Source of the DNA: a virus
Lineage: Duplodnaviria; Heunggongvirae; Uroviricota; Caudoviricetes
DNA: 41,470 nt
Strand: one strand, 5' to 3'
Virus record (IMG/VR): IMGVR_UViG_2690316195_000001
Location: 1-41,470 of that record
Shown: positions 1-41,470 of the stretch, piece by piece
How the letters are laid out: the number at the start of each line of letters is the position of its first letter
How positions within the stretch are numbered: position 1 is the first letter of the stretch
Position numbers and translations under genes: made by a program
The notes under the pieces: model-generated
The model's input: the letters and a program-made list of their open reading frames with translations, nothing else
Database searches by the model: none
Told to the model about the DNA's origin: nothing

Positions 1-1248
1 ATGGCACTGAATATTCCATTCAGAAATGCGTACTATCGTTTTGCATCCAGTTACTCATTTCTCTTTTTTATTTCCTGGTCGCTGTGGTGGTCGTTATACG
101 CTATTTGGCTGAAAGGACATCTAGGGTTGACAGGGACGGAATTAGGTACACTTTATTCGGTCAACCAGTTTACCAGCATTCTATTTATGATGTTCTACGG
201 CATCGTTCAGGATAAACTCGGTCTGAAGAAACCGCTCATCTGGTGTATGAGTTTCATCCTGGTCTTGACCGGACCGTTTATGATTTACGTTTATGAACCG
301 TTACTGCAAAGCAATTTTTCTGTAGGTCTAATTCTGGGGGCGCTATTTTTTGGCTTGGGGTATCTGGCGGGATGCGGTTTGCTTGATAGCTTCACCGAAA
401 AAATGGCGCGAAATTTTCATTTCGAATATGGAACAGCGCGCGCCTGGGGATCTTTTGGCTATGCTATTGGCGCGTTCTTTGCCGGCATATTTTTTAGTAT
501 CAGTCCCCATATCAACTTCTGGTTGGTCTCGCTATTTGGCGCTGTATTTATGATGATCAACATGCGTTTTAAAGATAAGGATCACCAGTGCGTAGCGGCA
601 GATGCGGGAGGGGTAAAAAAAGAGGATTTTATCGCAGTTTTCAAGGATCGAAACTTCTGGGTTTTCGTCATATTTATTGTGGGGACGTGGTCTTTCTATA
701 ACATTTTTGATCAACAACTTTTTCCTGTCTTTTATTCAGGTTTATTCGAATCACACGATGTAGGAACGCGCCTGTATGGTTATCTCAACTCATTCCAGGT
801 GGTACTCGAAGCGCTGTGCATGGCGATTATTCCTTTCTTTGTGAATCGGGTAGGGCCAAAAAATGCATTACTTATCGGAGTTGTGATTATGGCGTTGCGT
901 ATCCTTTCCTGCGCGCTGTTCGTTAACCCCTGGATTATTTCATTAGTGAAGTTGTTACATGCCATTGAGGTTCCACTTTGTGTCATATCCGTCTTCAAAT
1001 ACAGCGTGGCAAACTTTGATAAGCGCCTGTCGTCGACGATCTTTCTGATTGGTTTTCAAATTGCCAGTTCGCTTGGGATTGTGCTGCTTTCAACGCCGAC
1101 TGGGATACTCTTTGACCACGCAGGCTACCAGACAGTTTTCTTCGCAATTTCGGGTATTGTCTGCCTGATGTTGCTATTTGGCATTTTCTTCTTGAGTAAA
1201 AAACGCGAGCAAATAGTTATGGAAACGCCTGTACCTTCAGCAATATAG
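1..1248 (+). CDS. cscB: Sucrose:H+ symporter, LacY-family MFS permease (host gene, outside prophage)
   Basis: 415-aa ORF from the track, hydrophobic multi-TM composition, clear LacY-family character; N-terminus MALNIPFRNAYYRF matches CscB as I recall it. Internal ORFs on other frames treated as spurious. Confidence 0.8.
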   Translation: MALNIPFRNAYYRFASSYSFLFFISWSLWWSLYAIWLKGHLGLTGTELGTLYSVNQFTSILFMMFYGIVQDKLGLKKPLIWCMSFILVLTGPFMIYVYEPLLQSNFSVGLILGALFFGLGYLAGCGLLDSFTEKMARNFHFEYGTARAWGSFGYAIGAFFAGIFFSISPHINFWLVSLFGAVFMMINMRFKDKDHQCVAADAGGVKKEDFIAVFKDRNFWVFVIFIVGTWSFYNIFDQQLFPVFYSGLFESHDVGTRLYGYLNSFQVVLEALCMAIIPFFVNRVGPKNALLIGVVIMALRILSCALFVNPWIISLVKLLHAIEVPLCVISVFKYSVANFDKRLSSTIFLIGFQIASSLGIVLLSTPTGILFDHAGYQTVFFAISGIVCLMLLFGIFFLSKKREQIVMETPVPSAI

Positions 1249-1689
1249 ACGTAAACTTTTTCCGGTTGTTGTCGATAGCTCTATATCCCTCAACCGGAAA
1301 ATAATAATAGTAAAATGCTTAGCCCTGCTAATAATCGCCTAATCCAAACGCCTCATTCATGTTCTGGTACAGTCGCTCAAATGTACTTCAGATGCGCGGT
1401 TCGCTGATTTCCAGGACATTGTCGTCATTCAGTGACCTGTCCCGTGTATCACGGTCCTGCGAATTCATCAAGGAATGCATTGCGGAGTGAAGTATCGAGT
1501 CACGCCATATTTCGCTATCAGGATTCTGTGTGATGGTTACATCGCCCGGCCCAGGGCTGTTTAGTCATCAGCGCTTTCTGACAGTGCTGAGATTTCAACC
1601 TGTTGCAGTAAAAATGAGTAGATATAAGGCAAGTGTGCTGCCAAACCCATCTTTTACGGGGTGAAGGTAGATTTCGTTTGAAGGGTATC

Positions 1690-1704
1690 TGGTGTCCCCT
1701 GCAG
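1690..1704. other. Probable prophage-host junction core (attR): TGGTGTCCCCTGCAG, reverse complement of a tRNA 3' end ending in CCA
   Basis: 15-nt string matches the 3' terminus of tRNA-Arg (argW) as recalled; sits between host cscB and the first prophage gene, on the end opposite the integrase. Confidence 0.55.
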
Positions 1705-1777
1705 ACATCTACTTGAGGCGGCAGGGGATTGATTGGAATGGTGTTTTTTAGATGTGAAAAATATTTTACCCGCTATT

Positions 1778-1978
1778 TTACCCATTGGCGCGGCTTAAGA
1801 GCTTATTTTTGAATTCACAATGGTCACGATATAACCATCTTGCTCGCCCGTGGATAACTTTGGCTTTTGGCAGGTCGCCGGACTTAATCCGGTCGTAGAT
1901 GAAGGTTTTACCAAAGCCAGTATCAGCCATGATGAATTTCAAATCAACTAGTGAATCAGGCTGTAGTTCGTGTTGCAT
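1778..1978 (-). CDS. torI: Excisionase / recombination directionality factor, AlpA/TorI family (66 aa)
   Basis: Small winged-helix-like protein (MADTGFGKTFIYDRIKSGDLP...GRARWLYRDHCEF) typical of AlpA/TorI regulators of P4-type integrases; terminal position matches torI in E. coli K-12 KplE1/CPS-53. Confidence 0.7.
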   Translation of the reverse strand: MQHELQPDSLVDLKFIMADTGFGKTFIYDRIKSGDLPKAKVIHGRARWLYRDHCEFKNKLLSRANG

Positions 1979-2022
1979 GAGTGCTATCTCCGAATAGGGA
2001 ATCGAACCTGCAAATCAGGTAA

Positions 2023-2043
2023 TAAAAAACCGCCATCAGGCGG
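2023..2043 (-). terminator. Rho-independent terminator ending the leftward early operon
   Basis: Stem CCGCC/GGCGG (2030-2034/2039-2043), 4-nt loop, plus-strand A-tract 2024-2029 giving a T-tract on the minus strand; stop codon of ORF 2036..2218 lies in the loop. Confidence 0.5.
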
Positions 2044-2218
2044 CTTGGTGTTCTTTCAGTTCTTCAATTCGAATATTGGTTACGTCTGCATGCGCTATCT
2101 GCGCCCACAGCATCCAGTGGTCATAGCAGTCGTTGATGTTCTCCGCTTCGATAACTCTGTTGAATGGCTCTCCATTCCATTCACCTGTGACTCGGAAGTG
2201 CATTCGTGATTTCTCCAA
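2036..2218 (-). CDS. Hypothetical small phage protein (60 aa)
   Basis: Track ORF at the distal end of the early-left operon, same strand as neighbours; no recognisable family. Confidence 0.4.
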   Translation of the reverse strand: MEKSRMHFRVTGEWNGEPFNRVIEAENINDCYDHWMLWAQIAHADVTNIRIEELKEHQAA

Positions 2219-2238
2219 AAGATGCTTGAGTGCGCTTC

Positions 2239-2550
2239 TTATTCGATTCGCACACCTGGTATTTCGCCTTTTGAAATGGCTAAGTCATAAATTTGCGCAG
2301 CACTATACCCATCTCGCATCCATGAATCTAAGGCGCGAATAGCCTCGCTACGCTTTTTATCTTCTCTTTCATTTTTGATATCAACGAGGACATCAACGCA
2401 ATTAAGGCATATGTGGATTTTGTCCTTACATTCGATCATGGCGGCTTTACCATGATTTCCTCCACACAGTGAGCATAAATCTTCAGGGTCTGTCTGGTAT
2501 TTCTGTAACGTTAAAGGGTTGAATGTTGAACAGGCCATAATCATCTCCAT
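2239..2550 (-). CDS. Hypothetical Cys-rich protein, possible zinc finger (start may be the third ATG at 2538)
   Basis: Track ORF with CxxC...CxxC spacing (CSLCGG, CLNC); GGAG lies 6 nt upstream of the ATG at 2538. Confidence 0.5.
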   Translation of the reverse strand: MEMIMACSTFNPLTLQKYQTDPEDLCSLCGGNHGKAAMIECKDKIHICLNCVDVLVDIKNEREDKKRSEAIRALDSWMRDGYSAAQIYDLAISKGEIPGVRIE

Positions 2551-2609
2551 AAAACAAAACTCGCCGTAGCGAGTTCAGATAAAAGAAATCCCCGCGAATG
2601 CGAGGATTG

Positions 2610-2894
2610 TTATTCAGTGCCGATATTCACCTTTATCGCGAACACCTTTACCGGTTTATCGCCGAAGTGGGGATGTGTGATTGTCTTGATTTCATATCCG
2701 TCATACGGAATATCAATTCTGCGGCTGGAATCGTCGCGCTTCGGATATCCCTTTGTGATAATCAGACGGTCATACTTTCGGAACATAATTCGCTTATTCC
2801 AATAGTCATTACACAGGCGATACTCTTCCGTTTTCTCTCCGCGAATCATGGCATCGAAGTATTCACCTTTAACGGCAAGTTGCAGGTTAGCCAC
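2610..2894 (-). CDS. Hypothetical protein, ASCH/DUF3850-like
   Basis: 94-aa ORF in operon context; N-terminal motif (KGEYFDAMIRGEKTEEYR) resembles ASCH-like small proteins; family call tentative. Confidence 0.45.
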   Translation of the reverse strand: MANLQLAVKGEYFDAMIRGEKTEEYRLCNDYWNKRIMFRKYDRLIITKGYPKRDDSSRRIDIPYDGYEIKTITHPHFGDKPVKVFAIKVNIGTE

Positions 2895-3438
2895 GGTTAA
2901 CCTCCTGCGGCGGCTCCGGTAGCGGCATCCAGTGAGTTATTTCATCGGCAAAGATATCTGAGTTAAGTTCCGTCCAACTATTCCAATACCCAGATTCATC
3001 CCACCATTTAACCTCGACATGCTCGCCGTCGGTCACTAACACATCAGCATACCCTTTCGGCATTCGCTCACTACAGCTTATCCAAGCATCCGGAGTTACC
3101 GGAGAGTTGCCATTTACATCGAAGTTTGGCTCTGCGTCCTGAACCAGGAGGATGTAACCATTCTTGGCAGTATCAAGTTCTAACGCTTCGGTGACGGTGC
3201 CGAAATAGCGATTACCTAAATCAGCATCACAAGTGCTTACATCAATGGAAACTTCCATGCCTTCGATCAATTCTGGCAAGTTGTAAGTTTGGCTTACAGG
3301 TTCGGCTTCCAGTGAGGCTAACGCAATCCGTGCCAGTTCTTCCGCTTCTTCTGCTGGCAGTACAACGTTGCTACCCGGTCCGTATGTTTCGCGCCACTGC
3401 TTGATTGTCAGCAGTCGCTCTTTGGTCATAGTGGTCAT
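2887..3438 (-). CDS. DUF551-domain phage protein (start trimmed to MTTMTKERLL)
   Basis: C-terminal ...ITHWMPLPEPPQ signature of DUF551; AAGGAGAG RBS upstream of the ATG at 3438; the 5' part of the track ORF overlaps the upstream gene. Confidence 0.65.
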   Translation of the reverse strand: MTTMTKERLLTIKQWRETYGPGSNVVLPAEEAEELARIALASLEAEPVSQTYNLPELIEGMEVSIDVSTCDADLGNRYFGTVTEALELDTAKNGYILLVQDAEPNFDVNGNSPVTPDAWISCSERMPKGYADVLVTDGEHVEVKWWDESGYWNSWTELNSDIFADEITHWMPLPEPPQEVNRG

Positions 3439-3439
3439 A

Positions 3440-3946
3440 TCACTCTCCTTTGATGCGAACGCCAGCGACGCGTGGCACATTAACTTCCACAATGCGCACA
3501 GTTGGTTTGTACATCTCAATTGCTGTCAGCCAGTCAGCGCCGGTCATGCGCTTTTCTGCATCGCCATTAGTCCACTTAACCGGCACACCAATAGCCTTCA
3601 TCGCGATTTCTATTTCCCCGGCAATGGCGCTTTTTCCGCAACCAGTAAAACCAGATACAACGACAAGAACTTCGCCTTTGGCTGGTTTTATTTCCCGTGC
3701 TTCCAGTTCTGCAATGCGCTTTTTTGCTGCTTCCAGTTCATCCAGTAATGCCAGCACAGCAGCCGGATTGGCTGCTGCTATGAATCGCTTATTGGCGCGC
3801 TTATCTGGTCCTGCGCATAATGCTATGTAGTAATTGCCATTCAGTCCGGCATCAGCAATTACCCCATAGTAGTCATCAGTACACCATTCGCCTGGTGTTG
3901 CATTTTCTGCCGCCATTCGCAGTGCCTGGTAATTAATTTCGCTCAC
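3440..3946 (-). CDS. Ead/Ea22-like protein (GTG start)
   Basis: N-terminal VSEINYQALRMAAENATPGEW and coiled-coil segment typical of Ea22-like proteins; GGGGAGG RBS 5-6 nt upstream of the GTG at 3944-3946. Confidence 0.65.
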   Translation of the reverse strand: MSEINYQALRMAAENATPGEWCTDDYYGVIADAGLNGNYYIALCAGPDKRANKRFIAAANPAAVLALLDELEAAKKRIAELEAREIKPAKGEVLVVVSGFTGCGKSAIAGEIEIAMKAIGVPVKWTNGDAEKRMTGADWLTAIEMYKPTVRIVEVNVPRVAGVRIKGE

Positions 3947-4199
3947 TGGTTGCCTCCCCTTCCCACGTTTTAATGCTTTCACCACAGAACGGGCAAAATG
4001 AAACTCGAATCGGTAATTTAGAAAATTCACCTGACCGCAGCATGATCAAGTCTTGTGAGTGAATTAATTCATTGTTATAGATTTTGTATTTCAGCAGACC
4101 TTTTCGCGTCGTGTATTCAGCATCATGCTCAAGGGACCTTGCCAGTGCCGCACACGGCTCTATCTGATTGCCATAAACCTGGCATTTTGATTCGCTCAT
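3933..4199 (-). CDS. Hypothetical small protein with zinc-ribbon-like Cys pairs
   Basis: 88-aa track ORF, operon context, C..C and CPFC motifs; overlaps the downstream gene by 14 nt. Confidence 0.45.
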   Translation of the reverse strand: MSESKCQVYGNQIEPCAALARSLEHDAEYTTRKGLLKYKIYNNELIHSQDLIMLRSGEFSKLPIRVSFCPFCGESIKTWEGEATSERN

Positions 4200-4402
4200 T
4201 GCTTGAATCCCTCCCGAAGCTGTTCTGCACAGTGCAGCAGCGCATCAGTCGCTTCTTTCACCGTAACGAGATCGCCATCGTCCAGTCCTGCAATTTTTGC
4301 GTGCCTGACAAACGCCGCGCAAAGGTCGTTAAACGCCCCAGCCCGCACATCCGCCAAGAAAGCGTTAGCAGCAGCCAATTCCTGATAGTCAATCTTGCTC
4401 AC
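4196..4402 (-). CDS. Ea22-like N-terminal-domain paralogue (68 aa, GTG start)
   Basis: Starts [15 protein letters not shown], paralogous to the N-terminus of the 3440..3946 protein, with the same 17-nt start/RBS region (gctcactggttgcctcc). Confidence 0.5.
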
Positions 4403-4562
4403 TGGTTGCCTCCTTTGCGCCACATCGCATTCAGATATTTGTTTTGATTCACTGACGGAAAAGAATTTCTCTTAAGCAATTCCTCTCTCGATGGCATTGG
4501 CTTTACGCGTTGGCGAATAATCATTTCTGCCGGAAGAATGCCGGGATTGTATGCAAGTCCTC

Positions 4563-4853
4563 TCATGATTTACTCTCAACGAACTGGTCAATAGCCATGC
4601 TAAGTGACACACCTAATGTCTCGATGTGCTGCTGAATATCCTGTAGCGTCTGCGCCTGAGATAACAGGATTTCACGGTTGCATAACTCTTTAACCAGATG
4701 CTCAAACTTGCTGTAATAACCGATACGGCTTAGTGTTTCTTTCCCTGCATTCTCACCTTCTTTGATAATTCCTCTTTCGCTAAGAATCAGGTCGTGTTTG
4801 GTTCCGGTAATAACGTATTTGCCGAGGTCGATGTTTAGCTTCATTGTTTTCAT
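4563..4853 (-). CDS. Conserved hypothetical phage protein (96 aa)
   Basis: Track ORF trimmed to [17 protein letters not shown] with GAGGAA RBS upstream; operon context. Confidence 0.55.
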
Positions 4854-4863
4854 TGTTAATTCC

Positions 4864-5160
4864 TCAGTCATTACTGATAGCGCCATAACGTGAGCGGTAA
4901 TTACGCAGGCGCGGGTCGATATATTCAGGGAAGTGGGTATATGTGGCTTTACGGAATGGTCGGATTGATGTCTGGTAAATTCGCTCGCGTTCTTCTTTCT
5001 CTGCAAGCCATATACAGTGGCGAAATTCCTTTTCCTCTTTCGTTTCCTGCGGTAGTGACATTATCCGATCGTAGTTTTTTCTGAATTTATCCAGCACCTC
5101 CGATACGGAATTGCCGGAACAGCGGCGCGGGTCATCCGCACCATACAGAGGCGCTGGCAT
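4864..5160 (-). CDS. Hypothetical phage protein (98 aa)
   Basis: Track ORF with AAGGA RBS, tight operon spacing. Confidence 0.5.
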   Translation of the reverse strand: MPAPLYGADDPRRCSGNSVSEVLDKFRKNYDRIMSLPQETKEEKEFRHCIWLAEKEERERIYQTSIRPFRKATYTHFPEYIDPRLRNYRSRYGAISND

Positions 5161-5183
5161 GATTAAATCCTTATTTTTCTGAA

Positions 5184-5567
5184 TCAGAATGGGATGGAAT
5201 CGTCGTATACAGGAGTGTTCTGCTGGTTACTACTTTGCTGCTGCGGGCCATTTCCTGAAGCTGCAAATCCAATCTTTGCATTCAGTAATTCAAGAGTGAT
5301 TGATTGACCATTTTGCCCCTGATAAACATCAACCCTGATGTTTTCTCCGGTAATTTCTACAATGCCACCTTCAACAAGAACACTACGGTAGTAATCCGCT
5401 TGCTCTCCCGGCTTGGCAAATACAACGGCGCTGTAGTTTGTCCATTCTTTCTTTTTTGTCTGGCGATCGTAATACTGAACGCCAGCACGGATGTTGAATC
5501 CGATATTTTCCCCGGCCTGAAACTCTCTTGCGGGCTTGTTTAGTCTTACAGTAATAGAATGTGCCAT
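5184..5567 (-). CDS. Single-stranded DNA-binding protein-like, with SSB-type acidic C-terminal tip
   Basis: 127 aa from MAHSITV; ends ...VYDDSIPF resembling the E. coli SSB tip DDDIPF; immediately downstream of erf with a 1-nt TAATG start/stop overlap. Confidence 0.65.
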   Translation of the reverse strand: MAHSITVRLNKPAREFQAGENIGFNIRAGVQYYDRQTKKKEWTNYSAVVFAKPGEQADYYRSVLVEGGIVEITGENIRVDVYQGQNGQSITLELLNAKIGFAASGNGPQQQSSNQQNTPVYDDSIPF

Positions 5568-6172
5568 TAAGCAGCAGCTCCTTCTAATTCGTCTCGTCTG
5601 ATGTTGTAAACGTCCTGCGCTTTGTGCTGCTCCGGTGTGCCTTCGAGCATCTTCCACGCTTTGGCGAACGCCTGTTTAAGCTCTTCTACGGTGTTTTTCT
5701 GCAATGCTGCGTCAGTGAATGCTTTTAGAACCTGTTCAGGTGTAGGTGATGGTTTTGATTGCTTTGCTGCTGCGTTCTGCTGATGTTTATGCTCGTCTGT
5801 ATCTGCATCTTTCGCATCATCAATGCCGAACAAACCATTGAGGCAATACTTGCGTGCATAAGAGCTTGTAGCTCCCGTAACTTGTGCAGAATCCATTCCT
5901 TTCTTGCTTTCTTCCTCTCGTGCAAGAGCGGTTGCTGTATGACTGTTTTCGCCATCAGTAATAGTTGCCGTTGCTTTCACGTAATACCGATCACCAATCA
6001 ACACAACTTCATCGCTGATTGATAAAAACAGACCATTCAGTAACGGCTTAACGCCTTCAAGAATATCTTCGCAGCTTCTGTATTTATATTTGCCGAATGA
6101 GTTGTACTGATTCTTTGGCGCGTTCAGATTCTCCTGAATAGCTGCCAGTCTTGCGTAAAATTCTTTGCTCAT
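5567..6172 (-). CDS. erf: Erf-family single-strand annealing recombinase
   Basis: MSKEFYARLAAIQENLNAPKNQYNSFGKYKYRSCEDILEG... matches P22 Erf as recalled; start trimmed from the track ORF to the MSKEFY ATG. Confidence 0.9.
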   Translation of the reverse strand: MSKEFYARLAAIQENLNAPKNQYNSFGKYKYRSCEDILEGVKPLLNGLFLSISDEVVLIGDRYYVKATATITDGENSHTATALAREEESKKGMDSAQVTGATSSYARKYCLNGLFGIDDAKDADTDEHKHQQNAAAKQSKPSPTPEQVLKAFTDAALQKNTVEELKQAFAKAWKMLEGTPEQHKAQDVYNIRRDELEGAAA

Positions 6173-6273
6173 ATGATTGTTCTCAGAATGGACACGGCCC
6201 AAGGAAATAACGCTGATTTAATACTTCGACTCGGGACAAGTTAAGGCATACCCGCATTCCTTCGCGGTCGCCA

Positions 6274-6432
6274 TTATGGCGATACCAGAGAGCTTTCTGT
6301 GTGTACATGCGTCTCTGTAACTTGCTCTCCTTCACTGTGGTTGCAAGTGACATGAATATCTCCTTCGTTACCGATTAAATCTTTCATCTGACGAATGAAT
6401 TCTTCGTCTGACCAGTTATCTGTAAAACTCAT
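6274..6432 (-). CDS. Small hypothetical protein (52 aa) in the kil position
   Basis: ATGA start/stop overlap with the upstream cIII-like gene; no family recognised; positional analogy only. Confidence 0.35.
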   Translation of the reverse strand: MSFTDNWSDEEFIRQMKDLIGNEGDIHVTCNHSEGEQVTETHVHTESSLVSP

Positions 6433-6599
6433 GGACGGCCTTGTTGTTTCAAAATATCCCAAAGCTTTTCGAGCAAACTTTTCATTCTTGGTTGTTTAAA
6501 GTCTGCTCCGGTTAAAATGTTTTTTCGTGAATGCTGCACCGATAAAATTGGGTTGAAAGGGCGAACCGATGCCGCCCCTGCAATAGCGAACTGTTGCAT
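6429..6599 (-). CDS. cIII: CIII-like protein (FtsH inhibitor, stabilises CII)
   Basis: 56 aa, MQQFAIAG...LEKLWDILKQQGRP resembles lambda CIII (MQYAIAGW...DILNQPGVP); GAAGGAG RBS. Confidence 0.7.
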   Translation of the reverse strand: MQQFAIAGAASVRPFNPILSVQHSRKNILTGADFKQPRMKSLLEKLWDILKQQGRP

Positions 6600-6662
6600 A
6601 GGATGCTCCTTCTGTTTGATTGCATAACGAAAACGCCTCGAGTGAAGCGTTATTGGTATGCA

Positions 6663-6689
6663 TATAAAAAGGCCCTCACACTGGAGGGC
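6663..6689 (-). terminator. Rho-independent terminator (tL-like) between the AT-rich island and cIII
   Basis: Stem GCCCTC/GAGGGC with 6-nt loop; plus-strand A-tract 6666-6670 gives a T-tract on the minus strand. Confidence 0.5.
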
Positions 6690-6793
6690 AAAGAAGATTT
6701 CCAATAATCAGAACAAGTCGGCTCCTGTTTAGTTACGAGCGACATTGCTCCGTGTATTCACTCGTTGGAATGAATACACAGTGCTTATTCGTA

Positions 6794-7264
6794 CTAATAA
6801 AACACCCAGTTTTCTGTTTCTTGGTTGTGTCCAAAGTTATATTCAATATCTGGTGTTGATGTATCAATATTCTTCATCCCATCAACAAGAGTTGATACAA
6901 CAGCCAAATCTTGTTTGATTCTCATTAAATGGTATTTCTTCCGGCGCAATAAACTTTCAATGGCAAGTTTCTTCGTTGGGAATGCAAAAGATCTTTCTGC
7001 ATTTTTTGCTACTTTCTTAATTGCATATCTATTTCTCTTTTGTTTCCATTCCTGTAACCACTGATTTGGTGCTGGTTTAAAATTAACAATCCAATGCGCA
7101 GGAACCAACCATGCATAATGCTCTGTCTGATGAAAAGCTATATATTGAAGTGCGAATATTTTGATTCCATCTTCTTCAACTGTCGCCTGGAATCTCCAGA
7201 AAACAGGCATTCCATCATGTTCAGTTTCTGATTCAGGAAAAGGTACGCTCCATGATTTTGTCAT
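6794..7264 (-). CDS. Hypothetical protein (156 aa), AT-rich island gene A
   Basis: Track ORF with GAGGTGAG RBS; strongly AT-rich relative to flanks; no recognisable domain. Confidence 0.6.
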   Translation of the reverse strand: MTKSWSVPFPESETEHDGMPVFWRFQATVEEDGIKIFALQYIAFHQTEHYAWLVPAHWIVNFKPAPNQWLQEWKQKRNRYAIKKVAKNAERSFAFPTKKLAIESLLRRKKYHLMRIKQDLAVVSTLVDGMKNIDTSTPDIEYNFGHNQETENWVFY

Positions 7265-7312
7265 ATCTCACCTCAAATAATTCAGTGCAGTGTTTATTCT
7301 GTTGTTAGTGCC

Positions 7313-7338
7313 AAAAATAAAGGCCGACTATGCGGCCT
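7313..7338 (-). terminator. Rho-independent terminator between island genes B and A
   Basis: Stem AGGCCG/CGGCCT (7321-7326/7333-7338), loop ACTATG, adjacent plus-strand A-tract 7313-7320; stop codon of gene B sits in the loop. Confidence 0.5.
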
Positions 7339-7951
7339 CGGAAGGAAGTCCAATCATCTTATTCAAATCTTCTACCCGTAAAGCAGGAAGTGCTGTACTT
7401 GCTTTATCTGCTTCTTTTGGTAGCAATTCTTTGCTTTCAGGCCAAACTTCAATAAGTCGCTTAACTGTTGTGACTGAGTTCAAAGCAGCCCATACATTTG
7501 ATTCGATATCCTTTTTCTTGGCTTCAAGTTTTTGTTGCAATGCGCAGATTTCATCAAACCTTTTTGTTATTTCGTGTTCTGCGCTAAACATGCATTTATC
7601 TTCGTTCGGAGTAGGGAGCAATATATCTTCGCCGTTGCCGTCTTTCCCATATGAAAGCCATCCAACCCTTCTGCCAGATACAGTAAGATAAATTGAAGTA
7701 GAACGAACATCGTATGAGTAAAATGAACATCCCATCTTTCCAAGTTCTTCACTTATAGCTACCAACTTGGATGATAACTGATCCACTTCCTCAGTTTTCT
7801 TTTTACCGCCAAACGCAATAACTCTGGCGTCAAGTGCAAGCTGGTTCTTTAACTTTGTTACTTCTTCAAGTTCAGTGAAAACCCCAGACTTAATTAAAGC
7901 GTTACGAGCGATTTCCTCTTTCATTCTCGTAGTTAAGCGGATTGATGACAT
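7328..7951 (-). CDS. Hypothetical protein (207 aa), AT-rich island gene B
   Basis: Track ORF trimmed to MSSIRLTT with GAGAGGA RBS; AT-rich; predicted coiled-coil segments; no recognisable domain. Confidence 0.6.
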   Translation of the reverse strand: MSSIRLTTRMKEEIARNALIKSGVFTELEEVTKLKNQLALDARVIAFGGKKKTEEVDQLSSKLVAISEELGKMGCSFYSYDVRSTSIYLTVSGRRVGWLSYGKDGNGEDILLPTPNEDKCMFSAEHEITKRFDEICALQQKLEAKKKDIESNVWAALNSVTTVKRLIEVWPESKELLPKEADKASTALPALRVEDLNKMIGLPSEAA

Positions 7952-8133
7952 ATTAATTCCTCTCAAATAAGTGGTTTGCTGCCTAATTTCATTTTCTGGC
8001 GGCCTGAGCATGCCACACCCATTTCACTGCGTGGCTTGCGGTAGTAAAGATTGTGCCTGTCTTTTAACCACATCAGGCTCGGTGGTTCTCGTGTACCCCT
8101 ACAGCGAGAAAAATAGTAAAATCCTCTCACCCC

Positions 8134-8496
8134 TTATTTTGTCAGGGGGATATCTCCTTCAGTTCTGACCATTCGCCTTAATACTTTCCTTAAGTCGATG
8201 TAAAGTTGAAGGTCTCCATTTGCTGCGGCATCAGCCATTTTTTGCCTGACAAGCAGTAATGTTTCATACGGCTCAATAAGAATATCGTCATGAGTAATTA
8301 GGTGAAGCGTTGCCGCATCAACTATTCCTAGAGCTGCGCCAAGTATCAAAAATTCCCTGCTATTTTTGTCGCATGAGGAGATAAGCGTATTTAGCGCATA
8401 CCTAATATTCTTTATAGCTGTTGTTAATGCTGCAATTTCTTCTATGGCGTCTTCTTCAATGAGCTTTTTAAGCTCATATTTTTCTTCCTGACCCAT
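8134..8496 (-). CDS. Hypothetical protein (120 aa), AT-rich island gene C, immediately downstream of N
   Basis: Track ORF trimmed to MGQEEKYELKK with GAGG RBS; no recognisable domain. Confidence 0.5.
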   Translation of the reverse strand: MGQEEKYELKKLIEEDAIEEIAALTTAIKNIRYALNTLISSCDKNSREFLILGAALGIVDAATLHLITHDDILIEPYETLLLVRQKMADAAANGDLQLYIDLRKVLRRMVRTEGDIPLTK

Positions 8497-8498
8497 AA

Positions 8499-8771
8499 TT
8501 ACCTCGCCGTCAGTTGTTTTGATTTCCGGTAGCCTGCCGCGTAAATAGCTACGTTTGGCAGGCAAATACTTCCACTGCATTCATCTGCCTTCTTGCAGCG
8601 AAGGCTTCCGAGTGATGCTGCTTTATCTGCTCTGACGCAACCAGAGAGCTTTAGCGCAATTTTTCGCGCCAGTCGCTGCTCTTGCATTGCCTGTTCACGT
8701 TGAGCCTGTCTGCGTGCTCTGCGGCGATTTCTGGCGTTATCGTCAGCCAGATATGTAATGACTACTGTCAT
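8499..8771 (-). CDS. N: N-like transcription antiterminator (P22 gp24 type)
   Basis: Arg-rich N-terminus (NARNRRRARRQAQREQ) and C-terminus ...LPNVAIYAAGYRKSKQLTAR resembling P22 gp24 as recalled; GGAGG RBS; downstream of nutL. Confidence 0.8.
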   Translation of the reverse strand: MTVVITYLADDNARNRRRARRQAQREQAMQEQRLARKIALKLSGCVRADKAASLGSLRCKKADECSGSICLPNVAIYAAGYRKSKQLTAR

Positions 8772-9084
8772 GTTGACCTCCGATGAAACAACTTTGGAAT
8801 TTTTTTTATTACAAAGTGGTTTCCTTCCCCGCCAATTAGACGGGGATGGAAGAGCATTTATGAGCCTTTATGGACTCTGCTCGATCAGTTCTATTTAATT
8901 AATCTCTCAATTGAATGTAAGTATTCACATAAATCCTCCTACCTCTTGTGCAGCTTTCTTGAATATGGTGGCGGCTGCATAACGCCTATGGAATTGACTT
9001 TGGCGGTGACGCGCCGGGTGCTTATCTTCCGGTTGCCGTCGTGCAGCTGCACTTCACGTCACCCCAAAGCCAACTACTCTTTGG

Positions 9085-9127
9085 TTCCCGCATTTCGGCG
9101 GGACAATCCCATCAATGTTAAAGAGCC
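9085..9127 (-). promoter_or_regulatory. nutL (boxA GGCTCTTTAA plus boxB hairpin)
   Basis: Minus-strand boxB is identical to the nutR boxB core (TTCCCGCCGAAATGCGGGAA); boxA-like 10-mer sits 14 nt upstream with the same spacing as nutR. Confidence 0.6.
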
Positions 9128-9173
9128 TTCCAATCTGTTCCGTTTGGCTACCAGCGTCCTGCTGATGGCTAAA

Positions 9174-9260
9174 GAATACTGTAGGTATTTTATTGTGTAA
9201 ATACCCAAGGTATTTATTTTTGATGAAATAATGATAAGCAAATGAATACAAAGGATATTT
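9174..9260. promoter_or_regulatory. OL operator cluster / pL region: three 17-bp sites
   Basis: GAATACTGTAGGTATTT (9174-9190), AAATACCCAAGGTATTT (9199-9215, perfect inverted repeat), GAATACAAAGGATATTT (9244-9260); same half-site consensus as OR. Confidence 0.6.
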
Positions 9261-9345
9261 ATTTCTTTCGGTGTCTGCTTGTTCAGTGCTTTTTTGCGGG
9301 ATATGTGAAGTGTATCCCGATAGCTATTGCTGCCGGGATTATAGG

Positions 9346-9714
9346 TTAGTCAGCGAAGGTTAAGACGAGAATTACCTTAATGATGTCTGCTACAACAGAC
9401 ACGGCCATAGATAAACCAAAGACGATCCAAGCCACAGTGATGTCTTCACTACCATCGTATAGAGTTCCGTAATCACTGGTGTAAGGCGTAAATGTCGCGC
9501 CTTGATACAATAGGTATAAGCTTGATCCATAGAGGATAAATGCAGATATCCCTTGTATTGCTATGATCACAAGAATCATGAAACGAGCTGATCTATGCGC
9601 CCAAGCCTGGCTTATTTTTTCTGATAGAGATTTCGCAATAAAAGCATGCGCTAAGCCGTAAATTGTCGAGATTGCCAACATCCCAAAAAAGCTTGCTATA
9701 GCGGTTCCAACCAT
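9346..9714 (-). CDS. Small multi-pass membrane protein co-transcribed downstream of cI (122 aa from the ATG at 9714; a TTG at 9735 is an alternative start)
   Basis: Three to four hydrophobic helices; AAGGGG RBS before the ATG at 9714; stop of cI directly upstream on the same strand. Confidence 0.6.
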   Translation of the reverse strand: MVGTAIASFFGMLAISTIYGLAHAFIAKSLSEKISQAWAHRSARFMILVIIAIQGISAFILYGSSLYLLYQGATFTPYTSDYGTLYDGSEDITVAWIVFGLSMAVSVVADIIKVILVLTFAD

Positions 9715-9731
9715 AAGCGCCCCTTGCGTGA

Positions 9732-10448
9732 TCAAACCAGCCTTAGTTTTGTCTCAATTGCAACGCCTATAATCTTGCAGTTTCCATTGATTGGCACGAG
9801 AGGCCATGCAGGATTAAGTCCCTTGAGGTATTTATTTCCGCCGTCGATTATCAGCTTCTTGAATGTTGCTTCGTTAGAGTCAGAAAGTTTTGCTATGACC
9901 AAGCTGCCGTTGATCGCCTCCCTTCCGGTATCGAAAAGAACGAATGTTCCCTCTGGAATGCTTAACCCAACCGGTGCCGTCATTGAATCACCTTCCACTT
10001 TAAGCCAAAACGCATTACCTTGAATATGCGCGTCAGACTCAAGCCAAACATCTATGTCTTTAATGGTGTATGGTTCGCATGCTTCACACCACGAGCCAGC
10101 CTGGATACTGCTTAACACCGGATACCTCTTTCCTGCTCTGTATTCCCCTGCATACCTTACGTTGGCATCGCTCTTAAGGCTTTCTGCCTGTTCTGCAACC
10201 TTGGCAGCAATTGACTGGCTAAAATCAGCAATTGAGACTTGCAACAATCGTGCAAAACCAGATGCAACCTCAACGTTTAGCGCATTTCTGCCATTAAGAT
10301 AATGCCCTACCGCTCCTTGGGTGATACCCAGTTCATCAGCGATTGAGTATTGGGTTATTCCCAATTCTTTCTTTTTTGACTCATACAAAGCCTTAAGCCG
10401 CTTAGCGTCTTCGAGCTGTTCTGTCGTCAGTGATTTTTTATTTTCCAT
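9732..10448 (-). CDS. cI: CI-type prophage repressor (LexA-like autocleaving)
   Basis: 238 aa with strong similarity to lambda cI by recall ([20 protein letters not shown]...; FWLEVEGNSMTAP; FKKLI); Ala-Gly cleavage site (QAG) and Ser/Lys catalytic motifs present. Confidence 0.95.
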   Translation of the reverse strand: MENKKSLTTEQLEDAKRLKALYESKKKELGITQYSIADELGITQGAVGHYLNGRNALNVEVASGFARLLQVSIADFSQSIAAKVAEQAESLKSDANVRYAGEYRAGKRYPVLSSIQAGSWCEACEPYTIKDIDVWLESDAHIQGNAFWLKVEGDSMTAPVGLSIPEGTFVLFDTGREAINGSLVIAKLSDSNEATFKKLIIDGGNKYLKGLNPAWPLVPINGNCKIIGVAIETKLRLV

Positions 10449-10458
10449 AGCTTAATTC

Positions 10459-10524
10459 TAATAGCTAAGGTACTTAAACTAAAAATACCCTGAGTATTGA
10501 TTGCTTTGAATACCTGTAGTATTC
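10459..10524. promoter_or_regulatory. OR operator cluster with pR/pRM: OR1 GAATACCTGTAGTATTC (10508-10524), OR2 AAATACCCTGAGTATTG (10483-10499), tentative OR3 (10459-10475)
   Basis: Perfect 17-bp palindrome plus a second site 25 bp away (centre to centre) in the cI-cro intergenic region; candidate pR -35 TTGATT (10497-10502). Confidence 0.7.
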
Positions 10525-10554
10525 TTTGTTCATGGTTAATAACGGAGAGTGCAT

Positions 10555-10749
10555 ATGATTCGAATGACACTTGCCGATTACGCCAAAATCCATGGACAGG
10601 CTAAAGCAGCCAGTGACTTTGGTGTAATCCAGTGCGCTATCAGCAAGGCCATTCTGGCAGGCCGTAACATCATGGTTACGGTAAAGCCTGATGGCAGTGT
10701 GATTGGAGAGGAAGTTCGTCCTTTCCCAAGCAACAAGAAAAACAAATAG
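10555..10749 (+). CDS. cro: Cro repressor
   Basis: 64 aa, [24 protein letters not shown]...[18 protein letters not shown] closely resembles lambda Cro; GGAGAG RBS; start trimmed from the track GTG to the ATG at 10555. Confidence 0.9.
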
Positions 10750-10755
10750 TAACAC

Positions 10756-10801
10756 CGCTCTTTAACAGTCATGGTCCTCATTCCCGCCGAAATGCGGGAA
10801 T
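10756..10801 (+). promoter_or_regulatory. nutR (boxA CGCTCTTTA plus boxB hairpin)
   Basis: boxA at 10756-10764; 8-bp stem ATTCCCGC/GCGGGAAT with 6-nt loop at 10780-10801, no T-tract, so not a terminator. Confidence 0.65.
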
Positions 10802-10856
10802 ACAACGCGCATAAGTTGATGCGCATAACTCTTATTTGTTAAGGAAATACTTACAT

Positions 10857-11135
10857 ATGGAACTTACAAGTACTCGCAAGAAAGCGAATGCAATTACAAG
10901 CAACATCCTGAATCGAATTGCTGTACGTGGTCAGCGAAAGGTTGCCGACGCGTTAGGGATTAATGAATCGCAAATTTCGCGATGGAAAGACAGCTTCATC
11001 CCAAAAATGGGAATGCTTCTGGCTGTTCTTGAATGGGGTGTTGAAGACGAGGAGTTGGCGGAACTGGCTAAGAAAGTAGCCAGAATGCTGACAAAAGAAA
11101 AAGCCCCGAAGAACGGCGAATTCTTCGAGGCCTGA
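10857..11135 (+). CDS. cII: CII transcriptional activator
   Basis: ...SQISRWKDSFIPKMGMLLAVLEWGVEDEELAELAKKVA matches lambda CII (SQISRWKRDWIPKFSMLLAVLEWGV); start set at the ATG at 10857. Confidence 0.9.
   Translation: MELTSTRKKANAITSNILNRIAVRGQRKVADALGINESQISRWKDSFIPKMGMLLAVLEWGVEDEELAELAKKVARMLTKEKAPKNGEFFEA
11093..11130 (-). terminator. oop-like antisense terminator overlapping the 3' end of cII
   Basis: Minus-strand hairpin (stem CGAAGAA/TTCTTCG extendable to 9-10 bp) followed by a TTTTTCTTTT tract; same position as the lambda oop terminator. Confidence 0.5.
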
Positions 11136-11169
11136 TGTAGAAAGACTGGATCAATCCACAGGAGTAATT

Positions 11170-11331
11170 ATGACAAAACGTCGTAAGAAATACCAGGAAA
11201 AAGAAGAGATTCGACACCCTGATTCACCTGAGGGATTAGTGGTAGCCGCAGCAAATAACAGGGCGTTCGCAGAGCGCCTTGTTGGTGTTTACAGGCTAGC
11301 CAAAGCAGGAGTGAAACATGGGCGTCGTTAA
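11170..11331 (+). CDS. Possible small basic protein (53 aa), not in the ORF track
   Basis: ATG with AGGAG RBS at 11160-11164; MTKRRKKYQEKEE...; overlaps the start of the replication gene by 14 nt. Confidence 0.3.
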   Translation: MTKRRKKYQEKEEIRHPDSPEGLVVAAANNRAFAERLVGVYRLAKAGVKHGRR

Positions 11332-12208
11332 GTTAGCTGATTACAGGCATAACCCTGTACAACATCAGGAGGCATCCAGTATGGGGTATGTCTCTATACA
11401 CCGCCAGTTTATGGACAGCAGGCTCTATAAGGACTCTCAGGCAGTACATCTTTGGCTTCACTTAATCCTCAAGGCTAATCACGAATCTACTGTCGTCAAT
11501 ACGGATATCGGTCCGATAACTGTTGATCGCGGTCAGATGATAACTGGACGCCCGTCGCTGGTCAGAGAAACATTCATCCCCGACAACAAAGTTCGGAGCT
11601 TATTACGGACTTTTGAGTCGAAAGGGATGCTTAATATTTGCTCGATGGGGAAGAAATTTAGCCTGTTTACAATCGTTAAATATGACGATTTTCAGGCAAA
11701 AAATTGTCCAACGGTTGTCCAACGGTTGTCCAACGCAAACACCAGTAATGGCGCGGCTCTCAGTGGAGATTGTCCAACGGTTGTCCAACGGTTGTCCATA
11801 AACAATAATATAAATAATATCTCTAATACTGACGTATTAGAGAGTGCCACAGCAGACAAAAAGTCTGACAAGAAAAAACCTCCCGTCAGCTGTCAGGATG
11901 TTGTCGATGCTTACCACGAAATCATTCCTGAAGCGCCAAGAATCCGCGCACTGAATGACAAGCGTAAAAACCAGATCCGAACGTTCTGGCGCAAAGCCGG
12001 AGTGATAACCCGCCAGCTTGACGGACATGGGTTCACGATGCAGGACTGGAGAAATTATTTGAGCTACGTAGGCGAAAATTGCCGATGGATGTTCGAAGAG
12101 CGTCCAAACCATCAACGCGGAACCGTCTGGCACAAAAAGGGATTTGATTTCCTGCTTAACGATAATACCTACCTGAAAGTTCGTGAGGGTGAACACGATG
12201 ACCGATAA
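11318..12208 (+). CDS. Replication initiator (O-like) with internal origin iterons; alternative start at 11381
   Basis: Position after cII, iterons inside the coding sequence as in lambda O, ATGA-type overlap with the helicase gene; the C-terminal DnaT-like call is tentative. Confidence 0.75.
   Translation: MGVVKLADYRHNPVQHQEASSMGYVSIHRQFMDSRLYKDSQAVHLWLHLILKANHESTVVNTDIGPITVDRGQMITGRPSLVRETFIPDNKVRSLLRTFESKGMLNICSMGKKFSLFTIVKYDDFQAKNCPTVVQRLSNANTSNGAALSGDCPTVVQRLSINNNINNISNTDVLESATADKKSDKKKPPVSCQDVVDAYHEIIPEAPRIRALNDKRKNQIRTFWRKAGVITRQLDGHGFTMQDWRNYLSYVGENCRWMFEERPNHQRGTVWHKKGFDFLLNDNTYLKVREGEHDDR
11704..11800. repeat. Origin iterons: six copies of TTGTCCAACGG in two triplets, followed by an AT-rich tract
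   Basis: Direct 11-bp repeats at 11704-11736 and 11770-11800, encoding the repeated peptide CPTVVQRLS, then an AT-rich stretch to about 11830. Confidence 0.75.
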
Positions 12209-13634
12209 TTTTTATGCGCCGCCCCATAGCATCGAGGCAGAGCAGGCGGTGATTGGTGGATTGCTTCTGGATGATGACAGCAGTGAGCGCGTCCAGAAAG
12301 TTCTGGCGATGCTGAAGCCTGATTCATTTTACAGCCGACCACACAAAATCCTTTTCGAAGAAATAACCAGAATGCACCGGGAGCAAAAGCCAGTAGATGG
12401 CCTGACGCTTTTCGATGAACTGGAGCGTAAATCGTTAACGGCGTCTGTTGGCGGTTTTGCTTATATCGCTGAGATCGCAAAGAACACGCCAAGCGCAGCA
12501 AACATTGTTGCCTATGCAATGCAGGTTCGTGAAACCGCAATGGAACGCTACGCCATCAACCGCATGACTGAAGCGACGGAATTGCTCTATTCCCGCAACG
12601 GAATGACTGCAACGCAGAAGTACGAAGCTATTCAGGCGATTTTCACGCAACTGACAGACCATGCAAAAACCGGATCGCGTCGCGGCCTTCGCTCATTTGG
12701 TGAGGTCATGGAAGACTGGGTTAGCGACCTTGAGAAGCGATTTGACCCGTCAGGCGAACAACGAGGAATGAGCACAGGGATCCCATCTCTGGACAGGATG
12801 CTGTCACCGAAAGGTCTGGTGAAAGGCTCTCTGTTCGTCATTGGCGCTCGCCCTAAGATGGGGAAAACGACGCTATACAGCCAGATGGCAATCAACTGCG
12901 CAGTGCATGAGAAAAAGCCCGCTCTGATGTTCAGTCTTGAAATGCCAGGCGACCAGATACTGGAAAAGCTGGTAGGACAGAAGTCAGGTGTTAACCCGAA
13001 TATTTTTTACCTTCCGGCGACAAATGACGCTGATGACGGCTATCAGGGTGATTACGATGGTGACTTCAACAGGGCGATAGAAACAGCAAATCGCTTGAGT
13101 GAAATCGACATGCTTTACATCGACGACACGCCGGGATTATCTCTGGCTCAAATCGTCAGCGAAAGCCGTCGAATCAAGCGAGAAAAAGGATGTGTTGGCA
13201 TGATTCTGGTCGATTACCTGACACTAATGACCGCTGAGAAGGCCGATCGCAACGACCTTGCTTACGGCATGATCACCAAAGGACTGAAGAACCTTGCCAA
13301 AGAGCTTGATTGCGTTGTTGTGCTTCTGACGCAGCTTAACCGCGCATTGGAAAGCCGAACCAATAAACGCCCATTACCAAGTGACTCGCGAGATACAGGG
13401 CAGATTGAACAGGATTGCGATTATTGGGTTGGGATCCATCGGGAAGGTGCTTTTGATGACAGCGTTCCTCCTGGTGAAACCGAACTAATCCTTCGCCTCA
13501 ATCGTCATGGCAATACCGGCACGGTGTATTGCATACAGGCAAATGGCGCTATTTATGACACAGACCAACAGTCTGCTGAAATGCGCCGCCGTGAACGCGA
13601 GGAACCGCAGTCCAAGAAGAAAGGAGGATTCTGA
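12198..13634 (+). CDS. DnaB-family replicative helicase (P22 gp12 analogue)
   Basis: 478 aa with N-terminal DnaB domain (SIEAEQAVIGGLLLD), Walker A (GARPKMGKT) and RecA-like core; GAGGG RBS; start overlaps the stop of the initiator. Confidence 0.9.
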   Translation: MTDNFYAPPHSIEAEQAVIGGLLLDDDSSERVQKVLAMLKPDSFYSRPHKILFEEITRMHREQKPVDGLTLFDELERKSLTASVGGFAYIAEIAKNTPSAANIVAYAMQVRETAMERYAINRMTEATELLYSRNGMTATQKYEAIQAIFTQLTDHAKTGSRRGLRSFGEVMEDWVSDLEKRFDPSGEQRGMSTGIPSLDRMLSPKGLVKGSLFVIGARPKMGKTTLYSQMAINCAVHEKKPALMFSLEMPGDQILEKLVGQKSGVNPNIFYLPATNDADDGYQGDYDGDFNRAIETANRLSEIDMLYIDDTPGLSLAQIVSESRRIKREKGCVGMILVDYLTLMTAEKADRNDLAYGMITKGLKNLAKELDCVVVLLTQLNRALESRTNKRPLPSDSRDTGQIEQDCDYWVGIHREGAFDDSVPPGETELILRLNRHGNTGTVYCIQANGAIYDTDQQSAEMRRREREEPQSKKKGGF

Positions 13635-13662
13635 TGACCATCTACATCACTGAGCTAATAAC

Positions 13663-13694
13663 AGGCCTGCTGGTAATCGCAGGCCTTTTTATTT
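13663..13694 (+). terminator. Rho-independent terminator after the replication genes (tR2-like)
   Basis: 8-bp stem AGGCCTGC/GCAGGCCT, 8-nt loop, then TTTTATTT. Confidence 0.6.
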
Positions 13695-13709
13695 GGGGGA
13701 GAGTAAATC

Positions 13710-13916
13710 GTGGTTGAGTTGATTTTCTCTGCATTGAGGCTTCTCGGTGCTCTGTGGATGGTGGCGACGTTCATTGTGGTTGCTGGCTGTTTTGTCCGGT
13801 TGGTAGGCGAAGGTAAAGACCTGGTGGGTGTGCTTTTCGGTAGCATTTTCCTGTGGGTGATTATCGGTGTTATGCCTGTCGCTGTAGCAAAAATGGCGTG
13901 GCGTTTTGTGAGTTGA
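13710..13916 (+). CDS. Small hydrophobic membrane protein (68 aa, GTG start)
   Basis: Track ORF with GGGGGAGAG RBS; two predicted TM segments. Confidence 0.45.
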   Translation: MVELIFSALRLLGALWMVATFIVVAGCFVRLVGEGKDLVGVLFGSIFLWVIIGVMPVAVAKMAWRFVS

Positions 13917-13933
13917 GCTGAGGGTAAGTACCG

Positions 13934-14209
13934 ATGGACGAATCAAGAAAGCAGTTTTTGGAGTTCGCGAAAAAGCAAAATTTAAGCCTTGCATATGGTG
14001 ATTGCGGGTATGTTTATTCATCCACGGAAATGGCATGGAGGGCATGGCAGGCATCTCGCGCAGCTATTGAAATAACCACGCCAAAGTTTATCGACAGCAG
14101 AGAAGCATTAGCCAAAGGGTTTACTGTTGATTATTCCAATGGCTTCGGTGATGCAATGGATGCTTATGAGGAAAACATCCGCGCTGCTGGAGTCAAAGTG
14201 AAGGAGTGA
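13934..14209 (+). CDS. Hypothetical nin-region protein (91 aa)
   Basis: Track ORF with GAGGG RBS. Confidence 0.55.
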   Translation: MDESRKQFLEFAKKQNLSLAYGDCGYVYSSTEMAWRAWQASRAAIEITTPKFIDSREALAKGFTVDYSNGFGDAMDAYEENIRAAGVKVKE

Positions 14210-14211
14210 GT

Positions 14212-14376
14212 ATGAGCGCATACGAAGAAATCATGTTAGCCCTGCGATTCTTTTTCGGTGTGGAAGAAGATGAAAACGTAAATGAGATTATCGGGCAAGA
14301 CCATGACCCGATAGGGACTATTGCAGCTGCACTTGACGATTACAGGAGCGTAAATGGTGAGGAAACTAACGTTTGA
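14212..14376 (+). CDS. Possible small protein (54 aa), not in the ORF track
   Basis: ATG 6 nt after an AAGGAG RBS; overlaps the ninB start by 23 nt. Confidence 0.3.
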   Translation: MSAYEEIMLALRFFFGVEEDENVNEIIGQDHDPIGTIAAALDDYRSVNGEETNV

Positions 14377-14797
14377 ACTAAGAAGCCCCATCCATCAGCA
14401 GAACGCCATTCAAGCTATCCAGCAAATCCTTCCAGACCCAACCAAACCAATCGTAGTAACCATTCAGGAACGCAACCGCAGCTTAGACCAAAACAGGAAG
14501 CTATGGGCCTGCTTAGGTGACGTCTCTCGTCAGGTTGAATGGCATGGTCGCTGGCTGGATGCAGAAAGCTGGAAGTGTGTGTTTACCGCAGCATTAAAGC
14601 AGCAGGATGTTGTTCCTAACCTTGCCGGGAATGGCTTTGTGGTAATAGGCCAGTCAACCAGCAGGATGCGTGTAAGCGAATTTGCGGAGCTATTAGAGCT
14701 TATACAGGCATTCGGTACAGAGCGTGGCGTTAAGTGGTCAGACGAAGCGCGACTGGCTCTCGAATGGAAAGCGCGATGGGGAGATCGGGCTGCATGA
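14354..14797 (+). CDS. ninB: NinB (Orf-family recombination mediator)
   Basis: Near-identical to lambda NinB by recall (KLTFE.RSP.HQQNAI.A.QQILPDPTKPIVVTIQERNRSLDQNRKLWACLGDVSRQVEWHGRWLD...). Confidence 0.9.
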   Translation: MVRKLTFELRSPIHQQNAIQAIQQILPDPTKPIVVTIQERNRSLDQNRKLWACLGDVSRQVEWHGRWLDAESWKCVFTAALKQQDVVPNLAGNGFVVIGQSTSRMRVSEFAELLELIQAFGTERGVKWSDEARLALEWKARWGDRAA

Positions 14798-15321
14798 CTA
14801 TCAAATCAAATACGCCAGCACACGACAAGGACTGCTGGCAAACGCCGCTTTGGCTTTTTGATGCACTGGATATTGAGTTTGGATTCTGGCTGGATTCGGC
14901 AGCGAGCGACAAAAATGCTCTGTGCGCTCACTGGCTAACTGAGGCCGACGACGCGCTCAATTCTGAGTGGATAAGCTACGGTGCAATCTGGAATAACCCA
15001 CCTTACAGCAATATCAGACCGTGGGTGGAAAAAGCCGCTGAGCAGTGCATACAACAGCGACAGGCGGTAGTGATGCTTGTGCCAGAGGATATGTCAGTCG
15101 GATGGTTCAGCAAGGCTCTGGAGAGTGTCGACGAAGTTCGCATTATCACTGATGGACGGATTAATTTTATCGAACCATCGACAGGGCTGGAGAAGAAGGG
15201 AAACAGCAAAGGCTCCATGCTGCTGATTTGGCGACCGTTCATCAGTCCTCGACGGATGTTTACTACCGTATCCAAAGCGGCATTGATGGCGATCGGGCAG
15301 GGCGTCAGGAGGGCGGCGTGA
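14794..15321 (+). CDS. Phage Dam-like DNA N6-adenine methyltransferase
   Basis: 175 aa from [22 protein letters not shown]; catalytic NPPY motif (IWNNPPYSN); ATGA overlap with ninB. Confidence 0.8.
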
Positions 15322-15500
15322 GGCGACAGCGACGAAGTATCACCGACATCATCTGCGAAAACTGCAAATACCTTCCAACGAAGCGCTCCAGAAATAAACG
15401 CAAGCCAATCCCAAAAGAATCTGACGTAAAAACCTTCAACTACACGGCTCACCTGTGGGATATCCGGTGGCTTAGAGAACGTGCGAGGAAAACAAGGTGA
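15318..15500 (+). CDS. ninE: NinE
   Basis: GTG start; [51 protein letters not shown] matches lambda NinE by recall. Confidence 0.8.
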
Positions 15501-15667
15501 TTGACCCAAATCGAAGTTACGAACAAGAAAGCGTCGAGCGGGCTTTAACGTGCGCTAACTGCGGTCAGAAGCTGCATGTGCTGGAAGTTCACGTGTGCTC
15601 AGATTGCTGCGCAGAACTGATGAGCGATCCGAATAGCTCAATGTACGAGGAAGAAGACGATGAATGA
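15497..15667 (+). CDS. ninF: NinF (56 aa, GTG start), not in the ORF track
   Basis: [33 protein letters not shown]...[14 protein letters not shown] matches lambda NinF by recall; GTGA overlap with ninE. Confidence 0.7.
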
Positions 15668-16382
15668 GTTAATAAATGGCAATGCCATCAAAATGACAAG
15701 CATTGAAATTGCTGAGTTGGTTGGTAAGCGTCATGACAATGTGAAACGTACCATCGAAACGCTGGCTAAAAATGGTGTTATCCGGCTTCCTCAAATTGAG
15801 GTTTCCGAAAGAATCAATAACTTAGGGTTCAATGTTCAGTACGAGCATTACGTCTTCGAGGGCGAACAAGGTAAGCGAGACAGTATTGTCGTTGTTGCCC
15901 AGTTGTCGCCGGAATTCACCGCTCGCCTTGTTGACCGCTGGCGAGAGCTTGAAGAAGCTGCGGTTAATATCCCAAAAACGCTACCAGAAGCGTTGCGCCT
16001 TGCTGCTGACCTTGCTGAGCAGAAAATGCAACTGGAAAACCAGCTCGCAATTGCCGCACCTAAAGTTGAGTTTGCCGATCGCGTTGGCGAGGCCAGCGGA
16101 ATTTTGATTGGAAACTTTGCAAAGGTTGTTGGAATTGGTCCAAACAAACTGTTTGCGTGGATGCGCGATCACAAAATCCTTATTGCTTCAGGTTCCCGGC
16201 GCAATGTGCCAATGCAGGAATATATGGATCGCGGCTATTTCACAGTGAAAGAAACAGCGTTCAACACAAATCACGGAATACAGATATCGTTCACCACAAA
16301 AATCACCGGGCGTGGTCAACAGTGGCTGACCAGAAGGCTGCTCTATAGCGGAATGCTGAAAGTAACAGGGGAGGCTGCTTAA
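15660..16382 (+). CDS. Rha-family regulator / antirepressor (N-terminal Rha domain, C-terminal ANT/KilAC domain)
   Basis: N-terminus NGNAIKMTSIEIAELVGKRHDNVKR typical of Rha; C-terminal half typical of the antirepressor ANT domain. Confidence 0.75.
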   Translation: MNELINGNAIKMTSIEIAELVGKRHDNVKRTIETLAKNGVIRLPQIEVSERINNLGFNVQYEHYVFEGEQGKRDSIVVVAQLSPEFTARLVDRWRELEEAAVNIPKTLPEALRLAADLAEQKMQLENQLAIAAPKVEFADRVGEASGILIGNFAKVVGIGPNKLFAWMRDHKILIASGSRRNVPMQEYMDRGYFTVKETAFNTNHGIQISFTTKITGRGQQWLTRRLLYSGMLKVTGEAA

Positions 16383-16672
16383 TGGCTAAACTACGCAAAG
16401 AAGCGCGCGGCAGAGAATGCCAGGTACGTATTTACGGCGTATGCAATGGCAACCCTGAAACTACAGTTCTGGCACATTACCGGATGGCTGGAATTTGCGG
16501 AACGGGAATGAAGCCTGACGACCTGATCGGCGCATGGGCTTGTAGCGCGTGTCACGATGAAATCGACCGACGTACCCATAACCTCGACAACAAAGACGCC
16601 AGACTTTACCACCTCGAAGGCGTGATCAGGACGCAGGCGATACTGCTGAAGGAGGGGAAGATTAAGTCATGA
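16382..16672 (+). CDS. DUF1364-family nin-region protein (YbcO-like)
   Basis: MAKLRKEARGRECQVRIYGVCNGNPETTVLAHYR...ACSACHDEIDRRTH resembles E. coli DLP12 YbcO by recall. Confidence 0.7.
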   Translation: MAKLRKEARGRECQVRIYGVCNGNPETTVLAHYRMAGICGTGMKPDDLIGAWACSACHDEIDRRTHNLDNKDARLYHLEGVIRTQAILLKEGKIKS

Positions 16673-17031
16673 ACGAATATCAGTTTGTGCTTCCATACCC
16701 GCCGTCGGTGAACACCTACTGGCGAAGACGGGGAAGCCAATACTACATCAGCGATAAAGGCCAGAAATACCGAAAAGACGTTCAGAAAATCATCCGCCAA
16801 CTCAAGTTAGACATTTTCACCAAATCACGACTCCGCATCAAAGTAATCGCAGACGTTCCAGACTCCCGCCGCCGCGACCTCGATAACATCCTGAAAGGTT
16901 TACTCGACTCACTTATCCACGCCGGATTTGCGGAAGACGACGAGCAATTCGATGACATTCGCGTAATTCGTGGTGTGAAAGTACCAGGCGGAAGGCTTGG
17001 AATAAAAATCACCGAACTGGAGAACGTATGA
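16669..17031 (+). CDS. rusA: RusA Holliday-junction resolvase
   Basis: 120 aa with RusA hallmarks (LPYPPSVNTYWRR, RRRDLDN, GGRLGIKITE). Confidence 0.9.
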   Translation: MNEYQFVLPYPPSVNTYWRRRGSQYYISDKGQKYRKDVQKIIRQLKLDIFTKSRLRIKVIADVPDSRRRDLDNILKGLLDSLIHAGFAEDDEQFDDIRVIRGVKVPGGRLGIKITELENV

Positions 17032-17216
17032 ACGCCACAATTCAAACGATACCAGAGCTTCTTATCCAGACACGAGGCAATCAGACCGAAGTGGCGAGGA
17101 TGCTTTCCTGCGCAAGAGGAACAGTGCTCAAGTACAACCGAGACAGCAAAGGCGAGCGTCACGTAATAGTTAACGGCGTCCTGATGGTCAAACAGGGCAA
17201 GAGGGGAAGACCATGA
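17028..17216 (+). CDS. ninH: NinH-like small DNA-binding protein
   Basis: ...GNQTEVARMLSCARGTVLKYNRD...VIVNGVLMV resembles lambda NinH (GNQTEVARRLKCSRGTVRKY). Confidence 0.7.
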   Translation: MNATIQTIPELLIQTRGNQTEVARMLSCARGTVLKYNRDSKGERHVIVNGVLMVKQGKRGRP

Positions 17217-17836
17217 GACTCGAAAGCGTAGCTAAATTTCACTCGCCAAAAAGCCCGATGATGAGCGACTCACCACGGGCTACGGCTTCTGACTCTCTTT
17301 CCGGTACTGATGTGATGGCTGCTATGGGGATGGCGCAATCACAAGCCGGATTCGGAATGGCTGCATTCTGTGGTAAACATGAACTCAGCCAGAACGACAA
17401 ACAAAAGGCTATCAACTATCTGATGCAATTTGCACACAAGGTATCGGGGAAATACCGTGGTGTGGCAAAGCTTGAAGGAAATACTAAGACAAAGGTACTG
17501 CAAGTGCTCGCAACATTCGCTTATGCGGATTATTGCCGTAGTGCCGCGACGCCGGGTGCAAGATGCAGAGATTGTCACGGTACAGGCCGTGCGGTTGATA
17601 TAGCCAAAACGGAGCAGTGGGGGAGAGTTGTTGAGAAAGATTGCGGAAGATGCAAAGGTGTCGGCTATTCAAGAATGCCAGCAAGCGCCGCATATCGCGC
17701 TGTAACGATGCTAATCCCAAACCTTACCCAACCCACCTGGTCACGCACTGTTAAGCCGCTGTATGACGCTCTGGTGGTGCAATGCCACAAAGAAGAGTCA
17801 ATCGCAGACAACATTTTGAATGCTGTCACACGTTAG
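17213..17836 (+). CDS. Q: Late-gene antiterminator Q (lambda type)
   Basis: 207 aa, MRLESVAKFHSPKSPMMSDSPRATASDSLSG... essentially identical to lambda Q by recall. Confidence 0.95.
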   Translation: MRLESVAKFHSPKSPMMSDSPRATASDSLSGTDVMAAMGMAQSQAGFGMAAFCGKHELSQNDKQKAINYLMQFAHKVSGKYRGVAKLEGNTKTKVLQVLATFAYADYCRSAATPGARCRDCHGTGRAVDIAKTEQWGRVVEKDCGRCKGVGYSRMPASAAYRAVTMLIPNLTQPTWSRTVKPLYDALVVQCHKEESIADNILNAVTR

Positions 17837-17878
17837 CAGCATGATTGCCACGGATGGCAACATATTAACGGCATAATA

Positions 17879-17907
17879 TTGACTTATTGAATAAAGTTGG
17901 GTAAATT
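17879..17907 (+). promoter_or_regulatory. Late promoter pR' (-35 TTGACT, -10 TAAATT) with adjacent qut region
   Basis: ATATTGACTTATTGAATAAAGTTGGGTAAATTTGACTCAACGATGG closely matches the lambda pR' region as recalled. Confidence 0.7.
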
Positions 17908-17942
17908 TGACTCAACGATGGATAAATGCACTCGTTAAATAA

Positions 17943-17977
17943 AGCCCTGAGTTAATAGCTCGGGCTTTTTGCGTTTT
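17943..17977 (+). terminator. Promoter-proximal rho-independent terminator downstream of pR'
   Basis: Hairpin AGCCC...GGGCT followed by TTTTTGCGTTTT about 40-60 nt after the predicted start. Confidence 0.5.
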
Positions 17978-18113
17978 AATCACGACCTTTCTGAAAGCAC
18001 ATCAAACCAAATACCAGACAGACAAAAATAATCACCTTATCCGCTGTGGCTACGGTGCGGTGTGCTTTGCATAAAAGAAAACCAGCGCAATGGCTGGCTT
18101 CGTGAAAGCGGGT

Positions 18114-18148
18114 GGCAAGAGGTTGCGCTAACAACCTCCTGCCGTTTT
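18114..18148 (+). terminator. tR'-like terminator (lambda-homologous hairpin)
   Basis: GGCAAGAGGTT / AACCTCCTGCC stem followed by GTTTT; sequence block closely matches the lambda tR' region as recalled. Confidence 0.6.
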
Positions 18149-18270
18149 GCCCGTGCATATCGGTCACGAACAAATCTGATTACTAAACACAGTAGCCTGG
18201 ATTTGTTCTATCAGTAATCGACCTTATTCCTAATTAAATAGAGCAAATCCCCTCAATGAAGGGGTAGAGC

Positions 18271-18474
18271 ATGTACCGTATGGACAAAATCAGAGAATGG
18301 TTCAGTTACAGCTTCGGAGGACTGACTGCGATGGGTGGCATTCTCTCCCTGAATGACTGGGCTGTCATCATTGGTATTCTTTGTACTGTCGGCACATTTG
18401 GCATCAACTGGTACTACAAGCGCAAAGAGCGCGAGGACAGATTGAATGGCAATGTCACCGGCACTACGAAATAG
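18271..18474 (+). CDS. Holin, probably pinholin-type, with dual-start motif
   Basis: 67 aa, two TM segments, Gly-rich TMD1 ([13 protein letters not shown]), charged C-terminus; two Met codons at positions 1 and 4 (MYRM); partnered with a SAR endolysin. Confidence 0.7.
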
Positions 18475-18949
18475 CGTAATAGCGGCGATAAGTGGCGGGG
18501 CTATTGCTATAGCATCTGTGTTAATCACTGGGCCAAGTGGTAACGATGGTCTGGAAGGTGTCAGCTACATACCATACAAAGATATTGTTGGTGTATGGAC
18601 TGTATGTCACGGACATACCGGAAAAGACATCATGCTCGGTAAAACGTATACCGAAGCAGAATGCAAAGCCCTCCTGAATAAAGACCTTGCCACGGTAGCC
18701 AGACAAATTAACCCGTACATCAAAGTCGATATACCGGAAACAACGCGCGGCGCTCTTTACTCGTTCGTCTATAACGTGGGCGCAGGCAATTTCAGAACAT
18801 CTACTCTTCTTCGCAAAATAAACCAGGGCGATATCAAAGGCGCATGTGACCAGCTACGTCGTTGGACATATGCTGGCGGTAAGCAATGGAAAGGGCTGAT
18901 GACTCGCCGTGAGATTGAGCGTGAAGTCTGTTTGTGGGGGCAACAATGA
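18446..18949 (+). CDS. SAR endolysin (phage 21 R-type lysozyme)
   Basis: N-terminal signal-anchor-release domain ([30 protein letters not shown]) plus lysozyme core; matches the phage 21 endolysin by recall. Confidence 0.9.
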
Positions 18950-19383
18950 GCAGAGCAACCGCGATTATCTCTGCTCTGGTTATCTGCATCATCGTCTGCC
19001 TGTCATTGGCTGTTAATCATTACCGTGATAACGCCATGACCTACAAAGAGCAGCGCGATAAGGCCACATCCACAATCGCTGACATGCAGAAGCGTCAACG
19101 TGATGTAGCAGAACTTGACGCCAGATACACAAAGGAGCTTGCTGATGCTAACGCGACTATCGAAAGCCTCCGTGCTGATGTTTCTGCTGGGCGTAAGCGC
19201 CTGCAAGTCGCCGCCACCTGTGCAAAGTCAACGACCGGAGCCAGCAGCATGGGCGATGGAGAAAGCCCAAGACTTACAGCAGATGCTGAACTCAATTATT
19301 ACCGTCTCCGAAGTGGAATCGACAAGATAACCGCGCAGGTTAACTACCTGCAGGAGTACATCAGGACGCAATGCCTTCGATGA
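18946..19383 (+). CDS. Rz: Rz i-spanin
   Basis: [30 protein letters not shown]... resembles lambda Rz; ATGA overlap with the endolysin stop. Confidence 0.9.
19145..19330 (+). CDS. Rz1: Rz1 o-spanin lipoprotein, embedded in Rz in the +1 frame
   Basis: AAGGAG RBS 7 nt upstream; signal peptide with lipobox LLGVSAC; Pro-rich mature region. Confidence 0.8.
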
Positions 19384-19761
19384 TAGCGATAATTTTACTC
19401 ATCATCCTTCACATCTGGCTCTGTAGACAGGGTGGTGATCACTTCTGGAGTGAATCCAGATTAAACATCTCATTGCTGATGCTTGATATTGAGCATCTGG
19501 CGCGCGGTAAGGGGCTGCGTTGAGATAAGAGCCAGTTCATTACAAAGCCTATCTACGGGTGGGCTTGATAATGAAACCGGAATTTATTCTTGGCAACCAG
19601 TTACGGCAGTACAGCGAAACAACCCAAGCCAGTAAGTGGGGAAATAACACTGGCAGCCACTGAAAGATGAACCTCCAGCCTTATGGCAAAAAAGATTCTT
19701 TGTGGTGGCGGACTGATGGAAAGACATCCTAATCAAGCAACCACTCTACAGGGTCATAATT

Positions 19762-20118
19762 ATGAACGACCAGCAAATCGAAAAAGAAATCGTTGAGAAA
19801 GGCAAAACGTCACCGCGCGTTACGCCTCAATATATCGAAAGCATCATTCTTGAAGAGCATTTCTTTACTGCTTATGACGGCATTCGTGCTGCCAATATGG
19901 GCGTTGGCGATTCATGGACAGCGCATAAATCTACAGACCTCCTGACTTTCTGCGTACTGGTGCTGAAGAATGGCTTCACCGTCACCGGAGAGAGTGCCTG
20001 TGCAAGCCCGGAAAACTTTGATGCAGAAATCGGGCGCAAGATTGCTCGCCAGAATGCTGTAAACAAAATCTGGATGCTTGAAGGTTACTTGCTGAAGCAG
20101 AAGCTAAGCGAACAGTAG
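19762..20118 (+). CDS. Hypothetical phage protein (118 aa)
   Basis: Track ORF between the lysis and packaging modules. Confidence 0.5.
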   Translation: MNDQQIEKEIVEKGKTSPRVTPQYIESIILEEHFFTAYDGIRAANMGVGDSWTAHKSTDLLTFCVLVLKNGFTVTGESACASPENFDAEIGRKIARQNAVNKIWMLEGYLLKQKLSEQ

Positions 20119-20221
20119 TTATTACAAAAGCCATTCCCTACAGAGTGGCTTTGATAATGGCTTATACCCTACACGGGATAACTTAACTGATATCCCTTTT
20201 AACGGATAAACGGAGCCAACA

Positions 20222-20464
20222 ATGGCAGAGATTATTCCCATGACTGAAGAACAGAAATTCCAGTTAGAGATTTACAAACTGGTCATGAACCAGAACGCAG
20301 CCGCAGAGGAAGCATTTCAGTTCATTGGCACTGACGAACTGAAGCTTGAGCTATTCAAAATTCACTTCCAGTCAGGCGGCGCTAATTCAGATATCACGAC
20401 CCGCACTATCGAAGCGGTGCGTAAATCGAAGGAAGCGTTAGACCTGTTCACCACCGGAGCATGA
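20222..20464 (+). CDS. Hypothetical phage protein (80 aa)
   Basis: Track ORF with GGAG-like RBS. Confidence 0.5.
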   Translation: MAEIIPMTEEQKFQLEIYKLVMNQNAAAEEAFQFIGTDELKLELFKIHFQSGGANSDITTRTIEAVRKSKEALDLFTTGA

Positions 20465-20465
20465 T

Positions 20466-20645
20466 GTGAGCCGCGTAATCAATTTGGGTAAGGATAAGAA
20501 ATTCCCAATTACTCAAGAGCTATACGAGCGGCTGGAAAGCGTCATCCATGATTACGATGGTGAAATCAGTTTATGCGAGGCGATTGGCACACTCGAATTG
20601 CTGAAGCAGTCACTGATTGAAGGCGCGAAAGAGTCCTCAACCTGA
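20466..20645 (+). CDS. Possible small protein (about 59 aa, GTG start), not in the ORF track
   Basis: GTG directly after the upstream stop; coordinates uncertain by about 1 nt. Confidence 0.25.
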   Translation: MSRVINLGKDKKFPITQELYERLESVIHDYDGEISLCEAIGTLELLKQSLIEGAKESST

Positions 20646-20662
20646 AATGACAACTAAGTGAG

Positions 20663-21091
20663 ATGAATATGGCGACTGAACCAAAAGCTGGTCGCCCCTC
20701 TGATTATATGCCGGAGGTGGCTGACGATATCTGCTCGTTGCTTTCTTCTGGCGAGAGCTTGCTGAAAGTATGCAAGCGCCCAGGTATGCCGGATAAGTCC
20801 ACTGTTTTCCGCTGGTTGGCAAAGCATGAGGATTTTCGCGACAAGTACGCGAAGGCAACTGAGGCGCGAGCTGATTCTATTTTCGAAGAGATATTCGAAA
20901 TTGCTGACAATGCGATTCCAGATGCTGCTGAGGTGGCAAAGGCAAGACTTCGCGTTGATACCCGCAAATGGGCGCTGGCCCGAATGAATCCCCGTAAGTA
21001 TGGCGACAAGGTAACTAACGAGCTTGTCGGCAAAGACGGCGGCGCAATACAGATTGAAACATCACCGATGAGCACTCTATTCGGAAAATGA
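20663..21091 (+). CDS. Terminase small subunit (Sf6 gp1 type)
   Basis: MNMATEPKAGRPSDYMPEVADDICSLLSSGESLLKVCKRPGMPDKSTVFRWL... matches Sf6 small terminase by recall; immediately upstream of the large subunit. Confidence 0.85.
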   Translation: MNMATEPKAGRPSDYMPEVADDICSLLSSGESLLKVCKRPGMPDKSTVFRWLAKHEDFRDKYAKATEARADSIFEEIFEIADNAIPDAAEVAKARLRVDTRKWALARMNPRKYGDKVTNELVGKDGGAIQIETSPMSTLFGK

Positions 21092-22500
21092 CCTCGATTA
21101 ATCCTATCTTTGAACCGTTCATTGAGGCGCATCGCTACAAAGTCGCCAAAGGCGGTCGAGGTAGCGGTAAATCATGGGCAATCGCGAGGCTGCTTGTTGA
21201 AGCGGCGCGTCGGCAGCCGGTGCGTATTCTCTGCGCTCGTGAACTGCAAAACAGTATCAGCGATTCGGTAATCCGGTTGCTTGAAGACACCATAGAGCGG
21301 GAAGGGTATTCGGCTGAGTTTGAAATTCAGCGTTCCATGATTCGTCATCTCGGAACGAATGCTGAATTCATGTTCTACGGCATCAAAAACAACCCGACGA
21401 AGATTAAATCTCTCGAAGGCATTGATATCTGCTGGGTGGAAGAAGCGGAAGCGGTAACGAAGGAATCATGGGATATCCTGATACCAACCATCCGTAAGCC
21501 GTTCTCTGAAATATGGGTGAGCTTTAACCCGAAGAACATACTCGACGATACCTATCAGCGATTCGTAGTAAACCCTCCCGATGATATTTGTCTGCTGACG
21601 GTGAACTACACCGACAACCCGCACTTTCCTGAAGTTCTCCGTCTGGAGATGGAAGAGTGTAAACGCAGAAACCCGACACTGTATCGTCACATCTGGCTTG
21701 GTGAGCCGGTAAGCGCAAGTGATATGGCAATCATCAAACGTGAATGGCTTGAAGCCGCAACCGATGCGCACAAAAAACTCGGATGGAAAGCGAAAGGCGC
21801 TGTTGTCTCTGCGCATGATCCATCAGATACAGGGCCAGATGCTAAAGGTTATGCATCGCGTCACGGTTCGGTAGTTAAGCGCATTGCCGAAGGTCTGCTG
21901 ATGGACATCAACGAGGGTGCTGACTGGGCAACTTCGCTGGCGATTGAAGACGGTGCTGACCACTACCTGTGGGATGGCGATGGCGTTGGTGCCGGGCTAC
22001 GCAGACAGACAACGGAAGCGTTCTCCGGCAAGAAAATCACCGCCACGATGTTCAAGGGTAGCGAATCGCCATTCGATGAAGATGCTCCGTATCAGGCCGG
22101 AGCATGGGCTGATGAAGTCGTACAGGGTGACAACGTTCGCACTATTGGTGATGTGTTCCGCAATAAGCGAGCGCAATTCTATTACGCGCTGGCTGACAGG
22201 ATGTATCTGACATATCGGGCGGTTGTCCACGGTGAGTATGCAGACCCCGACGACATGCTGAGTTTCGACAAAGAAGCGATAGGCGAGAATATGCTGGAGA
22301 AGCTGTTTGCAGAACTGACGCAGATTCAGCGCAAATTCAATAACAACGGGAAGCTGGAGCTTATGACTAAGGTCGAAATGAAGCAGAAGCTCGGTATTCC
22401 ATCTCCTAACCTGGCTGATGCGCTGATGATGTGTATGCATTGCCCGGCATTGGTCCGCGAAGAAACAGAAATATACGTTCCCTCATCCTCCGGTTGGTAA
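21088..22500 (+). CDS. Terminase large subunit
   Basis: 470 aa with Walker A (GGRGSGKS) and nuclease C-terminal domain; ATGA overlap with the small subunit. Confidence 0.95.
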   Translation: MTSINPIFEPFIEAHRYKVAKGGRGSGKSWAIARLLVEAARRQPVRILCARELQNSISDSVIRLLEDTIEREGYSAEFEIQRSMIRHLGTNAEFMFYGIKNNPTKIKSLEGIDICWVEEAEAVTKESWDILIPTIRKPFSEIWVSFNPKNILDDTYQRFVVNPPDDICLLTVNYTDNPHFPEVLRLEMEECKRRNPTLYRHIWLGEPVSASDMAIIKREWLEAATDAHKKLGWKAKGAVVSAHDPSDTGPDAKGYASRHGSVVKRIAEGLLMDINEGADWATSLAIEDGADHYLWDGDGVGAGLRRQTTEAFSGKKITATMFKGSESPFDEDAPYQAGAWADEVVQGDNVRTIGDVFRNKRAQFYYALADRMYLTYRAVVHGEYADPDDMLSFDKEAIGENMLEKLFAELTQIQRKFNNNGKLELMTKVEMKQKLGIPSPNLADALMMCMHCPALVREETEIYVPSSSGW

Positions 22501-22502
22501 AC

Positions 22503-24629
22503 ATGGCAGAGACATTAGAGAAAAAACATGAGCGGATCATGCTCAGGTTTGACCGCGCCTATTCTCCACAGCAGGAAGTGCGCGAAAAGTGCATTGAAGC
22601 TACGAGGTTTGCTCGTGTCCCCGGAGGTCAATGGGAAGGAGCAACGGCGGCTGGAACTAAGCTTGATGAGCAGTTCGAGAAGTATCCTAAGTTTGAAATC
22701 AATAAGGTAGCAACTGAACTTAACCGCATCATTGCAGAATACCGCAATAACAGAATCACTGTTAAGTTTCGTCCTGGTGACAGAGAGGCAAGCGAAGAGT
22801 TAGCCAATAAATTAAATGGTCTGTTCCGTGCTGACTACGAAGAAACTGATGGCGGTGAGGCTTGCGATAATGCATTTGACGACGCCGCTACTGGTGGTTT
22901 CGGTTGCTTCCGTTTGACGTCGATGCTGGTCAATGAATACGACCCCATGGACGATCGTCAGCGTATTGCTATTGAACCAATATACGACCCGTCGCGCTCT
23001 GTGTGGTTTGACCCTGACGCTAAGAAGTACGACAAATCTGACGCGTTGTGGGCGTTCTGCATGTATTCGTTGTCACCTGAAAAATATGAGGCTGAATACG
23101 GAAAGAAACCTCCTGCTTCTCTGGATGTACCGTCTATGACCAGTTGGGAATATGACTGGTTTGATGCAGATGTTATTTACATAGCGAAGTATTACGAAGT
23201 TCGTAAAGAGTCTGTTGACGTCATCAGTTATCGACATCCAATCACTGGAGAGATTGCAACATACGACAGTGATCAGGTTGAAGATATTGAAGATGAACTG
23301 GCAATAGCTGGATTTCATGAAGTGGCAAGGCGCTCAGTGAAGCGCCGTCGTGTGTATGTATCCGTAGTGGATGGTGATGGTTTCCTTGAGAAACCTCGAC
23401 GTATTCCTGGTGAACATATCCCCCTCATCCCGGTTTATGGAAAACGCTGGTTCATTGATGATATTGAGCGTGTCGAAGGGCACATTGCAAAAGCAATGGA
23501 TCCACAGCGTTTGTACAACCTTCAGGTTTCAATGCTGGCTGATACTGCAGCGCAAGACCCCGGTCAGATCCCTATAGTTGGCATGGAGCAAATTCGTGGA
23601 CTTGAGAAGCACTGGGAGGCTCGCAACAAGAAACGCCCAGCGTTCTTGCCGTTGCGCGAAGTGAGAGATAAATCTGGCAACATTATCGCTGGAGCTACCC
23701 CGGCAGGATATACACAGCCTGCGGTTATGAATCAGGCATTGGCTGCATTACTACAGCAAACCAGTGCAGATATTCAGGAGGTTACAGGCGGCAGTCAGGC
23801 CATGCAGCAGATGCCAAGTAATATTGCTCAGGAAACGGTTAACAACTTGATGAATAGAGCAGATATGGCTTCGTTTATCTATCTGGACAATATGGCGAAA
23901 AGTCTTAAACGCGCTGGTGAAGTATGGCTGTCAATGGCGCGTGAAGTGTACGGTTCAGAACGTGAAGTGCGCATCGTTAACGAAGATGGAAGTGATGATA
24001 TCGCTGTCCTGAGCGCACAGGTTGTTGACAGGCAAACAGGGGCTGTTGTTGCGTTAAATGACCTTTCTGTCGGTCGATACGATGTGACGGTTGATGTTGG
24101 ACCAAGCTACACAGCACGACGTGATGCAACGGTTTCTGTACTGACAAGTGTCCTTAGCTCTATGCTTCCAACAGACCCAATGCGCCCGGCAATTCAGGGT
24201 ATTATTCTGGACAATATCGATGGCGAAGGCCTTGATGACTTCAAAGAGTACAACCGAAACCAACTGCTGATATCTGGCATTGCAAAACCACGCAATGAGA
24301 AAGAGCAGCAGATTGTTCAACAGGCGCAAATGGCAGCACAAAGCCAGCCAAATCCTGAAATGGTTCTCGCTCAGGCGCAAATGGTAGCAGCGCAGGCAGA
24401 AGCGCAAAAAGCAACTAACGAAACTGCTCAAACTCAAATCAAAGCATTTACTGCCCAGCAGGATGCGATGGAGAGTCAGGCAAACACTGTCTATAAACTG
24501 GCTCAAGCCAGAAACATCGATGACAAAGCAGTGATGGAGGCAATACGCCTTCTGAAAGATGTCGCCGAGTCACAACAACAGCAATTCCAGTCACCACCAC
24601 AGTCTCCGGCAGACTTAATGCCGAGTTAA
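22503..24629 (+). CDS. Portal protein (P22 gp1 type)
   Basis: 708 aa from MAETLEKKHERIML; P22-portal-like length and Gln/Ala-rich C-terminal barrel region. Confidence 0.95.
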   Translation: MAETLEKKHERIMLRFDRAYSPQQEVREKCIEATRFARVPGGQWEGATAAGTKLDEQFEKYPKFEINKVATELNRIIAEYRNNRITVKFRPGDREASEELANKLNGLFRADYEETDGGEACDNAFDDAATGGFGCFRLTSMLVNEYDPMDDRQRIAIEPIYDPSRSVWFDPDAKKYDKSDALWAFCMYSLSPEKYEAEYGKKPPASLDVPSMTSWEYDWFDADVIYIAKYYEVRKESVDVISYRHPITGEIATYDSDQVEDIEDELAIAGFHEVARRSVKRRRVYVSVVDGDGFLEKPRRIPGEHIPLIPVYGKRWFIDDIERVEGHIAKAMDPQRLYNLQVSMLADTAAQDPGQIPIVGMEQIRGLEKHWEARNKKRPAFLPLREVRDKSGNIIAGATPAGYTQPAVMNQALAALLQQTSADIQEVTGGSQAMQQMPSNIAQETVNNLMNRADMASFIYLDNMAKSLKRAGEVWLSMAREVYGSEREVRIVNEDGSDDIAVLSAQVVDRQTGAVVALNDLSVGRYDVTVDVGPSYTARRDATVSVLTSVLSSMLPTDPMRPAIQGIILDNIDGEGLDDFKEYNRNQLLISGIAKPRNEKEQQIVQQAQMAAQSQPNPEMVLAQAQMVAAQAEAQKATNETAQTQIKAFTAQQDAMESQANTVYKLAQARNIDDKAVMEAIRLLKDVAESQQQQFQSPPQSPADLMPS

Positions 24630-24642
24630 CAAGGAGTAATCA

Positions 24643-25527
24643 ATGGAAAACGAACTGATCATCGACGGTCAGGTTATTGGCCTGTCTGAAACACAGGAAA
24701 ATGCAGAAGAAACCATCATCCAAACAGAGTCACAGCCTGAGAATGAAAGCCAGGATGACAACGGTAAAGAGGTGGCAACTGAGCCTGAAAAAACCGAAGA
24801 GACACCAGAAGATTACGCCTTGCGTATTGGTGATGAAGAAATTCAGCTTAACGCTGACGATGATGATCACATTGACGGGCAACCTGCACCGCAATGGGTG
24901 AAAGATCTTCGCAAAGGCTTCAAAGAAACACAGAAAGAAAACCGTGAGTTGCGCCGCCAGCTTGAGGAAGCATTAGCCAAGCCAGCGGAACATCAGCAAC
25001 CACAACCAGACGCTATTCCACCAAAACCGACTCTTGAGTCGTGTGATTATGACGAACAGGCGTTTGAACAGGCATTGACTGATTGGCATGAGAAAAAAGG
25101 CCGTGTCGAACAGCAGCAGCAACAAAAACTACGTCAGCAACAGGAATACCAGCAGCGTTTCCAGCAAAGGGTAGAAGCGCATAAACAACGGGCAGCCAAA
25201 CTTCCTGTGAAAGATTATCAGGAAATGGAAGCCATTGTTCTTAGTGAGCTACCACCAATTCAGCAGGAAATCATCATTCACTGTGCAGACGAAGGCTCTG
25301 AACTACTCGCCTATGGCTTAGGTAAGAGCCAGCAATTACGCCAGCGTGTAGCCGCTGAGACAGATCCAATTCGCGCAGCATTCATCTTGGGGCAGATTAG
25401 CAAACAGGTAAGCCTTGCTCCAAAACCAAAGAAAGCCATCAAGCCAGAGCCGGAAGTACGTGGTGGCGGTGCTGATGCGAAACAAGACGAATTCAACAAA
25501 TTATGCCCCGGCGCAAAAATCGAATAA
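24643..25527 (+). CDS. Scaffolding protein
   Basis: 294 aa, acidic and Gln-rich helical protein between portal and coat. Confidence 0.85.
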   Translation: MENELIIDGQVIGLSETQENAEETIIQTESQPENESQDDNGKEVATEPEKTEETPEDYALRIGDEEIQLNADDDDHIDGQPAPQWVKDLRKGFKETQKENRELRRQLEEALAKPAEHQQPQPDAIPPKPTLESCDYDEQAFEQALTDWHEKKGRVEQQQQQKLRQQQEYQQRFQQRVEAHKQRAAKLPVKDYQEMEAIVLSELPPIQQEIIIHCADEGSELLAYGLGKSQQLRQRVAAETDPIRAAFILGQISKQVSLAPKPKKAIKPEPEVRGGGADAKQDEFNKLCPGAKIE

Positions 25528-25538
25528 GGAAAAGATAA

Positions 25539-26810
25539 ATGCCTAACAATCTCGACAGTAACGTCAGTCAAATCGTTCTGAAAAAATTCCTTCCGGGTTT
25601 TATGTCAGATTTAGTTCTGGCGAAAACCGTAGACCGTCAGTTGCTGGCAGGTGAAATCAACTCCAGCACTGGCGATAGCGTTAGCTTTAAACGTCCGCAT
25701 CAATTCTCATCCCTCCGTACTCCCACTGGTGATATTTCAGGGCAAAATAAAAACAACCTGATCTCAGGTAAAGCCACGGGGCGTGTAGGTAACTACATCA
25801 CTGTTGCTGTTGAATATCAGCAACTGGAGGAAGCGATCAAGCTTAACCAGCTGGAAGAAATTCTCGCGCCGGTTCGCCAGCGAATCGTTACCGACCTTGA
25901 AACAGAGCTTGCTCACTTCATGATGAATAACGGTGCGTTGTCACTTGGTAGCCCCAATACTCCAATCACCAAATGGTCTGATGTTGCACAGACGGCATCT
26001 TTCCTGAAAGACCTCGGCGTTAATGAAGGTGAAAACTATGCTGTAATGGATCCATGGTCTGCACAGCGACTTGCTGATGCGCAGACTGGTTTGCATGCTT
26101 CAGATCAATTGGTTCGTACTGCATGGGAGAACGCACAGATCCCAACCAATTTTGGCGGCATTCGCGCACTGATGTCTAATGGGCTTGCCTCTCGTACGCA
26201 GGGGGCATTTGGCGGAACACTGACAGTCAAAACACAGCCAACTGTTACCTATAACGCAGTTAAAGACTCATACCAGTTCACTGTAACATTGACCGGAGCG
26301 ACAGCCAGCGTTACAGGTTTTCTGAAAGCTGGTGATCAGGTCAAATTCACCAATACCTACTGGCTGCAACAGCAGACCAAACAGGCGTTGTATAACGGAG
26401 CCACACCAATTAGCTTCACTGCAACGGTTACTGCTGATGCTAATTCAGACAGCAGTGGCGATGTGACGGTTACGCTTTCTGGTGTTCCGATTTATGACAC
26501 TACAAACCCGCAGTACAACTCTGTAAGTCGTCAGGTAGAGGCAGGCGATGCCGTATCTGTAGTAGGCACTGCTAGCCAGACAATGAAGCCAAACCTGTTC
26601 TATAACAAGTTCTTCTGTGGACTTGGCTCTATCCCACTGCCGAAACTGCACAGTATTGATTCTGCTGTTGCAACATATGAAGGTTTCTCCATCCGCGTAC
26701 ATAAATACGCAGATGGCGATGCCAACGTGCAAAAAATGCGCTTTGACTTACTGCCTGCATATGTGTGCTTTAACCCTCACATGGGCGGTCAGTTCTTCGG
26801 TAATCCGTAA
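25539..26810 (+). CDS. Major capsid (coat) protein, P22 gp5 type
   Basis: 423 aa, conserved position after the scaffold, followed by a strong terminator. Confidence 0.9.
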   Translation: MPNNLDSNVSQIVLKKFLPGFMSDLVLAKTVDRQLLAGEINSSTGDSVSFKRPHQFSSLRTPTGDISGQNKNNLISGKATGRVGNYITVAVEYQQLEEAIKLNQLEEILAPVRQRIVTDLETELAHFMMNNGALSLGSPNTPITKWSDVAQTASFLKDLGVNEGENYAVMDPWSAQRLADAQTGLHASDQLVRTAWENAQIPTNFGGIRALMSNGLASRTQGAFGGTLTVKTQPTVTYNAVKDSYQFTVTLTGATASVTGFLKAGDQVKFTNTYWLQQQTKQALYNGATPISFTATVTADANSDSSGDVTVTLSGVPIYDTTNPQYNSVSRQVEAGDAVSVVGTASQTMKPNLFYNKFFCGLGSIPLPKLHSIDSAVATYEGFSIRVHKYADGDANVQKMRFDLLPAYVCFNPHMGGQFFGNP

Positions 26811-26814
26811 TAAC

Positions 26815-26841
26815 AAGGGGCTTACGCCCCTTTTATGTTTT
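26815..26841 (+). terminator. Rho-independent terminator after the coat gene
   Basis: Stem AAGGGGC/GCCCCTT, loop TTAC, then TTATGTTTT. Confidence 0.6.
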
Positions 26842-26852
26842 AAGGAAACAAT

Positions 26853-27038
26853 ATGGATCGCATGAGTGTATTCCTTGCCGCAGATAACGAATCCGGGCAT
26901 GTACAGGCCGTTATCGCAGAAAAAGACCTCCAGTTTTTCGAAAAGTTGGGCTTTGTTGCCTCAGTTGATGAATTGAAACCGACCAGTAAGCGAGGTCGTA
27001 AGGCGGAAGACAATGGCAACAGTACTGACAAAGGGTGA
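26853..27038 (+). CDS. Hypothetical small protein (61 aa)
   Basis: Track ORF with AAGGA RBS; overlaps the next gene by 26 nt. Confidence 0.45.
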   Translation: MDRMSVFLAADNESGHVQAVIAEKDLQFFEKLGFVASVDELKPTSKRGRKAEDNGNSTDKG

Positions 27039-27495
27039 GATCGTCCTTTTTGCGCTTCGTAAGTTTGCTATTGCTTCTAATGCATCGCTGACTGATGTTG
27101 AGCCGCAATCAATTGAAGATGGTGTAAATGATCTGGAAGATATGATGTCCGAGTGGATGATTAACCCCGGCGACATTGGTTACGCTTTCGCAACTGGAGA
27201 TGAGCAGCCATTACCAGATGATGAGTCAGGTCTTCCAAGAAAATACAAACACGCAGTAGGCTATCAGTTATTGCTGAGAATGCTATCTGATTACAGCCTT
27301 GAGCCAACTCCGCAAGTTCTCAGTAACGCCCAACGCTCATATGATGCCTTGATGACCGACACTCTGGTTGTTCCTTCAATGCGACGACGTGGAGATTTTC
27401 CTGTAGGGCAGGGTAATAAATATGACGTGTTCACATCTGACCGATATTATCCAGGCGATCTCCCTCTGATTGATGGCGATATCCCAAACGCATAG
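27013..27495 (+). CDS. Head-tail adaptor (P22 gp4 homologue)
   Basis: ...[23 protein letters not shown] resembles P22 gp4 ([23 protein letters not shown]). Confidence 0.85.
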   Translation: [160 protein letters not shown]

Positions 27496-27503
27496 GTGAA
27501 TAA

Positions 27504-28922
27504 ATGCCGATTCAGCAACTTCCGCTTATGAAAGGTGTCGGCAAAGACTTTCGAAACGCCGACTATATCGACTATCTGCCAGTGAATATGCTGGCTACAC
27601 CCAAAGAAATCCTTAACAGCAGCGGATATCTTCGCTCATTCCCGGGCATTGCCAAACGCTCTGATGTGAATGGTGTATCGCGCGGTGTCGAGTACAACAT
27701 GGCGCAGAATGCTGTTTATCGCGTTTGCGGTGGAAAGTTGTATAAGGGCGAAAGCGAGGTCGGTGACGTCGCCGGAAGTGGTCGCGTATCAATGGCTCAT
27801 GGTCGGACATCACAGGCAGTTGGCGTTAACGGGCAACTGGTCGAGTATCGCTATGATGGCACGGTTAAAACAGTCTCAAACTGGCCTACAGACAGCGGAT
27901 TCACGCAGTATGAGTTAGGTTCGGTTCGTGACATTACGCGCTTGCGTGGGCGTTATGCGTGGTCAAAAGACGGCACTGATTCATGGTTTATCACTGACCT
28001 TGAAGACGAATCGCATCCTGACCGTTACAGCGCACAATATCGTGCTGAGTCTCAGCCTGACGGCATCATCGGCATAGGTACATGGCGAGACTTTATCGTC
28101 TGCTTTGGTTCATCGACGATTGAATATTTCTCCCTGACAGGCGCAACTACCGTTGGTGCCGCTTTGTATGTCGCACAGCCATCACTGATGGTGCAAAAAG
28201 GCATCGCCGGGACTTACTGCAAAACGCCATTCGCTGATTCTTATGCGTTCATCAGCAATCCGGCAACAGGTGCGCCGTCTGTGTACATCATCGGCTCCGG
28301 TCAGGTGTCACCAATCGCCAGCGCGAGCATTGAGAAAATTCTCCGCTCCTACACTGCTGATGAACTGGCTGATGGCGTAATGGAATCGCTGCGGTTTGAT
28401 GCTCATGAATTGCTGATTATCCATCTTCCGCGTCACGTCCTCGTGTACGACGCATCTTCAAGCGCCAATGGTCCGCAATGGTGTGTGTTGAAAACAGGCC
28501 TGTATGACGATGTGTACCGCGCTATCGACTTCATTTATGAAGGCAATCAGATAACGTGCGGCGATAAGCTGGAATCCGTGACCGGGAAATTGCAGTTCGA
28601 CATCAGCAGCCAGTATGGGCTACAGCAAGAACACATGCTGTTTACTCCACTGTTCAAAGCGGATAACGCCAGAGTTTTCGACCTTGAAGTTGAATCGTCA
28701 ACTGGCGTTGCGCAGTACGCCGACCGCCTGTTCCTCTCTGCAACCACTGACGGCATAAATTACGGGCGTGAGCAGATGATTGAGCAGAATGAACCGTTCG
28801 TTTATGACAAACGTGTTTTGTGGAAGCGAGTCGGGCGCATCAGGAAAAACATTGGCTTCAAATTGCGCGTTATCACGAAGTCACCTGTAACTCTGTCTGG
28901 CGCTCAGATAAGGATTGAGTAA
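27504..28922 (+). CDS. Tail hub protein (P22 gp10 homologue)
   Basis: [49 protein letters not shown]... near-identical to P22 gp10 by recall. Confidence 0.9.
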
Positions 28923-29770
28923 TGGCGGATTCGAATCTCAATGTGCCGGTAATCATCCAGGCTACGCGGCTAGATACATCAGTTCTTCCACGCAATATCT
29001 TCTCGCAGTCGTATCTGCTTTACGTTATCGCACAGGGCACTGATGTTGGTAACGTGGCTAACAAGGCCAACGAGGCCGGACAGGGCGCTTATGACGCACA
29101 AGTCAGGAACGATGAGCAGGATGTGATTCTCGCTGACCATGAGCAGCGAATTTCTGCTGCGGAAGCAACTCTTGTTAATCATGAGGAGCGAATCAGCCAG
29201 GCAGAATCAACTCTTCAGGAACATGAAACACGAATAGCTCAGAATGAAAGCGATATTGCGTCGCTTGATACCAGAGTTCAGTCGCTGGAATCGCAGGTTT
29301 CAGACCATGAAACGCGCATCGATGCTCTGGAGTATGCCACTACTCGCAAGAAGTCAGAGGTTGTTTACTCTGGCGTATCTGTAACCATACCGACAGCGCC
29401 TACCAACCTTGTTAGCCTGCTGAAAACGCTCACGCCGTCATCCGGCTCGTTGGCACCATTCTTCGACACAGTTAACAACAAGATGGTTGTGTTCAACGAG
29501 AACAAAACCTTGTTCTTCAAGCTGTCGATCGTCGGGACGTGGCCCAGCGGAACCGCCAACAGGTCAATGCAGCTAACCTTTTCAGGCTCTGTTCCTGACA
29601 CACTGGTAAGCAGTCGTAATGCGGCGACAACAACCGACAACATCCTGTTAGCTACGTTCTTCAGCGTGGATAAAGACGGATTTCTTGCCACAAATGGCAG
29701 TACGTTAACCATCCAGTCAAATGGTGCGGCGTTTACTGCCACAACCATCAAGATAATCGCGGAGCAGTGA
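28922..29770 (+). CDS. Tail needle (P22 gp26 homologue) with divergent C-terminal domain
   Basis: N-terminus [43 protein letters not shown] matches gp26; trimeric coiled-coil heptads; C-terminal 120 aa unlike P22. Confidence 0.85.
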
Positions 29771-30225
29771 TGATTCAGTTCAAACCAACGCGAAACATCG
29801 ACCTGATCGAAGCAGTCGGAAATCACCCTGACATTATTGCCGGGAGCAACAACGGTGATGGATACGACTACAAACCTGATTGCCGTTACTTTGAGGTGAA
29901 CGTGCACGGGCAGTTCGGCGGCATTGTTTACTATCAGGAGATTCAGCCGCTGACATTCGATTGCCACGCCATGTACCTGCCAGAGATTCGCGGCTTCAGC
30001 AAGGAAATTGGGCTGGCGTTCTGGCGATACATTCTGACTAACACCACCGTTCAGTGCGTCACATCGTTCGCCGCACGCAAATTCCGCCACGGGCAGATGT
30101 ACTGCGCAATGATTGGCCTTAAGCGTGTAGGAACCATCAAGAAATACTTCAAAGGCGTGGATGACGTGACGTTTTACAGCGCCACACGCGAAGAACTAAT
30201 CGACTTCCTGAATCACGGGAGATAG
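29767..30225 (+). CDS. gp14-like virion assembly protein (by synteny)
   Basis: Position between the tail needle and the ejection-protein genes; ATGA overlap. Confidence 0.55.
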
Positions 30226-30227
30226 CT

Positions 30228-30920
30228 ATGTTATATGCATTTAAGCTGGGCAGAAAACTGCGCGGCGAGGAACCTTATTGCCCTGAAAAAGGCGGGAAAG
30301 GTGGCAGCTCTGATAAAAGCGCAAAGTATGCAGCAGAAGCTCAGAAGTATGCCGCAGACCTGCAAAATCAGCAGTGGCAGACGATCATGAAAAACCTTGC
30401 TCCGTTCACGCCTCTTGCGGAGCAGTATGTTAACCAGCTTCAGAATCTTTCCAGTTTAGAAGGTCAGGGGCAGGCACTTAATCAGTATTACAACTCTCAG
30501 CAGTATAAAGACCTTGCAGGTCAGGCGCGTTACCAGAGTCTTGCTGCTGCGGAGGCGACGGGTGGACTTGGTTCGACAGCCACAAGCAATCAACTGGCTA
30601 CGATCGCGCCGACACTCGGTCAGTCTTGGTTATCAAATCAGATGAGCAATTACAACAATCTGGCAAACGTTGGGCTTGGTGCGCTGCAAGGTCAGGCAAA
30701 CGCTGGGCAGACATACGCCAACAACATGAGCAGCATTGCACAGCAAAGTGCAGCACTTGCCGCTGCTAATGCCAATAAACCATCAAGTCTTCAGACTGCA
30801 ATTAGCGGTGGCACGTCTGGTGCGATCGCCGGTGCAGGTCTTGCCAGCCTTTTGGGAACATCAACGCCTTGGGGCGCTGGCATTGGTGCTGGTATCGGAT
30901 TGCTTGGCTCGTTGTTTTAA
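30228..30920 (+). CDS. Ejection protein, gp7-like (by synteny and size)
   Basis: 230 aa, Gln/Ala/Gly-rich with C-terminal hydrophobic segment; first of three ejection-protein genes. Confidence 0.65.
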   Translation: MLYAFKLGRKLRGEEPYCPEKGGKGGSSDKSAKYAAEAQKYAADLQNQQWQTIMKNLAPFTPLAEQYVNQLQNLSSLEGQGQALNQYYNSQQYKDLAGQARYQSLAAAEATGGLGSTATSNQLATIAPTLGQSWLSNQMSNYNNLANVGLGALQGQANAGQTYANNMSSIAQQSAALAAANANKPSSLQTAISGGTSGAIAGAGLASLLGTSTPWGAGIGAGIGLLGSLF

Positions 30921-30929
30921 GGGGTAATC

Positions 30930-32261
30930 ATGGCTACTTGGCAAGGAACAAACGGCGGATTGTTGGCTGGTATCGGCGGCGTCAACTCAAACGCTCCGAG
31001 CGTAAATGACATCGGCAATACGCTTCAGCTTATCAGGCAGAACAATGATATTGAGCGTTCAGGCGCTAACAATGTTGGGCTGACTGCTTTGCAAGGCCTT
31101 TCAGGTATTGCGGGTGTTTTTCAGCAGGAAAAGCAGGCTCAGCGGCAGAAAGAATTTCAGCAGGCGTACGCTAATGCTTATGCGTCTGGTGATCGCGGTG
31201 CTTTGCGTCAGTTGGCTACTCAATATCCAGACCAGATTGAATCCGTTCGTAAAGGCATGGGATTCATTGATGAAGAGCAGCGTAATTCTATCGGCACCTT
31301 AGCGGCTGGCGCACGCCTTGCGTCATCGTCTCCAGAAGCAATGCAATCATGGCTGCAAAACAACGCCGGTGAGTTAGCTCGTGTTGGCGTTAATCCTCAT
31401 GACGTCGCTCAGATGTACCAACAGAACCCGCGGCAGTTCGGCGAATTTGTCGATCACCTGGGGATGAACAGTCTCGGGCCCGAAAAATACTTTGACCTAC
31501 AGGATAAAATGCAGGGTCGCCAGGTTACCATGCGCGGTCAGGATCTGGATTCGCAAACCGCCGCTCGGAATCAGGCAATCACAATGCGCGGGCAAGATAT
31601 CCAGGCGAATTTAGGTCAGCAGCGCATTAATCTGGACGCAGAAACAAACCGCATTAACAACGAAAATAAGCGCCTTGACCGGATGCTATCAGCAGAAACT
31701 AACGACCTGAAGCGCCAGGAAATACAGAGCCGCATAGCAGCCAACAACCAGCAGTTGCAGCAGAAGCAGCAAGCGCTAAATGATGGCTACAAAGACGGCA
31801 TCAACACCCTCACAACCAGCATGTTCACTCTGAACGATATCGTTAGTTCTCCTTCACTTAAGAGCATTACAGGCTTACGTGGAGTAATCCCCAACGTTCC
31901 AGGCTCACAGGCTGCAGACACTCAGGCACGACTTGATACCTTTAAATCCCAAGCATACCTGACAGCGGTTCAGGCCATGCGAGGCATGGGCGCACTTTCT
32001 GATGCCGAGGGCAAAAAGCTCGACCAGGCTGTTGGTTCGCTGCAGAACTCGCAGAGCGAGGAGTCATTTCGTCGCAACGCTGGCGTCATCCTGAACACTC
32101 TCAACCAGAAGCGTAATGAGGCGGTTGGTAAGTACGTTCAGCAAAACGGTATCAAGCGAGTGGAAGCGCCTCAGGCTTCTATAGATTACCTGAAGCAGCA
32201 CCCCGAGCTGTCAATCGACTTCATTAATCGCTACGGATATCTTCCATCTTTGGGGCAGTAA
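30930..32261 (+). CDS. Ejection protein, gp20-like (by synteny)
   Basis: 443 aa, Gln-rich, second of three ejection-protein genes. Confidence 0.65.
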   Translation: MATWQGTNGGLLAGIGGVNSNAPSVNDIGNTLQLIRQNNDIERSGANNVGLTALQGLSGIAGVFQQEKQAQRQKEFQQAYANAYASGDRGALRQLATQYPDQIESVRKGMGFIDEEQRNSIGTLAAGARLASSSPEAMQSWLQNNAGELARVGVNPHDVAQMYQQNPRQFGEFVDHLGMNSLGPEKYFDLQDKMQGRQVTMRGQDLDSQTAARNQAITMRGQDIQANLGQQRINLDAETNRINNENKRLDRMLSAETNDLKRQEIQSRIAANNQQLQQKQQALNDGYKDGINTLTTSMFTLNDIVSSPSLKSITGLRGVIPNVPGSQAADTQARLDTFKSQAYLTAVQAMRGMGALSDAEGKKLDQAVGSLQNSQSEESFRRNAGVILNTLNQKRNEAVGKYVQQNGIKRVEAPQASIDYLKQHPELSIDFINRYGYLPSLGQ

Positions 32262-34655
32262 ATGGCTAATTACCGTGATTTGTTAGAGCAGGCTGGCGCA
32301 CGTTACGGTGTGCCAGAAGGGTTGATGACTGCACTGGGTGCCAAGGAGTCTTCTTACAACCCTGCCGCAGTAAGCTCCGCCGGGGCTGTAGGATTGACTC
32401 AGGTCATGCCTGGGACATGGCGTGATATGGGTTATACCGATGAGCAAATGCAAAACCCCGAATATCAGGCTGACGCTGGCGCGCGCTATCTGGCAAAGAT
32501 GTACCAGCAGTTTGGTAACTGGCGTGACGCTCTTCAGGCTTATCACGACGGTCCCGGCAACGTTATGAAGGCAAAGCGTGGTGAATATACGCCAGGACCT
32601 GAAGGCCGCGGTTACGTTGATGATCGCTTTGCTCAATGGGCGGGTGACCCGGTGACAGACTCAACAGTCGAACAGCGCGCCACCTCTGCAAAGGTACATC
32701 CTCAGCAAGACCCTAACAACCCGTTTGCACAACTGGAAGCACAGTCATCCGAACAAGTATCGGCATCAGGCGTGCAGTCAGACCCAAATAATCCATTTGC
32801 TCAGATTGAGCAGCAGGCAGCCAGTCAGCAGCCACCCCAACCCGTAAGTTCTGTCGCACCGAAACCTGTTCAGCAGCAAGGCGGAATAATGTCTGACCTT
32901 GGTAATGGACTTGCTGAAACCGGGCGCGGCTTACTACAGGCAGGAATCAACGTAGCGAACATACCTGCTGAACTCACTGATGCTGTAACAAGCGCGGCGG
33001 CTTGGGCTGGCGGTAAACTCGGCATTGGCGATGGTACATATCAACCAGCACCACGAGTAACAACGCAGGGATTAGAGCAGGACTTTGGCCTTCAGCAAGG
33101 CGCGCTGACTCCACAAACGACAGAGGGAAGGGTATTTGCTGAAGCATTACCTTACCTCACTCCTGCTGGCGTTGAGAGAGCGGCAACACAGGCACCAACA
33201 CTTGCTGGTCGAATTGCTCAGGGGGCAACTCGCCTTCTAGCAGAAAACGCAGTTGGATCACTTGCTGCAAACAGTGCGAAAGATGATGCGGAAGCACTCG
33301 CCACCGATTTAGGCGTTGGTGTGCTGGCTGGCGGTACTATTAACGCTGCCGGACGTGGATTAGGTGCTGCTTATCGTGGTGTTCGTGGTTCGATAGCACC
33401 AGAAGCTCAACAGGCTATCAGGTTTGCAGAGCGTGAAGGAGTTCCTCTGCACACCACAGACCTGTTACAGCCTACTTCCCGCGTCGGGAAAATGGCGCAG
33501 ACTACAGCAGAAAATATCCCTCTGGCTGGCACAAGCGGAATGAGAGCAACGCAACAGGAAGCGAGAAGCCAGTTGGTGCAGAGATTTGCTGATAAATTCG
33601 GTGAGTATGATCCATCTGTTGTTATTGACAGCCTTAAAGCGAAAACATCAGGAATTCGTCGTGCCGCCGGTAATCGACTGGAGCAGGTTCAGAATGCTAT
33701 GGCTGGAGTAAACATTCAGCCTGCGCGAGCAATTCAGCAGATTGATACAGAAATATCTAATCTGCAGAAGCTTGGTAAGGTAGCTGATAACGAGACAATT
33801 TCAAAACTTCAGTCATATCGTGATGAGCTTGTTCGCAATGCTGGCCCTGATGGTCCGGTTAATCTGGATTTGAAGCAATTAAGCGATCTGCGCAGCCAGT
33901 TCAGAATGGACGTGAAGGGGGAGCGACCAGTGTTACCAAACCGTTCCGATGCCGCCATTCAACGTGTTTACAAGGCGATGACCGACGATATCAATGGTGC
34001 CATTGGTCAGAATCTTGGCAACGATACTCTCCGTAAATATCAGCAGGCCAATGCCGTCTACGCTGACGAAGCGGCGAAACTAAAGAATACCAGGCTGAAG
34101 AATGTTCTCATGAAAGGAGACCTGACGCCGGAAGTTGTCAACAACATGCTATTCAGCAAGAACAAATCGGAAATTAAGACGCTGTATAACTCAGTTGGTC
34201 GTGTTGGCAGGGCGCAAATGCGCAATGGCATCATTGGAAAGGCGATGGAGAAATCTGGCGGATCCCCTGACCAGTTCCTTCGGCAGCTTAACATCCTGCA
34301 AAACCAGACTGGCATCACATTTAAGGGGCAGGACGCTGCTTATCTGAAAGGATTAAAAAACTACCTGCAATCCACGCAGCAGGCTGCAAAAGCGGCAGTA
34401 ACAACACCCACAGGGCAGCAAACTATCCCGTTCATTATTGGGTATGGGACGGCAATGAACCCGGCGACAACTGGCGCAGCGGTAAGCTACGGACTTCTTA
34501 CTCGCGCCTATGAGAGCGAACCATTCAGAAATGCAATGCTCCGAATGGCAAACACCCCACGCGGATCAACAGCCTTTGAGAAAGCAATGCAGCAGGCACA
34601 AAAGGCAATTAACGCTCTGACGCAGGGGGCTAAGTCTGATGCGTTGTCAGAATAG
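32262..34655 (+). CDS. Ejection protein (gp16 position) with N-terminal lytic transglycosylase domain
   Basis: 797 aa; N-terminus carries an SLT-like motif (ALGAKESSYNPAAVSSAGAVGLTQVMPGTWRD...YHDGPGNV). Confidence 0.75.
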   Translation: MANYRDLLEQAGARYGVPEGLMTALGAKESSYNPAAVSSAGAVGLTQVMPGTWRDMGYTDEQMQNPEYQADAGARYLAKMYQQFGNWRDALQAYHDGPGNVMKAKRGEYTPGPEGRGYVDDRFAQWAGDPVTDSTVEQRATSAKVHPQQDPNNPFAQLEAQSSEQVSASGVQSDPNNPFAQIEQQAASQQPPQPVSSVAPKPVQQQGGIMSDLGNGLAETGRGLLQAGINVANIPAELTDAVTSAAAWAGGKLGIGDGTYQPAPRVTTQGLEQDFGLQQGALTPQTTEGRVFAEALPYLTPAGVERAATQAPTLAGRIAQGATRLLAENAVGSLAANSAKDDAEALATDLGVGVLAGGTINAAGRGLGAAYRGVRGSIAPEAQQAIRFAEREGVPLHTTDLLQPTSRVGKMAQTTAENIPLAGTSGMRATQQEARSQLVQRFADKFGEYDPSVVIDSLKAKTSGIRRAAGNRLEQVQNAMAGVNIQPARAIQQIDTEISNLQKLGKVADNETISKLQSYRDELVRNAGPDGPVNLDLKQLSDLRSQFRMDVKGERPVLPNRSDAAIQRVYKAMTDDINGAIGQNLGNDTLRKYQQANAVYADEAAKLKNTRLKNVLMKGDLTPEVVNNMLFSKNKSEIKTLYNSVGRVGRAQMRNGIIGKAMEKSGGSPDQFLRQLNILQNQTGITFKGQDAAYLKGLKNYLQSTQQAAKAAVTTPTGQQTIPFIIGYGTAMNPATTGAAVSYGLLTRAYESEPFRNAMLRMANTPRGSTAFEKAMQQAQKAINALTQGAKSDALSE

Positions 34656-34745
34656 CTTTTCAAACACCAGGAGCGTGTAAAAACCAAATATGTAGAACGC
34701 GAGGTTTATCGTACCACTCTGCATAGGCGATACCTTTGCTGATTG

Positions 34746-35231
34746 TTATCTTATGTTACTGCTACTGTTGCATGTGACTGTATTTCCAAACCCTGAATTG
34801 CAGTTTGTGTAAGTGTCAACGCGTGTTGGATAGGGTTGAGTTATAACAGGCTGTCTCGCTTTTTGCTCGATCGCTTGCATTGTGTTTACAGCCTGATAAT
34901 TCAATAAAGCCTGCTGGAATGCTTGGCTTTGTGCTATTTGTTGGGCTTGTTCTTGGCTTTGTAATTGAACATAAAGATTCTGAAGCTCAAGTCTTGCCTG
35001 TGCGTCACTTATCTTGCCTTCATCGACACCTTGCCCGAGCATCTTTGCAGCAAGGACATACAGCTTAGGTGTTGGTGCTGATGCCATGCGTGAGTCGTTC
35101 TTCACACTGGCATCAAGGCAATTAGCCATATCGCTAAGCTTTTGATAGCGTTGTTCGCAACTTGCTTGATAGTCACTTACTTTTGCGCATCCAACCAGTA
35201 GAAGCGGGATAATTAACAGTGATTTTTTCAT
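34746..35231 (-). CDS. Lipoprotein of unknown function (moron on opposite strand)
   Basis: Start trimmed to MKKSLLIIPLLLVGC (lipobox LVGC) with AAGGAGAG RBS; Gln-rich mature region with several Cys. Confidence 0.7.
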   Translation of the reverse strand: MKKSLLIIPLLLVGCAKVSDYQASCEQRYQKLSDMANCLDASVKNDSRMASAPTPKLYVLAAKMLGQGVDEGKISDAQARLELQNLYVQLQSQEQAQQIAQSQAFQQALLNYQAVNTMQAIEQKARQPVITQPYPTRVDTYTNCNSGFGNTVTCNSSSNIR

Positions 35232-35301
35232 ATGGTTAACTCTCCTTAGTTTTTCACAGGATATCATGAAGGCAATGCCATTTTATCCGGAAACTAGATT
35301 T

Positions 35302-35568
35302 CTATGTTTCCTTTTTATTATTGCTATACATGGTCTTAAGCGTTTCAAAAACCATTTTCTTAACCATATCAGATTGTTGTTCTGCCATACGCTCTGCATC
35401 GTCAATGTAAACGGATGCAGAGCTTTGTTTAGCCAACGATTCTTCAATCGCTGCAATTATCTCTGAGTTCAGCGATCTGTTATTCATCTTCGCACGCTGC
35501 TTAATTTTCGCGTGGAGTTCATGCGGAAGTCTCAAGTGAAACTGCGCCTCGTCGTATTTACTGTACAT
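35302..35568 (-). CDS. mnt: Mnt-like ribbon-helix-helix repressor (Arc/MetJ fold)
   Basis: FHLRLPHELHAKIKQRAKMNNRSLNSEI...DDAERMAEQQSDMVKKMVFETLK resembles P22 Mnt (FNFRMPMEVREKLKFRAEANGRSMNSEL...NDAERLADEQSELVKKMVFDTLK). Confidence 0.8.
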   Translation of the reverse strand: MYSKYDEAQFHLRLPHELHAKIKQRAKMNNRSLNSEIIAAIEESLAKQSSASVYIDDAERMAEQQSDMVKKMVFETLKTMYSNNKKET

Positions 35569-35689
35569 CCTTGATGCCTCACCAGTTGGGTGGAATGGCA
35601 TCGTAACCTACTGGATAAATACTCAATAGTACCATTTCGGTATGCAATCACATCATGGTTGCATCATATCATTCGTCTGGAGCAATGAA

Positions 35690-37582
35690 ATGTCAGATAT
35701 CACCGCAAATGTTGTGGTAAGCATGCCTTCGCAACTCTTCACTATGGCTCGTTCTTTTAAAGCCGTAGCCAATGGCAAAATTTATATCGGTAAAATTGAC
35801 ACTGACCCGGTAAATCCTGAAAACCAGATTCAGGTTTATGTGGAGAACGAAGACGGTTCTCACGTTCCTGTTTCGCAACCAATCATCATTAACACTGCTG
35901 GATATCCGGTATATAACGGACAGATTGCCAAGTTCGTAACTGTGCAAGGCCATTCTATGGCTGTTTATGATGCATATGGTGCGCAGCAGTTCTATTTTCC
36001 TAATGTGCTGAAGTATGACCCCGATCAGGCATTGCCAGCTTTCATAAGTAAATTGGCAGCAGTTGATGGTGAATCTTATATTGTTGGGGCGACTTATGAA
36101 CAAATAAGGACATCTAATGTTTCTGGAACGCAAATAAAATGCGTAGGAAGAGAACATAATAAGGATGGAGGGGAAGGATGGTTCTTCCTTGACTCAGATG
36201 ATACAACGACTGAAGATGATGATGGAACAGTATTAATTGATGCAGTCGGCCGTCGCTGGAAGCGTTCATATAATGGCGCAAAAATGGCTTCATGGTTTGG
36301 CGTGAAATCTGGAACAGAGGTTTCACCTGCTATTCAAAATATGCTTAATACTGGTACTGGAGGTATAGAAATTAAGGATGGGCAATACAATTCTACCACA
36401 AAAGTTACAGTAAACCACTCTGGATCAAATTTTCCTGTAATGGGAAGAAAAAGTAAGAGGTTTGACTTTACTGGCGAGTCAATGGTGAATACTGCATTTA
36501 ACACCAATGGCAATGATTTCCTTGAGTATATAGGTAATTCAGAAGGGGACGGGCAGGGTGTGCATAGCGGTATGAAGTTATCTAATTTCACTGTTTATGG
36601 TACTGGTAACTCTGGAGTTGGATTACGGTTAAGCAATGCTGCATACCTAAAAGTTGAGGATGTGTATCTCGTAAGAAATAATTCAGGCTTGGTAATAACA
36701 GGAGTTCTTACCAGTGAATTTAACAGAATTAACTCTCAATATAATAACTACGGTATGTACATCAACGGAGGAACAAACAGCACAGTTAACGCACTAAAAA
36801 TAAATGGTGTTTTTAGTGGTAACTCAAAATTTGGAATTGAAGGAGATATAGGCACAAGGATAAATCTAAACAACTGCAATTTTGAGGGTAATGGAACTCA
36901 GGGAGATACTGGTACAGGAGGTGTTTACCTAAGAGCTAAAGAACCAATGTCTGTGATAAATATATCTGATTGCTATTTTGAAGCAAATCAAGGAATATCA
37001 GACATTCAGGTTAATAACATGACATCTTCACCTCTTATAGTAAATATCAATTCATGCACATTTATAAGGGGGAATTCATCAGGCGGTTATTGTACATATG
37101 TGATTAGAGCGTTAAGCACTGGTGGTGGGCGTGTCATTGTTAACCTTAATGGGTGTCATTTTTTTACTCAAACAGCTTTTGGATACATACCTAGCGCTTC
37201 GAGACCATTTATCTCAGGAGGTACTTATATGACTTTAAATGGAATGGATACCTGTCATTTTAGTGAGGACATAAGCAAGTCTATATCTACGGTAAGCACT
37301 TCATCGGTGATTTCTGGAAGTGTAACATCGGCAGGTGTTGCGTATGCACCATCTTATTTAACAATAGCAAAACAATCCACAGGGGTATATTCAATTGATA
37401 GCACTTTCTCATATGGACCAACAGTAAATGACTTTCAGGTAGTAGCAAGTACTAAAACTAACGGGTTTAAGGTGCTATATGCAGGCAAGCCAAGCACAAC
37501 AGCCATCAGGATCGTGACCACTGATAACTCTGGCAACTTGGCTGATGCAGATTTTGACTTTATGATAACAAGAGTTAGATAA
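35690..37582 (+). CDS. Tailspike with P22-type head-binding domain and divergent beta-helix receptor-binding domain
   Basis: N-terminal about 125 aa ([43 protein letters not shown]...VLKYDPDQ) match the P22 gp9 head-binding domain; remainder is a repetitive, AT-rich beta-helix-like region. Confidence 0.9.
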
Positions 37583-37586
37583 AATT

Positions 37587-37619
37587 AAGGGCGAATACCG
37601 CCCTTAGCTTATTTTTTTA
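37587..37619. terminator. Bidirectional rho-independent terminator between convergent tailspike and gtrC
   Basis: Stem AAGGGCG/CGCCCTT, loop AATAC, with A-rich 5' flank and T-rich 3' flank. Confidence 0.6.
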
Positions 37620-38880
37620 TTATATCTAAATACCATCCTGAGTGTGGTAGTGTGTGCATTTTCACGCGGCTCCCTGGCTCTGCTGTCTCATATTTGTATG
37701 CCTCTTGCACCCATCCATTGTTAGGTCTTTTTTCAATTTTAAAGCTAACAATTCCAGATAGAATTACTGAGCAAGCCACTATGCAAAATGCTAATTTCTT
37801 TACATGCCCATGAAGCATATTAGTGAATGCTAGAAGTATCGACACCCAAAATATGGCCGGTATGACAAAATACCTTTGTCCTGGTCCTATTTGTAAGAGA
37901 GGCCATTGAGGCTGGTCTCTTGCAATGACTGGTCTGGCAAGGGCAAATCCCAACATAAGATAAGGAAAAATCACTAATGCTTTTTCTTTCCAGTTCCCTT
38001 TTAATAGCACGTATGCACTAATTGATAGGCCACATAAAGAAACAAAGTAATTTAAAGCATGCAGATCCCACACCTTTCTTGATAAGCTCTCGCTAAGAAA
38101 TGAGCCAAGGAATACTCTGGAGGATAGTATATCCATCAAAATACCTACACCTGCACCAAGTGGCGCGGTCGGTCGAGAGCCTTTAGAAGAGAGAAGTATG
38201 GCGGCTATCTGAATTAAACACACTATTGCGAAAGTTATGTAGAATAAGTTTAAGTTTCTGAATGCATTTTTTACTGCATTGATAGGAGTTTTTAGAATAT
38301 CTCCGTTTGTAATTCTTAGTAAGGCAACAGGAGCTAAAAAAACAATGAATGGCCCACTTAGGCCAGCCACAACCATCACCAAAAAGTCGTGTGCTTTCCA
38401 ATATAATCCATCAGTTCTATCTGCTACCAGCACCAAGAATAGCCATATTGCCATATACCAATGAGTGTTGGTTACGTTGGCATGCACCTCTTCAAGGTGT
38501 GGCATAGTTAAAATGAAGATTGAAATTAATATTCTTGGATATATAGAAACGCTTTTGAATCTATTAGATAGTATGAAGGTTATTATTACGCATCTTATCG
38601 ATAATGCAATAACAGTGAAAATAAAAGGTGATAGATATAATGGGAACAGCATGGAGAATGTCGCAACAAGTTTTGAAATTGTCTGATAGTAACCATCCTG
38701 TACTAAAATTATAGATTTCAGAGGGCCCAATGCATAAGCCTGACCAAGCCATACCCGTCCATCCTCTGCCCATAGTTGAGGGTGTGAAATAATATCAGGA
38801 CGACGCATGCAGAATATGATGAAACATATAACAAATATAATCAAAAACAAAAATATTCTGTTTGTGTTTATGCTATTCAT
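37609..38880 (-). CDS. gtrC: GtrC-like serotype-specific O-antigen glucosyltransferase (polytopic membrane protein)
   Basis: 423 aa, about 10 TM segments, AT-rich; ATGA overlap with gtrB; third gene of a gtrABC-type operon. Confidence 0.65.
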
Positions 38881-39800
38881 GATTGTTCCTTTTTCTTTAA
38901 AATATATCGTGGTCTGCATTTTACTTCCACATAAATTCTTCCTATATATTCACCAAGTACACCGATACCGATAAGTTGAATACCTCCAAGGAAAAGAATG
39001 GAGACCAATAACGATGGATATCCACGAACAGCATTGCCGAATACAAGCGTGTCAAAAATCATCCATGCACCATAAAGAAAAGCAATTCCAGCAACGAACA
39101 ATCCGATATAAGTCCACATGCGCAGCGGGAATGTTGAGAAACTGGTTATCCCCTCAAGGGCAAGGTTCCACAGTTTCCATCCGTTAAATTTAGTGCTGCC
39201 TGCGACTCGTTCTGCTCGTGCATATTCAACGACATCGGTGCGTCCGCCAACCCAGCTCAGCACGCCCTTCATAAACAGGTTGCGCTCTGGCATGAGCTTA
39301 ATGTTTTCCACCACCTCGCGAGACATCAAGCGGAAATCACCAACGTTTTCCTCGATCTGCGGGTTGCTAATTTTGTTATGCAGCTTATAGAACCACTCGG
39401 CGGTTTTCCTCTTCAGTCTGCCATCCGTTGATCGGTCAGATCGTTTAGCAAGCACCATATCGGCACCTGCTTGCCACTTTTCAATCAGATGAGGAATAAC
39501 CTCAATCGGGTCTTGCAGGTCAACATCAATAGGAATAACAGCATCGCCTGTTGCATGGTCTAACCCTGCGAATAATGCTGGTTCTTTACCAAAGTTTCGT
39601 GTAAATGACAGCGGAACAACTAGAGGATCTGAAACAGCCAGAGCATTAATAATTGACTCCGTAGCGTCTTTGCTGCCGTCATTTATGAAAACAATTTCCA
39701 CTTCGTATGGCTTCAACTCTTCGAATTCACGTACCGTTTTATAAAAAATTGGTATTGCTTCTTCTTCATTGAAGACAGGAACTACAAGAGATATCTTCAT
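38877..39800 (-). CDS. gtrB: GtrB bactoprenol glucosyltransferase (GT2 family)
   Basis: 307 aa; GT2 motifs ([19 protein letters not shown]-x-D region) plus two C-terminal TM helices. Confidence 0.9.
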
Positions 39801-40159
39801 TTCGCATCCCTAAAGACAATGAACTTTGAATAGACGAAACCGCACACAAGACTGATGGCTGAGAAGGTGATGAGAGTGACAATTGGAGGAAGTGAACATC
39901 TATCAGCAGCCCATCCAACAGTTGCACTCAGTGTTCCCATGAACCCGACATATAACATGTAGCGCATCGTTGTAGTTGATGCTTTGAATGTGAATTTTGC
40001 ATTCGCGAAGAAGCTAAAACTCACAGCCACAACAAAACCTGCGAAGTTTGCAAGAGCTTGGTTTGTATGCGCGACATAGATACATACACCAAAAACCACC
40101 CAGTGTATAAGTGTGTTCAGCACACCAATCGAGGTGTACTTTGCAAATAGCTTTAACAT
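39797..40159 (-). CDS. gtrA: GtrA flippase (GtrA/DPMS2-family small membrane protein)
   Basis: 120 aa with four TM segments; ATGA overlap with gtrB. Confidence 0.85.
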
Positions 40160-40312
40160 TTCTTCTATCAGCTAATAATCAAAGGCATGAAGTCTATCAT
40201 CCAAGTCTCAATCGATCGATGACTTGCTGTGGTTGATGAGACAAAACTGATGCACACAAAGCTTTGCACTGGATTGCTAGACTTTGCGCTCTTCGATAGT
40301 GGTTAAGGTGGA

Positions 40313-41470
40313 TCACTCCACCTTTTCATCAAGCCAGTCCGCCCACCATTGCATCATTTCCCTGCGTTTATCGAGATACTGCGCATGGTTGTAAATCCCG
40401 CGCACAGAACCGCCGTTGGCATGTGCCAGTTGCACTTCAATAGCATCAGCAGGCCATTCGTGCTCGTTCATAATCGTGCTGAATTCATGCCTGAATCCGT
40501 GACCGCTTTCCAGACCCTCATAGCCGATTTGTTTGATCACAAGCAATACCGCGTTCTCGCAGATTGGCTTTTTCTTATCGTTGCGGCCGGCAAAAACAAA
40601 CTCTGATACTGGTTTGGTGATAGAGCTTAGCGTAGTGAGAAGTTCAACCACCTGGTCTGACATAGGAACCACATGAATTTTGCGTCCCTTCATCACACTG
40701 GCGTTGATAGTGATAATCCTGTTTTCAAAATCGACGTTATTCCATAGCATAGAACGAAGCTCTTTCGTTCTTAGGGCTGTATAGCGTAAAACCTTGGTGG
40801 CAATGAGCGATACGATACTTCCTGAAAATGTTGCAAGTGCTTTGTTGAATGCCGGGATCTGGTCGGCAGGTAAAAATGGGAAGTTCTTCTTGCGGTATCC
40901 CTTCATGGCGTCAGCAAGGTCAGGTGCCGGGTTATATTTAGCCCTACCAGTGACAATAGCGTAACGGAAAACCTCGCCGCATCTTCTGCGGGCTTTGTTG
41001 GCTCGCTCCATTGCACCGCGATCTTCAAATCTGCGGATTACTTCCAGCAGTTGCATCGGCTCAATATCCTGAATTTCAAGGCCGCCGATGATAGGTAAAA
41101 TGTCGTCATCAAACATTTTTGCAAGTTCAGTCGCATACCCTACTGACCAGACTTGCTTCTTGTGCTCGTACCATTCCTTGTAAATCGCACTAAAGGAATT
41201 GTTGTTAGACGAAGCCTTTTTCGCCTTTACCGGATCGATGCCAACCGAGATGTCTTTCCTCGCAGTCCATGCCTTATCCCTTGCCTCCTGCAAAGTCATT
41301 AGCGGATATTTTCCTACGGTCAGGATTTTCTCCTTACCGTCAATCTTGTAGCGAAGCTGCCATACCTTTTTCCCTGACACAGGGACATAAAGGTACAGGC
41401 CATTACCATCGAGAAGGCGGTATGGTTTTTCTTTCGGCTTTGCTGCTTCAATCTGCTTAACGGTGAGCAT
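40313..41470 (-). CDS. int: Tyrosine integrase, P4/CP4-57 type
   Basis: 385 aa; N-terminal arm-binding DUF4102-like region (KPYRLLDGNGLYLYV...WQLRYK) and C-terminal catalytic domain (R...HGFRHEF...Y); start codon is the last codon of the window. Confidence 0.9.
   Translation of the reverse strand: MLTVKQIEAAKPKEKPYRLLDGNGLYLYVPVSGKKVWQLRYKIDGKEKILTVGKYPLMTLQEARDKAWTARKDISVGIDPVKAKKASSNNNSFSAIYKEWYEHKKQVWSVGYATELAKMFDDDILPIIGGLEIQDIEPMQLLEVIRRFEDRGAMERANKARRRCGEVFRYAIVTGRAKYNPAPDLADAMKGYRKKNFPFLPADQIPAFNKALATFSGSIVSLIATKVLRYTALRTKELRSMLWNNVDFENRIITINASVMKGRKIHVVPMSDQVVELLTTLSSITKPVSEFVFAGRNDKKKPICENAVLLVIKQIGYEGLESGHGFRHEFSTIMNEHEWPADAIEVQLAHANGGSVRGIYNHAQYLDKRREMMQWWADWLDEKVE

Follow-up and report, generated by a model that had tools for sequence, protein, structure and literature searches.

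A mosaic lysis cassette encoding a probable dual-start pinholin, a SAR endolysin and P22-type spanins in a virus of the Caudoviricetes

General features of the lysis cassette

The virus represented by IMGVR_UViG_2690316195_000001 (Caudoviricetes; the window analyzed here is the whole 41,470-nucleotide stretch, positions 1-41,470 of the record) carries four intact lysis genes at positions 18271-19383, encoding a holin, a signal-anchor-release (SAR) endolysin, Rz and an embedded Rz1. This cassette is very likely the late-operon lysis module of a P22-like (HK620/Sf6-like) temperate coliphage, built by modular recombination of known parts, with a holin that is most likely a pinholin with a dual start. 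Judged by sequence, the holin, endolysin and spanins represent three different families and phage lineages that have been joined, with one mosaic junction at the holin start codon and another within the SAR-coding sequence. These junctions, the gene identities, the architecture and the homologies are established directly by the comparisons described below. The cassette is ordinary and already known: the segment is found in 32 of 5,426 complete E. coli genomes, and over its whole length it shares 97% identity with the phages Emek and phiKp_30.

All four proteins exceed the curated Pfam cut-offs (holin PF16080, endolysin PF00959, Rz PF03245 and Rz1 PF06085) and so are encoded by real genes rather than chance open reading frames. 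The initial annotation had proposed the same four elements, and the open reading frame list and Pfam matches place each of them where it had been predicted. All features described below lie on the plus strand.

Late promoter and leader region

The cassette is preceded by a gene for a Q late antiterminator of the lambda specificity type (17213-17836; PF03589, 191.7 bits). Alignment to lambda (NC_001416) gives 96.8% nucleotide identity for this gene, with 204/207 amino acids shared, and 93% identity from the Q stop codon to pR'. The late promoter pR' and its overlapping qut (17879-17927) were located by a promoter scan and by alignment to lambda and P22. The promoter boxes (within 17879-17907: -35 TTGACT, 17-nt spacer, -10 TAAATT) are nearly identical to those of lambda pR', and the region also closely matches the annotated P-late, qut and late RNA 5' end of P22; from this alignment, transcription would start at approximately 17914. 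A tR'-type intrinsic terminator follows at 17944-17972 (scan match 17946-17964 plus a T-run). P22 has its annotated "tR'/t late" at the aligned position, and a terminator is annotated at the same place in Emek.

Farther downstream, a block homologous to the region upstream of lambda S (18096-18253) forms the untranslated leader, with 154/158 identical nucleotides. The close match of Q, pR' and this block to lambda, as proposed in the initial annotation, is borne out, the block being 97.5% identical over 158 bp. The description of the late region as lambda-type is only partly accurate: Q and the block upstream of the holin are lambda-like, whereas the segment comprising pR', qut and tR' is in essence that of P22, making the region a mosaic. 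The stretch between tR' and the lambda-like block (approximately 17937-18095), overlooked in the initial annotation, is not lambda-like (47% identity with 246 gap columns). Phage 21 differs at this locus, having Q21 where Q and pR' are here of the lambda/P22 type.

Immediately upstream of the holin gene, both the MFE and the centroid folds contain an sdi-like RNA hairpin (18249-18264; CCCCU-CAAUGA-AGGGG) with a 5-bp stem. The G-rich Shine-Dalgarno tract makes up the 3' arm, and the 3' end of the hairpin is located 6 nt from AUG1, as in lambda. The hairpin occupies the position of the lambda hairpin (AUCCCC/GGGGGU) with a different stem sequence. A P22 counterpart at the same position (CCUCAC/GUGAGG) was read from the alignment, not from a fold, and the ST104 and PS34 hairpins are identical or nearly so. 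Hairpins of varied sequence that sequester the G-tract upstream of AUG1 are found by folding in lambda, 21, Morganella and HK225, in addition to the aligned P22 element. The folding energy is no better than that of shuffled sequence (z-scores of -0.2 to -1.2), so the case for the hairpin rests on its comparative position. As in lambda sdi, a hairpin just upstream of the first start codon includes the Shine-Dalgarno tract, and it may be considered a putative regulatory element. The earlier suggestion of a lambda sdi-like structure is therefore upheld on positional and comparative grounds, not on folding energy. An Rfam scan of the whole window at the gathering threshold gave no match, and a scan of 17800-19700 at E-values of 1 or below gave nothing but a spurious snoU85 match.

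Holin

The holin gene (18271-18474) encodes a 67-amino acid class II holin. This protein has the conserved domain PF16080 (HP1 holin family, Phage_holin_2_3; TCDB 1.E.7; 75.1 bits against a cut-off of 28.8, profile positions 1-49 of 56), as do 44 of its 45 database homologues. It is 100% identical to gp13 of the Salmonella phages PS119, ST104 and SPN9CC and to that of SE1 and Emek. The lysis system of SPN9CC has reportedly been the subject of a published study; a search of the available literature on the lysis genes of PS119 and PS34 found no primary description. Similarity to the phage 21 pinholin S21 is not significant by BLASTP (E-value: 0.27), and the P21-S domain PF04971 scores 19.5 bits, below its cut-off of 26. 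An hhalign comparison with S21 does give a match that spans the full length of the protein (94.7%, E-value: 5.7e-8). The holin is a distant homologue of S21, visible as such at the profile level only.

Two uncharged segments, at residues 10-27 and 30-49, are followed by a charged C-terminal tail (9 of 18 residues charged). The first segment has a mean Kyte-Doolittle (KD) value of 1.02 and is 50% G/A/S/T (0.33 and 57% for S21 TMD1), and the second has a mean KD value of 1.34 (1.50 for S21 TMD2). AlphaFold2 predicts helices at residues 3-22 and 27-58 with low to moderate confidence (pLDDT of 66). A class I holin with three TMDs, which had been named in advance as the outcome that would contradict the pinholin reading, is not seen in either the uncharged segments or the two AlphaFold2 helices. 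Instead, the predicted layout follows the S21 blueprint: two putative TMDs, of which the first is rich in Gly/Ala/Ser and weakly hydrophobic, and a charged C-tail. TMD1 is somewhat more hydrophobic than that of S21, and the loop between the helices is 2 residues long (N28-D29) as opposed to 7 in S21; because of these two features, release of TMD1 may differ from that in S21.

The holin frame has ATG codons at 18271 (Met1) and 18280 (Met4), giving an M1-Y2-R3-M4 N-terminus in which a basic residue lies between the two Met codons. Across 18 homologues with identities down to 60%, the only one of these four positions to vary is residue 2 (Y/Q/H), with M1, R3 and M4 invariant. Relatives from Yersinia, Morganella and HK225 start with M-K-M, M-R-M or M-T-R-M. 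The 67-amino acid product from Met1 is probably an antiholin form and the 64-amino acid product from Met4 a holin form. The motif is that of a dual start, and it suggests that two products are made.

SAR endolysin

The endolysin gene (18446-18949) encodes a 167-amino acid SAR endolysin, a GH24 lysozyme of the R21/RrrD type (PF00959, 155.5 bits). It overlaps the 3' end of the holin gene by 29 nt and has a ribosome-binding site (RBS; GAGGA) 8 nt upstream of the ATG at 18446; an alternative start at 18452 is the equivalent of R21 Met1. The protein is 95% identical to R21 and 98% identical to RrrD, and its PDB matches include 4ZPU (RrrD, E-value: 2.4e-107) and 3HDE (R21, E-value: 1.8e-106).

The SAR domain consists of a basic residue (R8) followed by an uncharged, Gly/Ala-rich stretch. 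Its best 16-mer has a mean KD value of 2.32 and contains G/A/S/T at 9 of 16 positions. The domain aligns nearly residue for residue with that of R21, with residues 18-28 identical. A Gly/Ala-rich SAR domain had been proposed for this protein, and both hydropathy and the R21 alignment bear this out. The SAR behavior of R21 is documented in the literature. The catalytic triad (E37-x8-D46-x5-T52) aligns with that of R21. The first 53 residues contain no Cys, and the triad residue at position 46 is Asp rather than Cys, placing the protein with the R21 refolding type and not with the P1 Lyz disulfide-isomerization type. Based on its 95-98% identity to R21 and RrrD, whose structures have been solved, the endolysin is expected to be exported by Sec, tethered to the membrane and released upon depolarization.

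Rz and Rz1

The Rz gene (18946-19383) encodes a 145-amino acid i-spanin (PF03245, 128.7 bits), and its start codon joins the endolysin stop codon in an ATGA overlap. A GTG at 18934 was rejected as the start since homologues and RBS positions favor the ATG at 18946. Rz has an N-terminal TMD (residues 7-23, mean KD value of 3.15) and a coiled-coil periplasmic domain. It is 92% identical to PS34 gp15 and 60% identical to the Rz proteins of lambda and 21.

The gene for the o-spanin lipoprotein Rz1 (19145-19330; PF06085, 72.5 bits) lies wholly inside Rz in the +1 frame. It has its own RBS (AAGGAG, 19132-19137) 7 nt upstream of the ATG and encodes a lipobox (LLGVSA-C) with the lipidated Cys at residue 20 and Lys at +2, the position of the outer-membrane sorting residue. 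This embedded arrangement, including the RBS and lipobox, had been described in the initial annotation and was found in full. A TTG at 19115 was rejected as the Rz1 start on the same grounds as the GTG for Rz, homologues and RBS positions favoring the ATG at 19145. Rz1 is 96.7% identical to P22 Rz1 and 93% identical to PS34 Rz1, and it lacks close similarity to the lambda/21 o-spanin family (36-38% identity to lambda/21 Rz1). Kongari et al. (2018) place Rz1 of the P22/PS34 type in the HK97 o-spanin family, apart from the Lambda/21 family (PMC6139136). By sequence, the spanins are of the P22 gene 15/Rz1 type and the o-spanin is of the HK97 family. Rz has Cys92 and Cys143 at the positions of lambda C99 and C152, and mature Rz1 has the lipidated Cys and no other; as in lambda (Rz C152 or Rz1 C29), at least one periplasmic Cys is available for homotypic intermolecular disulfides.

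Comparison with other phages

The closest counterparts are the cassettes of the Salmonella phages PS34 (AJ011580, genes 23-13-19-15) and vB_SemP_Emek and of the Klebsiella phage phiKp_30, which share the same order of Q, 67-amino acid holin, 167-amino acid SAR endolysin and 145-amino acid Rz with embedded Rz1. Nucleotide identity is 93-97% over approximately 93% of 17213-19600, and the holins are 98.5-100% identical. The 29-nt overlap of holin and endolysin genes is also found in PS34 and Emek. Unlike the cassette described here, in which Rz overlaps the endolysin stop codon, Emek and PS34 have approximately 90 bp of additional sequence between endolysin and Rz (Emek "orf30"). The endolysin body is closer to R21 than is that of PS34 gp19, and the KilA-N/Rha gene found downstream in Emek is absent from this window.

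Phage 21 shares the endolysin type, SAR domain and E-D-T triad included, and the S21 blueprint recurs in the holin: two Met codons that flank a basic residue in a dual-start motif, a TMD1 of weak hydrophobicity, a conserved Thr and Asn in TMD2 and a charged C-tail. However, the holin belongs to PF16080 and not PF04971, falls in a different TCDB family and is 27-31% identical to S21. In phage 21 the holin and endolysin genes overlap by 1 nt in place of 29 nt, and the spanins are of a different family.

Between them, lambda and P22 share with this cassette the lambda-type Q, the S-upstream leader with an sdi-type hairpin, P22-type spanins and an Rz1 embedded in the +1 frame, but the holin and endolysin genes have both been replaced. 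The lambda and P22 holins are annotated with 107-108 amino acids, and the N-terminus of lambda R has no SAR-like hydrophobic stretch. Both holins are class I proteins with three TMDs.

The system of Haemophilus phage HP1, the namesake of PF16080, resembles this one in having a holin of the same Pfam family, a SAR endolysin gene that overlaps hol and small, non-releasing lesions by experiment (PMC7312051). It differs in that Hol has 78 amino acids, no dual start and a reported N-in/C-out topology, and in that its endolysin is similar to P1 Lyz and not to R21 (PMC7312051).

Holin type, start codon usage and origin of the cassette

The case for a dual-start pinholin is good, though indirect, being drawn from sequence and from relatives. 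A class II topology does not in itself mean pinholes: the T7 holin gp17.5 is of class II and works with a soluble endolysin. A canonical holin of this class, forming large, non-specific holes and compatible with a SAR endolysin because such endolysins work with either holin type, would fit the absence of S21 orthology and the higher mean KD value of TMD1 (1.02 compared with 0.33); lysis modules are also freely shuffled, so the pairing could reflect linkage instead of functional need. This is nevertheless unlikely, given the company that these holins keep. Of 7 divergent phages bearing this holin family, 6 encode an endolysin whose N-terminus has an uncharged stretch rich in Gly/Ala, and the exception, APSE-7, has a soluble lysozyme together with an additional holin of the lambda family. 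The full-length profile match to S21, which includes the conserved Asn and Thr of TMD2, also argues for a pinholin, as does the report that HP1 Hol, which functions together with a SAR endolysin, kills but releases no beta-galactosidase (PMC7312051). The 2-residue loop, together with the N-in/C-out topology reported for HP1 Hol (PMC7312051), could instead indicate that the PS119/HP1-type holins are a mechanistically distinct pinholin lineage and not a diverged S21, triggered by some topology change other than exit of TMD1. We consider this quite improbable; were it true, the lambda sdi leader and the Arg3 antiholin would have been recruited independently. The pinholin reading preserves the pinholin/SAR-endolysin layout of the initial annotation, with a small class II-like holin bearing a dual-start motif, a SAR endolysin and embedded Rz/Rz1.

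The dual start could be questioned separately. If a single start were used, no antiholin would be made and MYRM would be either an incidental N-terminal extension or an erroneous start call. The holin alone would then set the timing of lysis, as has been reported for HP1 Hol, the characterized family member, which has no dual start (PMC7312051). The M-x-x-M motif is also absent from the mEp515 and C130_2 relatives, the start is placed at Met4 in several database entries and the hairpin alone is not significant. The invariance of M1, R3 and M4 around a variable residue 2 in the 18 homologues makes use of a single start rather doubtful. The motif also has the design of the annotated M-K-S-M start of S21 and M-K-M start of lambda, dual starts that are both characterized in the literature, and a positively charged residue separates the two Met codons in every case. 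In addition, the hairpin is conserved in position while differing in sequence across lambda, P22 and 21. As for the origin of the cassette, the initial annotation had treated it as being of the phage 21 type, that is, as a whole module (S21-R21-Rz21/Rz1-21) moved behind a lambda Q. The endolysin fits this description (95% identity to R21, 98% to RrrD), and the MYRMDKI N-terminus of the holin resembles MKSMDKI of S21. The remainder does not: the holin is a PF16080 protein without a significant BLASTP match to S21 or a PF04971 score above cut-off, the spanins are of the P22 type (Rz1 96.7% to P22 and 36% to phage 21; Rz 92% to PS34 gp15 and 60% to phage 21) and DNA similarity to phage 21 begins only within the SAR-coding region, at approximately 18500. 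The holin, spanin and DNA alignments thus refute transfer of a whole phage 21 module, which retains almost no probability.

Proposed model for lysis

The proposed model for the lysis pathway is as follows. The lambda-specificity Q would load at pR'/qut and carry RNA polymerase past tR' into the lysis genes; Q-modified polymerase would read through the terminator, where termination would leave a leader of approximately 55-60 nt. One frame would then give two products, a 67-amino acid antiholin (Met1, with the extra Arg3) and a 64-amino acid holin (Met4), in a ratio set by the sdi-like hairpin as it sequesters the Shine-Dalgarno tract. By then, Sec would already have exported the R21-type endolysin, whose SAR domain would keep it in the membrane in an inactive state. 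The HP1/PS119-family holin, a class II protein with two TMDs, is most likely a pinholin: TMD1, which is rich in Gly/Ser/Thr and weakly hydrophobic, would exit the membrane and TMD2 would oligomerize into small pores, depolarizing the membrane at a programmed time. Depolarization would release the endolysin, which would refold and degrade the murein. Lastly, the P22-type Rz/Rz1 spanin complex would disrupt the outer membrane. The formation of pinholes as opposed to large holes, the use of both starts and the role of the hairpin are the steps of this model that we infer.

The cassette is a textbook case of lambdoid mosaicism, and its importance beyond correct annotation is small. The holin is best named an HP1/PS119-family class II (putative pin)holin with a probable dual start, and not S21. 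Rz1, which is omitted from many related records, deserves annotation. The endolysin start lies upstream of the holin stop codon, such that the genes overlap, and ST104 gp19 appears to have been called too short. As an identical holin is found in many Salmonella and E. coli phages, its mechanism, once settled, would apply to a large group.

Late region and lysis genes

The 41.5-kb window represents either the genome or a prophage of a P22-like temperate phage (Lederbergvirus, HK620/Sf6-like). Across 25 kb it matches HK620, vB_EcoP-683R2, IME10 and Sf6 in mosaic pieces, at ~96-97% identity. The lysis cassette sits where the late operon begins: rusA (16669-17031), ninH (17028-17216) and Q (17213-17836) lead directly into the lysis genes, which are followed by a small ORF, a gp49/Sf6 gp66 family gene and the small terminase gene. 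All four lysis ORFs proposed in the initial annotation are present where it placed them and intact, and for all four proteins the PHROGs and Pfam assignments agree.

The small ORF (19371-19523, plus strand) encodes 50 aa with one hydrophobic helix and has a 13-nt overlap with the end of Rz. PHROGs assigns it to phrog_11822 (unknown function), no Pfam family matches, and 44 phage records, Sf6 (gene 65), epsilon34 (gene 67) and HK620 among them, have it conserved at 92-100% immediately 3' of a P22/HK97-type Rz gene. Its product may be a fifth membrane protein associated with the cassette. The N4 gp49/Sf6 gp66 family gene (19762-20118, plus strand; PF13876, DUF2829-like), situated 3' of the lysis cassette and 5' of the small terminase gene, has a counterpart in the equivalent position in Sf6 and HK620-like phages.

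Upstream region

Direct alignment bears out the similarity to lambda that the initial annotation gave for Q, pR' and the S-upstream block. Q is 96.8% identical to lambda Q at the nucleotide level (204/207 aa), and a 158 bp stretch (18096-18253) is 97.5% identical to the block upstream of lambda S. The pR' hexamers (TTGACT-17-TAAATT) are found at 17879-17907, and qut and the pause region (AACGAT) are conserved. From pR' through qut to tR' (17879-17972) the sequence is in essence that of P22, with an early terminator and a short leader, in contrast to the 194-nt 6S RNA of lambda. The Q-independent pR' transcript (17914-17972, plus strand) would be ~55-60 nt, as in P22. The ~160 bp at 17937-18095 are not lambda-like at all, and lambda similarity stops within ~20 nt of the holin ATG, at a classic module junction. 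In the non-lambda insert that separates tR' from the S-upstream block, the minus strand (17976-18101) carries a terminator-like hairpin (18101-18078) plus T-run and an ORF with a very hydrophobic tail at its end (VIIFVCLVFGLMCFQKGRD, then the stop). This element has no Rfam match and may be due to chance.

The structure said to resemble sdi, the lambda S-gene hairpin 5' of the first start codon, is a CCCCU-CAAUGA-AGGGG hairpin at 18249-18264, present in both the MFE and centroid structures and equal in position to the lambda hairpin (AUCCCC/GGGGGU). P22 sequence at this position can pair CCUCAC/GUGAGG, as read off the alignment. In the window, lambda and P22 alike, the G-rich Shine-Dalgarno tract falls inside the hairpin, which ends 6 nt 5' of AUG1. 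The window hairpin by itself is no more stable than shuffled controls and its evidence is therefore comparative: in phage 21, Morganella IME1369_01 and HK225, the dual-start holin gene likewise follows a hairpin of like design but unrelated sequence. For Yersinia 210.17, a competing hairpin is predicted instead (z -0.04).

Holin

The holin (18271-18474; 67 aa) has the conserved domain PF16080 (HP1 holin family; 75 bits, far over threshold). The gp13 proteins of PS119, ST104, SE1, SPN9CC, Emek and others have the identical sequence (100%); 31 phage records contain it at ≥99% identity, and the closest database cluster (99% identical) has 219 member sequences. Against the phage 21 pinholin S21 (query sequence confirmed against phage 21 record OL657228, 100% identity), BLASTP gives an E-value of 0.27, and the P21 holin S family (PF04971) scores 19.5 bits, under its cut-off of 26. 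A 12-member profile of the holin family aligns with S21 over its full length (hhalign probability 94.7%, E-value: 5.7e-8). By these comparisons the protein is a distant relative of S21 rather than an orthologue.

Residues 10-27 (mean KD 1.02, 50% G/A/S/T) and 30-49 (mean KD 1.34) are uncharged, 9 of the 18 C-tail residues are charged, and the AlphaFold2 model has two helices (3-22 and 27-58; pLDDT 66). Three transmembrane domains (class I), named beforehand as the contrary outcome, are therefore excluded. The physical blueprint matches that of S21, except that the inter-helix loop has 2 residues and TMD1 is somewhat more hydrophobic. The MYRM start noted initially has ATGs at 18271 and 18280; M1, R3 and M4 are invariant and residue 2 variable in 18 homologues (identity down to 60%), and more distant relatives start with M-K-M, M-R-M or M-T-R-M. 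The putative dual-start motif, a design shared with S21 (M-K-S-M) and lambda S (M-K-M), is thus well supported by conservation, and both start codons are probably used.

SAR endolysin

The endolysin (18446-18949; 167 aa) is preceded by GAGGA 8 nt upstream, and its first 29 nt are shared, in a different frame, with the end of the holin gene. A second ATG at 18452 is equivalent to Met1 of R21, the phage 21 endolysin. The protein has the conserved domain PF00959 (156 bits, far over threshold) and is 95% identical to R21 (structures 3HDE and 3HDF) and ~98% identical to RrrD of E. coli DLP12 (4ZPU). The catalytic triad (E37-x8-D46-x5-T52) is found, and the proposed SAR domain holds up: residues 18-28 are identical to R21. 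As this domain contains no Cys, the enzyme is of the R21 (refolding) type and not the P1 Lyz type.

Phage 21 DNA similarity starts only at ~18500, within the SAR-coding sequence, and the DNA 5' of this point is PS34/ST104-type; the SAR region therefore contains a recombination junction. The holin C-terminus (window 18435-18510) is invariant even in family members with N-terminal halves <50% identical (P0045, HK225); the DNA here also codes for the endolysin 5' end, and its position coincides with the junction. At the annotated start of ST104 gp19 a single base is different: an A-to-G change has made an internal ATG (ST104 locus, 3170-3215). The gene was probably called too short, with the true start upstream as in the window.

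Spanins

Rz (18946-19383) has an ATGA overlap with the endolysin stop. Rz1 (19145-19330) has every feature initially described: it lies wholly within Rz in the +1 frame, with AAGGAG at 19132-19137, a 7-nt spacer and a lipobox with Cys20 and Lys at +2. Pfam scores are far over thresholds (Rz: PF03245, 129 bits; Rz1: PF06085, 72 bits). The identity of Rz is 92% with PS34 gp15, against 60% with lambda/21 Rz; that of Rz1 is 96.7% with P22 Rz1 and 93% with PS34 Rz1, against 36-38% with lambda/21 Rz1. The HK97 embedded o-spanin family includes PS34, Emek and P22, with phage 21 in a separate Lambda family (Kongari et al. 2018).

Rz keeps two periplasmic cysteines: C92 corresponds to lambda C99, and C143 to C152. 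In mature Rz1, only 5 of the 42 residues are Pro and the lipidated Cys20 is the sole Cys, so that lambda Rz1 C29 has no equivalent. Judging from the residues present, any intermolecular disulfide would have to derive from Rz C92 or C143. This set is in keeping with published work in which at least one of two disulfides, Rz C152 or Rz1 C29, is required (Kongari et al. 2018).

Mode of lysis and relationship to known cassettes

The holin likely works in pinholin mode, rather than as a canonical holin. The profile-level homology to S21 counts for this reading, as does the pairing with endolysins: in six of seven divergent phages bearing an HP1-family holin, the endolysin has a SAR-like stretch at its N-terminus. 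The exception, APSE-7, has a soluble lysozyme plus a lambda-family holin. Hol of HP1, after which the family is named, kills with no release of beta-galactosidase, is partnered by a SAR endolysin and is required for phage release (PMC7312051). Against the pinholin reading, no dual start is present in HP1 Hol, which is reported to be N-in/C-out (PMC7312051), and class II topology is not diagnostic by itself. In the APSE-7 locus (Hamiltonella phage; 1510-2441), the HP1-family holin is followed by the lambda-family holin and then by the lysozyme without a SAR domain; this layout fits the idea that an HP1-family protein alone cannot release a soluble endolysin.

The "phage-21-type" label of the initial annotation suits the endolysin and fails for the holin, by PF04971 and BLASTP, and for the spanins, by Rz and Rz1 identity; the S21 alignment it called for is negative by BLASTP and positive at profile level. 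The functional class it gave, a pinholin/SAR-type layout, is judged right, and the mode itself is what we infer. The cassette is already known and ordinary. PS34 (GenBank AJ011580) and Emek (annotated) have the same Q-holin-endolysin-Rz order, each with ~90 bp extra between endolysin and Rz. Emek and phiKp_30 match the segment at 97% identity, and among 5,426 complete E. coli genomes 32 contain it at ≥80% coverage. The epsilon34 genome paper had noted that three holin types, not homologous to one another, and three types of lysin are shuffled among P22-like phages (PMC2629481). The holin itself is very widespread.

Follow-up and report, generated by a model that had tools for sequence, protein, structure and literature searches.

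The window examined here, a stretch of 41,470 nucleotides, carries an ejection-protein gene whose product begins with a putative wall-cutting domain, and this raises two questions: how the domain came to be joined to such a protein, and whether it would act on the peptidoglycan while a short-tailed phage crosses the cell wall. The open reading frame follows the homologues of gp7 (PF25688) and gp20 (PF16928), and is the third ejection-protein gene, as the initial annotation had it; its 797 residues do exceed the length of P22 gp16, which had been put at roughly 600 and is 609. The gp7–gp20–gp16 cluster sits between gp14 and the tailspike region in a wider synteny, gp4–gp10–gp26–gp14–gp7–gp20–gp16, recognized through Pfam matches, and the gp20 stop codon adjoins the gp16 ATG in the same frame. 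Sequence comparison identifies the product as an ejection protein of the gp16 type, encoded by an E. coli prophage of the P22-like group (Lederbergvirus). The features are as follows.

30228..30920, + strand: gp7 homologue, first ejection protein (PF25688, E=1.8e-134)
30930..32261, + strand: gp20 homologue, 443 aa (PF16928, E=1e-67)
32262..34655, + strand: gp16-type ejection (DNA transfer) protein gene, 797 aa, ATG start, stop included
32262..32642, + strand: SLT/family-1 lytic transglycosylase domain, aa 1-127 (Pfam match aa 7-110)
32346..32351, + strand: codons GAG TCT, E29-S30, predicted catalytic Glu and conserved Ser (alignments)
32643..32882, + strand: Q/P/S-rich linker, predicted disordered, aa 128-207 (pLDDT about 47-69)
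32709..32741, + strand: short motif copy 1, DPNNPFAQLEA, aa 150-160 (short helix predicted at aa 156-160)
32781..32813, + strand: short motif copy 2, DPNNPFAQIEQ, aa 174-184 (helix predicted at aa 178-188)
32883..34652, + strand: P22 gp16/Sf6 gp13 core, aa 208-797 (PF26808 Phage_P22_gp16, PHROG 770)

The core is 97% identical to residues 76–665 of Sf6 gp13 and 33% identical to P22 gp16 (E=2e-79); it matches PHROG 770 with E=5.8e-240, and its PF26808 assignment is one precomputed on near-identical proteins. It is predicted to be all-alpha by AlphaFold (AF2), with residues 114–449 at low confidence, and the full-length AF2 monomer is poor (mean pLDDT 54), being usable only for the SLT domain and residues 450–710. 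A Kyte-Doolittle scan of the 797 residues revealed no classical transmembrane helix (maximum 19-residue mean 1.23). The label “channel-forming”, which the initial annotation attached to the ejection protein, would apply by way of the P22 literature. A 588-residue database variant (P0160) points to a possible internal start at M210, where a Shine-Dalgarno-like sequence, judged by eye, is weak.

The N-terminal domain and its active site

The beginning of the protein had been read as an SLT-type motif, and the two observations on which that reading had been staked, a profile match and a catalytic glutamate on alignment, were both made. Pfam SLT (PF01464, GH23) matches residues 7–110 with E=2.8e-25 and a score of 88.6 bits (gathering threshold 21.3), which is far beyond chance. 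Within AKESSYNPAAVSSAGAVGLTQVMP (residues 27–50), the pair E29–S30 aligns with E478–S479 of E. coli Slt70 and with E37–S38 of T7 gp16. An alignment of 76 homologous sequences showed that E29 and S30 are invariant, as are G44 and Q47 of the GLTQ motif (residues 44–47) and Y94 and G97 of the AYHDG motif (residues 93–97); all eight invariant family positions are intact in the 797-residue protein. The AF2 model of residues 1–127 has a pLDDT above 90 over residues 1–110 and displays a goose-lysozyme-like all-alpha fold; its top Foldseek matches are Slt70, Slt, LtgA and MltC/D/E/F, with a probability of 1.00 to 1qte, 5ohu, 5mpq, MltE, MltC, MltD and MltF, and there is a more distant match to the T7 core protein 7eyb_I. 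Alignment and model together confirm residues 1–127 as a family-1 lytic transglycosylase domain, with an activity predicted by analogy with T7. Of the “peptidoglycan hydrolase fused to an ejection protein” initially proposed, the fusion therefore stands, whereas the term hydrolase does not, a lytic transglycosylase not being a hydrolase in the strict sense.

The third signature motif departs from the consensus, AYHDG instead of AYNAG, with a histidine replacing N95, a residue at least 90% conserved in the homologues. This departure, the full infectivity of Sf6 and P22, which do not have the domain, and the ability of the P22 gp20 tube to cross the wall without gp16 would all suit a non-catalytic peptidoglycan-binding or anchoring domain, or a decaying relic, that serves to place the gp16/gp20 assembly at a wall which it leaves uncut. 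Such a reading is improbable, given the intact E–S pair and eight invariant positions and the confidence (pLDDT above 90) with which the domain is modelled. The same histidine is also found in two SLT-bearing proteins of other genera, Murrayvirus IME_EC2 gp26 (1007 aa) and Skarprettervirus Skarpretter gp17 (977 aa), which occupy the gp16 position in the order gp4–gp10–needle–gp14–gp7–gp20–gp16. Their SLT domains are 55–63% identical to the one described here and keep E–S, GL(T/G)QVMP and AYHDGPGN, although their cores are longer and divergent; the retention of AYHDGPGN between genera at this overall identity argues for function rather than decay.

A close functional parallel is offered by T7 gp16 (internal virion protein D), likewise the third of the ejection proteins and the largest, in which the SLT domain also stands at the very beginning of the chain, with T7 E37 as the equivalent of E29 and 28% identity over residues 2–119 (E=1e-10). 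An extended, non-globular segment follows the domain in both, and both would be ejected to build a conduit across the envelope, ejection being presumed for the protein described here. The likeness ends there: the remaining ~1160 residues of T7 gp16 have no detectable similarity to the core (best BLASTP E=1.7), and Hardies et al. regard T7 IVP-D and P22 gp16 as alternative proteins that never co-occur (PMC4819975). The 797-residue protein would thus work like the N-terminus of T7 gp16 and, from its sequence, is not a member of the T7 gp16 (IVP-D) family. Unlike T7, P22-like phages do not have a pre-formed core stack (PMC8954989).

An exchangeable module and its distribution

The greater length noted at first is real, but it does not come from a simple addition. 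Sf6 gp13 (665 aa) and P22 gp16 (609 aa) share the gene position and a homologous core, and differ at the N-terminus, where Sf6 gp13 has a 75-residue module (MAKAWKDV...) and P22 gp16 one of about 50 residues (MKVTANGKTF...). No SLT match was detected by Pfam in Sf6 gp13 or in the SLT-less gp16 relatives examined, and the P22 gp16 N-terminus, compared by sequence and not by Pfam, bears no resemblance to the SLT module. A 206-residue unit of SLT domain and linker (the latter 20% Q, 14% P and 12.5% S) stands in the place of the 75 residues of Sf6 gp13, and the fusion is to be read as a module swap, not an addition. This unit is one of at least five interchangeable gp16 N-terminal modules, the others that are replaced having 50–80 residues.

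Residues 1–206 agree with Sf101 gp13 wherever the two align, and the SLT domain and linker are 100% identical, over BLAST-aligned residues 1–183, in Sf101 gp13 and in gp16 of IME10, Huey, Dewey, APC_JM3.2 and phiKp_30; the Sf101-type proteins (911 aa) carry the same module on a P22-type core and not on an Sf6-type one. Comparison with Sf6 by blastn placed the breakpoints of a larger exchanged segment:

31467..32873, + strand: mosaic cassette comprising the C-terminal half of gp20 and the gp16 SLT module, differing from Sf6

A cassette of ~1.4–1.6 kb is common to Sf101 and a Cronobacter prophage, the latter having 95–100% DNA identity over 31377–33026 against 35–77% in the flanks. By these comparisons, horizontal transfer of the module takes the C-terminal half of gp20 along with it.

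The fusion might have been an artefact, either an SLT gene joined to gp16 in sequencing or assembly or a deletion fusion in a defective prophage, and databases do contain singletons in which a deletion has genuinely joined the gp16 core to the N-terminus of gp20, gp7, needle or NinG. The distribution of the SLT form effectively refutes this. The 797-residue form makes up a cluster of 1295 members, and its junction is found in 53 complete E. coli genomes. Of the complete E. coli genomes that harbor P22-like prophages (~855), about 67 carry the module, and so do IME10, Sf101, Huey, Dewey and APC_JM3.2, all of them isolated and viable phages. The form recurs with a diverged core in Cronobacter, and the SLT-gp16 architecture extends to other genera.

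An SLT domain on a P22-like gp16 is already known at the level of annotation, the identical 797-residue protein being RefSeq WP_064761096.1, “lytic transglycosylase domain-containing protein”. A 2022 review describes P22-like phages as being without a lytic transglycosylase domain. The RefSeq name has also spread to gp16 proteins that do not have the domain. The domain itself is a routine annotation and fairly ordinary; its value lies in the natural experiment it offers, where close P22-like relatives differ only in the wall-cutting domain of gp16, and its contribution to envelope crossing could be measured in isogenic swaps. The availability of an in situ structure for the P22 conduit has brought such a measurement within practical reach.

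A proposed role at the wall during entry

We consider it quite probable that the protein is a gp16-type ejection protein in which a lytic transglycosylase domain (residues 1–127, catalytic E29), a flexible linker of ~80 residues and the core act at the wall during entry. Presence in the virion, release on infection and association with the cytoplasmic membrane are known only for P22 gp16 (bioRxiv 10.64898/2026.09.03.749273; PMC10461980), and from this precedent and that of T7 we infer the packaging, ejection and enzymatic activity of the SLT-bearing form, the timing and site of its action, and its part in crossing the cell wall. The protein would be packaged in the head and leave through the tail after gp7 and gp20, and its core, seated on the “plinth” at the C-terminal end of the gp20 tube, would finish the conduit at the cytoplasmic membrane. 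The N-terminal domain on its tether might then cut MurNAc–GlcNAc bonds locally, leaving 1,6-anhydroMurNAc ends, so that the mesh of peptidoglycan surrounding the conduit would be opened or made wider.

In T7, the gp16 transglycosylase is required for genome internalization if the peptidoglycan is highly cross-linked (PMC8954989). Here, the SLT domain is probably an accessory that matters under the same circumstance, because the sibling phages Sf6 and P22 are viable without it. In P22, gp20 forms a periplasmic tube through the peptidoglycan, the gp7–gp20 tube already spans this layer without gp16, and gp16 assembles last, on the gp20 C-terminal plinth at the cytoplasmic membrane (bioRxiv 10.64898/2026.09.03.749273), so that an enzyme borne on gp16 may reach the wall only once the crossing is over. 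Other genes of the window bear on the proposed role:

27013..27495, + strand: gp4 tail adaptor homologue (PF11650, E=3e-74)
18446-18949, + strand: T4-type lysozyme (PF00959, E=1e-45)
18934-19383, + strand: Rz (PF03245, E=2e-37)

P22 gp4 is listed as the virion-associated lysin of P22 (PMC5380687 Table 2), and by that listing its homologue is a possible second wall-degrading activity. The virion-borne muralytic activity of P22-like phages is attributed to gp4, which is another protein, of another fold and location (the neck), is not ejected and has no SLT motif. That gp4 is already credited with such activity, and that P22 and Sf6 manage without the SLT domain, counts against the proposed explanation, as do the AYHDG variant, the poor full-length model and the want of a predicted transmembrane helix.

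The domain could instead serve late in the cycle, when the cell lyses or ahead of that, either as an auxiliary endolysin or through lysis from without, and PHROG profiles with similar domains do bear names such as “endolysin” and “lytic tail protein”. This is very unlikely: the phage has its own lysozyme and Rz in a late lysis cassette, separate lysis genes (18446..19383) which show that its endolysin is not the SLT domain. The SLT domain forms an in-frame part of an ejection protein encoded in the virion-assembly operon, lacks a signal sequence and, in a cursory look, has no holin-associated context. The T7 precedent, moreover, is one of entry.

Pairing of the gp20 tail with the gp16 N-terminus

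The horizontal movement of the module with part of gp20 raises the matter of what links the two proteins, and the relevant segment is the extreme end of gp20:

32169..32258, + strand: gp20 C-terminal tail PQASIDYLKQHPELSIDFINRYGYLPSLGQ, aa 414-443, always found with the N-x-F-(D/A)-Q motif type of gp16

At all 92 loci compared (72 from IMG/VR and 20 in named phages or prophages), the type of gp20 tail goes with the type of gp16 N-terminal module; a related-locus search with a gp7 alignment returned only loci with near-identical gp7. There are four types of tail/module pair, which are never separated, even in the distant genera covered (APSE-2, Sodalis phiSG1, Proteus Brookers, Skarpretter, Aeromonas 4_4512 and Shewanella ZP9), whereas the core of gp16 and the main part of the gp20 C-terminal half reassort freely. 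The N-x-F-(D/A)-Q-(F/L/I) module, with its two motif copies, always pairs with a gp20 tail of the form ...F..(K/R)YG(Y/F)LP. IME_EC2 and Skarpretter share the ...YG(Y/F)LP tail type and have N-x-F-D-Q-F twice, but with one copy before the SLT domain and one after it, both following the domain in the protein described here.

From these patterns we would tentatively propose, as a reading with somewhat less than an even chance, that the gp16 N-terminal module and the extreme gp20 tail are a co-adapted docking pair that determines which type of gp16 is able to assemble on a given gp20 tube, the SLT domain being cargo inserted in the N-x-F-(D/A)-Q-(F/L/I) docking module. P22 carrying Sf6 gene 16 alone or Sf6 gene 20 alone is dead, while both together are viable, and the last 33 residues of P22 gp20 are essential (PMC10461980); a docking pair, if true, would explain these results. 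It would also fit a rearrangement of the C-terminal segment of gp20 when gp16 residues 1–205 are present, as suggested on the basis of AF3 (bioRxiv 10.64898/2026.09.03.749273), and one may speculate that two motif copies per gp16 would match a stoichiometry of 12 gp20 to 6 gp16. The trivial alternative is plain linkage, by which the two would be inherited together simply as neighbors: the segments abut, they are non-homologous between types, and the Q-rich stretches that flank them are sites of crossovers. For the docking reading, the co-inheritance marks a probable contact site of the two proteins.

Two candidate interpretations were rejected. The ...YGYLP tail is not specific to SLT-bearing gp16, as it also occurs without the domain in Aeromonas 4_4512, Shewanella ZP9 and prophage P0244; it tracks the N-x-F-D-Q motif instead. 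Phage L, taken to have a gp20 tail like that of P22 next to a gp16 N-terminus of the A-type, in fact has an SSLWGD tail and a B-type module, and BTP1 is an example of the A-type with an Sf6-type core.

The transglycosylase domain and the core of gp16

The initial annotation described a third ejection-protein gene of 797 aa with an SLT-type (family-1 lytic transglycosylase) motif, and this open reading frame is present as described at 32262-34655 (+) (797 codons, ATG start, stop included), the quoted peptide being residues 27-50. Pfam PF01464 matches residues 7-110 (E=2.8e-25), scoring 88.6 bits where the curated cut-off is 21.3, and a residue-by-residue alignment places E29-S30 on the catalytic pair E478-S479 of E. 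coli Slt70, the top match of gp16 in a search of solved structures. An alignment with 75 homologues shows no variation at E29, S30, A42, G44, Q47, Y76, Y94 or G97, and the sole departure from the family signature is AYHDG instead of AYNAG. In the AlphaFold2 model of residues 1-207, pLDDT is above 90 for 1-110, helices run on to about 127, and residues 130-207 are disordered. The SLT-domain model matched Slt70, P. aeruginosa Slt, LtgA, MltC, MltD, MltE and MltF with a Foldseek probability of 1.00, and the T7 core protein chain 7eyb_I ranked 50 in this search. The SLT domain on gp16 is confirmed, far beyond chance. The protein is laid out as follows:

Residues 1-127: SLT domain
Residues 128-207: Q/P/S-rich linker with two copies of DPNNPFAQ(L/I)E
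Residues 208-797: gp16 core

The core is 97% identical to Sf6 gp13 residues 76-665 and 33% identical to P22 gp16 (E=2e-79), and gp16 matches PHROG 770, “DNA transfer protein” (E=5.8e-240). Pfam finds no SLT match in Sf6 gp13 (665 aa), and the N-terminus of P22 gp16 (609 aa) is quite unlike that of the SLT-bearing protein. The core has no predicted transmembrane helix, and the full-length monomer model is poor (mean pLDDT 54) except for the SLT domain and residues 450-710. Judged by its sequence, which shows every feature of either family that can be checked at that level, the protein is a member of both the SLT and the P22 gp16 families; homology thus supports the original interpretation of a peptidoglycan-cutting domain fused to an ejection protein. 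It would belong to a well-known kind, the transglycosylase carried in the virion on an ejection protein. A 117-aa antisense ORF within the SLT coding region, 32283-32636 (-), is without any support and most likely spurious.

Gene neighbourhood and the mosaic cassette

Upstream of gp16 lie homologues of P22 gp4, gp10, an Sf6-type knobbed tail needle, gp14, gp7 and gp20, and downstream a Mnt/Arc-like repressor and then a tailspike with the P22 head-binding domain; this order makes it the third of the ejection-protein genes in a P22-like (Lederbergvirus) genome. Since a T4-type lysozyme and Rz form a separate lysis cassette (18.4-19.4 kb), the SLT domain is not the endolysin. The integrase and gtrA/gtrB/gtrC-like O-antigen modification genes at the right end, with a permease at the left, identify the window as a prophage with some flank:

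1-1248 (+): CscB/LacY-like sugar symporter/permease, left end
34746-35267 (-): 173-aa ORF with lipoprotein-type signal (MKKSLLIIPLLLVGC), convergent to gp16
37609-41470 (-): integrase, gtrA-like and gtrB-like genes, 436-aa glucosyltransferase-like membrane protein

The symporter is a moron or part of the host flank; the records of phages vB_EcoP-611R6 and 683R2 also contain it. GC is low (0.39-0.41) over 36-40 kb, which covers much of the tailspike gene and the gtr-like genes. The 173-aa ORF occupies the position of sieA in P22, no similarity to P22 SieA was found, and it falls in PHROG 6067, a family without assigned function; it may be an alternative exclusion gene or a moron. The same position holds an unnamed ORF in Gally and a ‘putative lipoprotein’ in Proteus Brookers.

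Here one N-terminal module has been exchanged for another, and the SLT domain is not simply added on. Over residues 1-206, every aligned position agrees with the N-terminus of Sf101 gp13 (911 aa), but in Sf101 this module is followed by a P22-type core. Among database proteins, the Sf6-type core alone carries at least five alternative N-terminal modules, besides a few singleton deletion fusions:

Type A: MKVTANGKTF...
Type B: MAKAWKDVIASPQYQ...
Type C: SLT and linker
Type D: MAYSREQLMTAL...
Type E: bare tandem MANFFDQFD...NFFDQFD

Rare proteins in which an N-terminal portion of gp7, gp20, the tail needle or NinG is joined to the core (database proteins P0171/P0173/P0176, 782 aa; P0178/P0211, 767/769 aa; P0152/P0179, 798/835 aa; P0175, 776 aa) are probably deletion fusions in decaying prophages.

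The window DNA is 95% identical to Sf6 until 31466, then diverges and rejoins Sf6 at 32874, whereas Sf101 is 98% identical over 29770-32879. A Cronobacter prophage is 62-71% identical in the gp20 N-terminal half, 95-100% over 31377-33026 and 35-77% beyond. From these breakpoints, the mobile unit is a cassette of ~1.4-1.6 kb comprising the gp20 C-terminal half and the gp16 SLT module. At 32259-32264 the gp16 ATG comes immediately after the gp20 stop TAA and in frame with it, in contrast to the one-base overlap (ATGA) of Sf6, P22 and most others; the junction is consistent with translational coupling, and one stop-codon change would create a gp20-gp16 fusion.

Co-variation of the gp20 tail and the gp16 module

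The last 8-30 residues of gp20 co-vary without exception with the gp16 N-terminal module. Window 32169-32258 (gp20 tail) and 32262-32882 (gp16 module) were compared with loci L001-L016, L017-L096 and L097-L103, and four pair types were never found apart in 20 named phages or prophages and 72 IMG/VR loci, distant genera included (36/36, 19/19, 14/14 and 3/3 in the IMG/VR loci).

Pairs of gp20 tail and gp16 N-terminal module
...SGI(K/Q)F(T/K)VE: type A; P22, BTP1, APSE-2
...(F/Y)SSLWGD: type B; Sf6, Gally, HK620, CUS-3, Louie, L, Proteus Brookers
...(I/V)(S/N)KYLGG(Q/R): type D; P0195, Sodalis phiSG1
...F..(K/R)YG(Y/F)LP..: gp16 with two N-x-F-(D/A)-Q-(F/L/I) motifs

In the last group, the SLT domain is present in this window, Sf101, Cronobacter, Skarpretter and IME_EC2, Aeromonas 4_4512 has another insert of ~120 aa, and nothing lies between the motifs in Shewanella ZP9 and P0244, the latter having been retrieved to test the tail/motif prediction, with the outcome as predicted. 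The Aeromonas segment (L009:5093-5500, between two NPFDQFD motifs) sits exactly at the SLT position of Skarpretter and IME_EC2, has no Pfam or PHROG match, and could be a different cargo domain.

Plain linkage would be a trivial explanation, as the two segments adjoin and are flanked by Q-rich stretches, which are sites of crossovers; yet each pair is conserved across genera while everything around it has diverged, and a physical interface is therefore plausible. Within each pair type, the 72 IMG/VR loci differ freely in core type and gp20 length, and the pairs occur in free combination with gp16 cores and with bodies of the gp20 C-half. The co-variation agrees with hybrid-phage genetics, in which P22 with Sf6 gene 16 alone or gene 20 alone was non-infectious and P22 with both was infectious, and in which the last 33 residues of P22 gp20 were essential (PMC10461980). 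That tail and module form a docking pair is put forward tentatively, at somewhat less than even chances.

Proposed role in entry, distribution and annotation

The N-terminal domain of T7 gp16, required for genome internalisation if the peptidoglycan is highly cross-linked (PMC8954989), is 28% identical to residues 2-119 of the window protein (E=1e-10), with T7 E37 on E29, but the bodies of the two proteins show no similarity (E=1.7). T7 IVP-D and P22 gp16 are alternatives that never co-occur, according to Hardies et al. (PMC4819975). By analogy, the window gp16 would work like the T7 domain, but it is not a member of the IVP-D family. In situ cryo-EM of P22 showed that gp7 and gp20 assemble first, that a gp20 helical barrel (residues 186-255) spans the peptidoglycan, and that gp16 assembles last, across the cytoplasmic membrane (bioRxiv 10.64898/2026.09.03.749273). 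A simple “drill first” model is in real difficulty, because the P22 tube can cross the wall without gp16. The gp16 N-terminal region may dock onto the gp20 C-terminus, and the flexible linker of ~80 residues would tether the SLT domain in the periplasm, where local cutting of glycan strands could help the conduit to form or widen. The domain is absent from Sf6 and P22 and is therefore probably an advantage under some conditions, not a requirement.

Of 5426 complete E. coli genomes, 67-70 carry the SLT module (53 with the Sf6-type junction) and about 855-923 a P22-like gp10 gene. The module is also present in 14 of the 72 IMG/VR loci having the window’s gp7 and, among phage isolates, in IME10, Sf101, Huey, Dewey, APC_JM3.2 and phiKp_30. 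An SLT domain on the gp16-position protein (domain identity 55-63%) is the rule in two related genera, Murrayvirus and Skarprettervirus. RefSeq has the identical protein as WP_064761096.1, “lytic transglycosylase domain-containing protein” (90% cluster of 1295 members), and Sf101 gp13 is annotated “transglycosylase”; SLT-gp16 is therefore already annotated. A literature search, with Casjens & Thuman-Commike 2011 outside its scope, found no paper analysing SLT on P22-like gp16, and a review of virion-associated lysins gives gp4 alone for P22 (PMC5380687). A 2022 review describes P22-like phages as having no such domain. The interest is modest and lies in a presence/absence polymorphism that nature has already set up as an experiment, in a point on which the review literature needs correcting, and in the gp20-gp16 co-variation as a lead.

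RefSeq/PGAP gives the same “lytic transglycosylase domain-containing” name to 665-aa Sf6-type gp16 proteins without SLT (P0174, P0177, P0181 and others; L003:2722-4719, VSe13_013), which match PF26808 only and give no SLT hit in Pfam; it seems to have spread from the 797-aa form. In the IME10 records (NC_019501.1, JF974339.1, JN600960.1) the region of the gp16 homologue has no annotated feature; its DNA is 97% identical to window 32262-34655 over the full length, and the gene is left out of the GenBank/RefSeq annotation.

Follow-up and report, generated by a model that had tools for sequence, protein, structure and literature searches.

The Mnt repressor of phage P22 represses the promoter Pant, which raises the question of what an Mnt-like repressor, together with the lipoprotein gene beside it, does at a locus that carries neither arc nor ant. 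We addressed this question in a 41,470-nt stretch of DNA from a Caudoviricetes virus, a P22-like E. coli prophage (the whole of it is referred to here as the window), in which the two genes lie within the following arrangement.

32262-34655, plus strand: gp16-like DNA-ejection gene with an N-terminal SLT lytic transglycosylase domain (Pfam SLT, 2.8e-25); left boundary of the moron
34746-35231, minus strand: lipoprotein gene, an open reading frame of 161 aa
35302-35568, minus strand: mnt, 88 aa, identified by Pfam and PDB matches
35690-37582, plus strand: tailspike gene (Pfam Head_binding, 7.4e-67); right boundary of the moron

The original prediction described two minus-strand genes between plus-strand gp16-like and tailspike genes, at the immI/sieA position and without an adjacent arc or ant, and all of this was borne out. 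RefSeq/PGAP calls both minus-strand open reading frames likewise in a 99.6% identical E. coli prophage, where the gp16-like gene, convergent with the lipoprotein gene, is named "lytic transglycosylase domain-containing protein". The tailspike protein consists of a P22-type head-binding domain followed by a receptor domain, and its true start is at 35690, preceded by the Shine-Dalgarno sequence GGAG at 35679-35682. In the P22 annotation, the corresponding slot between genes 16 and 9 (tailspike) holds sieA, orf59a, mnt, Pmnt/Pant, Oarc, Omnt, arc, sar, and ant. By tblastn, P22 Arc, P22 Ant, CUS-3 Ant, and Bro-N proteins gave no match at the locus, and no Arc, Ant, SieA, or Bro-N homologue was found near it or elsewhere in the window; because arc and ant are missing here, the locus is not a complete immI region (mnt-arc-sar-ant). 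The sole Rha+ANT(KilAC) gene of the window lies far off, at 15660-16382, and an Rfam search of 34300-36100 returned no match. The lipoprotein-mnt arrangement is present in 104 of 5426 complete E. coli genomes, and E. coli B7A matches the window over its full length at 97.6%. B7A is among the sixteen genomes compared in 2008, when this hypervariable region in P22-like phages, the "ant moron" or immI, was divided into ten types (PMC2629481). The locus is one variant of this ant moron, common and already described, and as such an ordinary representative of a long-known hotspot for immunity and exclusion genes. The account of it that we favor, with modest confidence, is an ant-moron variant made up of a self-contained mnt cassette and a separate lipoprotein moron, both directed against the late operon. 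Our comparisons show the identity of the genes, that of the operator (from register and covariation), the modularity of the locus, and the action of purifying selection, whereas we infer promoter use, expression in the lysogen, localization, and function.

The lipoprotein gene is preceded by putative expression signals of its own.

35240-35266, minus strand: Shine-Dalgarno sequence and extended -10-like element of the lipoprotein gene, read from the sequence

More specifically, the Shine-Dalgarno sequence AAGGAGAG (complement of 35240-35247) ends 8 nt before the lipoprotein ATG, and the extended -10-like element TGATATCCT (complement of 35258-35266) predicts a transcript start near 35250. The pattern TGnTAnnnT recurs at equal upstream distance in homologues from VSe13, two Tatumella species, a metagenomic genome, Serratia, and Klebsiella aerogenes, and a perfect TATAAT precedes the homologues of Morganella and phage Brookers. 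Among 80 otherwise near-identical loci with the same Mnt, the lipoprotein gene is present in 41 and absent from 39, the gap to mnt being usually 70 bp; prophages of Yersinia, Morganella, and Serratia carry it in the absence of mnt, and in Proteus phage Brookers it lies 17 bp after mnt. Throughout prophages of about ten enterobacterial genera it adjoins the gp16 stop codon, and it was found on at least 1000 E. coli contigs, pathogen lineages included; a separate scan of genome contigs returned 5 loci. Presence or absence among collinear relatives, an orientation opposite to the late operon, and the conserved -10-like element are what is expected of a moron; the classical moron terminator is missing, as no intrinsic terminator was found either in the 70-nt gap after mnt or after the lipoprotein gene. 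As judged by these sequence comparisons, the lipoprotein gene is an independent insertion/deletion module with its own promoter-like element.

The encoded protein matches the original description of a 161-aa lipoprotein with lipobox LVGC and a strong ribosome-binding site, in that the open reading frame, signal-peptide criteria, and Shine-Dalgarno position all agree. Its N-terminus, MKKSLLIIPLLLVGC, contains the signal peptide MKKSLLIIPLLLVG, with the layout MKK-SLLIIPLLLV-G-C15-A16 (lipobox LVGC, Cys15, and Ala at +2), and its single hydrophobic segment is N-terminal and ends in the lipobox. Across 30 homologues Cys15 is invariant, as it is in the wider family, and Gly14 is at least 90% conserved. 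Since the lipobox lacks Asp at +2, sorting to the outer membrane is predicted, and a Lol-sorted lipoprotein is a credible assignment. Four cysteines are conserved, suggesting two disulfides, and signal peptide, lipobox, and cysteines are kept over large distances. Selection on the protein is purifying (dN/dS of 0.039 versus phage VSe13). For the last 34 residues there are two alleles, shuffled independently of the remainder of the protein, and across 12 loci the allele did not track the gp16 C-terminus.

Searches placed the protein in a family without assigning it a function. It is a full-length member of phrog_6067 (1.6e-110), a family annotated as of unknown function, and its 94 homologues are all from Enterobacterales. 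The window protein also falls into a wider, unnamed family of lipoproteins with ~125-160 aa, for which neither Pfam nor NCBIfam has a model and to which no function has been assigned. With 248 clusters (at 50% identity) it has in common the lipobox, the motif CE...C, the core KLYxLxAxxL...DARxELQxLY, and the hairpin TxC...G....C near the C-terminus; relative to this family, the members from P22-like prophages carry an additional ~35-aa Gln-rich helix. Distant family members occur in cargo regions of other mobile elements; tblastn with them revealed no further phage types and almost no plasmids, and a profile word-index search returned few of them. A first AlphaFold model, built with close homologues only, was poor (pLDDT 64), and Foldseek found no match to it below E = 0.2 in PDB or BFVD. 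An AlphaFold2 model with pLDDT 85.4 shows a helical N-domain, the long Gln-rich helix, and a C-terminal beta-hairpin. Pfam returned DUF2802 alone (E = 0.39), NCBIfam a spurious GspK stretch far under the cut-off, and PADLOC nothing; in these searches, neither sequence nor fold linked the lipoprotein to a protein with a known function, and we found no study of it in the literature. T5 Llp, phi80/N15 Cor, and lambda Bor are likewise small lipoproteins with a lipobox, encoded by phage accessory genes. The comparison with Cor, Llp, and Bor that the original prediction had proposed for an exclusion lipoprotein yielded no similarity, and none was found to TraT or SieA.

In position, the gene corresponds to P22 sieA, which likewise follows immediately upon the stop codon of gene 16 and is encoded on the other strand. 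P22 sieA has a promoter of its own and is expressed from the prophage, and its product is a superinfection exclusion protein (PMC10883804). The two proteins differ in kind: SieA is a polytopic inner-membrane protein with the motif FxRYPxEAxxFNK, whereas the window gene encodes a lipoprotein whose signal peptide is of the cleavable kind, and tblastn with P22 SieA, the one query from SieA types A-C, gave no match in the window or in 80 related loci. By analogy with this slot, a superinfection-exclusion role for the lipoprotein is plausible, and it is the most likely of the roles considered. A further precedent for protection encoded here and expressed by the prophage is the antisense RNA STnc6030 of phage BTP1 (PMC7067206). 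In such a scenario the protein would be made from its own extended -10-type promoter and strong Shine-Dalgarno sequence, most likely be anchored in the outer membrane and face the periplasm, fill the slot that SieA holds in P22, and shield the lysogen from incoming phages at the envelope or at DNA delivery.

Prophage outer-membrane lipoproteins with roles in host fitness or virulence are also known, lambda Bor among them. A role of that type for the window protein (e.g., serum resistance like that due to Bor or TraT, tolerance of envelope stress, or adhesion) would suit a gene that is common in pathogenic lineages, e.g., O26:H11 and B7A, and whose distant relatives are found in non-phage islands. 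We regard it as unlikely, though to be taken seriously, because Pfam and PHROGs link the protein neither to Bor nor to TraT, because across about ten genera the gene is strictly confined to the P22-like gp16-tailspike slot, otherwise known to be occupied by the exclusion protein SieA, and because the shuffling of C-terminal alleles suggests a partner in an arms race.

The second minus-strand gene encodes an Mnt-like repressor, as originally described, with both domains present: an N-terminal ribbon-helix-helix domain (Pfam Arc, 8.4e-15, residues 7-49; PDB 1mnt, 5.7e-19) and a C-terminal tetramerization coiled coil (Pfam Repressor_Mnt, 4e-12, residues 57-81; PDB 1qey, 1.2e-6). The start at 35568, with a GAGG Shine-Dalgarno sequence, agrees with that of all homologues. 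Comparison thus identifies the product as a tetrameric ribbon-helix-helix repressor, sharing with P22 Mnt the two-domain architecture and 47% identity, as well as the slot and orientation of the gene between gene 16 and the tailspike gene. Its recognition strand is A-Q-F-H-L-R-L-P (Gln9, His11, and Arg13). Alignment with the P22 control region located the following elements upstream of mnt.

35600-35626, minus strand: predicted Pmnt, by register alignment with the annotated P22 Pmnt
35616-35621, plus strand: Pant -10 remnant, TAAATA in place of P22 TATATT, by register alignment with P22 Pant
35628-35644, no strand assigned: predicted Mnt operator AGTACCATTTCGGTATG, in the same register as the annotated P22 Omnt

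The predicted Pmnt has the -10 element TACGAT (complement of 35600-35605) and the -35 element TTGAGT (complement of 35621-35626), with a transcript start expected near 35592; the annotated P22 Pmnt is TTGAGA-17-TATCAT (locus L005, 3299-3327), and TAnnAT and TTGnnn elements are kept in every mnt upstream region compared. The spacer is 15 bp versus 16-17 bp in relatives, so the promoter may be weak. The geometry of promoter and operator is that of P22 immI, with the operator centered 10 bp upstream of the Pmnt -35. In contrast to P22, the window lacks arc, sar, and ant, and the Pant hexamers have decayed: no -35 of Pant is recognizable, and a promoter scan detected no rightward promoter in the mnt-tailspike spacer. 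The scan for promoters and terminators gave chance-level sites only and called none of the promoters assigned here by homology, all of which are consensus-level predictions.

The original prediction had considered the Mnt target unknown; a single predicted operator at mnt's own promoter now takes its place. AGTACCATTTCGGTATG has the symmetric core TACC-N5-GGTA at 35630-35642 and occurs only once in the 41-kb window, even at 3 mismatches; no second Mnt operator was found near the Rha/ANT gene or elsewhere in the window. Its symmetry is partial (4 of 8 pairs in the QFHLR class), and more symmetric versions exist in relatives, i.e., TACCGTTTCGGTA and CATACCATTTCGGTATG. The operator type agrees with the type of the Mnt recognition strand in 240 of 240 IMG/VR loci, the pairs being HFNFR (the P22 type) with GGTCCAC-N-GTGGACC, QFNLR with AGACCAC-N-GTGGTCT, and QFHLR (the window type) with TACC-N5-GGTA. 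Moreover, homology among loci with the same Mnt stops just right of the operator. By register and covariation, AGTACCATTTCGGTATG at 35628-35644 is most likely the Mnt operator.

The three classes also differ in gene content. Whereas arc lies beside mnt in 77 of 80 HFNFR loci, it does so in none of the 72 QFHLR loci, and mnt runs directly into the tailspike gene in 68 of 72 QFHLR and all 80 QFNLR loci. Orphan mnt genes have been noted earlier (PMC8022706). Phages L, ST64T, and ST104 (Villafane et al. 2008, PMC2629481; Zaworski et al. 2021, PMC8022706) resemble the window in having a lone mnt beside the tailspike gene, a retained operator, and one small neighbor gene of unknown function, but their Mnt and operator belong to the QFNLR/AGACCAC-N-GTGGTCT class and the companion is orf62 rather than a lipoprotein gene. 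Since the orphan classes keep the operator and are under purifying selection, we conclude from the sequence comparisons that Mnt here is most likely a working self-regulated cassette, despite the loss of its antirepressor partner, and not debris. Its parts would be Pmnt, the single operator at 35628-35644, and a tetramer-forming Mnt of class Q-F-H-L-R/TACC-N5-GGTA. With arc-ant and the strong rightward Pant lost from it, the operator upstream of the Pmnt -35 would be the only local Mnt target, which implies autoregulation of the leftward transcript of the lysogen.

Self-regulation alone leaves the strong conservation of Mnt not really explained. An orphan Mnt acting mainly in trans, silencing Pant of superinfecting P22-like phages with the same operator and thereby preventing induction by a foreign Ant, would account for a conserved repressor that has no local gene to repress. 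We consider this improbable: in the two orphan classes, with 152 loci, a matching operator is never accompanied by arc or ant, no prey with the window operator was seen in the samples, and the ant-like genes found in VSe13 and K. aerogenes flank mnt on its opposite side and have no TACC operator.

That the orphan mnt is a decaying, functionless immI remnant is a reading that the phage L paper allows (PMC8022706) and that the loss of arc, ant, sar, and the Pant hexamers might suggest. It is very unlikely in view of the intact reading frame with both domains, dN/dS values of 0.28 versus Sf101 and 0.11 versus VSe13, the identical Mnt protein on at least 1000 contigs, and operators kept in at least 150 orphan loci of two specificity classes, where they covary with the recognition residues.

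As no terminator was found in the gap after mnt, the leftward transcript from the self-regulated cassette can reach the lipoprotein gene, and it would then be antisense to the 3' end of gene 16. This leaves room for a protective role of the RNA rather than of the proteins, i.e., as antisense to gene 16 and tailspike mRNA of incoming relatives. A transcript unterminated after either gene would overlap late mRNA, and the same locus of BTP1 offers a precedent in the antisense RNA STnc6030, which is expressed from the prophage and protects the lysogen (PMC7067206). By this analogy an RNA function is conceivable, but we give it little credence, given that purifying selection acts strongly on both encoded proteins and that the signal peptide, lipobox, and four cysteines of the lipoprotein are conserved at large distances.

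A different candidate operator had been put forward in the original prediction, namely, an imperfect inverted repeat just upstream of the tailspike start.

35642-35664, plus strand: inverted repeat ATGCAATCA-CATCA-TGGTTGCAT, with 8 of 9 positions complementary

The repeat exists, with its 8 of 9 pairs, and ends 26 nt before the tailspike start, but the operator role ascribed to it did not hold. Repeats of equal or better quality arose in 13% of dinucleotide-preserving shuffles of the 122-nt spacer, and the z-score of its RNA fold is only -0.87, so that the repeat, though real, does not exceed chance; moreover, loci that combine the same Mnt with a different right flank lack it. Perfect forms are found in IME10 (TGATTGCAT) and in three IMG/VR loci (ATGCAACCA). 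Natural variants preserve RNA pairing on the plus strand (U-G to C-G or U-A; C-G to U-G): 99% of cells were paired, with no double changes, and the shuffle control equaled or exceeded the observed value in 402 of 500 runs. In particular, C-to-T variants break the DNA symmetry and keep the RNA pairing. Rather than serving as an Mnt operator, the repeat probably forms a small hairpin in the tailspike mRNA, within its 5' leader, or else has arisen by chance. For a direct repression of the tailspike gene by Mnt in the lysogen through this repeat, one may point to its position, to its perfect forms, and to the tailspike gene always being the operator's neighbor in both orphan classes. This last observation makes some link between Mnt and tailspike expression possible, an idea raised before (PMC2629481). 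Beyond its chance-level quality, patchy occurrence, and symmetry-breaking variants, the repeat is unlike the operator of any Mnt class, the TACC palindrome occupies the Omnt register, and no rightward promoter is detectable as a target for repression; the reading is thus hardly to be expected. Finally, a toxin-antitoxin-like pair with the ribbon-helix-helix protein as antitoxin, to which the tandem same-strand arrangement and the weak matches that Pfam gives for Mnt with the HicB and FitA ribbon-helix-helix families might point, was rejected, since mnt and the lipoprotein gene each occur without the other, those matches reflect a common fold in a protein with an Mnt-specific tetramerization domain, and the partner would be a secreted lipoprotein.

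Returning to the mnt cassette and lipoprotein moron, both parts can be joined in one reading, which we put forward as a possibility and hold to be doubtful as a whole. The lipoprotein would be the first recognized member of a widespread, unnamed mobile-element family (the 248 clusters) of envelope anti-phage factors, a functional SieA substitute that blocks outer-membrane or periplasmic steps of DNA delivery. Its swappable C-terminal disulfide hairpin would be the specificity element, and the orphan Mnt would be conserved to drive and tune the lysogenic transcript. If so, exclusion genes would have in "immI without ant" a cassette dedicated to their expression.

The comparison across Mnt classes indicates that Mnt repressors lacking an antirepressor partner are not simply remains in decay, and it makes the question asked of phages L and ST64T, remnant or new function, simple and testable. 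It also adds natural pairs of operators and recognition residues to the well-studied Arc/Mnt system. As for the lipoprotein, it is widespread in E. coli and about ten genera and yet carries no function in annotation; if it excludes phages, it would bear on host range in phage therapy and on how short-tailed phages cross the envelope.

The prophage is P22-like (Lederbergvirus), from E. coli, with its late operon on the + strand, and two - strand genes lie between its gp16-like and tailspike genes, exactly as the original prediction had placed them:

1-1248, + strand, host LacY-family sugar permease gene at the left end (match 1.7e-193)
15660-16382, + strand, 240-aa ORF with Rha (5.8e-9) and ANT/KilAC antirepressor (1.7e-32) domains, in the nin/early-right region
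32262-34655, + strand, gp16-like ejection gene with an SLT domain
34746-35231, - strand, lipoprotein gene, 161 aa, N-terminus MKKSLLIIPLLLVGC-AKV
35302-35568, - strand, mnt, 88 aa, matching Pfam Arc (8e-15) and Repressor_Mnt (4e-12) and PDB 1mnt and 1qey
35690 (true start), + strand, tailspike gene, Head_binding (7e-67)
40313-41470, - strand, IntS-type integrase gene at the right end, directly after gtrA

The same two ORFs were called by PGAP in a 99.6% identical prophage, and AAGGAGAG lies 8 nt 5' of the lipoprotein start codon. The absence of arc and ant beside mnt was likewise confirmed: the window contains nothing homologous to Arc, Ant, SieA or Bro-N. The only antirepressor-like gene of the prophage is the Rha+ANT(KilAC) gene, near which no Mnt operator was detected. 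The tailspike gene is followed 3' by gtrA, gtrB and a serotype-specific membrane protein gene. The latter, in the gtrC position (37609-38919, - strand), encodes a 436-aa multi-pass membrane protein without a Pfam match, presumably a serotype-specific O-antigen modification enzyme, and shares 43 nt with the 3' end of the gtrB-like gene (38877-39800). Since tRNA-Arg and yfdC adjoin the integrase in the near-identical JX2 prophage (99.6% identity), the att site is located 5' of int, and in this the prophage differs from P22, where attP lies between gtrA and int.

This locus is one of the common variants of a region known to be hypervariable, and it has been diagrammed before. Of 5426 complete E. 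coli genomes, 104 carry its 1.15-kb segment at ≥80% coverage, B7A and strains of O26:H11 among them, and the exact Mnt and the exact lipoprotein each occur on at least 1000 contigs. Villafane et al. named the gene 16-gene 9 interval the "ant moron" and, from sixteen genomes that included the B7A prophage, distinguished ten types; in ST64T and ST104, mnt and one gene of unknown function are all that remains there (PMC2629481). Thus, an orphan Mnt at this slot had already been described. We also observed that Mnt is widely mis-annotated as a "partition protein ATPase" in RefSeq phage records (Sf101, ST64T, P22 NC_002371 and epsilon34) and in the phrog_795 description; the protein so named is an 83-88-aa ribbon-helix-helix repressor.

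For 14 mnt genes, we compared the DNA upstream of the start in a common orientation. All of them align on the -10 (TAnnAT) and -35 (TTGnnn) elements of the mnt promoter, Pmnt, the -35 reading CAATAG or CAATAA on the late strand, and a palindrome follows immediately past these elements. At this register, the P22 palindrome is the annotated Mnt operator, Omnt (GGTCCAC-G-GTGGACC), and the window carries the predicted operator at 35628-35644 (AGTACCATTTCGGTATG, core TACC-N5-GGTA), a site that is single in 41 kb even at three mismatches. Its centre lies 10 bp upstream of the -35 of the predicted Pmnt (TTGAGT-15-TACGAT), the same geometry as in P22. Mnt recognition-strand residues fall into three classes: (i) HFNFR (P22 and CUS-3); (ii) QFNLR (ST64T, Gally, Brookers and Providencia); and (iii) QFHLR (the window, Sf101, IME10, VSe13 and a K. 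aerogenes prophage, with Tatumella morbirosei bearing QFHLT). Upstream of the K. aerogenes prophage mnt, no operator was recognisable. Across 240 loci drawn from IMG/VR by three queries, operator type tracked Mnt class with zero exceptions, i.e., GGTCCAC-N-GTGGACC for HFNFR, AGACCAC-N-GTGGTCT for QFNLR and TACC-N5-GGTA for QFHLR. This covariation fits what Sauer and colleagues reportedly found, namely that N-terminal residues determine Arc/Mnt specificity. In the 80 loci with the window's Mnt, rightward homology ends just past the operator, and some same-Mnt relatives carry more symmetric versions (TACCGTTTCGGTA, CATACCATTTCGGTATG).

The original prediction had placed the operator in an inverted repeat, ATGCAATCA-N5-TGGTTGCAT, at 35642-35664. 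The repeat exists, but it is probably not the Mnt operator: 13% of spacer shuffles gave one as good, its fold z-score is -0.87, and it is missing from same-Mnt loci with different right flanks. The variants of it that occur in nature (U-G to C-G or U-A; C-G to U-G) all retain + strand RNA pairing, with 99% of cells paired; none of them is a compensatory double change, and significance was not reached in the shuffle control. We read the repeat as at most a small stem-loop in the leader of the tailspike mRNA.

The P22 antirepressor promoter, Pant, has decayed in the window: its -10 TATATT reads TAAATA, no Pant -35 was recognisable, and the promoter scan returned no rightward promoter. Decay of a similar kind was seen in orphan-mnt relatives. 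In the IMG/VR samples, arc adjoins mnt in 77/80 HFNFR loci, and the mnt side runs straight to the tailspike gene in 80/80 QFNLR and 68/72 QFHLR loci. Because orphan Mnts retain their operators and mnt dN/dS is 0.11-0.28, the cassette is maintained by selection. The simplest mechanism would be autoregulation by Mnt of a leftward lysogenic transcript. This transcript may extend into the lipoprotein gene, which it can reach since the terminator scan found no terminator 3' of mnt; 17 bp separates the two genes in Proteus phage Brookers. Autoregulation alone does not fully explain such strong conservation, and we retain two rivals: Mnt may confer trans-immunity against incoming antirepressor phages, or the leftward transcript might act as an antisense RNA, for which BTP1 STnc6030 is a precedent (PMC7067206). 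Separately, a leftward promoter-like site at 35668-35696 (- strand; CTGACA-17-AATGAT, 9/12 matches) overlies the first tailspike codons, and transcription from it would cross the operator and enter mnt; the site probably arises incidentally from the conserved MSD/MTD start of the tailspike.

The lipoprotein is a full-length member of phrog_6067, a family of unknown function, with no match in Pfam, NCBIfam or PADLOC, and literature searches found no study of it. All 94 close homologues are from Enterobacterales and named hypothetical. Conserved features include a lipobox with an invariant Cys15 and a non-Asp +2 residue; in E. coli, non-Asp at +2 is the standard rule for outer-membrane sorting, which predicts that location here. 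A conserved Cys25/Cys38 pair and a C-terminal Cys pair suggest two disulfides, and the core KLYVLAAKxLG...DAQARLELQ is conserved. Relative to VSe13, dN/dS is 0.039. For the final 34 residues there are two alleles, which reassort independently of the N-domain and, as far as the small number of available loci shows, of gp16 type.

In every locus examined, the lipoprotein gene lies directly past the gp16 stop codon and is convergent with the gp16 gene. Some loci pair it with mnt of either orphan class and others with Bro-N antirepressor genes (Serratia, K. aerogenes); in Yersinia ruckeri and Morganella it stands alone. Of the 80 loci with the window's Mnt, 41 carry the lipoprotein gene, 38 of them with a 70-bp gap to mnt, and 39 lack it. 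In most genera, an extended -10-like TGnTAnnnT or TATAAT lies ~35-40 nt 5' of its start codon. The Morganella locus (L018 ~3440-3500) carries, upstream of the lipoprotein gene, a remnant of the mnt 3' end (..LYNDKK stop) identical to Proteus phage Brookers, indicating that mnt was deleted there and the lipoprotein gene kept; the remnant also provides a perfect TATAAT. The joints of the mosaic coincide with borders between functional units (window 35335 and 35248; related loci L002 and L003): homology to Sf101 and IME10 begins inside the 3' end of mnt, the last ~20 codons differing, and homology to Gally stops just upstream of the lipoprotein Shine-Dalgarno. Gally (L003 3767-4186) and VSe13 (L001 3705-3995) have an additional late-strand gene between the lipoprotein gene and mnt, encoding a second, unrelated lipoprotein (MKRIIGVVAGAILLSGCAT..., 139 aa) and a 96-aa ORF annotated "antirepressor", respectively, neither with a Pfam match. 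The divergent lipoprotein/Bro-N region holds a perfect palindrome, TTGCAAAATTTTGCAA in Serratia (L014 ~3350-3500) and TGTAAAATTTTACA in Klebsiella (L016 ~3350-3500), which looks like the operator of another regulator; a half-site resembling it lies across the -10 element of the lipoprotein gene. The family is absent from sequenced phages except five P22-like ones and almost absent from plasmids; distant relatives lie in an island rich in toxin-antitoxin genes and within the cargo of a satellite-like element with integrase, AlpA and primase.

In P22, the slot held here by the lipoprotein gene is occupied by sieA, whose product is an inner-membrane protein that stops DNA injection via the ejection proteins (PMC10883804). 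Judged from sequence, the lipoprotein gene is an independently expressed moron in that slot. An exclusion or defence role is our leading hypothesis, at a little under an even chance, given its position, its opposite-strand expression signals, the predicted envelope location, its presence/absence polymorphism, the shuffling of its alleles and relatives' mobile-element contexts; a host-fitness role ranks second and seems unlikely. The original prediction was therefore right about the genes and their context and probably wrong about the operator. Our analysis delineates an uncharacterised lipoprotein family, identifies the predicted operator of the QFHLR Mnt class and provides evidence that selection maintains orphan Mnt cassettes.

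Follow-up and report, generated by a model that had tools for sequence, protein, structure and literature searches.

In the window, by which we mean the whole 41,470-nt stretch of DNA that was analyzed, we identified a host-recognition and serotype-conversion module at positions 35690–40159, with all four of its genes (a tailspike gene followed by gtrC, gtrB and gtrA) present and intact. The prophage, which is integrated in E. coli, is a temperate podophage of the HK620-like (P22-like) kind, and the receptor-binding domain (RBD) of its tailspike together with gtrCBA makes up a specificity cassette of about 4.2 kb that moves between phage backbones. The explanation that we favor, with a probability of roughly 0.75 for the whole of it, combines an O-antigen-recognizing spike, serotype conversion by gtrABC, self-exclusion and mobility of the cassette. 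In enterobacteria, O-serotype and the host range of phages are determined jointly by prophage gtr operons and tailspikes, and the module in the window is a well-known phage module in a version without earlier characterization: it does not alter the picture of how systems of this kind operate, and what is added here is an uncharacterized GtrC subtype and spike RBD type.

The closest sequenced backbone is that of the coliphage HK620, a P22-like podophage (97% identity over 58% of the first 25 kb). The window contains an IntS-type tyrosine integrase gene (40313–41470, minus strand; Pfam integrase domains), and an orthologue of this integrase lies beside tRNA-Arg/yfdC in the related loci L001, L002, L003, L005 and L006 (argW integration). 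The gene identities given in the initial annotation, including a convergent gtrABC next to the spike, are borne out by the coordinates and by domain and homologue matches, and so is its description of the RBD and gtrC as AT-rich (38.4% and 37.8% GC, respectively, vs 47.6% in the remainder of the window). The GC content is about 43% for gtrA/gtrB and 43.6% for the head-binding domain of the spike, and, in contrast to the AT-rich RBD and gtrC, 51.8% for the upstream injection-protein gene.

The tailspike ORF (35690–37582, plus strand) encodes 630 aa; we set its start at 35690 (MSDITANV), as in all homologues, whereas the mechanical ORF begins at 35642. Its head-binding (particle-attachment) domain (residues 1–114; 35690–36031, plus strand) is recognized by Pfam Head_binding (PF09008; residues 1–113, E=7e-67, full profile coverage), and the N-terminus matches Sf6 gp14 (PDB 7sg7; residues 1–124, E=3e-65) as well as the P22 spike. 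The domain is 92–99% identical in other P22-like prophages. Past residue 124 or so, no sequence match of the tailspike to the P22, Sf6 or HK620 spikes was found. The receptor-binding part (36032–37582, plus strand) comprises a neck (residues ~115–225), a right-handed beta-helix (~226–515) and a predicted C-terminal beta domain (~534–630). An AF2 model of the RBD as a monomer (pLDDT 88) has a predicted fold of the beta-helix depolymerase type, with the right-handed parallel beta-helix of P22-like tailspike RBDs. Among its conserved acidic residues, E399 is invariant and E431 and D438 are at least 90% conserved, which makes the three of them candidate catalytic residues for a putative hydrolytic activity of the spike.

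According to precomputed hits, the RBD belongs to a widespread Pfam family (PF27114), and it is 30–40% identical to the spikes of Shigella flexneri phages (Sf11 gp13, Sf101 and the SfX type). The initial annotation had described a P22-type N-terminus joined to an unrelated C-terminal region; the swap away from the P22 RBD is confirmed, but the RBD is not an orphan, being homologous to the Sf11/Sf101/SfX-type spikes. For gp13 of the Shigella siphophage Sf11, the homology extends over the beta-helix and the C-terminal domain (30% identity; E=3e-42 by phmmer for residues 224–629) and includes the conserved motifs EGNGTQGD and YFEAN..SD, whereas gp13 has another kind of N-terminal adaptor, a helical bundle docking on a siphophage distal tail protein. 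We considered PDB 9occ as a solved structure for the RBD and rejected it: the sequence matches, but only residues 4–59 of gp13 are modelled. No experimental structure covers the homologous part of this RBD type.

Downstream of the spike, gtrA-gtrB-gtrC (40159–37609, minus strand) is a translationally coupled operon convergent with the tailspike gene, with ATGA stop/start overlaps at both the gtrA/gtrB and the gtrB/gtrC junction. The spike and gtrC are separated by a gap of 26 nt, which is filled by a hairpin that reads as a bidirectional intrinsic terminator (37585–37607, both strands; 5 G-C pairs in a stem of 9 bp, T-runs on either strand). The intergenic region between int and gtrA (40160–40312, minus strand) is presumed to be the gtr promoter region; a scan of it for consensus sigma-70 sequences gave no promoter match. 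It contains one GATC site (at 40214), and a second one (40311–40314) straddles the int boundary. In phase-variable gtr operons of the P22 type, the sequence preceding gtrA has two pairs of GATC sites, four in all, with which OxyR half-sites overlap (PMC2909390), and such a Dam/OxyR switch is ruled out here on the GATC content of the int-gtrA region.

GtrA (120 aa; 39797–40159, minus strand), a small membrane protein and proposed UndP-glucose flippase, belongs to the GtrA/DPMS family (PF04138, E=1e-13). GtrB (307 aa; 38877–39800, minus strand), a bactoprenol (undecaprenyl-phosphate) glucosyltransferase, has a GT2 domain (PF00535, E=3e-31) and two C-terminal hydrophobic segments (~231–253 and ~264–286). 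Because both are 92% identical to the experimentally characterized proteins of phage SfV, the transferred sugar is likely to be glucose.

The putative serotype-specific glucosyltransferase GtrC is encoded at 37609–38880 (minus strand); we used the 423-aa version backed by homologue alignments rather than the 436-aa ORF that reaches 38919 and overlaps gtrB. No Pfam or NCBIfam model matches GtrC, and its PHROG assignment is 19534 ('glucosyltransferase', E=2e-69). It is 38.5% identical to S. flexneri GtrV and 34.5% to GtrX over 94% of its length, and in a 7-sequence alignment it aligns with both end to end, with 64 invariant columns. The AF2 model (pLDDT 94) suggests a GT-C fold, with Foldseek matches at probability 1.0 to AglB, ALG9, STT3, PglB, DPY19 and AftA, and a hydropathy scan flagged ten 19-residue windows, some of them overlapping, in line with the polytopic membrane glycosyltransferase typical of GtrC. 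In the WAEDG loop motif, W37 and D40 do not vary across 56 homologues, and the conservation of A38, E39 and G41 is 90% or more; the loop-2 acidic pair in the first periplasmic loop is kept (E39/D40, corresponding to E42/D43 of GtrV). GtrV (417 aa vs 423 aa) is the best characterized homologue and shares further motifs with GtrC, but its identity to GtrC is too low for a transfer of acceptor specificity. Residue D380 of GtrV has been proposed to contact or stabilize the acceptor (PMC3259042); the residue aligned to it is Asn (RPNNGW) in GtrC of the window and in the aligned protein P0002, which is compatible with a different acceptor.

Apart from the members of its own 90%-identity cluster, GtrC has no relative closer than 50% identity, and the nearest characterized protein is 38.5% identical; GtrC is an uncharacterized subtype that clearly falls in the GtrV/GtrX family. 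It is divergent, as had been claimed in the initial annotation, but it is no orphan. The initial annotation also stated that the exact modification is not predictable from sequence, which is correct: homology to the rhamnose-glucosylating GtrV and GtrX gives only a lead on it. A blastn search with gtrC against 5,426 complete RefSeq E. coli genomes gave no match, no record covering at least 80% of the module was found in the search of complete genomes, and when species-representative genomes, IMG/VR and metagenome contigs were scanned for GtrC, the only relatives obtained were at most 50% identical.

At about 98.6% identity, the cassette is present in no fewer than 8 contigs from E. coli, which differ in prophage backbone or insertion site; carrier assemblies include GCA_020541625.1, GCA_047529625.1, GCA_013772175.1 and GCA_002549135.1. 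In addition, positions 36036–40199 of the window (RBD, terminator and gtrC-gtrB-gtrA) match the locus L023 in one colinear blastn stretch (4166 bp, 81% nucleotide identity) that begins immediately after the part encoding the head-binding domain and extends to a point slightly upstream of gtrA. L023 has a non-P22 backbone of a Tail_spike_N-type phage; its GtrC is 98% identical to the Enterobacter hormaechei protein P0120, and the contig probably comes from that species. The four ORFs are all complete wherever a contig covers them (9 related loci), and all four genes are under purifying selection, the dN/dS values between the window and L023 being 0.055 for gtrC, 0.016 for gtrB, 0.034 for gtrA and 0.036 for the RBD. 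A gtrC pseudogene, which had been named as evidence that would speak against the proposed conversion, was not what we found: the window and the 9 related loci (the 8 E. coli contigs and L023) all have an intact gtrC, with the above dN/dS against the Enterobacter-type copy. Synonymous divergence from L023 is saturated for the RBD, gtrA and gtrB (dS 1.8–2.9) whereas gtrC is far closer (0.5), and the pairing of RBD and GtrC has therefore been kept or re-formed.

In the loci sampled, the type of GtrC goes with that of the distal spike half. Where the GtrC is the same, the distal bins of the spike are 79–88% identical; in loci with an unrelated GtrC of 507 aa, the distal bins are 51–79% identical and the proximal part is 97–100% identical. 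No cross-pairing of RBD and GtrC types was seen in the 12 loci that carry the window-type GtrC. In L001, the replaced block is contiguous, from the 3' end of the spike (position 37002 of the window) to the gtrB boundary (38892). The pairing is not obligatory, because relatives of GtrC (42–50% identity) adjoin unrelated tail fibres or spikes. The same convergent layout is seen with Mu-like fibres in SfV, with P2-like fibre-assembly genes and with an unrelated Tail_spike_N spike. A general pairing of GtrC relatives with related spikes was accordingly rejected (the relatives at 47–50% identity adjoin unrelated fibres or spikes), and there are also relatives of the spike, at 61% identity, without any gtr operon. 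The co-inheritance of the distal spike half and the GtrC type fits self-exclusion; physical linkage explains it equally well.

Several known systems resemble the module. SfX-type prophages (L038, L039 and L044) have the same layout, with a spike of P22-type head-binding domain and beta-helix convergent with gtrX-gtrB-gtrA and int beyond. Their spike is 43% identical overall to that of the window (the head-binding domain being nearly identical and the beta-helix ~36–40% identical) and lacks the extra neck of ~110 residues (115–225); their GtrX, which is 100% identical to L05001, is 34.5–35% identical to GtrC of the window, and the host of SfX is S. flexneri serotype Y rather than E. coli. SfV differs from the window phage in having a Mu-like tail with tail fibres instead of a spike. 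The Salmonella phages P22 and epsilon34 share the architecture (tailspike, then convergent gtrABC) and the logic of an O-antigen spike combined with lysogenic conversion (PMC2629481), and the head-binding domain is shared as well.

Under the favored explanation, the tailspike would attach to the virion by its conserved head-binding domain, and the swapped-in beta-helix domain would bind, and probably cleave, the O-antigen of the host. The convergent gtrABC would be expressed from the prophage, with GtrB making undecaprenyl-phosphate-glucose, GtrA serving as the proposed flippase for it, and GtrC attaching the glucose to the O-unit as a side branch, at a single specific position. The modified O-antigen would then be a poorer substrate for the spike family of the window, and the lysogen would resist superinfection and change its serotype. 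We infer that O-antigen is the substrate of both the spike and GtrC, and glucosylation would block re-adsorption by the same spike (self-exclusion). Observations that speak against this explanation are the Asn in place of GtrV D380, the lack of a promoter match upstream of gtrA in the consensus scan, the spike relatives without gtr, the GtrC relatives beside unrelated tail fibres or spikes, and the PHROG label of the spike, a hint at another glycan target.

The alternative that deserves most weight, although we regard it as unlikely, is adjacency without functional matching: gtr would be a moron at the int-proximal end beside the last late gene (the spike), GtrC would benefit the host (immune evasion, exclusion of other phages) with no particular effect on the spike, and the co-inheritance of the distal spike and gtrC would reflect physical linkage only. 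The occurrence of the convergent layout with the unrelated receptor-binding proteins of SfV, P2-like and Tail_spike_N phages, the spike relatives without gtr and the single contiguous replaced block in L001, as linkage predicts, all agree with it, and a high mobility of gtr clusters among types of phage has been reported (PMC2629481). It accounts less well for the same RBD and GtrC types being together in two lineages between which synonymous divergence is saturated for RBD, gtrA and gtrB and amounts to a dS of 0.5 for gtrC, for the distant SfX cassette, in which a homologous spike is paired with a homologous GtrC, and for the lack of cross-pairing in the 12 loci with window-type GtrC.

That the spike targets another glycan (colanic acid, capsule or another exopolysaccharide), independently of the gtr operon, is considerably less probable. 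This reading would suit the best PHROG match of the spike, family 8280 ('tail spike protein with colonic acid degradation activity'), and the sequence match of residues 7–219 (head-binding domain and neck) to the exopolysaccharide-modifying WceF of Pantoea (PDB 6tgf). However, the label attached to PHROG 8280 is itself propagated and untested, and the match is limited to residues 1–446; the SfX-type and Sf101 spikes come from O-antigen-converting phages, and O-antigen use is characteristic of P22-like phages that have this head-binding domain. Moreover, Sf11 gp13, the closest characterized beta-helix relative, requires full-length LPS for infection (PMC12724387). Least probable of all, to the point of being negligible, is that gtrC and/or the spike are non-functional remnants of decaying cargo. 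A DUF6056-type gtrC is indeed split into two ORFs in STEC379 (L002) and truncated spike fragments are present among cluster members, but the ORFs are of full length in the window and complete wherever they are covered in the 9 related loci, dN/dS is 0.02–0.06, the catalytic-loop motifs are conserved and both AF2 models are confident.

A stronger version of the favored explanation, which we put forward tentatively and consider doubtful, is that the distal spike half and gtrC are co-adapted to each other in a 'lock and lock-changer' cassette on which selection acts as a whole, and which travels from podophages to phages of another morphotype or back, as well as between Escherichia and Enterobacter. 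If this were true, the Escherichia and Enterobacter carrier strains would share an O-antigen epitope (as a speculation, the shared substrate could be the mannan O-antigens of the E. coli O77-group and E. cloacae O9–O11), and RBD-GtrC pairs could predict which glucosylation defeats which spike. The presence of the cassette on two phage chassis, one in E. coli and one in the contig attributed to Enterobacter hormaechei, amounts to a natural experiment on the co-evolution of spike and enzyme, and the spike-GtrC pair could serve phage host-range engineering or in-silico serotype prediction.

The sibling strain VTB97584v, which has an 82%-identical spike and the unrelated 507-aa GtrC, carries a rhamnose-containing O-antigen cluster of the O150 family, a weak lead to the O-antigen target of the window phage. 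Another P22-like temperate E. coli phage at argW, Kapi1, uses O-antigen as its receptor and alters the LPS of its host; unlike the window phage, it has no recognizable gtr genes and a different spike RBD (bioRxiv 10.1101/2021.04.09.439263).

All four genes at the spike-gtr end of the window are intact and lie where the initial annotation had placed them. The tailspike gene (35690-37582, plus strand) encodes 630 aa; we set its start at 35690 (mechanical ORF: 35642) since MSDITANV opens every homologue. The 26-nt gap between spike and gtrC holds an intrinsic terminator for both strands (37585-37607; a hairpin with a 9-bp stem), followed on the minus strand by gtrC (37609-38880), gtrB (38877-39800) and gtrA (39797-40159), with an ATGA stop/start overlap at each of the gtrA/gtrB and gtrB/gtrC junctions. 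Beyond gtrA lies an IntS-type integrase gene (40313-41470), and in related E. coli loci tRNA-Arg argW and yfdC adjoin the integrase. The AT-richness claimed for the receptor-binding domain (RBD) of the spike and for gtrC is real: GC content is 38.4% and 37.8%, respectively, versus 47.6% in the remaining window. The backbone is HK620-like (97% identity across 58% of the window's first 25 kb). At the other end, a 415-aa ORF (1-1248, plus strand; PHROG 17800, unknown function) starts with the window; as the window opens and closes exactly at gene ATGs (that of this ORF and that of int at 41470, without an att site), the prophage was apparently cut back to the nearest gene edges. GATC is strongly depleted across the whole window (90 sites versus 163 +/- 12 expected from dinucleotide-preserving shuffles).

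Residues 1-113 of the spike match the full length of Pfam Head_binding (E=7e-67) and, in PDB, the N-termini of the Sf6 and P22 spikes, as expected for the proposed P22-type N-terminus. The RBD had been called unrelated, which holds for the P22, Sf6 and HK620 spikes (nothing similar past residue ~124) but does not make it an orphan, as it falls in the PF27114 family (precomputed hits). Prophages of E. coli and Enterobacter widely carry members of this family, which sit behind at least three different N-terminal adaptors (PF09008, PF18668 and PF03906). Its characterised or named relatives include gp13 of Shigella siphophage Sf11 (30% identity, E=3e-42), Sf101 (36%) and the SfX-type spike; Sf11 infection requires full-length LPS (PMC12724387). 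PDB entry 9occ models only residues 4-59 of gp13, so the homologous part is without an experimental structure. The AlphaFold2 model (pLDDT 88, from a 48-sequence alignment) has a small neck domain, a right-handed beta-helix and a C-terminal beta domain; a beta-helix had been anticipated in the initial annotation. We propose E399 (invariant in 48 homologues), E431 and D438 (conserved in at least 90%) as candidate catalytic residues; Sf11 gp13 and the SfX-type spike retain all three. Public databases already list the window spike (WP_057106996.1).

GtrA and GtrB each share 92% identity with experimentally studied SfV proteins, and therefore the sugar donor is almost certainly undecaprenyl-phosphate-glucose. 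GtrC has no counterpart among Pfam and NCBIfam models; its PHROG match is 19534 ('glucosyltransferase'), and it shares 38.5% identity with GtrV and 34.5% with GtrX, covering 94% of its length. Its AF2 model (pLDDT 94) matches AglB, ALG9, STT3, PglB, DPY19 and AftA (probability 1.0 each, TM-scores ~0.4), all of them GT-C enzymes with polyprenyl-linked donors. The WAEDG motif in the first loop, aligned to GtrV E42/D43, is invariant or nearly so across 56 homologues. GtrV D380 has been proposed to position the acceptor (PMC3259042); the aligned residue is Asn in the window GtrC, which is compatible with a different acceptor. A P22-type Dam/OxyR phase switch, as described in PMC2909390, is ruled out upstream of gtrA by the GATC content (one internal site and one at the int boundary).

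The best-supported reading of the locus is the classical one, an O-antigen spike paired with O-antigen glucosylation. The spike would recognise the host O-antigen as its substrate and probably cleave it, and in the periplasm GtrB, GtrA and GtrC would attach glucose to it as a side branch; the branch would change the serotype and is expected to lower re-adsorption. The present data establish the gene identities, the predicted folds, the selection on the genes and the mobility of the cassette, whereas the substrate, the site of the glucose, catalysis by the spike and self-exclusion are inferences. Three weak leads, none decisive, point to rhamnose in the backbone of the target O-antigen: it is the sugar that GtrV and GtrX glucosylate (PMC3259042), the spike relatives belong to S. 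flexneri phages, and E. coli VTB97584v, which has a sibling spike, carries an O150-family O-antigen cluster including rmlBDAC.

The same architecture is found in P22, epsilon34 and SfX, and gtr clusters were already reported to move between phage types (PMC2629481), so what is new here is limited to an uncharacterised GtrC subtype and a spike RBD subtype in one portable cassette. SfX-type prophages have a homologous spike and GtrX in the same convergent layout; their GtrX is 100% identical to L05001 and 35% to the window GtrC.

The spike-gtrABC block is ~98.6% identical in at least eight E. coli contigs with different prophage backbones (one at another insertion site, adjoining dacD), and each of the four ORFs is complete in every contig that spans it. 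The E. coli GtrC proteins P0121 and P0123 (AMB53504.1 and EFM1898236.1) are 100% identical to the window GtrC where aligned; the gene was found in none of 5,426 complete RefSeq E. coli genomes, and the nearest GtrC relative beyond its own cluster has 50% identity. In locus L004 (GCA_047529625.1), the cassette-bearing prophage adjoins dacD/sbmC, not argW; a Peptidase_S24 gene takes the place of int beside a gtrA of only 84% identity, so the cassette has a mosaic boundary on its gtrA side.

Locus L023, the most telling relative, has a single colinear 4166-bp match (81% nucleotide identity) to window 36036-40199, beginning directly past the head-binding domain and stopping just upstream of gtrA. 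The phage backbone of L023 encodes a tail protein of 825 aa and is of a type shared with the Enterobacter hormaechei locus L020; the L023 spike has a Tail_spike_N adaptor, and the L023 GtrC is 98% identical to an E. hormaechei protein. Between window and L023, dN/dS is 0.055 for gtrC, 0.016 for gtrB, 0.034 for gtrA and 0.036 for the RBD, so all four are under strong purifying selection. The most similar segment of the cassette by nucleotides is gtrC (89%; L023 5130-6401), with dS of 0.5 versus 1.8-2.9, near synonymous saturation, for RBD, gtrA and gtrB, which suggests either a later exchange of gtrC alone or an unusual synonymous constraint.

Among the loci sampled, GtrC type goes with the distal spike half rather than with the proximal part. 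L023, with the same 423-aa GtrC (94%), has a spike of 23% identity to ours over residues 1-115 (other adaptor), 78-84% to residue 360 and 79-88% in three bins over 361-630. The three loci with an unrelated 507-509-aa GtrC (L001, L013 and L014) keep 96-100% over 1-360 and drop to 51-79% in the distal bins, and two without a gtr operon (L016 and L025) have 98-99% over 1-225, 57-59% over 226-360 and 38-57% distally. Selection might act on distal spike and gtrC as one unit, in more than one phage morphotype and genus, a reading we consider rather doubtful. The block replaced in L001 (VTB97584v) is one contiguous stretch (window 37002-38892), as plain linkage predicts, and GtrC relatives of 42-50% identity adjoin unrelated fibres or spikes, which counts against an obligatory pairing.

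In L001 (4091-7532) and L026, the sibling spike is identical over the first ~360 residues and then diverged, and it is paired with a putative GtrC of 507 aa, unrelated to ours, for which a weak PHROG match is the sole family assignment. Beside a further spike type, L002 (E. coli STEC379; 4925-6200) has a DUF6056-type gtrC annotated as two ORFs (639 and 597 bp), seemingly a conversion gene in decay.

Upstream of the spike, the last injection protein (32262-34655, plus strand; 797 aa) is an SLT lytic-transglycosylase domain (residues 7-110) fused to a P22 gp16-like body, also seen in L015; in other related prophages it has 612-665 aa, with only the gp16-like family recorded. Between this gene and mnt lies a 161-aa ORF (34746-35231, minus strand; 173 aa if read from 35267) with a signal peptide and an LLVGC lipobox, its C-terminal half being rich in Q. 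Its PHROG match is to 6067 (E=2e-110), a family of unknown function, and a role as a superinfection-exclusion lipoprotein is conceivable. Five related loci (L003, L004, L006, L015 and L025) have a 161-aa gene without Pfam match at the same position.
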